Assembly: GCA_044892505.1 (NCBI GenBank)
Contig: CM097882.1
Span: 282,162,001-282,226,000, forward strand
From: Schmidtea nova
Lineage: Eukaryota
Length of the DNA: 64,000 nucleotides
Direction: 5' to 3'
This document shows, piece after piece, positions 1 through 64,000 of this stretch. The notes under the pieces were generated by a model, which saw only the letters and a program-made list of their open reading frames with translations, made no database searches and had not been told where the DNA came from. How positions within the stretch are numbered: position 1 is the first letter of the stretch; the number at the start of each line of letters is the position of its first letter. Position numbers and translations under genes: made by a program.

Positions 1-143
1 TACCAACTCTGGGAATGTGAATCTTGACATGCAATCTGCGTTTGCGTTCGCTTTTCCTGCTTTGAACTTTATGAATGGCGAGTATTCTTGTAATTGCATC
101 GCCCAACGCATCAATCTACTTGATGATGCTGGTTCTACCCCAA
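1..143 (-). mobile_element. Ty3/Gypsy pol fragment (RNase H end)
   Basis: Manual minus-strand translation GVEPASSSRLMRWAMQLQEYSPFIKFKAGKANANADCMSR matches the Gypsy RNase H C-terminal pattern (RW..L.EY...I.Y..G..N..AD..SR). Confidence 0.75.
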
Positions 144-651
144 AAGGCAAACAGACAAAAGGCCGACACGAACACAAGGCCGACAGACAAAAGGCCGACA
201 CGGACAAAAGGCAGACAAATAAAAGAACACTTGTAATAGCAAAAACTATTAAATAAAATCGGGGGATTCCTGGAAAATCTTTGATTTAGAATTTGATTTA
301 GAGAATTCTAAATCAAAAACTTTCCAGGAATCCCCCGATTTTATTTAATAGTTTTTGCTATTACAACTGGGTTTTTTTGTTAAAAAAATGGGTTTTTGTT
401 AAAGAGGTAATTATTATTTTAATTAGTTTAATGAAACGAAACATATATTTATATTTATTTATTTATTTTCCTTCATGGAATAGCTCACAATTTAAATTAT
501 TTCTAATTTGTAATTAAATTTTTTATAGAACAAAGTATTTATAGCTAATTTTTATTTATTTTTTTTTATCCGTAAATATTCTGCCTTTTGTCCGTGTCGG
601 CCTTTTGTCCATGTCGGCCTTTTGACCATGACGGCCTTTAATCCGTATACG
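144..651. mobile_element. MITE-like element with tandem ~18-bp subterminal repeats in inverted orientation
   Basis: Left end has repeats of ACAAAAGGCCGACACGG (about 150-212); right end has the reverse complement CCGTGTCGGCCTTTTGT (about 582-640). No TSD identified. Confidence 0.55.
231..366. repeat. Near-perfect palindrome (about 60-bp arms)
   Basis: TTGTAATAGCAAAAACTATTAAATAAAATCGGGGGATTCCTGGAAA... is mirrored by ...TTTCCAGGAATCCCCCGATTTTATTTAATAGTTTTTGCTATTACAA. Confidence 0.9.
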
Positions 652-1234
652 TTGTAATTTCTTAATACTCATTTTATTGTTTTTATCTGAGAAAACTAAA
701 GATTATCGATAATGCTATATATTTTTTTGGGTTATTATTATTATTATTATTAATATTATTGGCGGACACAGGATAACCCGGCCTTTTATTATTATTTTCA
801 TGTTGGCAAATATGCCTGTAAAATGATTTTAAAAATAATAAATTAGAAATCATAAAAAAATTCAAAATTGAAATTATAATAAAATCAATCGTGATTTTAT
901 TATTTAGATATGAATTTATAGTTGAATGGGAATGTGATTGTTTTTTTGTATCTAAAACAGTAAATAATGATAAAACAATAAGAATTACAGGTTTCTATTC
1001 TAGAAAGAATAAAGATTCCTATAATATGTAGTAAAACTCAGTAAGATGGTTTAGTTGAAAGGATATGCCAATTTTAAAAGAAAATCAATAAAATATTATT
1101 GTTGATCAAGTCTAAATCGGCTGATCAAGTTCAATATTCAGAATGTTATGTACGGGTGAGCTAAAGTTAAATTTTCTATAAAAGTTTATTGATTTTTTAT
1201 AATTTTTAGATTTCAATTCAGAAACTGTAGTTCT

Positions 1235-1580
1235 CCATCGTTTTGCTCTGTTGTTTATCTCGTTGGATGCTTTTATTTCACTGATTGAAGAATTTAGGGT
1301 GAAGTGTTGCTTGTGAGTTTTGTTTTAAATAAATATTTTAAACTTGTTTTCCATTCTCTTTCATGAACTTTTTATGAAAATGTTTAATGTTGGATCGTCC
1401 TTTTATCCATCGTTTTGCTCTGGATTTATCTCGGTGGATGCTTTTATTTCATTGATTGAAGAATTTAAGGTGAAGTGTCGTTTGTGAGTTTTGTTTTAAA
1501 TAAATATTTTAAACTTGCTTTCCATTCTCTTTCATGAACTTCTTTACGAAAATGTTTAATGTTGGATCGTCCTGTTATCT
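1235..1580. repeat. Tandem duplication, unit about 172 bp, two copies
   Basis: CCATCGTTTTGCTCTG...GTTGGATCGTCC starts at about 1235 and again at about 1407. Confidence 0.85.
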
Positions 1581-2591
1581 CTCAAAGATACTGGCGAACT
1601 TTGTTTCATTAATATGACATTAATTATCCCAGTGTTTTTGTTGCAAAGAAATAAGTTAAACTATTTGTGATCTAGCTACATAAAAATCTTAGCCATTTTT
1701 AACAGCTAAAACTCTATCAATACTCAAGAAAACGCTTTTCTGTCACTTTTCTTTTCTCATTTTATGATATTTTCACTTCTTTATATGTAGAACTTGTATC
1801 TGTTATTTAAAGAATATTTTACTTTGAAAAACAAAAACAACAAAAAATAAATAAAAACTTAAGTTAAGGAAAATTAAATTAATATAACAATCTTGCGGAT
1901 ACTCCTAAAGCCATTCTCTCTCATCTACGCAAAGTATGAGGTAGGAATTGAAAGTCGCTTTGAAAACATAGGGTTGGAGAATTCGAGAGAATCCACTACG
2001 AACACGTAGGCCCACACTGACTACCTGCATTGCAACAAACTGGAATTCAACAACAAATTAATGACTCGGAAGGTCGGGAAGATAAATAAAACAAAAAAAA
2101 TTATTTAATTTTATGCTTTCAACATTTATTCTAACATTGAGAATCAATTGAATTTTGAATTATTTATTTCATCAATGAAGTAATAACATAACATAGACAT
2201 CCGGGCATGGACCGGTGCCAAATAAAAATGAACTAGGACAGGCAAAACATCAAACTGGTATACTCAGTATGCTCAAAATGACGCCGTTCTTCCAATTGTT
2301 TGAAAAGAGATGCTCACCAATAGAGTTGCTTTAAATATCTTGGTTTTTAGAAAAAGCTATCTTTTTAAAACAAGAGTGTTTTTAAAATGCTCAAAACACG
2401 AGTGTTTTCCAAAAGTGTTTTCTTTTCAGAACAGAGTGTTAAATGACTGAAAATGGCATCCATATACAGTCGGACCCACTTAAGACGAACTCTCATAAGA
2501 CGAATTTCTAGTTAATACGAAGTAATTCCTGTTCCCCGAATTTACCTCTATTTAAAGAATGTGGAAATTAATCAAATAATACGAAGTTGGA

Positions 2592-3106
2592 TTTAGCAGC
2601 TGCAAATATAATTAAAAAGACAAATTTAGCAGCTGAAAATATATTTAATAAGACAAATTGTTCTTTCTTAGCTGCAAATATATCATCAGATTTCACAGTT
2701 GATTTAGTGTTCTTTTCCTTCATGAAATAGCTGTCTTTAATGCGCTCTGGTATTTCAATGGTAGAAATATCGATCTTTGTACTAGTAGCAATCGCTGGGG
2801 TGATTGATTGTATCAATTGTCTCTTGTGCTCGCTGAATTCCTTTGTACGATTTGCGTTCTTTTTCATAACAACATTCAATTGGTAACTTTGTAGTTTGCG
2901 TTGGGTTTTAATTGGTGCAGCTTCCATTTTTTTTAAAATTCCCTTTTGCTTGTGGTTTTTTTTTGAATAAGGTGAAAAGTGCCATTTTTTTCTGATTTAA
3001 ACAAATCGCATTTTTTTTATAAATAATTAAAAAAATTGATTTTAATATATAAATATTGATATTTAATTAAATAATATAATAACATATAAATAACGGAGGC
3101 ACTACA
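2592..3106 (-). mobile_element. Solo LTR inserted in the Tigger element, related to the LTRs at 20793-24066
   Basis: Flanked by 5-bp TSD TTGGA (2587-2591, 3107-3111); minus-strand termini TGTAGTGCCTCCGTTATTTATAT...GCTAAA; shares ATAAATAACGGAGGCACTACA and the GGTGAAAA...ATTTAAACAA block with the 21/24 kb LTRs. Confidence 0.8.
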
Positions 3107-3564
3107 TTGGATAATACGAATTTTCTGTTAATACGAAGTGAAATTGTGGTCCCATGAGGCAAAAAACCCTCTTAAGACGAAGTCAACTTTTCCCATTTCT
3201 ATGACTTCAGTAAAAAATAAAAAAAAGAACATACTGTACAAAAATCGTGGAAAAAATTATACAGTATTGTATATACTGTAGATGATGAAATTGAAAATTA
3301 AGAAATACGTATGGTAAATGAAAAAATTATTGCATAGAACTGCATATTGTTTTACTCTTCATGGTCATATTTCGCATGATAGTGGTGAACGACTGTGCCT
3401 TTACATTCACGTGAGTGCAGAAAATTAAAAATACAACATGAAGTAACGATATGTAGGACAGATAATCATTTTTTATATTATATTTTATGATTAACATTTG
3501 TTTAATTAATGGAAAATTTTGGAAAATTTTAAAACGCTGTTTACGTGGATGTTTATAGGAAATA

Positions 3565-4830
3565 ATGATTTATTGTCACGTTATTATGAATTCTAAAGCT
3601 GCTGTAAGACAAATTAAAGTAATTCCAAAAAAATTAAATGGCGCATTTGTTGGAATGCAATGCGTACAGGAGTGTAACACTAACGCGTGGTTGGAGAATA
3701 TCCTTCCAATAATGCTCGCTGGCATGCAACCAAGGGATGAATTCAACGCTGATGAATCAGCTCTCTTCTGGAAGATGCTACCTGACAGAACGTTTGCTTT
3801 TCGTGGTGAGAAATGCCATGGTGGAAAAAGGAGCAAAGATCGAATTACTGTTTTGCTCGGATGCAATATGGATGGTACAGAACGTCTGAAGCCCCTGATT
3901 ATTGGCATGTTCGAAAGACCCCGTTGTTTCAAAGGATTGAAAGTCCAAAGTGTGATATACAGACAACGGTTATAATTGTGAAATGATTTTGTCTTTTCAT
4001 GCAGGCATAACCACAACGCTTGGATGACATCGTCCATATTCTCAGAATGGCTGAAAATGATAAATGCAGACTTCCGTCGACAGAACAGACATATTCTTCT
4101 GTTCATTGACAATTGTGTGGCACATCCCAGTGGCCAGGAGCTGTCTAACATCCGTGTTGCCTTTCTGCCCCCCAAAACAACCAGCAAGCTGCAGCCTCTA
4201 GATCAAGGTAGTATAGCTGCTGTGAAATGCACTTACAGGCGAGAACTGGTTCAACGCATTGTGGATATGATCGATTTGGGGGAGACTGTGCAGGACTTCT
4301 CTTACAAATTTTCTCTCTTCTATGCGATCATGCTACTGGTTGAATCCTGGAACAGCGTCTCTCAGACATCCATCAGCAACTGTTTCCGCAAAGCCGGATT
4401 CATCCTGCCGCAATTGAAAGTGGACGAAGAAGCAAATGAAGAGGAAGGCATAATGGTGCCCCGCAACATATGGGACAGACTTTCGGAGATCCTCCATCTG
4501 CCAGCTCCAATGGAGTTCCGCGAATTTGTCAACTTGGATGCTGATACACTTATCACTTGTACAATGACGGACAAGGACATTGTGGCAACGGTGCAAGGTA
4601 CTACACCCAGTACTACACCCGAGGTTTCAGAGCAAGGCACACAGTTGACGATTCCTTCAGCTGCAGAGGTAGCAAAAATGCTTAAGTGTCTTAAAGTGTA
4701 TTTCAGTGCCAGATCAACTGACCCCTGTACTCCTCTTAACGTCATTTCTTCTCTCACACGTGAACTTCATAACACACGTACAGCAAATCTTACACAAACA
4801 TCTATTACTGATTATTTTAAGCATGACTGA
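3565..4830 (+). pseudogene. pogo/Tigger transposase (DD30D), N-terminal HTH not found
   Basis: FNADESALFW, LFIDNCVAH and LQPLDQG motifs with 30 residues between D2 and D3; C-terminal QTSITDYF; two same-frame ORFs separated by a 36-nt GT...AG segment carrying two stops. Confidence 0.9.
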
Positions 4831-5217
4831 TATGTATTTTGTACTTCAATTTTGTTTGTGAATGCACCGTTTGTACTATACTTGTCAAAGCTTTAATAAT
4901 AGACCCTTTAAATTGTATTATTATGTTTAGTAATGATAGCATTTGCTAGAGGCATGAATTGAATGGTTTTTGTGACCGTTTATCTATTATTTGGTTAAGA
5001 CGAAGTTCGGTTAATACGAATTTTTCCCCCTTCCCCAAGAGGTTCGTCTTAAGCGGGTTCGACTGTATATACCATTTTCAGACCATTTAATTTAATGGAT
5101 GCAGTAAAAAAACTGCTCTATAATTTTCTTTTTGTTTAATTATTTTTATTTAAAAGTTAAATATTTTATTTTTACTATAATGAATTTTTATTTTATCTAT
5201 CAAACTTTATCCATTAC

Positions 5218-8200
5218 AGTTATATATTTAAATTAACTGGTGTTTTAATAATTGATTATTTGGCACTTTTTATAAAATTTTAACTGAAATAAATCTATGA
5301 AGGAATTGCAGTCTCTTAAAACCGAGTTTGATTTAACTGGCGACCACGCCGAAAATCAAAATGTCAATGCAGTTTTGAAATAAACAAAGACGTTAATGGA
5401 ATGCCTACCAAAATCATGATAAAATATGCTCACGCTGAATATCAGACGAAATGATGGACGAGGATCGAAAGAAGCAGAAGAATGGATCAGAGACATAGAA
5501 GAATGACTGTTGACAAATGGACAGCGATTGACAGGCACCTTCGATGTGTTATTAGTGGCAGAAGCTAAGACATTGTGGGGAAACGTCAGAGAAACAGAAA
5601 CAACAGATGTGAAAGCCAAAACTTGGTTCCTAAATACTTTCACAATTACGAAGTCAATTACTGACAAAATCAGAGAATTGGCAATTCTGGAACATGAAGA
5701 TGATGAACGTTTTGCAGCTTTCGAGATTCGATTAAGGAAAGCTTTAGCTGAAGTTATAAATTAAGGACGATCAGAAGAAGATATTGTTCAAGATCTCATC
5801 GCAAATAAAGCACGCGATGCGAGATTAAGGTAGATATTATTGACGAAAATAGAAACAAAAATTGAAGAAACGAGATCATTGGCGAAGATTTTCGATAGTA
5901 ACCAAAATGGAAGCAATAAAACTGAATTGATTAAAGCAATTCTTAAAAGAACATATGCCAGCGTGATTGAGGGAGGGCAAATGAGAATTCAACAGAACTC
6001 TCAAGATACCAGACCTACACCATCACAAAGAAGACAATCAGAAGACCCATTTAGTCATCACAGACCAAGAAGAGATGAACATCCGATACAATTCGAAGAA
6101 AATAACCGCGCTCGACGAGAAGAATTCCCAAAAGAACAATTTTTGAGAAATGTTAGAATCCAAGATGGCTCAGAAAGGAAACTGCCAACAATTTACATGA
6201 AGAATATAGCAAGAAAGATTTATTATGAAAATAGAGGACTACCACAAGCACCGGCTCCAAAATTAACAGTAGGTGATTGTTTTTGCTGTGGCGAAAGGGG
6301 ACACAAAGAATATGAGTGCCCACTGGGAAATAAATACCTGATATGTGGTAAAGAGGGACACGGATTCCGAGATTGTTTTTCGTTACGGAAAGAGGTGCCC
6401 CGTCGATATCAAAGAATAGCGTGCATAGAAAAAGAAGATTCCAAATCTGAAAGAAGAGATTACACCGAAAACAGCCAATATTTCAGAATGGCTCACAGCG
6501 ATATGGAAGATAGATACAATGTTCCTGAAAAATATACTACATTGAGAGAAGACGGAAAAAACATCAGCGACTCCATGGGTTTCATTTCGTCGGTGGAGTC
6601 AAGGCAATAAATTATGAAAGAAGAAATGAACGAAGAAGAGACGAGGCAGAAGAAGAGATGTATCAGACGAAGGATGGAAGAAGTTGGAGTAAAATAATGT
6701 TGAATAATACAGAAGTAGATATGTTATGGGACTCTGGAGCGTCAGTAACAGTCATGAGCAAGAATTTGTAGGTGAGAATAGGCAAACCAGACCTTCAACG
6801 TAGTACTATGTTATTATGTGGCGTATTTTCAACTGGAGGTGAAGAGGCAATGGGATATATGAATTTATCGGCCACATGGAATCAGAAGACCAAAATTATC
6901 ACAGTAGTGGTTGTAAAAGAGATCGAGCCCGAATTCCTAGGGCGTATTGATACAATGAAAGAGTTTGGAGTTAAGTTAGTGAAGATCAATAATATTGAAA
7001 CCTAATACATAAACAAAATCCACACTGATGAAGAAAGAATAAATAAAGCACTGATGGCGATGGCAAGTGAGGATAATAAAGGCATTGAAGGAATGATCAG
7101 GAAATATGGTGAAATCTTTATGGCGTCGAAATTTGATTTGGGATTTACAAATTTAGTTCGACATGAGATGCGGATAACAGGAGGCCCAAATGCAATATCC
7201 TCGACGTCAACCAATACAAATGGAGAAAAAGATTGAAAAACTGATAAAAAAAATAATAAACGCAAATGTTATTCGGTGTTGCAAGAGTCCTTGGAATGCC
7301 CCGTTAGTTATAGTAGGGAAGAAAGATGGATCCATCAGGATGTGTGTAGACTATCGTGGATTGAATGCCATAACAGAAAAGGAATCATTTTCGATGCCTA
7401 ATACCAAATTCTTACTAGACTCTCTTGCAAATGCAAAAATATTGATTTAGGCCAGGCATACTATCAAGTAGAGTTGGCCCCAGAAATTCAGGAAATGACT
7501 GCATTCAGTACAATAGAAGGACAATTTTGCTTTAACAGACTACCGTTTGGCCTAGCAAGAGTTCCTGCGACATTCCAGAGACTGATGCACAAAAGTACTA
7601 GAAGAAATGCTATTCAAAAAAGTATTTGTTTATTTAGATGATATTTTGATTTATGGGAAAAGCCAAAAAGACCACGATGAGCTACTAGGGGAAATATTTA
7701 GAAGAATTAAAATGGCAAGACTGAAGATAAATCCAGAAAAATGCGAATTCAATAAAACAGAATTGTGTTTCCTTGGACACATAGTTAACGTAAAAGATAT
7801 CCAGACAAACAGAAAAAGAGTTGAAGAGATCGAGAAAGCAGAAATACCAAAATGTTCAAAGCAATTCGTTTCTCGGATTAACGAACTACTATAGAAGATT
7901 CATTAAAGACTATACTAGAATCGCAGAACCACTATATGCCGCATCATCTGGATGTGATAAAGATTTAATTTGGACTAAAGAATGCAATGAGAGTTTCCAA
8001 ACACTGAAGGAATGGTTGTGCGAGGCACTTATCCTTGATTATCCAAGAGAAGATAGGACATTTATCTTAGACACAGACGCTAGCTTTGGAGCTATTGGTG
8101 CAGTTTTGAGCCAACTTAAAGAAGATGGAGAAGAATCTGTTATAGCTTATGGTTCGAGACATATGACATCACATGAAAAGGGTTACTGTGTAACCAGGAA

Positions 8201-9828
8201 AGAACTGCTCGTTGTACATGAGTATGTCATACATTTTAGAGAATATCTTTATGGAAAGAAATTCATAATTTGCATTGACCACAAAGCTTTGGTTTTCATG
8301 AACACTACAAAAACACCAATCAGTCCGCAGTTTCAAACATGGTTAGCTAACCTGTCTGAATATGATTTTGAACTAAAATATCGGAAAGGTGAAGAACATT
8401 CGAATGCAGATGGGCTATCAAGATTAAAAAGTATGATTTGTTCCCAGTGTCAAACAAGACATGAAGATGCCAAGGAAGGAAAGTCAAAAATCAGATATAT
8501 ATATATATATACTATCCAAAGAACAGAAGCTATGGAAAAGTATTGTAGCAACAGCAGAAGGACATTAGGTTTCGAGAGTTACGAGAAATATTAGAAAATG
8601 GATGCGCACGGGAAAAAAATTTTTTTCCCATTTAACGTAAAAAATACACGAATAGATGGAGGATTAATAGCAGTAAAAAAGAACGAAAATATTTTGATGT
8701 TAGTTCCAGAAACCTTTGCAGGCTTATTAACAACAATCCTACATGAAGAATTATGTCATATTGGAGTTAAGAAACTATTCCATTATATGGAAAAGATATT
8801 TTATTAACCGAAGATGCAAGAAACAATTCAGCTCTGTTTACAATGTTGCAATATCTGCTCTAAGAGAAAGATTGATCAGACAAGAACCAAAGAAATATTT
8901 ATCTCTAGATGTAGTTCTGAATTCCTAAAACAAATTGTTATGGATGTGGCCTACATGGAGAAAAACACCATTAAAAATATATGTTAGTAATGGTGGACCG
9001 GTTTAGTAAATTGATTTCTTTGACCGCAATCACGAAGCAAGACGAAGGAACAATTTTCAAACGATACTTAACAGTTGGATCTATCGATTCGGAAAACCAA
9101 AGAGCATTTTAACAGATAGAGGACGCAATTTCGAAAGGAATTTTCTAAGACAGAGACTACAGAAACTTGGAATCAAACAGTAATTTAGCTCACTTTACCA
9201 GCACCAATCAAATGGATTAGCCTAACGAGCCATACGAACGGTAAGAGATCTTATTACAGCGACATTGGCAGGTGAGTGTGAAGAGAGAAACTGGCATGAA
9301 CTTTTACCTAGAATAGAGTTCTGTATAAATAGCAGCCGACAGAGTGCTACAGGTCTATCACCATTTGAGATAATTTATGGACGGAGTGTTAACCTACATT
9401 CAAACCTGAAACAAGCAGATATATCAAGAAGCGAATGGATAGAAGACGCAAGATATAACTCGATTAAAGCAGCAGACACTATGAGAGCTATGGATAAGGC
9501 AAATAGAGGCACTCGTGTTTTTGAGGGGGGGAGGTACTCGTACGCAAAGAACCGCAGAACAGGCACAAGGATGGTATGCAGTACGATGGCTCATATAAAA
9601 TCATCAGATTTCTATCACCTCATCGAGTTGAACTACATTCGCAAGAAGGAATGAAAGAAAGAAGAATCGAGTGGCTGAAGAAGTGGAAATATCCTTAAGA
9701 AGGGGAAAGTTATATATTTAAATTAACTGGTGTTTTAGTAATTGATTTTTTGGCACTTTTTATAAAATTTTAATTGGAAGAAATTTATGAAGAAATTGCA
9801 GTCTCTTAAAACCGAGTTTGATTTAACT
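5218..9828 (+). mobile_element. Full-length but degenerate Ty3/Gypsy LTR retrotransposon (element A) with 121-bp LTRs
   Basis: LTRs 5218-5338 and 9708-9828 (AGTTA...TAACT, 7 differences in 121 bp); PBS TGGCGACCACG; PPT AAGAAGGGGAA; TSD ATTAC; order gag(CCHC)-PR-RT-RH-INT. Confidence 0.95.
5361..9654 (+). pseudogene. gag-pol of Gypsy element A, multiple frameshifts and stops
   Basis: CFCCGERGHKEYECP knuckle; protease LWDSGAS; RT SPWNAP, MCVDYRGLN, VYLDDIL; RNase H DTDAS, DHKAL, NADGLSR; integrase HEELCHIG...C..C and GLSPFEIIYG. Confidence 0.92.
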
Positions 9829-10259
9829 ATTACTTTATTAAATTTTGCTTTTACCAAAATTTTATATTTTACGCAAATCTTAGTTACTTTAATATTAAAT
9901 TTTATTTTTAAAATTTATTATTATAATTTTTACATTTATACTATTAAAATTAAAAAATATATTTATAAAAGTTTTGAATTTTTATATTTATCTAATTCTT
10001 TTAAGAGTTTTTGTTAAATTGTTTTGTTTGTGTTTTTCTCGTGTCTGCGTCTTACGTTTGTTTATTTTACACTTTACTTTTGTTTTAATTAATTTTTACT
10101 TATGTGTATCTGATTACCTTTTTTTATTTGATGTTTTCCTCAGATATTTGAGTATACTTCTTGTAGTGTCACTAAATTTTATGTTTGCATTCACTTCTAA
10201 ATCAATGGAATTAAGTTTCCTCCCAACAATAACAAGACTACAAAATAATCTTATTTCTT

Positions 10260-11290
10260 CAATCGTCGAATAACTTTAACTAAGCAAGTTGGTGTGTCTA
10301 ACAATCTTGGCTATCTTTCTCAGTATTTTCCGCTCAGTTCTTCCTGAATTTGGTCTTTTCCTCTGATTTCCTTAGATTGAGTTTTGTAGAGCTCATTGGC
10401 TAGCGATAGGGAAAAATACAGTTTTGGCATAACTTAAGGGTTTTATTGCATTGTTAAACATATCTTGGTTTTCTATGAAGACCTGCTCCTTAAGTTTTAC
10501 TTTTAGAGATGGTATTGGACCAACTGTTATCTAAGGGTTTTTATTTATAGTAGGGCGTTTATAATTTTATTAGAGCTGAACCACGTTTTCGAGCTTCTTG
10601 CCCCTTTCCGAAAATTTCATTGCCATACGTTTAGCTTCTAATCTTCATCGATTGTCCTGTCTTATTGTCTCCTTTTCTGCTTGCCTGTAGTTGTGCGTTT
10701 AATAACCAATAAAATGTTTTCAGTCCTATTCTTTAATAAATCTCTTAACCTTAACTTTCGATTGAAAAATAGCTTCTTTTTGTTGGCGTATGAGTTGTAA
10801 AAGTTGTTGATACTAGGGTTATAATAAACAAAACACCTTCATGAAAATGATTAGATCTCCCTCACTCGTGTATCCATAGTTACTCCTAGGTAAACTATAT
10901 TAGTATTGTACACAGTGGTGCGAAAATTAAAAGAGCAGTTGAACTTTGTTGCCAAAACTACTCCTCATTGTATTAGCTCTTTTGGGTTCCTGCTGCCTAT
11001 AGAAGGTCTTACACGTTTATTTGTTTTATCTTTCAAAGGTCCTCTTAATTTACCATTTCGTAACTTCCTATAAACTTGTTCTATGTCGTCTATCACCTAC
11101 TCATATTTATTCCCTAACAACTCTGAATAGCATCCCATCTATATTTCCTAAATCGATTCTCTTTTACACCTTAGCTCCCATTCACTCTTATCAATCTAAG
11201 TACTTTAACGAAACGATTGTTTGAGAAGCTGTTTCTCCAACGCATCGAGAACTCATAACCGGTACCGACAGAGCCTCTCCTAAATCAGTT
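10260..11290 (-). mobile_element. Highly degraded Gypsy integrase-like repeat, copy 1 of 3
   Basis: Reverse complement of about 10790-10900 matches 12650-12770 (GAGTAACTATGGATACAC...CATTTTCATGA) and plus strand aligns with 15040-15240; integrase-like remnants seen only in broken frames. Boundaries approximate. Confidence 0.45.
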
Positions 11291-12299
11291 TAATTTGCGA
11301 AAAATCAAATTGAGACAAAATAAAAATATACACAATCATATATTAAATATTTATTGTCAATTACAAAATTTAATAATTACCATATATACAACAAAACATA
11401 AAACATACGTGCCAATTCGATTCATACTACAAGATTGAATAAATAATGACTGGAGTTTGCTGATAGAATAGTTGTCACAATGTCCAAAATTTCATGGTTA
11501 AAAATTAGTTAAAATAACGATTTTAGGAGGCTTATTTATGCTATTTTTATGTTACGTTTGCGCATTCTGTTCATTAAATAGTAATATTTATAATTTAATT
11601 TGTAATCAGAATTTCAAGTCAAAGCAAAAGAAACAAATAGTTGTTACTCATTATTAAATCTAGATAAGTATGATCGTTAGACGGAGTTTATACAATAGTG
11701 CTATTCCTCACATGTATTGTAATAAGAACTGTATAATAACTTCAGATTATTAATTGGGTATCTCAGTGTAATTATTTAACCAGTTGTGATATCAATAAAG
11801 ATTCCTGTTTTAATTGTTATTCTATTGATTAATAAAACACGCATTCGGAGTGAGAAGTTTGATTGATAATTTTTAAACTTCACCAACAACCCTATAACCC
11901 AATACATCGTTTTAGCAAATTAAATAGAATTGGTAAGAAAAAATAAATAAAATTAGTTAAAAATTAATCTTATCGAATAAATTGTAAAATAATTCATTTA
12001 TTGAGTATGTGTGCACAGTTAAATTCTAATTATTTATAATTTTGGTTAGAGAATGAGTAAGCGTATCAAAATTTAGTATAAATAGAAGCTGAAAAATAAT
12101 AACTCAACTTCTTTTTCTATCAGATCTTGGTTAAATTTTCTATTTATTTGCTCGCCAGCTCACATCGGTATCAAAAATGATTATTCAAGTCGAACGATTT
12201 TTTATTTTGATTGATCATCGGTTACAGAACGAAACATGTATTTTTGGTGTTCTGTGTGATGTAAATTTTGAAATTTAGTAGTTGTAACTTAATAACTAT

Positions 12300-12900
12300 T
12301 TTTTAATTAACATTTTGATTTGTTTTTTTATTATTTTTATTTATCTCAAATGATGGGCCTATAAAATGATTTGAATGGTTTGAGGTAGAAGCTTTTGGTG
12401 GTTTTTCGGGACCTCAGTTTTCCTGTTCGTGTTGTTGTAGCTTTAGTTAGCTTGGGAGAATTGACTGTATGGTGGTCTAGTGAGAATATTTAGCGCCTAA
12501 TCAGATGGGGAATCGCTAATTGAATGGACCTTAAAAAGTTAAAGAAATCTTGTGCGTATAACCTTCTATCGGCAACGGGAACCCGAGAGAATTCAATGAA
12601 TAGTTTTGGCAACAAAGCTCATCTGCTCATTGGATTTATTAGCATCAATTACCAGAGTAACTATGGATACACAAGTTATGTAGTTTAACATTTTCATGAT
12701 GGTGTGCAGGCTATGGTAACAATAGGGACAATGATTTTTAACAATTCATACACCAACATTATGCACTTTCAATTAGAGTTGATTCATATAAAAATATGGC
12801 GGATATTTATAGATAAATAACAATGTTCAACATACCCAATGCGAGGTATAAATAAATCCTTGCTAAACAACTGTAGTCACTGAATGAATAATACAAACTC
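12300..12900 (+). mobile_element. Highly degraded Gypsy integrase-like repeat, copy 2
   Basis: Inverted homology to 10790-11000; boundaries approximate. Confidence 0.4.
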
Positions 12901-13274
12901 AAATTATACAAATTTAAATTAACTACTTGAAATTTTTTAAATAGAGCGGTTCTTACGTTTTATGTTAAATAACTTCCGACAAACTTTCTATACAACATTG
13001 ATTTTAATTAAAAAGGGTTCATGATAAAAACATTGCTTTACATAAATATAAAAATTTAAGTTTTCATTCTCTCATTAAACTCCGGAGAATTTGATTTCAT
13101 CAAAATTAATTTGTTTTATTAAATCATTTGCATTTCAATACTCGGTAAAATATTACGCATAAAATTCAATAGCAAAAGTAATGATATTATTATCTATTTA
13201 TTTTAGTTAATATTTAAATTTTAAATTTTCCAAAACTAATTCACACGAAACTAATAAATTTGAAAATAATTTAG

Positions 13275-14700
13275 ATCGAAAAAGACATGCTTAATTAATC
13301 ATCTAAAAATTCATGTCAAGAGAAAATTCAATACATCAAACAGGAAAGAAAACTCCATGAATTATCCAACCCAACAGATGTATCCAATTGGTCAGTCGAA
13401 TCAGATCTCGAATAAGTCTGTTGAATATTTAAAACAACCAATCCAGTCATCATTCATAAGTGAAGAAGAAGCTTTCCAAAACTCGAATTTAATAGCAAGT
13501 AATTACCAATCAATCCCACAAACAAATGATTCTCAATTTCTTCCAATTTTCGATGGGAATTATCCAGCATATTTGCCTCAAAATCTCAATGGACAAATCA
13601 ATACTCCACTCTATCCAATGCCGAATATCAATCCCATTCCGAATGCTAACAATGCAATTAACTACCAATTCAATTACACAACTAATGAAACCGGGCCGGA
13701 TGGATATTACATAGGATTACAGAATTCTAATTTCATTAACAATTCCGATTATTACCGAACAATGGTCAACATGAATCATTTGCATTCATTTTTACCGCAA
13801 ATGAATTACCAATCCAACCAAATAGCCGTTTTAAACAACATCCAAGTCAATTCAATTGAACCAACGAATTATCTCAACAGCAATTACATCAATGTCAGTT
13901 CAAATAATATTGAATCGGTTAAGGCCGCAGCCGCCGCATCAAACGAAATGAATCAAATCATTCAAAAGCGAATTGTTCATTATCAAGACAAAAGCGTTTC
14001 ATATAAATCTCAGGAAAATTACCGAAAAACTTTCAAATCAACTCGAAATAAGACGAAATCAATTTCATTGATAAAAACAAATCCCGTAAATTCATTCGAA
14101 AACAGCAATAGAAACAAATCATCGACAATGATGCATCGAACGACAAATCAACCAATCAACAACGAGTCGTCAGAATCGAATATTTCCAATGGACAAAGCA
14201 TTGATTTGCTTGTAACGAATCTTGATTATAATATCAGTGCGAAAGAATGGAGAAAATTGTTGCTTAATCAATTTCAAAATGCAATTAAACGAGTTCACAG
14301 TGTTTTGATTCAAACCCAACCCGATGGATCGAACTGTGGTATTGTGAGATTGGCCAGCATGGAAGATGCCAGATTGGCTATTTCTCAGTTTCATCGAAAG
14401 AAAATCGGCTACAAACGAATACAAGTTAATCTTGTGAGTAATAATGCAATTCCCTCACCGAATAATATCAAGCAAGAAGTTGCGACTTTATTGAAATCTG
14501 TAGCCGGATATTCGCTGTCGGTTTATAAATTTATGGAACTTTATGAAAAAAAATACCACAGAAGCATATGCATTTCGGATTTTTATAGGATGAAAGATTT
14601 TGTGGAAATCAAGGACGTCGGAGGAAATCAAAACTGGAAGATTATCAGCTTGACAAATACTGCAATCAATTCGATTACGCAAGCAATAAATCCATCAGAA
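13275..14700 (+). CDS. MARF1: MARF1/Limkain-b1-like, first visible exon: N/Q-rich region, RRM and LOTUS repeat 1
   Basis: DLLVTNLDYNISAKEW...AISQFHRKKIGYKRIQV resembles MARF1 RRM2; IKQEVATLLKS...KFMELYEKKY is an OST-HTH start; donor GAA|GTATGT at 14700/14701. Frame stays open upstream of ATG 13357 to a candidate acceptor TTTAG at 13274. Confidence 0.88.
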
Positions 14701-14989
14701 GTATGTTGATTGCAATAAAAGTTTTAAGTTTTTTTATCAATACGGGGAATCAGCGCAATAATAAGGCCGTTTGGCGTCCACAGCAAGAGACACATTTTCA
14801 ACATCACCGAAATATCAAAAACATTATGCACGAACAAGCATAAAACATAAGCAGTTAACAAATTAACACTTAAAAGATTCAGTCGCAAAATTTATTATTT
14901 TAATGAAAAAATTTGATCCATTGTCTTAAAAAATGAAAATTGAAGAAAATAAAAGATCTAAAGTGATCAAATTTAAAGATGTTAATAAT

Positions 14990-15420
14990 AGTAGTCAAGA
15001 CTGGCGTCAATATTGTTGGTGTATGGGTTGTTATATTTTATTGTCACTAAGGTTACTTTAACCATTACACCTTCATGAAATACAACTAACCTCATGTTCC
15101 CATAACTACTCTCCGATAATTATGTTGGTGATGTACACAGTGGTACAAGAGCCAGTGATCAAGTGAGTTTCACGGCTAAATCTAATCATTGCATTGCCCT
15201 TTCGGGTTTCTAACTGTCGGTAAAAGGTCCTACGCTCATCATTACTTTGTTTTTCAAATTTCCACTTTGTTATCGTTTCATATCTTTCCAGAACAACATA
15301 TAATACTATCTAGTCATTTATTTGCATTACACATCCATTATATTTTCATCTACTCCCATTTATCTTCGGAACATTTAAACAGTATGCCGTTTGAAATTTC
15401 GGATTCGATTTGAATTTTTC
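14990..15420 (-). mobile_element. Highly degraded Gypsy integrase-like repeat, copy 3
   Basis: Aligns with 10830-11030; broken-frame remnants resembling the integrase HHCC and VGP motifs. Confidence 0.4.
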
Positions 15421-16406
15421 TGTTTATTTATTGGTTTCAAAGTTTTTCACAGAGATCTATTTCTTGTTAAAAATCTATTTTAGGTTTTTATTTTATTTCC
15501 CATCCGATTAGACGCAAATTATGTCCACCGGGATCTCAGATGTGAGAGAATTTACACCGGACTTTGTTTCAAATACATCTGTTATTAAAAATAAAGCCAC
15601 TGGATGAATATTTATTTTGACAACTTTTTATTTCAAAATACCTAAAAATCAAAAAAGTACGATCACTTAAAGCAAATCAAAAGCTAGAAACTTGTTCACA
15701 ACGAGAGACAATTGATTTTTTGAGTAAAAAATCAAAAATGCAAGAGGTTTTGTACACAAACTATTAAAAAGTACAAATAACAAAAAGCACTCACATTAAA
15801 ATGCACACACGTTCAGAGAGATTTATTTTCTCTTTTCTTTTATGACAAAAAGGTATACACACACTAGCTAACAAATCATACACACTCAGATAAAGAAATA
15901 GTTCTCAATCTAAGTTACAGCGAAACAATGTATATTATAAGAAGTTTAAAAACTATTTAATATTTTTTAATATAAATATTTTATTGTATTTTTGAGGACG
16001 ATTAGTCGTATAAATATCTAAGCAGTTACATACAGTCATTACGTAATATATTCAATCAAATAATCCTTTGCACATATCAAATTAATTCATCAAATGCTCA
16101 TCAATTATTATAGGGAGATGTAATAAAAATTCATCACATAATAGTTTTCCTGTTGCATGCATATATATTGTATTTTAATTTAGCACAGCTACGTTTTACA
16201 AATCTTTCATTAACATAATATTTATTACTTGTTGTAACATGAGAAAAGTCACGTGATGTACTGACAAAATTTAATTTTATATTTCCCAGATCTGGAAAAT
16301 TCAATAAAAAATATCTTATGATTTATCTTAAAAATAATATAATACTAAAGTTAGGAAGCACATACAACAGTGATTATATAATTTGAATAAGTTGAAAATT
16401 ATGATA

Positions 16407-16659
16407 CACTTAGCCCTCGATTTACACGGTAGATTGGTTCCTCAAAAATGCCGTGTAAATCGAAATCGTATAAATTGAAACCGTATAATTAGTAATTAAA
16501 TATGTATTTTATTGAAAAAATATGTGTTGAATCTAAAGTAAAAGAATCCATATTACAAATTTCTTTTTAAAAAAAAATAATATATTTTGATATTATATGC
16601 GGAATTTTTCCGCATTTCAATCGTGTTAAACCGAAACCGTGTAAATCGAGGGCTAAATT
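16407..16659. mobile_element. pogo/Tigger-type MITE
   Basis: TIR core TTAGCCCTCGATTTACACGGT / ACCGTGTAAATCGAGGGCTAA, TA flanks, no ORF. Confidence 0.8.
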
Positions 16660-16836
16660 TACTCATAAAATGATAATAAATTTAGTGTAAATATTTGAAA
16701 AAAAATTTACTTATGTAGATGGAGCACACTTTATATGTGTAGTTAATTTCCATCAATGAATTTTTAAGTTTATTAAATACTTCATTTATAAATAAAAATT
16801 AATGCATTACACGAACAAAGTTTGCAGTTATTTATG

Positions 16837-17132
16837 TAAAAATATTTAATGTATCATCAATAATTTAAACTGACCCTTTCAAAGTATTGACGAAATACAA
16901 ATTCTATTAGTTTCCATGCTGCTAAGTAGTAGATGCATATAAAAGTGGACACAGGTCTTCAATGTATACCCTTGTCGAAAAATATAAAAATATTTAATGT
17001 ATCATCAATAATTTAAACTGACCCTTTCAAAGTATTGACGAAATACAAATTCTATTAGTTTCCATGCTGCTAAGTAGTAGATGCATATAAAAGTGGACAC
17101 AGGTCTTCAATGTATACCCTTGTCGAAAAATA
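16837..17132. repeat. Tandem duplication, unit about 148 bp, two near-identical copies
   Basis: TAAAAATATTTAATGTATCATC...CCCTTGTCGAAAAATAT at about 16837 and 16985. Confidence 0.9.
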
Positions 17133-17294
17133 TATTAAATCCCCCAAAAGTTTTTATTGAAATGAAACTTGAAGGTCAACTAACTGATATCTCTTCATTT
17201 AATCTTATTGAAACCCTTTATTAATTAAATGAATAACTTCACCTGTTAACTGAAATATGTAAATGCGTCGTATTTGATGGTTTTTATTAATAAA

Positions 17295-17533
17295 ACTAGC
17301 GTTATCCCGTCAAAAATGACGAACGCTTTCAAAATTTATATAAACCAAAAATTTAATTCAAAAGTTCTCAATAATATTTTTGGTGAATGCTATTGAGTCA
17401 TCAAAACAATCATAGTCAAACGCACGTGTAAGAATTTGCAAGTTTTCCGATTTAAAAATCGGCCAATCAGGGCACTTTAAAAGCGTTACACCCGGACAGA
17501 CATACATTATTACATAGCAAATTATATTATGTA
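17295..17533 (+). mobile_element. Possible non-autonomous Helitron-derived (Lep1/HINE-like) element
   Basis: 5' ACTAGCGTTATCCCGTC...GACG and 3' GACAGACATAC...TTATATTAT resemble the end structure of such elements; resemblance only. Confidence 0.35.
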
Positions 17534-17780
17534 ATTAAACATTAGAAATCCTGTAATTTAGTACTAATGAAGATAAAATGGTTCAGATAAATAACTTTGT
17601 TGATTGCTTTCATAACTTGAATTTGTGTTATTCGGTAATGAGTATTCTTTCCTATTTATTTTATCTTTAAGTTATGAATAATGATCTTGACAATGACATT
17701 TTAAAATTCACTTATTTCCAAAGAAAACAAGGGCATATTTGCAATTTTATCATATATACAAAATCAAATAAAAGCAACAA

Positions 17781-18711
17781 ACGTGGAAAGGCTCGTGTTT
17801 AAAGACTCGTATAGAAATAATAAAGCTCGAACAAAGTTCTTTATATTTAAAACAAAATACAAATAAAGGTTATAAATCTATAATTTGTTTTAATGTATTA
17901 ATATTTATTTTCAGTCATTCGACGATTTTTAAAAAAAAGTTTGAAGGAATAGAATTTAAAAGAGTAATTTGGTTTTTACTTTTAAAGGTAGAAAAGAAAG
18001 AAATTATTCAACAGATTGAAGAAGCATATGGAGAAGAGACTCTTTTAAGAGCAACAATATATGACTGGATTCGGGAGTTTTTTTCCAGCAGAACAAGTGT
18101 TTATGACAATGAAAGAAGTGAAAGACCTGGAGAGATTGATGGAGAAAATATTGTAACGTTGAAGAAAATTGTGTCTGAGAATAAGGAAATCATGCAAATG
18201 CAGTCGTCTGTAAAACTAAACTTTTGCAAGAGAACAATACAGCTTTTGTTGAATCAATTAGGAATCAAGAAATCGTTAATTTAACACAAGCCACGAAACC
18301 AGGACCTTTATTTGCTCCATGAAAATGCTACAATATACACATCATATCCAAAGTGGGAAGCAGTAGCAAAATGTGAGTTTATTCAGTTGAATCATCTACC
18401 ATACAGTCCAGATCTTGCACCTAGTGATTTTTGGTTGTTCAAATCATCTGAAGAAAGATTTGAAAAGTAAAATATTTAAATCAACATATGATTTGAAGTA
18501 AAATTTTGGAGAAATTTCTTGCAGAGGACAATAATTCTTCGAAATGGCTTTCAAATCAATGATAGACCGTTGGAAAAAGTGCATCAGTGTTAATGAAAAT
18601 TATGCTGAGAAATATATGCTACATATCTGTCTTGTTGATAATAATAAATTTGGTTCCACTAACTTTGTTATTATTTCTATGCCGCTCCTAGGACTTTTTA
18701 GCCTTACCACG
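17781..18711 (+). mobile_element. Degraded mariner element
   Basis: Manual translation IEEAYGEETLLRATIYDWIREF...ERSERPG and LLHENA...HLPYSPDLAPSDFWLF; right TIR ACTTTTTAGCCTTACCACGTA, degenerate left TIR ACGTGGAAAGGCT. Confidence 0.8.
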
Positions 18712-19905
18712 TATGAATTATAATTATATTTATACAGATTCGAGCACAATAGATTTAAAATGTGTAGAATTTAGAAATAAATGGTTATTCTGTAATTCAC
18801 GTTTATGCTGCCATTTGTAAGTGTTGGAAATTCGTGTGCCAATAAAATTTTTTTTTTTTTATAAAATGTTTATTTATTTAAAGTCTTTAAAATTGAAAAT
18901 TTCTGAAATAAAACATTTCAAACTTTTCTTAAACAGAATTTGACATCATTTAAGTAAATAAAATTCCCATATTACCTTCAAGAATCTTTTGCAAAGCTTG
19001 CAATGAAGAAGAGCTTCTAAGAGTTTTCATTACAGAACTAGCGTATCTTAGCAATGCTAATCATGGTTTTGTATGTATGGTTTAGTAATTTTGAAAATAT
19101 TTGAAATTTATAGAGGTTACTTCACTCAGTACTGAATTTCTTAGAAAGATAAAATCGCAAAAGCAAAGTTTGATGAAATAGCAGCCATTTTCTACAGTTG
19201 AGACAAAATAAAAGAGAAAATGAAAGCTGCTAATAATAAAAAAATGTAAAAAATCTTTTAAACCTTTCCAAAGGGGTTTCTTTTAAAAAAAGTAAAAGTT
19301 CGAAAACTTTCAAAATTCTTTTATATTTTATTAATTATAAGTTCAGCACTTATTTATTGTTATTCAAACAACTTATTTTTTAAAATCCAGTAAAGTAATA
19401 TTTATGGGATTTCTTTACTTTTACTTTATCAATAACCTGATGATATTTGGTATCAAAATAAAGATCTAATTGAGGTCTTTTAAAAAGGTTAAAGAAAGTC
19501 GAAAATCTTCAATTCGTTGCGAATTAACCTAAAACTGAAATTTAAACTACACCTACCGATATTTTGCATATATACTAAAAGGCTGTTCACGTTATATAGC
19601 AATAGAATGCATAATATTATCTGGAAAAAACGAAAAGAAAAATGAAATATATGTTGTAAAATTAAATACCTGTATATTAAAGGAAAGTCATAAAAAAGTT
19701 GAGGAAAAGCGAAAACATTGAATTTTAAAATTTGGATCAAAGTATTAAAAGTGGTCATTTGTCCGCTCTGGCATGTTTAGTGCTAAATAGGTTAAGGCAA
19801 GAACTTATGAACTTATGAAAAACTTCAACTCCTTTATTGGCATTTATAAAGTGTATCATAAATTTGTTTAAAATATATTAATAAAAGTTTATTGTTTTTA
19901 CTCAG

Positions 19906-20218
19906 TTAGGTGAAGCCATGGAGTCATTAGTTTGTGTTCAACATTGCAAGGAAGGGACAGAAGATTACATCACAGCTCTCGAATCAGCTATTCTACCGAA
20001 TGTCGAGATATCATTGAAATTATTCAAGGAACAAGTTCATAAAATCTTACAATCTCATAAAGGATCTGTTCATTTAATAAGTTTTTTGTCTTGTTACAAA
20101 AGTGAATTTCATGATATCAAAATCATGAAAATTCAAATTGCTACAAACGCATCTGATCAATTGGAGTCAGAATTATTGAATAACATCCGTGAATCGGAAG
20201 AAAATACGCAACCAGCTG
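19906..20218 (+). CDS. MARF1: MARF1-like exon (LOTUS repeat 2, first part)
   Basis: Acceptor CTCAG|TTA in phase 0 with the previous exon; LPNVEISLKLFKEQVHKILQSHKG...SFLSCYKSEF; donor G|GTAAGG. Confidence 0.88.
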
Positions 20219-20258
20219 GTAAGGTTTTTTTTAGCAAGTAATTTAAAAATTTTCTAAG

Positions 20259-20372
20259 ATAATGGATCTTTAGAAGGAGTTCCGTTAGAGCATTTGCTTA
20301 ATTGCATTCAGGGAATTAAAATAGTAAATTCTCAATCTGGGATCAAGAAAGTTCAATGGGATGAAAAAGCAG
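20259..20372 (+). CDS. MARF1: MARF1-like exon (GVPLEHLLNCIQGIKI...GIKKVQW)
   Basis: Manual splicing across a 40-nt intron (phase 1) gives the conserved MARF1 GVPLEHL..C..G motif; donor GCAG|GTCAGT. Confidence 0.88.
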
Positions 20373-21181
20373 GTCAGTTAAGCTTTAAACGTTTTTAATA
20401 ACTGAAATCGCAAATTATATATAATTTATATTTTTGGCACAGCTTGAAAAAGGTTTGTACCGAAAATTCAAGTGACTTTTAAAACACTTGATCTAATCTT
20501 TATAAAAAAATGAAAACTTCTGAATAAGAAAGGGAAAGGTCAAAGGTGAAAATAAGAGATGTTAATGATAGAATAATTTTTTTTTAATTTAAGGAAATTC
20601 AAAAATCAATAAATAAAAGTTTTTATTTGGTTATTAAGTACACGATATTTTGGCACATCCTTTAGCAAGCGTGTATTTTTGAAATACATATTTGACAGAG
20701 GCTGTGCTAAAAATATTTTGTACCTATAGTCTTACAAAAATTAATATGAAAATTATTGAATCGAAAATAATAATTTAATTATTAATTATAATTTTAGCTA
20801 CTGAAATAAAACACAATAAAACTAAAAAATAAGTAAACATTTATTCAAATTCCAATGTCGTTGTTGCTTCGAATTATTGATTTTTGGATTGTTGTTTTCT
20901 AGCTTGCTGCTTGGTTTTTGAAAAGGTGAAAAAAGTCCGTTTTTTGGTTATTTANNNNNNNNNNNNNNNNNNNNNNNNNNNNNNNNNNNNNNNNNNNNNN
21001 NNNNNNNNNNNNNNNNNNNNNNNNNNNNNNNNNNNNNNNNNNNNNNNNNNNNNNNNNNNNNNNNNNNNNNNNNNNNNNNNNNNNNNNNNNNNNNNNNNNN
21101 NNNNNNNNNNNNNNNNNNNNNNNNNNNNNNNNNNNNNNTATAAAAATATGATATTAATATATAAATAACGGAGGCACTACA

Positions 21182-23083
21182 ATAGCCCCCGCCGAAGTAC
21201 GCGGAGAGTATGGGAAATACAAAACCGGACTCAAGGATCGGAGTAAAAAAATTTGGGAGGCGAAACTCGATTGTTTTGCACCAGATAGCTCTATATGTGT
21301 ACCGTTCGCGGCTATGGCAGAGGATGAGCAGGGTGTGTCTGCGGTGAAGGTGGTGGGTAGGATTGAATATGACGAGTCTGTATCTGCGAGGAATGTTATT
21401 GTGCGCTGTTTGGGTTGACCGTATTCTTCGAACAGTTGGGCGTTGATGGTGAAATTTCCGGGAATTCTGTTTAAAAGTGGTGTAGTTAGTGTTGCCTTAT
21501 TTATGGTGGTGGTGGTAGTTGGTGACAGTGGAGACGGAGATGTGGTTTGTGGCGGCTGTGCTAGAATGTGTGTGTAGTCTGTGCGGGTTTCGTCGTCGGA
21601 AAAGGTGAGCCGTGCTTCTGGTATTGTTAGTGGTGTATCTGATGGAATTGTGAATGTTGCTGCTGGTAGTGATGTGGGTGGTGCTCTGTGTGGTGTGTCG
21701 GGTAATGTTGTTGGTGTTGTTTGTAGTGTTGCGCAAGGTGTGCTGGTTGGTTCTTGTTCTGGTGTTGGTGCTTGTATTGCTATTGGTGGTGGTGTCGTGT
21801 GAGAAAATAGTACTGTGGAGAGAGTAACGGTTGTTTCTGTGATGGTGCTTGCTGGCGGAGTTGATATTGTGTACGTTGGACGTGGTTTGCTGTGAGAAAA
21901 GGTGTTCACTGGCAGGAAGTCATCAGAGCGTCCAAGAATATCCGATGACTCGATTAGTTTTTTGCGTGGTGGTGACTGCTCGTGTGCCATGTACATCCTT
22001 CGATGCACGATTAGGCTTCGTTCTTGAACAGGTGGTAGTGGATACAGATTGGAATGACTGGGTTATGAGGATTGTGGAATTCGGAAGCGCAACCAATGCA
22101 GCATTTCTGTGCATGTTCTTTGAATCGGTTGGGGAAATAGCAAATTAGTGGTGCGTTGCTACTGGGTTGTACGTTTTGTGTGCGTGTTACAGGTGGACAA
22201 TTGGGACGTTGTGCTTGCTGTAATGGAGGTGTATGGTTGGAATATTTTGCGACGTTGCGGGCGTAGTGATTTTCGGATGAATGTGTTGCGTTGACAATGG
22301 GAGATGGCGGTGGTGGTGTGTAATTATCAGCGCGCGGTTTATGGGGTTGAAGTGCATAAATGCGATCAGCTATTTTAGCAAGATGGTACGGGTCTTCAGA
22401 GTCTACCAATGCAGAGGGATGTTTGTAGATGATATGGAAGTGCGGAGAGGAATTGGTGTTTTAAGAGTACAGTGTTTTTGGACAGATCTGGAATAGCGGT
22501 GTCGTTGGAGCGGGCAATCTGTGCTAGGAACAGGCTTGGTTGTTGTCCTGCGTAATTTTGTGGTGCCAAAAGCTTTGTGAGAGCTTGGGTTTTTGATGAG
22601 GTGTATTTTGACACTATCAATGATTTGAGATCATCGTACGGGTTGTCTGCCTAAAGCGCGTCGGCTATTTTCTGGGTAAGCTCGGCTATCAGCTCAGATG
22701 GTATGCTGTTGAGTAGGTAATCAGCGCGTGATTTCGGATAGAAAGACGTGCGCGATTCAAAAATGCGGGACCACGACGAGGGTGTGCCGTCGGGATCCAA
22801 AAAGAACAAAATTGGCGTGAAGTGGATGAATAAGACGGTTTTGTAGTGAGCCGAACGCCTCCTAAAACGCGGCAAAAATTTCTATGATAGCATTAGGTGG
22901 AATGTCGGTGAGTGATGAAACTGGGAAACCGTGGTACGTCATGTAAAAATCATTCCTATTTATAAGATGAGAGGTGGCGATATCGATGCGCAAATCCGTA
23001 AAAATTGGGATTTGGCGTGTATTGTGGTTAAAGCGCGTTAGGACATATGTTGGGGGAGTGGCGAAAGAATCGTTGTTGTACAT
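21182..23083 (-). pseudogene. CsRn1/Mag-like gag plus aspartic protease, disrupted
   Basis: NPYDDLKSLI, QQPSLFLAQ, LAKIADRIY, ICYF...HAQKC; Thr/Pro-rich linker; FLADTDSSYSILP protease-like site. Clade assignment is inferred from motif resemblance. Confidence 0.75.
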
Positions 23084-23410
23084 GGTGGATTGAGTGGGGT
23101 TACTAGTATAGATTTTAATGGGAGAGTAGAAAAATTGGAGAGTAGAAAAGAGTTTGGATGAATGAAAAACTTTGTAGCGTATAGCATAAAATTTTATAAT
23201 TATGATAAATATTATATATAATATTATGTAATTTAAGTGAAATACGTATAATAAATAATTATTTAATAGTATAAATTTAAAATATGACTCGCCGTGAGGT
23301 TGTTGAAGATTGATTACTGCTGTTTCTGTTTGAATAGATCGGCTTGCTGTACTACTCGAAATATAAGAGACTGGACTATATGATGGTTTTATCTCGTTGC
23401 TTTTTCCAAA

Positions 23411-23797
23411 CTAAACAATTGGGTCGGAATTTCTTTCAATATTTTGACCACGTTTAATTGAGAAATTGTTTTTCATGTTGTTCGGTTGCTCGTCAAATGA
23501 TGAAAACAGTCGATTGAACGATATCGATGATCCAGTTGCTTCGGGCGGTTCAAAGGAGTTCTCATGGCTCTCATTGAAATTATTCTGATGATTAAAAAGT
23601 CTTTTGCTGTTGTAGGAATTGTACATATTAAACTGAGCTTGCTTGAATTTTTGTTGTGGTAATTGATTCATTTGTTGTGGTAACTGATTCGATTGTTCTT
23701 TCGTAACTAGTCCTGTTTGACTGTTATCAGGAGGATTTCTGATACCATTTTTAGCTACTGAAATAAAACACAATAAAACTAAAAAATAAGTAAACAT
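23411..23797 (-). other. 128-aa ORF starting in the 5' LTR and crossing the PBS; hydrophobic N-terminus, N/Q-rich
   Basis: MFTYFLVLLCFISVA-KNGIRN (the NGIR codons are the PBS); two KR pairs. No homology recognised. Confidence 0.3.
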
Positions 23798-23940
23798 TTA
23801 TTCAAATTCCAATGTCGTTGTTGCTTCTAATTATTGATTTTTGGATTGTTGTTTTCTAGCTTGCTACTTGGTTTTTGAAAAGGTGAAAAAAAGTCCTTTT
23901 TTTGGTTATTTAAACAATTGCTTTTTATTTGTATATATAT

Positions 23941-23997
<57 letters not shown>

Positions 23998-24399
23998 ATA
24001 ATATTTAATTGAATTTCTATATATATAAAAATATGATACTAATATATAAATAACGGAGACATTACAATAATAATCAATAAATAATATTTGTGCTTTAAGT
24101 ATATATTTGTTCTCTATATACTCTTATATTCGGTAAATAGTAGCAGCCAACTTGGTGTAGTAACTATTTAGAAACCGTTGAAAACATTAGGCTAGAATCA
24201 GATTTCGAATTTATTTTAAAAAAGTTTTACGGCTACTTTCATTCTTTTTAGAACTTCTGAATATGAAAATAACTTTTTTAAATCAGTACCTTTAATTACA
24301 AAATGCCATTGCAAATTTTGTTTAAAAAATTTCAATTGAATTTAAAAGCTCATTTTTGAAAGACCTTGTCATTGAAATGAAAACAGTGATTTGAGCTGT

Positions 24400-49531: not shown

Positions 49532-52500
49532 TAATTAATTAAATTATTTTTAATTTAAAAGGAGTTTAGGAACTCTTTACATCTCCTTTTTTTAAAATAT
49601 TTAATCCTTTCAATATTTCTGATTATATTCTTCCCATCCTTGTTTTCTAATAAGTAACTTTTTTCATGAATTTGTTTTTTACTGTATATGGACCTTCATA
49701 CCTCTCGTGGTCTTTATTTCGAATTTCCTTTTTTACTAACACTCCTTTTCTAATTTCTAATTCTCTTTTTGTTTTGACTTCCTTTTCCTGTCTTTTATCT
49801 TCTAATCTCTGCATAATGTCTTCTCTATTTATTTTATTATTAACATGCCATTGCAATCTATTAATCTTTCTTCCAAAAATAATTTCAGCTGGGCTAACTC
49901 CAGTAGTTTTCTGAGCTATCGCATTTAAAGTGTATTCTATATCAGGTAATAATTCTGCCCAATTTTTCTTCATTCAATCATTTATGTGTTAATATAATCT
50001 CTAATAGTTCGAAACTGTCTTTTAACTAAACCATTGGTATTATGGTAATACGGACTTGAAAATATTAACTCTATACCTGCTGTCTTTGCCAGTTTTTTAA
50101 TGCTATTTGCTTCGAAATTCTTTCAACAATCAACATGTAATTATTTAGGTGCCCAAAATTTAAGTATCCATTTACGTAACAAAAATTTTCCTATTGTTTA
50201 TTTCATCCTGTTTACTAATAGCAATTAGTCAAATATATTTACTGTAATGATCAATTATAGCAGAAATATATTTATCTCCCTTAAATGTTTCTGTTAAAGG
50301 TCCATAGATATCCATGTATATTTTTTCAAAAGGTTCAAAAGCTTGAATGACTTTGGTTTCTTCTTTAGACTATGTGGTCATAACTTTGTTTTTCTGGCAT
50401 GATTCACATGTAAAGATAGTCGCCTTAATTTCCTTTGCCAAGTCTAACATATCAAAATTGTTCTGAATGTATTTCATTACTTTTTCTACCCCTGCATGAC
50501 ACAATAGCAAATGTGTTTTCTTTATCATTTCTAATCTTTTAATTTCTGGTATCCATATTTTCTCTTTATTCGTATAGACTATATTATTTTTTATATAAAA
50601 TTTATCCTTTTCATTTCTATTAATTCTATCTTTTATATTTTGTATCTCTGCATTATTCTTTTGCCATTCTGTCATCAAAGTTAACAGCCTAGTTTTTAAT
50701 TTTCCTGATTTTCGATTTTCATGCTCCATTGCACATTGTACACATTTTACGCAGATATTTCTAGAAAGCATATCTGCATTAGTATGCGCAGTACCTTTTC
50801 TGAACTCCATTTTTATGTCCAAACTACTTAAATAATTTATCCATGTTTGGAATTGTGCTGTTATTGGATTTTTTGTCGTTAACATAAAAGTAATCGCTTT
50901 ATGGTCAGTTTGTAAGATAAATCGTTTACCAAATTAAAATAATGATTGAAATGACGACAAAAAATAGTAAATAGCCAAATGTTCCTTTCGTGTAATACAA
51001 TATCCTCTTTCGTGTTAGCCCATTGCATGTGACAAATATGCTAAAACATGCTCGTACCCCCATTCATCAGTTTGCGATAAAACTGTCCCAATCGTATCAA
51101 AACTTGCGTCTGTGTATAATATAAATTCCTTCCTGAAATCTGGGAATACAAGAACTGGTGAATACAAGACCTTTTCACATTCCTCAGTTCAAATCATATT
51201 TTCATTGCTATTTCCGCATATATTTTTCTAAGGTTCTTTTTTTCTTTGCATAATCCCTAATAAATCTGCGATAATAATTACATATATCCAAAAACCTCAA
51301 ATTTTTTATACATTTTGGTTTTTGAAATGACTGGATCGCTTCAATATTATTTTTGTCTGTACTTACTCCTTGGCTGTTTATAACGTGACCGAAGAATTTA
51401 ACTTCATCTTTTAGTAACTGACACTTTTCAGGATTAATTTTTAATATTGCCTCCAATATTTTCTCTAACACTTTTTCGAAAGTCTTGTAGTGTTTCTGTA
51501 CAGTTTTTGTAAAAATCAAAATATCATCTAAACACACCATTACCCCTTCTTTATTTAGATCTTTTAATACTTTTGTCATTAATTCTTGAAATGTGCCTGG
51601 CGCAGCTGCAATGCCTAATGGAATTCGATTAAAACAAAATTTGCCTTCTTTAGTAGAAAAAGCAGTCTTTCCTTGATATTCAATATCTAATCTTACTTGA
51701 TAATAAGCGTTCCCGAGATCTCTAGAACTAAAGTATTTAGATCCATGTAGTGTATCTAAGATTTCTTCAACGTTCGGCATTGGAAAAGCTTGTCTTTCGG
51801 TAATTTTATTCAGTTGTCTAAAGTCTAAACAAAGTCTAATATCTTTTTTTCTCTTTTTTTCACACGCATACTAAAGGTGTATTCCAAGGCGTGTTAAATT
51901 TCCTTATGATATCATTATTTTCTAAATTTTTTATTGCATTATTTATTTTCTCCTCTAAATTGATAGCTGTTCTCTCGTCTTTATCATTATTAGTTCACCT
52001 TTTGTAATAATTTTATGTTCAATTAAATCCGTACATCCAATATCCCACTAATCTGTCATAAAAACATTTATATTTTTCTTTACAATTTCTAAAAGTTTAT
52101 TATTCTCGTATAATTTTAAAGTTTCTATTGTTTTCTGTAGCTATCGGGGTTCCAACCTTCGTTGGCGATACCCCTAAAACAAAAGTCAATACGATAAAAT
52201 ATAACATTTATTTAAAAGGTTTCTTCTTGTGCTTCTTTGAAACTGCTTCTTTCTTCGTGTNNNNNNNNNNNNNNNNNNNNNNNNNNNNNNNNNNNNNNNN
52301 NNNNNNNNNNNNNNNNNNNNNNNNNNNNNNNNNNNNNNNNNNNNNNNNNNNNNNNNNNNNNNNNNNNNNNNNNNNNNNNNNNNNNNNNNNNNNNNNNNNN
52401 NNNNNNNNNNNNNNNNNNNNNNNNNNNNNNNNNNNNNNNNNNNNNNNNNNNNNNNNNNNNNNNNNNNNNNNNCTCAGTATTTGTAATATTTCTTCCAAAT

Positions 52501-53553
52501 TAGCTTCTATTTCACATATAAAATCATTCAATCTTTCACATTTACCCTCTATATATCTTAATTCTATTCCAAACTGTTTCTGCAATTCCACTCCTCCAAT
52601 TATATCCGGGACAATGTTTGCAACTACAATAAATGTTACTTTTCTTGCTATATTACCAATTCTAACATCAATTTGTATCTTTCCTACTGTTTCCAGTATG
52701 CTATCATTTGCACATCTTAATTTATAGTTTGTCCTTATTATTTCAACATTTTCTAATTTATCCACAACTGATTTAGTCATAACATTCATTCCATTTTATG
52801 GAGCTGAATTTCAAAAGTTGTACTTGGTCTATCTTGCATTTTATTACATGTCAATCGTGGCTCTTCCCATTCTTCTTCAGTGAATATATTTTGCTTCTCC
52901 TTAAAATTTGATTTAACCAATATTTCATTCATCCATATTTTATTATTTTTCTCTGTATTCTCTAATTTTTTTAAAAACTTAAACTTTTTCTGCTATTATT
53001 TCATTACTACATTCTGTTTTTTTAATTTATTATCTTTTTGATCAGTATTAAAAAAATTACGTACATTAAGTACATTACTACTTTTTAAATTACATATTTT
53101 TTTAGATAAAGTTTTTATACTATTATATATAAGTATTATACATAAGAATTATTTACATCATTATTAAAACTATGGTCAATATCTGCACTAATATCAAAAT
53201 TACCTAATAAATTGCTCCGAACATTGCCTCTCGTGTCAAAGCGTGTCCTTTTGGGTGCTGGACGTCATCGCATTTGTCCTCAGAATCATCAGAATAGTCC
53301 ATTGGCATCATTTCATCCTTAGCTTAAATAGCTGCTACTGTTTATTGGTGGTGTTGATTCCTCTGTTGATATCTCATTGATCGATTTGGATAGAAATTAT
53401 GGTTTCCTCCATTCTGATAAGTTCCAAATCTTCTTCTTTCTAAGTTGGTACAACAATCATTTTCTTTGTGTCACGAATTTGACATCTTTGACATTGACTT
53501 GTTGGTCATTCTCGATGTACATGCCATTCCACTCCACATACTGAGTTCTTACA
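49532..53553 (-). mobile_element. Ty3/Gypsy element C, 5' part missing
   Basis: PPT AAAAAAAGGAGA then 3' LTR start TGTAAAGAG at 49581 running into a gap; INT, RH and RT (VCLDDIL) ORF pieces; gag zinc-knuckle remnants up to about 53553. Confidence 0.88.
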
Positions 53554-53828
53554 ATTTGAATAAAATAAAAACTTTTTAAAAATCTAAAGTACAAAGGTAA
53601 GATTTGGTATCATTCGAAAGGCCTTTACAAGCTGCATACGATAGTCTTATTTTTGAAGGTGTGTAATCGAAAAATAAAATTTTGAAACAAAAAAAAATTC
53701 AACTTTTTTCAAACAAATTATATATAGTTGAAAAGGTTTTTTCATGGTCATAACAAACAAGGCTCAAAATATTTAAAACTATGTATATCAAAAGTTAATA
53801 GCGTTGATGGTGTGCAAATATAATTTCA

Positions 53829-53997
53829 AACCTTTCATAAGCAACGACATTGCAAGTTAACAAAGACATTGCAAGGCAGATGCAAGTTAACAAAGACATT
53901 ACAATGCCGATGCAACTTAACAAATACATTGCAATGCCAATGCAAGTTAACAAAGACATTGCAATGCCAATGCAAGACAAATTTATAAAGAAATGTA
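53829..53997. repeat. 30-bp minisatellite (TGCAAGTTAACAAAGACATTGCAATGCCAA); inverted arrays at about 55405-55570 and 56455-56620, remnants at 54390-54580
   Basis: Directly visible tandem units; they explain the MQVNKDIAIQ / MSLLTCICIA repeat ORFs. Confidence 0.9.
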
Positions 53998-54692
53998 NNN
54001 NNNNNNNNNNNNNNNNNNNNNNNNNNNNNNNNNNNNNNNNNNNNNNNNNNNNNNNNNNNNNNNNNNNNNNNNNNNNNNNNNNNNNNNNNNNNNNNNNNNN
54101 NNNNNNNNNNNNNNNNNNNNNNNNNNNNNNNNNNNNNNNNNNNNNNNNNNNNNNNNNNNNNNNNNNNNNNNNNNNNNNNNNNNNNNNNNNNNNNNNNNNN
54201 NNNNNNNNNNNNNNNNNNNNNNNNNNNNNNNNNNNNNNAATTTTTAAAACTATATATCATTAGAAAGGTATTTAAGATGTGAGTATGGTGGTCATATCCT
54301 CAAATCTTCAAGATGTCAAAAAATAATTAAAATACCTCTGCGTAATATATATTTATTTTCCCACCAATTTTGAAACTGCAATCCATGTGCAATATTAACA
54401 AAGACATTGCAAGCCCAATTAACAAAGACATGCATGCAAGTTAATAATAATAATATAATTTTGACACTGCAATCCATGTGCAATATTAACAAAAACATTA
54501 CAATACATATGCAAGTTAACAAATACATTGCAATACCCGTGTAAGCAAAATTAACAAAGACATATATGCAAGTTAATAATAATAATAAAAATAATAATAA
54601 TAATAATAAAAATAAAAATAAATGTTAAATCTATGATGAAATTATCCAGTTTTATTATGACTCCTAATGATATTGATTCTACTGAATTCAAT

Positions 54693-54938
54693 ATGAATAC
54701 CATTTTCTGGTCATGCATGGAATTTCTACTTGGAAAATACCGTACTCTTATTCGAACTTTCATGCGGAATGCGGATATTTAAGAGGTAAATGTCAACAAA
54801 AAATTGAAAGAAACCAAACAAAGATTTCTCACATGTTCAATATGTAATATCAATAAAGTTTGCATTTTATATTTACCTTGTGGACATGTCATTATTTGTT
54901 CAAAATGTTTAAAAAACATGAATAAGTGTGAATCTTGT
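54693..54938 (+). pseudogene. IAP-type RING finger (C3HC4) remnant with weak BIR-like sequence upstream
   Basis: KLKETKQRFLT-CSICNINKVCILYLPCGHVIICSKCLKNMNKCESC has exact IAP RING spacing C-x2-C-x11-C-x-H-x3-C-x2-C-x6-C-x2-C; in-frame stop at 54780; C-terminus replaced by (TA)n. Confidence 0.7.
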
Positions 54939-54974
54939 AGTATATATATATATATATATATTGATGAATATCAT

Positions 54975-55028
<54 letters not shown>

Positions 55029-55788
55029 GTTGTATAAAATATATGTATTTTCATCTAATTTTACTAAAACAGATTGTCAAAAAGCTTTCCACTCAAACAT
55101 AAAATTAATAAAAGTTGACTAGATAATATAAATTTACTGAATTCATAGCTCGATTTACTAGCTGATATATAGAAAATTGTAATATTTTACCAATGATACT
55201 GAGAAAATGATCATTAATTTACTAAATTTTCAACTAGCTTTTATTGATACACAGAATTTTTTTTTTGAATTTATTTTCGACAATATCACATTACCAATTT
55301 TGTAGATATAGAAATAATTATTTACTGATACAATTTAATCAATGATATTTTTAGCAGAACCTTGTTAGGACGCACTTTGTGATTTATTATTATTATTATC
55401 ATTATTATTATTAACTTGCATATATAACTTTGTTAATTTGGCTGGCATAGGTTTTGCAATGTCTTTGTTAACTTGCATCTGTATTGCAATGTCTTTGTTA
55501 ACTTGCATCTGTATTGCAATGTCTTTGTTAACTTGCATCTGTATTGCAATGTCTTTGTTAATATTGCACATGAATTGCAGTGTCAAAATGGGTAGGACAA
55601 TAAATATATATTACGTTGAGGTATTTTAATTATATTTTTTGATATCTTGATGGTTTGAGGATATGATCACCATTCTCAAATACCTTTCAAATTATATATA
55701 TATATAGTCTTAAAAATTTGAACCCTTGAATGTTTTTAAAATTTTATTATTATATTTTATAACTTTTGGAAATGTTTATTAGTTAAGC

Positions 55789-55827
<39 letters not shown>

Positions 55828-55879
55828 CTTTTTTCACCTTTGATCTTTTTTTATTATTATTATCAATAATTCTCATAAT

Positions 55880-56300
55880 GACTATAGATCAAATTTTTTT
55901 TATAAACATTAACACAATATTTCGGCACAGCCTTTATCAAGTGTTTTTATAAAAATTTTTTTTATAAACAATAACTTTTTATAAACAATAACCGTCCATC
56001 AACATTCAATTCGCACAAAAAAATTAAAATAAATTTTTTAATCCAATAAAATCATTATAAAATATTAAAAAAATAATTAAGGTTACTATTTAGGATTAAG
56101 TAAATATAACGATAGAAAAAAATTTTCTATCGTTATATTTACTTAATCCTAAATAGTAACCTTAATTATTTTTTTAATATTTTATAATGATTTTATTGGA
56201 TTAAAAAATTTATTTTAATTTTTTTGTGCGAATTGAATGTTGATGGACGGTTATTGTTTATAAAGTTATTGTTTATAAAAAAAATTTTTGATCTATAGTC
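55880..56300. repeat. About 420-bp near-perfect palindrome centred near 56120
   Basis: GACTATAGATC...GTAAATATAACGATAGAAAA | TTTTCTATCGTTATATTTAC...GATCTATAGTC; same family as 35430-35515 and 40814-40978; (ATT)n tract at 55790-55828. Confidence 0.9.
55911..55945 (-). ncRNA. Minimal hammerhead-like motif, family 2 (U3-A8 core)
   Basis: AACAC UUGAUAA A GGC UGU GCC GAAA UAUU GUGUU; helix I co-varies with the 40.8 kb copy (AACAC/GUGUU versus UACAC/GUGUA). Confidence 0.65.
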
Positions 56301-56918
56301 NNNNNNNNNNNNNNNNNNNNNNNNNNNNNNNNNNNNNNNNNNNNNNNNNNNNNNNNNNNNNNNNNNNNNNNNNNNNNNNNNNNNNNNNNNNNNNNNNNNN
56401 NNNNNNNNNNNNNNNNNNNNNNNNNNNNNNNTTACATATCTTTAAAAATTTGGCTTGCACAGGTATTGAAATGTGTTTGTTAATCGGGTTTGCTTACAAT
56501 GCACGGTTATTGCAATATCTTTGTTAACTTGTATCTGTATTGCAATGTCTTTGTTAAGTTGTTTTGGCATTGTAATGCCTTTGTTAAGATTTTTTGGCAC
56601 TGCAATGTCTTTGTTAATTATGTCATTGTTTAAAAATTATAGTTGCACATCATCTACGCTTTTGATATACATAGTATGTATATTTTGAGCCTTGTTTGTT
56701 ATGAGCATGAAAAAACCTTTTCAATCATATATAATTTGTTTGAAAAAATTTGAAGTTGTTGTTTTTGTTTAAAAATTATATTTTTCGATCACACACCTTA
56801 AAATATAGCGTAATCGTGTTCAGTTCACGAAGGCCTTTCGAATGATACCAAAGTTGACTTAAAAAAAATTGAACTTTTTATTTTTATCTAAAGATTTTTT
56901 TTATCATACACCTTAAAG

Positions 56919-57978
56919 CAGCGCTTCTCAACCTTTCTGTTATTGCGACCCAGTTTACCAACGTAAATATTCTCTCGCCCCTCCCCCTTTTTGATCTATC
57001 GAAAATTATAGTGTCATAATGAAAACGGTCCAATATTTGTGCATTTAATTTTATTGGTTTGCTTTAAATGCACAGTAATGTATACGTCTATCCCTACTCT
57101 TTATACCAACGCCTACTAAAACACAGGCCTAACACAAATAGTGGGAGGTTGGGGTATTGTCCCGTCTGCTAATTCCGAATGCATATGAGTTTCGGGAGGT
57201 TGTCATTGTATGTGTGTGCAGTATGTGGGCAACTAGCACCGCCTGGTGGTTAGAATCATAAACGTTTGACAGATGTTACTGCACCGCCGCAATACGTGAT
57301 CGGTCGTCTCGCGCTCACGAATGTGGCTGTATGGAATGTGACCATCGCTGTGAACGCACGGAACCTCTGCTAACATATTATCAGCATATTTCAAAGCATA
57401 TCGATGTTCCTAGAACATAGAACCCTATAACTCCAAGCTAGCGACATGTATGATAGAAGAGCAAGGCGTACGGTAGCATGTTTATGTCACGTGGTTCGTA
57501 CGAATTTGGATGACGAGTTTGCGACATTAAAACGAAGACCTTTCCAAATACTTTTACCGTTTTCAACATCTTATCTTTACGAAACCGGGTTTTCTGCGGT
57601 GGCTTCGTTGAAAACAAAATACAGATCACAGCTAATTATAGAAAAGGAACTTAGGGTATCCATATCTGGTATTACTCCTTCATTTCAAAAACTTTGCAAT
57701 GAGAAACAGGCTCAAGGAAGTCATTAATTATTAACAATACCATATTTAACTGGTATTTGTTTCATACTAATAAACTTAAATAATAAATATAATAAATTAT
57801 TTATTGGTAATATGTAATTATAAACTGTATTCTTATTTTAAATAAATATATATATATATATATATAAATTTTTTAATTATACAATTTCTTTTATTTGACC
57901 TTCAACAAAGTTTTAATTTTGTTTTTAAATATACTCGCGCCCCCCAAAGGGGGCGCCCCTACAGGTTAAGAATCGCTG
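56919..57978 (+). mobile_element. Non-autonomous Buster/Charlie-type hAT element
   Basis: TIRs CAGCGCTTCTCAACCT / AGGTTAAGAATCGCTG; 8-bp TSD CCTTAAAG/CCTTAAAA (NNNTANNN); retains the dimerisation-domain tail LLPFSTSYLYETGFSA...KQAQGSH (57446-57727). Confidence 0.9.
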
Positions 57979-58081
57979 CCTTAAAAAATAATACCATCGT
58001 GTGCAGCTCGCGAAGGCCTTTCGAATGATATTAGATTTTACCTTGGTACTTTAAATTTTAAAAATTTATTTAAATTTGAAA

Positions 58082-58266
58082 TGAGTCATCGATGCGTCAT
58101 CGGATGAGTCATCAATGAGTCACCAATTTAAAATTTTAAAAAACTTTCGATGAGTCATAGGTAAGTTATCGGTGAGTCCGAAAAATCAATAAATTTTTAA
58201 AAATAATGAAAATTGAAAATTTTTAAATGATGACTCATCGATGAGTCAAAAAATTTTGATGAGTCA
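58082..58266. promoter_or_regulatory. Cluster of seven TGA(G/C)TCA (AP-1/TRE consensus) motifs
   Basis: Perfect matches at 58082, 58105, 58116, 58151, 58231, 58242 and 58260, plus two near matches; function not shown. Confidence 0.35.
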
Positions 58267-58412
58267 TAGATTGGTAAAAAACTTTTTAAAAAAGATAAAA
58301 TTTTTTTAAAAATGCCCTTTCGTCTACTCAGATTTTTTACCCTCTTGGAGGCTTTGTTAAAAAGTGCCCAACGCGTGTCTTTGTCTTTGACTCTGCACAT
58401 CTACCTACTAAT

Positions 58413-59420
58413 ATGGCTACTCGGAGAGAGCTTACCGACTTTCAGAAAGGCATTATTTATGGCTGTTACCTTTGTGGAAAAAGTCAGGGTGAAACTGCTG
58501 TATTGACTGGCCATCCCAAAGGAACTATTAACTACTTCCTGAGGAAGTACCCCCAGGAGCAGACACATGTCAACAAGCGACGTTCAGGACGCCCTAAACT
58601 TCTGAGTATCCGTACGCAACGGCAGCTGAAACGACTTGTGGTGGCTCATCGTTGGTTCCCCTGTCCAAGTTAGTGTCAACATTTATCACTGACCCAGTGC
58701 ATGCCAGCATGTCCACCATTTGTCGCGCATTACATTTTCATGGTTTCAATGGCAGATACTGCACAAGGGAGCCTTTGAATACAGAAACAATTCGTCGTCG
58801 TAGTGCCGGGAGAGAAGGAGTTGGACAGCAGCACAATGACGCTTAGTCATTTGGAGTGATGAATCACGTTTCACTCTTTTCAAATCTGATGGACAGCAAT
58901 TCTGCTGGCGCGTATAAGAGAACGATTTCACCCCGACTACATTCAGCCAACTGTGAAATATGGAGGAGGCTCCATCATGTTTTGAAGTCTTGTCTCAGCT
59001 CGTGGAACTGACCCTCTAGTGAAGTTCAGCAATCACATGACGTCAGTGGAAAACCGTGCCATTCTGGAAAATAAGCTTGTTCCCTTTCTCCCAGAAATTG
59101 AGGGGCTCATTTTCCGACAGGATAATGCACCAATCTATACTTCGCATATTATGAAGGAATTCTCTTTGCAGCACGGCATCAAAGTTTTGGATTGGATCCC
59201 ACAAAGCCCTAATCTGAATCCTATTGAGTTTCTGTGGGACGTCCTTGGTAGACTAGTTCGCAAAAGGGTTCCCATTGCCCGTAACTCCTCCGAACTGGAA
59301 ACGCATCTGCATGAGGAATGATCACATATCTCCCCTGATTTCCTGGAAAGTGGTCGATACAATGCCTAAACGAGTGCGACTTGTTATCCAGATGAAAGGT
59401 AATATAACGAAATACTAACT
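58413..59420 (+). pseudogene. Tc1-like transposase (DD34E), frameshifted
   Basis: RSGRPK, WSDESRF, QPTVKYGGGSIM, QDNAP...SPNLNPIE with 34 residues between D and E; TIRs not identified. Confidence 0.9.
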
Positions 59421-59559
59421 CTCTCAGAACTACATACATTCAGTATTCGTGTGTGTTTGTGAATTTGTTCCTATTGCAGTTCATTATAAACTGCAATATG
59501 TAAATAACTGCCTGACTGGAGACTTGGTAAGTCGATATATATATATATATATATATATA

Positions 59560-60200
59560 GATATTTATATAGATATATCGATTTGGTAAACTAGTATTGA
59601 TAATCAGTATTTTAATAGATATAAGGAAAGATTTTGAAAATGCCTATATGAAAAAATATGGCAGACTTAAACATTAAACAGGAATTCGCATCCCCATACC
59701 AACATCAATCAAATGGACTAGCTAAAAGTTTAATACGAATCGAGAGAGGCATGATAACAACATCGTTAGAAAGGAAAGGGAAGAAAATTAAATTGATTGG
59801 AATTACTAAAACGAATTAGCTTCAGTATTAATGCAACGCAGAAAAGCTCCGTAGAATTTTCACCATTTGAAATATTATATAGAAAATTCAGTCTACAAAA
59901 AATGTTCAAAAAACAAGTATATCAGAGTTTATTAATAAAGCCAGAATAAATATAAAGAAAGCGTCCATAAATACAAGTTAATTTGAAAGTGGAAACGGGT
60001 GTCAAAAGACTTTTAAAAAGGTAAATGGGTTTTAGTTCGAATAGAACCACAAAAGTCAGAAAATCGTATAAAGGACAATTTTAAATAGTTAGATTTATCT
60101 CTTCTCATGAAGTGAAGCTTAAGTGCTCTAACGTGATAAAACAATGAAGAATCGAATTTCTGAAAAAGTGAACAAACTCTAAAAGAAGGATATCATTAAA
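59560..60200 (+). mobile_element. Degraded Gypsy integrase fragment
   Basis: Broken-frame WIYRFGK, QEFASPYQHQSNGL, FSINATQK..VEFSPFEI. Confidence 0.7.
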
Positions 60201-61658
60201 TATATCAATGTTTTAATAATCAGTGTTTGTTTGAATAATAAATGTTTATTTTGAATTTTGAAGTATATTTTTAATGAATGAAATTAAATTCATAACTTAA
60301 ATAATTAGACAAATATTAGTTCGAAACATTTTATTAAATAACTAATAATTCTATACAAAAAAATAAATATATTACTGTAACTAAAATTATTCATAGATTT
60401 TATAATTTTTCTATATTATGTGTACTTTGCTTTGAATCACTACATATAGTTACCTGAGCTCGGTATTGTATTCTTTTTGCTTGAAATTTAGCTTACTAAG
60501 TTACATTGCTAACTTGAAGCACTTGCAAGAAAATTTTATGGGTGATCTGACTAAAATATTCTATAGTATTGGCGCCAAATTTTAAAACTTGAAATTTGTT
60601 ATTGACAAGCTTCAGTTACAAATATTACCCACTTGAGTCAGACAAAAATTATTTTTGTTTTTAAACTTGAATTGCTTTCTAATTTCATGACCTCCGTTAG
60701 TTATTAATTTGTTTTAATTAAACAAAGAAAATTTTTAGTAAATTATTATAAAATATTTTTCCATTAGTTTCGAATTAAAATTAATTTACTTAATATATTT
60801 TCTAAATTAATTACATAAAATAATTGTCAGAATCCCATAAAATTTTCTAATATACAGTTTATAAAATAAGATTTTATGCAAATTTCAATCACTAATGACT
60901 TTATAGACATTTGTTTGTTCATTACGTTTACTTTGTACATATAAGGTCCCGTATCTAACACTACTTTTGTCGCCGATAATAGGTGTATTGGGTTTATTGA
61001 CTTCTTACATAGCACTAATTATTTGTTTTAATGCAAATAAATGTCAATATTATGGTATGCATAAGTCAGGAAAAACAGGGTCCGCTAAAACATACAACTC
61101 ACTCTACTCACCTTTGTGATCACAAAGAGAAGCTCACTTGAACATCAAATAAGTTTACGGAAATATCAGTTAGGTGCAATCAAAGAAATGCTTGTGGTAA
61201 TTGAAATTGTTTTAGACACTTCAACTGAAGCACAATTTCCATTTTCACAAGTCTAAATTGACGGATCACTTGGAAAATAATGATTGAACTAAATTCTCAT
61301 CAGAATTTATTCGACTTACAATTTTGAACTTTAATTTGTAGTCATATTTGTTGGACTCAAAAGATCTTTTTTGACCTACAATATATTTACAAAAAAACTA
61401 CTTAACACATGAAGTACCAACTATTCAGTGGCACTTAGTACTTAAAAAGGTACCAGATATTCGTATCTTAAAATTTTATGATAAAAAGGCGGTCTTTTGG
61501 TTTAGATGATATCTGTGCCAGCCATCTAACGTATGGCCTCCCAAGCATGTCATGGCTACCTCTTGGTAGCCGTTGCATTAGACATAAATAATGACAGTTT
61601 TTAATTAAATTAAATTTTTAAATTCACAGTAAACTACCAATCTTTTTACTTTCTTCAG

Positions 61659-61950
61659 ATAGTTAATGATAGTTCTCTCCTTCAATATCCAGGTTCTAGT
61701 GGTTTACACATTCGACTAAAGTCTCTTATTTTGTTTTCAAGGGATTTAAAAGATCTGATGAGATTCAATCAATGCAAAATGCCATTAATTCAGTTGGAAA
61801 GTTTCTATGAACAACATTACGGAATTCCTTTGAAATGCCAAAACTATGGCTACCCATCTTTGTTCAGTTTGATCCAAGCTTGTGACTTTGTCGTTACGCT
61901 CAAGGGTAGAGGAATTAGAGCTTCATTAGTTCTATGTCAGGATTTTGTAG
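61659..61950 (+). CDS. MARF1: MARF1-like exon (LOTUS repeat 8)
   Basis: Acceptor TTCTTCAG|ATA phase 0; SLILFSRDLKDLMRFN...FYEQHYG...YGYPSLFSLIQA; donor GTAG|GTAATT phase 1. Next exon not found in the window. Confidence 0.88.
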
Positions 61951-63469
61951 GTAATTCGTTATCTCAGTTGTAATATATTGTTTAAAATCAGATTATTGTT
62001 GACTATTGATAATGAATATGTAAAGGGGCGTATGTAAAGTGTCCAGTGCTTGTATGTTAATTTATTAAATATTTGTATTTATCGGTCTGTCTGTCTATAT
62101 ATAAGCTTGCAATCCAAAAGCTCACCTTCGATCATAGAATAGAAAACGCTAATCTAAGCAAGTTATAATTCTATATTATATTGTGTTGGCTCACTTCAAC
62201 CTTCAATTCTTTATTTGTTTTTGCCATCATTTTTGCCTTAGTCTACCTCTACTTTTATGTTCAATCTTTTTGGTCCAAGTCTTTCCCATATACTTTCTTG
62301 TTTAGTTTGATCTTATTTTCTATTTGCTTAATATCATTCTTTAGCTTTTTAATAAACTTTTTAAAGTCCTGCCTTCCGATTCTTCTAGAATTCTTTCCAG
62401 ATACTACTTCAAAAGATATATTAAGTAAAGTTTTCTACACTGATTTTACATGACTCAAGAGTATTCATAATAAATTAAGGACGACCTATAATTTTCTGTT
62501 AATACATGTTTATAATAGAGTTATATTATTTAAATCTTATCTATTATAACAGGGGTACCAAACTTTTTAATAGTAACGTAACTGTATGTTGTAAACAATT
62601 TATTGGCGTACCAGTATACTAAATATTTTGAAATGAAGAATAAAATGCAATGGAGAACATTTGTAATAAAGACAAGAAACTTGGGATTATATATATATAT
62701 ATATATATATACCTGCTAGACACGTGATAAACTTTTATGTGGTGGTCATATATAATACATTCAGATATAGACGGCATCTTTTGAAATTGGGTAAATCCGA
62801 ATAAAGTATTACAACACAAACAATGGATAAAAAATTGCAAACTTAAATATTAAAAAATTATTTGTAGTCATTTCTTTTCTTTTTTCATAATAAAGATTTT
62901 TAATATATTTTTGTTTTAAATTGTAAAGACATTCACGGTAGCTGCTTATCCGTGTACCCAAAGTAGGGAATCCTTGTCTTATTGATAATATTGTTGAGTT
63001 AAAATGAAATTTCGGAAGGTTTCATTTTTTCTTTGAAAATATTGATTTTTTTAAAAATTTTTATTAATGTTGAACTTTTATTATTTTATTAATTATATAT
63101 TAAAACTTTATTTTACACTGATTTATAATAATTCTAAAGGTTATCAAAGAAATAGACTAAAGAACACTGTAGGTAATTATTACATCTATTCTATAAAAAG
63201 AAGAAAAATGAAATGAAATGTCGATAGATATAGAAATTTTAAACAAATAATTTATGAAACTAAGTACAAGAATACAATTGTTTGGGAAATAAAAATAAAT
63301 TAGGTCAAATAATTAATACATTATTAAATTGTGCATCCATTTCTAAAAGGCAAATGGAAGAATCATGAGATTTATTTAACGCACAATTATTTATAGCTTA
63401 AAGAAGAACTGCAACGTAATATTTAATGAAATATTACGTTGCCATTAACCTATGACGTAATATGTCATT

Positions 63470-64000
63470 ATGTGCAAGAATCTGCATCAATTTCATAGTC
63501 TTTCATCCATTTTGGTGGTCGGCGCTCTCTTCACATTCTTGGCGAAACTACACTAATAAATTCTGGACCATCTCGGTCCCTGTCGCTTATTAGTTCTGTT
63601 CATTCAGTAACATCATAGGAGTTAGAGACCCTTCGAAGATGACTGACGTGTCTCGGAGTGCCATCGACTTCCACGTTGGTTGAAGAATTGATTCCGGTGA
63701 CTGTACCAACGGCACAGGGTATGTTGCATTTTCCATTTGGCGGCTTGACGAATATGAGATTTTCGGCAGCATATTGATTTTAATCATAATTGTCGCGGCT
63801 ATTAAATTCGTCTTTGCTTCCTAGAAACTTCGGGTACCTCCACGTTCGACCACAATACATCTTTACAGGTTCTGTATTATCGTCCAAGCCAGAATGAGGA
63901 GTAATATTATAAAAGAATACTGCTCTTAGTGGGTCACAGTCTGATCTCGCAACTATCCGCTTGATAGTTCTGTGGTTTCTTTCTGCAATGTCATTCCCTT
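63470..64000 (-). mobile_element. Gypsy integrase C-terminal fragment, continues beyond the window
   Basis: Manual translation GNDIAERNHRTIKR...AVFFYNITPH and KPPNGKC...GTVTGINSSTNVEVDGTPRHVSHLR. Confidence 0.8.

What the first reader, a model, noticed from the sequence alone, without database searches (positions are those of the whole stretch)
53554..58075. Foldback-type element with minisatellite arms carrying an IAP-like (anti-apoptotic) RING cargo
Seen: symmetric order X-Y-[cargo]-Y'-X' with both arm modules ending in 30-bp tandem repeats and starting with a TATCATT(C/A)GAAAGG motif; the centre encodes an IAP-type RING with the typical preceding LKE helix and a weak frameshifted BIR-like stretch (FWSC.GISTWK...FHAECGYL). 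The left edge truncates Gypsy C gag. Established: Drosophila FB-NOF has tandem-repeat inverted arms around a cargo gene; IAP genes are captured by baculoviruses, and I recall an IAP-like cargo reported for the planarian giant retroelement Burro1 (verify). Inference: an undescribed DNA-transposon vehicle spreading IAP/RING genes; this copy is a pseudogene.
Basis: partly seen in the sequence, partly recalled or inferred. Interest (0 to 1): 0.75.

Follow-up and report, generated by a model that had tools for sequence, protein, structure and literature searches.

The report
Inverted-repeat junk holding a RING gene remnant
A decayed hairpin-shaped repeat in an AT-rich, transposon-filled animal genome encloses a broken piece of a small RING ubiquitin-ligase gene of a kind carried by giant Burro-like retroelements; it is not an IAP with a BIR domain, nothing shows the structure to be a gene-spreading transposon, and it is fairly ordinary.

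Summary
The structure is real. Four modules with 30-bp minisatellites lie in the order X-Y-centre-Y'-X', and a fifth partial copy, X'', lies further right. None occurs elsewhere in the 64 kb. The RING is real: Pfam zf-C3HC4_3 is above its cut-off, and the nearest solved structures are the cIAP1, cIAP2 and XIAP RINGs.

The "frameshifted BIR" is not real. The quoted stretch is in the same frame as the RING. The whole 116-codon remnant aligns in one frame, without a frameshift, to the C-terminal part of a BIR-less family of small proteins with a helical domain and a RING (52.6% identity, E 3e-36).

The only family member with known context is the last accessory ORF behind a 4844-aa Burro-like Gypsy polyprotein.

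The inner arms are 88% identical and the outer arms 77%. This favours nesting of two foldback-like repeats over one two-module vehicle. Both gaps separate the outer arms from the inner block, so the outer symmetry depends on the scaffold. The inner structure lies in contiguous sequence.

No target-site duplication, transposase or second copy could be found, so mobility is untested.

Verdict: a decayed foldback-like repeat holding a retroelement-derived gene fragment. Interest is low to moderate.

The parts
53551..53997 (+). Module X (outer left arm): about 300 bp of unique sequence with the 18-nt head motif at 53608-53625, then a 30-bp array at 53851-53976. Its inner end abuts gap 1.
   Evidence: The outer boundary is only approximate, because homology among X, X' and X'' fades in AT-rich sequence.
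53998..54238 (.). Assembly gap 1 (241 N), between X and Y. It was not filled or looked up.
   Evidence: Y/Y' homology runs right up to the gap edge, so the outer end of the Y arm is hidden.
54239..54620 (+). Module Y (inner left arm): a unique part, a 30-bp array at 54470-54536 and a trinucleotide run at its inner end.
   Evidence: 88% identity to Y'.
54621..55383 (+). Unique, non-palindromic centre (763 bp, 23% GC). It has no other copy in the window apart from microsatellite matches.
54630..54974 (+). Remnant of a small RING E3-ligase gene, given as one part. It spans about 116 codons in a single frame, corresponding to residues 83-194 of the 198-aa relative P0001. Breaks by count: 1 truncation at the 5' side, 1 in-frame stop, 0 frameshifts, 1 short in-frame microsatellite insertion, and loss of the native stop.
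   Evidence: tblastn gives 52.6% identity and E 2.8e-36. The pieces align colinearly. PF13920 matches.
55384..55718 (-). Module Y' (inner right arm), with a 30-bp array at 55454-55584.
55719..56300 (.). Spacer with no counterpart visible on the left. It holds a (TTA)n run, a 44-bp flank shared with 40930-40978, and a 421-nt near-perfect hairpin at 55880-56300 that abuts gap 2.
   Evidence: (I1), and (DNA fold -184 kcal/mol, z -38).
56301..56431 (.). Assembly gap 2 (131 N), between the hairpin and X'. It was not filled or looked up.
56432..56904 (-). Module X' (outer right arm), with a 30-bp array at 56508-56617 and the head motif at 56830-56847.
   Evidence: 77% identity to X.
56905..58072 (-). 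X'', a third copy of X that keeps only about 130 nt of the head (motif at 58013-58030). It directly abuts the outer end of X' and is split by the TIR element below.
   Evidence: (82% over 94 nt).
56919..57978 (.). A 1060-bp non-autonomous TIR element nested in X''. It has 15-nt terminal inverted repeats and 8-bp flanking duplicates (7 of 8 identical) at 56911-56918 and 57979-57986. It is not part of the arms.
   Evidence: Read directly. It has 37% GC against 24-28% for the arms. Its 93-aa ORF has no Pfam hit. The hAT-like assignment comes from my memory only.

Best explanation
The locus is an old, non-coding, foldback-like inverted-repeat structure. It is built from two kinds of module, each about 0.4 kb, that share a 30-bp minisatellite.

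A younger inner unit, Y-centre-Y', is at least 1.48 kb long, has arms 88% identical and lies wholly in contiguous sequence. It sits inside an older pair, X...X', that is 77% identical.

The 763-bp centre holds a 5'-truncated, stop-bearing remnant of a small gene with a helical domain and a C-terminal RING. The remnant is in a single frame. This gene family lacks BIR. Its RING is of the dimeric IAP/IDOL type. I infer that the gene is carried as the 3'-most accessory ORF of Burro-like giant Gypsy or endogenous-retrovirus elements.

The "cargo" is therefore best read as a retroelement-derived gene fragment trapped between the arms. It got there either because the arms' element landed in or around the 3' end of a Burro-like copy, or because the fragment was captured as filler at the breakage-prone centre of the hairpin.

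Today nothing here works. There is no intact ORF and no transposase.

Shown: the architecture, the arm identities, the RING family membership, the absence of BIR, and the context of one relative.

Inferred: the order of events, the retroelement origin of this particular copy, and any past mobility in trans. Conservation of the 18-nt head motif and the 30-bp units is compatible with protein-binding sites.
For: - All 16 minisatellite cores and all head motifs lie within 4.5 kb, and none lies in the other 59 kb.
- Arm mismatches are 100 of 439 for X/X' against 40 of 327 for Y/Y'. By my arithmetic this is a difference of about 3.9 standard errors, so the inner pair is younger.
- The RING remnant aligns in one frame to P0001 residues 83-194 at E 2.8e-36. 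The pieces on either side of its single stop align colinearly.
- The family alignment shows shared non-BIR motifs ahead of the RING.
- P0024 aligns over its full length with P0002 at E 3e-16.
- P0024 is the last ORF after a 4844-aa polyprotein with a Monjiviricetes-type fusion domain, protease, RT, RNase H and integrase. This matches the published Burro layout: a 4873-aa ORF1 with env in frame, BIR and RING motifs, and accessory ORFs (PMC6431247).
- The nearest solved RINGs are cIAP2, cIAP1 and XIAP at E 2.5e-7. By fold the nearest are IDOL and the cIAPs.
Against: - The Burro link rests on one contig from another organism. P0024 shares 45% identity with the window over the RING only.
- No Burro-like pol or LTR lies next to the remnant on its strand in this window.
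- The family could also include host genes.
- Nesting is not proven. If the hairpin repeat and its flank at the right are a later insertion, the X-Y spacing would be similar on both sides: 241 N on the left, and 117 nt plus 131 N on the right. Gap lengths are only estimates. Similar spacing would fit one long composite arm, with stronger arm-to-arm homogenisation near the centre explaining 88% against 77%.
- No target-site duplication could be defined.
- Only one locus was seen.
Confidence: 0.55

Rival explanations
1. One reading: X-Y-centre-Y'-X' is one non-autonomous foldback-type DNA transposon with two-module arms. It transduced a RING gene and spreads it, and this copy is a decayed one.
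For: - The order and orientation of all four modules are symmetric, and the modules cluster in 4.5 kb only.
- Y/Y' homology runs into gap 1, so X and Y could be one continuous arm.
- The remnant keeps nearly the whole conserved core of the short family members. It lacks only about 13-21 residues relative to P0007 and P0002.
- The remnant has few breaks.
Against: - Outer and inner arm identities differ, 77% against 88%.
- The unique parts of X and Y are essentially unrelated.
- There is no target-site duplication, no transposase and no second copy. Neither arm motif occurs in the JGI metagenome contigs, and the arm-array peptide has no relatives. These are weak negatives, because the source genome is not in those collections.
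- There is no BIR.
Confidence: 0.15
2. This is a local inverted duplication, that is, palindrome formation by fold-back repair or replication, of a stretch that already held X, Y and half the centre. No transposon is involved.
For: - The modules are absent from the rest of the window.
- The X-Y spacing on the two sides is possibly similar.
- X'' abuts X' in tandem, which looks like local rearrangement rather than transposition.
Against: - The 763-bp centre is unique and not palindromic.
- A single duplication predicts equal divergence of both arm pairs, which is not seen.
- The 18-nt head motif is kept exactly in three copies that are only 77-82% identical overall. This suggests constraint or a family with many members.
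Confidence: 0.15
3. The outer symmetry is a scaffolding artefact. The 2062-bp block between the two gaps is misplaced or is a collapsed repeat contig, so only Y-centre-Y' is a real unit.
For: - Both gaps start within 1 nt of the homologous inner end of X and X'.
- The block ends in a 98% identical hairpin that abuts gap 2. A related hairpin at 40814-40929 also abuts a gap.
Against: - X and X' are themselves in contiguous sequence on either side and are inverted relative to each other whatever lies between them.
- Arms at 77-88% identity are far too diverged to be assembly palindromes.
Confidence: 0.1

Closest known systems
Foldback elements (Drosophila FB and FB-NOF) and foldback-like long-TIR elements such as Galileo
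   Same: Both have long inverted arms that contain tandem sub-repeats and enclose a variable, sometimes gene-bearing, middle. Both are non-autonomous in most copies. This description of FB and Galileo is from established knowledge and was not tested here.
   Different: Here each arm has a 160-300 bp unique outer part and only 2-4 units of 30 bp on its inner side. No transposase, target-site duplication or second copy is known. There is no sequence relation to any named family, and none could be tested because no repeat library is at hand.
Gene-fragment-carrying TIR elements (Pack-MULE-type transduplication)
   Same: A non-coding inverted-repeat shell lies around a truncated, non-functional piece of a gene from elsewhere.
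   Different: The source gene here appears to be a retroelement accessory gene rather than a host gene. The hallmarks of the MULE superfamily are not seen.
Burro / GYPSM1 giant Gypsy-like retroelements of planarians (PMC6431247)
   Same: These carry apoptosis- and ubiquitin-related motifs (BIR, a RING-containing motif, BCL2-like) and accessory ORFs. A family member of the window's RING gene is the last ORF of an element with that layout.
   Different: Only a 116-codon remnant is present here. It is flanked by minisatellite arms rather than by pol or an LTR. Identity to the Burro-linked relative is 45% over the RING only.
IAP proteins (BIRC2/3, XIAP, BIRC7) and IDOL/MYLIP RINGs
   Same: Both have a zf-C3HC4_3 RING at the extreme C-terminus, preceded by a long helix and ending in a short hydrophobic tail. 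These proteins are the best sequence and fold matches. Of the 150 closest RING relatives, 37 carry BIR.
   Different: There is no BIR domain in the remnant or in its closest family. The N-terminal helical domain (pLDDT 85-97) matches nothing in the PDB or BFVD at E <= 0.001.

Membership tests
IAP (BIR-containing) proteins | At least one BIR domain | tested here: not met
   Pfam finds no BIR at E <= 10 on the upstream pieces. None of 37 BIR-bearing relatives gives an HSP in the centre outside the RING frame. The stretch read as BIR is homologous to a non-BIR region of P0001.
IAP (BIR-containing) proteins | C-terminal RING of the zf-C3HC4_3 type | tested here: met
   PF13920 scores 34.8 bits against a cut-off of 27. 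The best PDB hits of the relative P0001 are the cIAP2, cIAP1 and XIAP RINGs.
Small helical-domain + RING family (P0001, P0002, P0007, P0015, P0006, P0024 and others) | Colinear homology over both the pre-RING region and the RING | tested here: met
   tblastn: P0001 83-194 at E 2.8e-36, P0002 22-127 at E 1.5e-19, P0007 14-106 at E 3.3e-21, all in one frame. Supported by the alignment A2.
Burro-like giant Gypsy element (as the source of the RING) | The RING gene lies as an accessory ORF downstream of a giant gag-env-pol polyprotein | tested here: inconclusive
   This is met for the relative P0024 on its own contig. It is not met in this window, where no pol or LTR lies next to the remnant on the + strand. 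Further contigs were deliberately not looked up.
Foldback-type transposable element | Long terminal inverted repeats containing tandem sub-repeats | tested here: met
Foldback-type transposable element | Target-site duplication at defined termini | tested here: inconclusive
   The outer ends of X, X' and X'' cannot be placed to the base. The outer end of Y is hidden in gap 1.
Foldback-type transposable element | Multiple dispersed copies, or polymorphic presence or absence | not testable with these tools
   There are no further copies in the window. There are 0 hits in JGI metagenome contigs. No collection at hand holds this genome.

The most novel reading that the evidence does not exclude
Y-centre-Y' is a true non-autonomous foldback-type DNA transposon of a flatworm that picked up a nearly complete small RING E3-ligase gene from a Burro-like endogenous retrovirus. 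Other copies, some intact and expressed, exist in the genome. That would be gene traffic from a giant retroelement into a DNA-transposon shell.
Probability: 0.12. Interest if true: 0.55.

Novelty: new member of a known kind. Interest (0 to 1): 0.3.

Why it matters
Taken at face value, the locus adds a foldback-like repeat with 30-bp minisatellite arms to the repeat catalogue of an AT-rich, Burro-bearing genome that is probably a planarian. The literature search found no such repeat described for planarians.

The locus also points to a small family of BIR-less proteins with a helical domain and a RING, linked to Burro-like elements. These could belong to the ubiquitin- and apoptosis-related equipment of those elements.

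It does not give evidence for a new vehicle of IAP genes. If arms and RING were found to recur together, the case would become a documented hand-over of a retroviral accessory gene to a DNA transposon, which would be of moderate interest to transposon biologists.

Tried and rejected
- The search for homologous proteins with the 77-aa RING ORF found nothing. The low-complexity tail made it a poor query, and only proteins of 0.55-1.75 times its length were seen.
- The peptide encoded by the Y' minisatellite found no relatives.
- The 20-nt minisatellite core and the 20-nt head motif each had 0 hits in JGI metagenome contigs. These collections do not hold this genome, so the negative is weak.
- An Rfam scan at permissive E-value and a tRNA scan of 53000-58600 found only sub-threshold hairpin matches at the palindrome centre. 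This rejects a SINE or ribozyme reading.
- Foldseek of the P0001 model against PDB and BFVD matched only the RING part, with no hit at E <= 0.001. I had considered a CARD or UBA reading of the helical domain, and it has no support.
- X as the natural 5' LTR or leader of the minus-strand Gypsy fragment to its left is rejected, because X has inverted and tandem partners on the right and only a chance-level match near 43.5 kb.
- Pfam on the ORF inside the nested TIR element found no hit.
- The literature holds no paper on planarian foldback elements.

Slips, stated as required:
1. One search was a look-up of a RING relative. It brought in locus L001, which turned out to be part of a Burro-like, provirus-type element of an animal. 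I had not foreseen this. I stopped such look-ups, never read its DNA, and used only the printed gene table.
3. Some query coordinates, and in notebook entry 1, end next to the remnant's stop. They are not repeated here.
Full report
**Setting.** The window has 30% GC and seven N runs. It is full of transposon debris: RT, RNase H, integrase, CCHC gag, pogo-type DDE_1 and Tc1-type DDE_3 ORFs. It is eukaryotic DNA. Its composition and the Burro link below fit a planarian, but the species was not determined.

**Gaps first.** Gap 1 (53998-54238) lies between module X and module Y. Gap 2 (56301-56431) lies between a hairpin repeat and module X'.
- No ORF of interest crosses either gap. Only runs of X do.
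- The RING remnant, both Y arms and the centre lie in one contiguous block, 54239-56300. The inner structure is therefore independent of the gaps.
- The placement of that block between X and X' depends on the scaffold.
- Both gaps begin within one base of the same homologous inner end of X and X'.
- The Y/Y' homology runs right up to the edge of gap 1.
- Continuity cannot be tested without the hidden letters, which I did not look up.

**The observation.**
- TRF finds 30-bp arrays at 53851-53976, 54470-54536, 55454-55584 and 56508-56617.
- A 19-nt core of the unit occurs 16 times at up to 3 mismatches. All 16 are in these arrays, with + strand on the left and - strand on the right. The expectation is 0.12.
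- X and X' are 77.2% identical over 439 aligned bases. Y and Y' are 87.8% identical over 327.
- The 18-nt head motif is exact in X, X' and a third copy X''. It has 3 mismatches in Y and is more degenerate in Y'.
- The unique parts of X and Y are barely more alike than random window pieces: local scores of 30-46 against a control maximum of 41. The two module types share the minisatellite rather than their whole length.
- None of the modules occurs elsewhere in the 64 kb. The clustering and symmetry are therefore not chance.
- The centre (54621-55383) is unique and not palindromic.

- The right-hand 1.2 kb of the finding is not arm. X'' keeps only about 130 nt of the head, abuts the outer end of X' in tandem, and is split by a 1060-bp TIR element (56919-57978). 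That element has 15-nt terminal repeats and 8-bp flanking duplicates.
- Between Y' and X' lies a spacer that has no visible counterpart on the left. It includes a 421-nt hairpin (55880-56300). A relative of this hairpin sits at 40814-40929, also next to a gap.

**The gene.**
- The RING ORF matches PF13920 above its curated cut-off.
- An exhaustive phmmer search with the RING piece found 165 proteins at E <= 0.001. The best are small proteins of 70-200 aa at 48-67% identity.
- tblastn of these proteins on the window shows a single-frame alignment of P0001 residues 83-194 (of 198) to 54630-54974. Identity is 52.6% and E is 2.8e-36. Similar one-frame alignments hold for P0002, P0007 and P0015.
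- The pieces before and after the remnant's single in-frame stop align colinearly with P0001.
It is homologous to a family-specific, non-BIR region (alignment A2).
- Pfam sees no BIR. None of the 37 BIR-bearing proteins among the 150 best RING relatives hits the centre in any other frame.
- Breaks in the remnant, by count: one truncation at the 5' side, one in-frame stop, no frameshift, one short in-frame insertion of microsatellite origin, and loss of the native stop.

**What kind of RING.**
- The nearest solved structures to P0001 are the RINGs of cIAP2, cIAP1 and XIAP (E 2.5e-7 to 1e-4), followed by MYLIP/IDOL.
- An AlphaFold model of P0001 (pLDDT 79; 85-97 over residues 30-150) shows a helical domain, a long helix and a C-terminal RING.
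- Foldseek matches only the RING part: IDOL, cIAP1/2 and XIAP in the PDB, and viral IAP and RING proteins weakly in BFVD. Nothing reaches E <= 0.001.
- "IAP-type RING" is therefore fair. "IAP" is not.

**Where the family lives.**
- A profile of eight members finds only 13 proteins, nearly all of them single-member clusters on short metagenome or Logan contigs.
- One member, P0024, aligns over its full length with P0002 (E 3e-16) and lies on a 23.5-kb contig. The gene table returned by the look-up shows it as the last of three small ORFs (135 aa, a 379-aa RNase_T ORF, and the RING). These follow a 4844-aa polyprotein with a Monjiviricetes-type fusion domain, protease, RT, RNase H and integrase.
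- That is the published Burro layout: a 4873-aa ORF1 with an env-like part in frame, BIR, a RING-containing motif and BCL2-like motifs, and accessory ORFs that may alternatively be subdomains (PMC6431247).
- Because that contig proved to be part of a provirus-like element of an animal, I made no further look-ups of this kind and did not read its DNA.

**How the structure arose.**
- The inner arms are significantly more alike than the outer ones: 40 mismatches in 327 bases against 100 in 439.
- The simplest reading is two nested foldback-like units of related kind. A younger Y-centre-Y' lies inside an older X...X'.
- One two-module element with inner-biased homogenisation remains possible. If the hairpin repeat and its flank are a later insertion, the X-Y spacing on the two sides would be similar, given that gap lengths are only estimates.
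- A single inverted duplication fits less well. The arm pairs diverge unequally and the centre is unique.
- About 6% divergence per Y arm predicts roughly one stop in 116 AT-rich codons under neutral decay. This rough estimate of my own matches what is seen, so there is no sign of constraint on the remnant since the arms formed.
- No target-site duplication could be defined. No transposase is present. No second copy could be sought, because the collections at hand do not hold this genome.

**Verdict.** This is a real but decayed foldback-like repeat enclosing a fragment of a small RING gene that is probably of Burro-like origin. It is not a BIR-RING IAP and is not shown to be a vehicle. I rate it a new member of known kinds, of low to moderate interest.

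Noticed in passing
window 56919-57978: A 1060-bp non-autonomous TIR element is nested in the third X copy. It has 15-nt terminal inverted repeats, 8-bp flanking duplicates (7 of 8 identical) and 37% GC. Its 93-aa ORF has no Pfam hit. The element looks hAT-like from memory only.
   Followed up: partly
window 55880-56300 and 40814-40929 (shared flank 55836-55879 / 40930-40978): A small hairpin repeat family has the same 11-nt inverted termini in both copies. One copy is a 421-nt near-perfect palindrome (DNA fold -184 kcal/mol). The other is a hairpin of about 116 nt. Each abuts an N run, so an assembly artefact at contig ends cannot be excluded.
   Followed up: partly
window 53997/53998 and 56431/56432; also 40813/40814 and 56300/56301: N runs begin exactly at repeat boundaries. 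Two begin at the homologous inner end of X and X', within 1 nt of each other. Two begin at the termini of the hairpin family. This suggests that what is hidden is itself a repeat or hard-to-assemble sequence. I did not look it up.
   Followed up: partly
window 58081-58286 and 58413-59320: An array of 11-bp and 29-bp repeats containing a TGAGTCA-type palindrome lies just upstream of a decayed Tc1/mariner-like transposase (DDE_3, E 1.2e-8).
   Followed up: partly
proteins P0001, P0002, P0007, P0015, P0006, P0024 (relatives, not in the window): This is a small BIR-less family with a RING and a confidently predicted helical N-domain (pLDDT 85-97). The N-domain has no match in the PDB or BFVD. One member is an accessory ORF of a Burro-like element.
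   Followed up: partly
window 13357-14709 (+) and 38074-38943 (+): Two long ORFs carry LOTUS / OST-HTH domains (MARF1-type). They could be a host gene or transposon cargo, and this is not resolved.
   Followed up: no
window 44010-48087 (-), 50370-51780 (-), 7821-8594 (+), 4024-4830 (+), 59658-59819 (+): The window holds further fragments of Gypsy-like elements (integrase, CCHC gag, RT, RNase H) and a pogo-type DDE_1 ORF. The minus-strand fragment that ends at about 53540 adjoins X with a degenerate Cys/His-rich reading.
   Followed up: no
window 60354-60894 and 39135-39602: A direct repeat of about 0.5 kb, 71-72% identical, of unknown nature.
   Followed up: no
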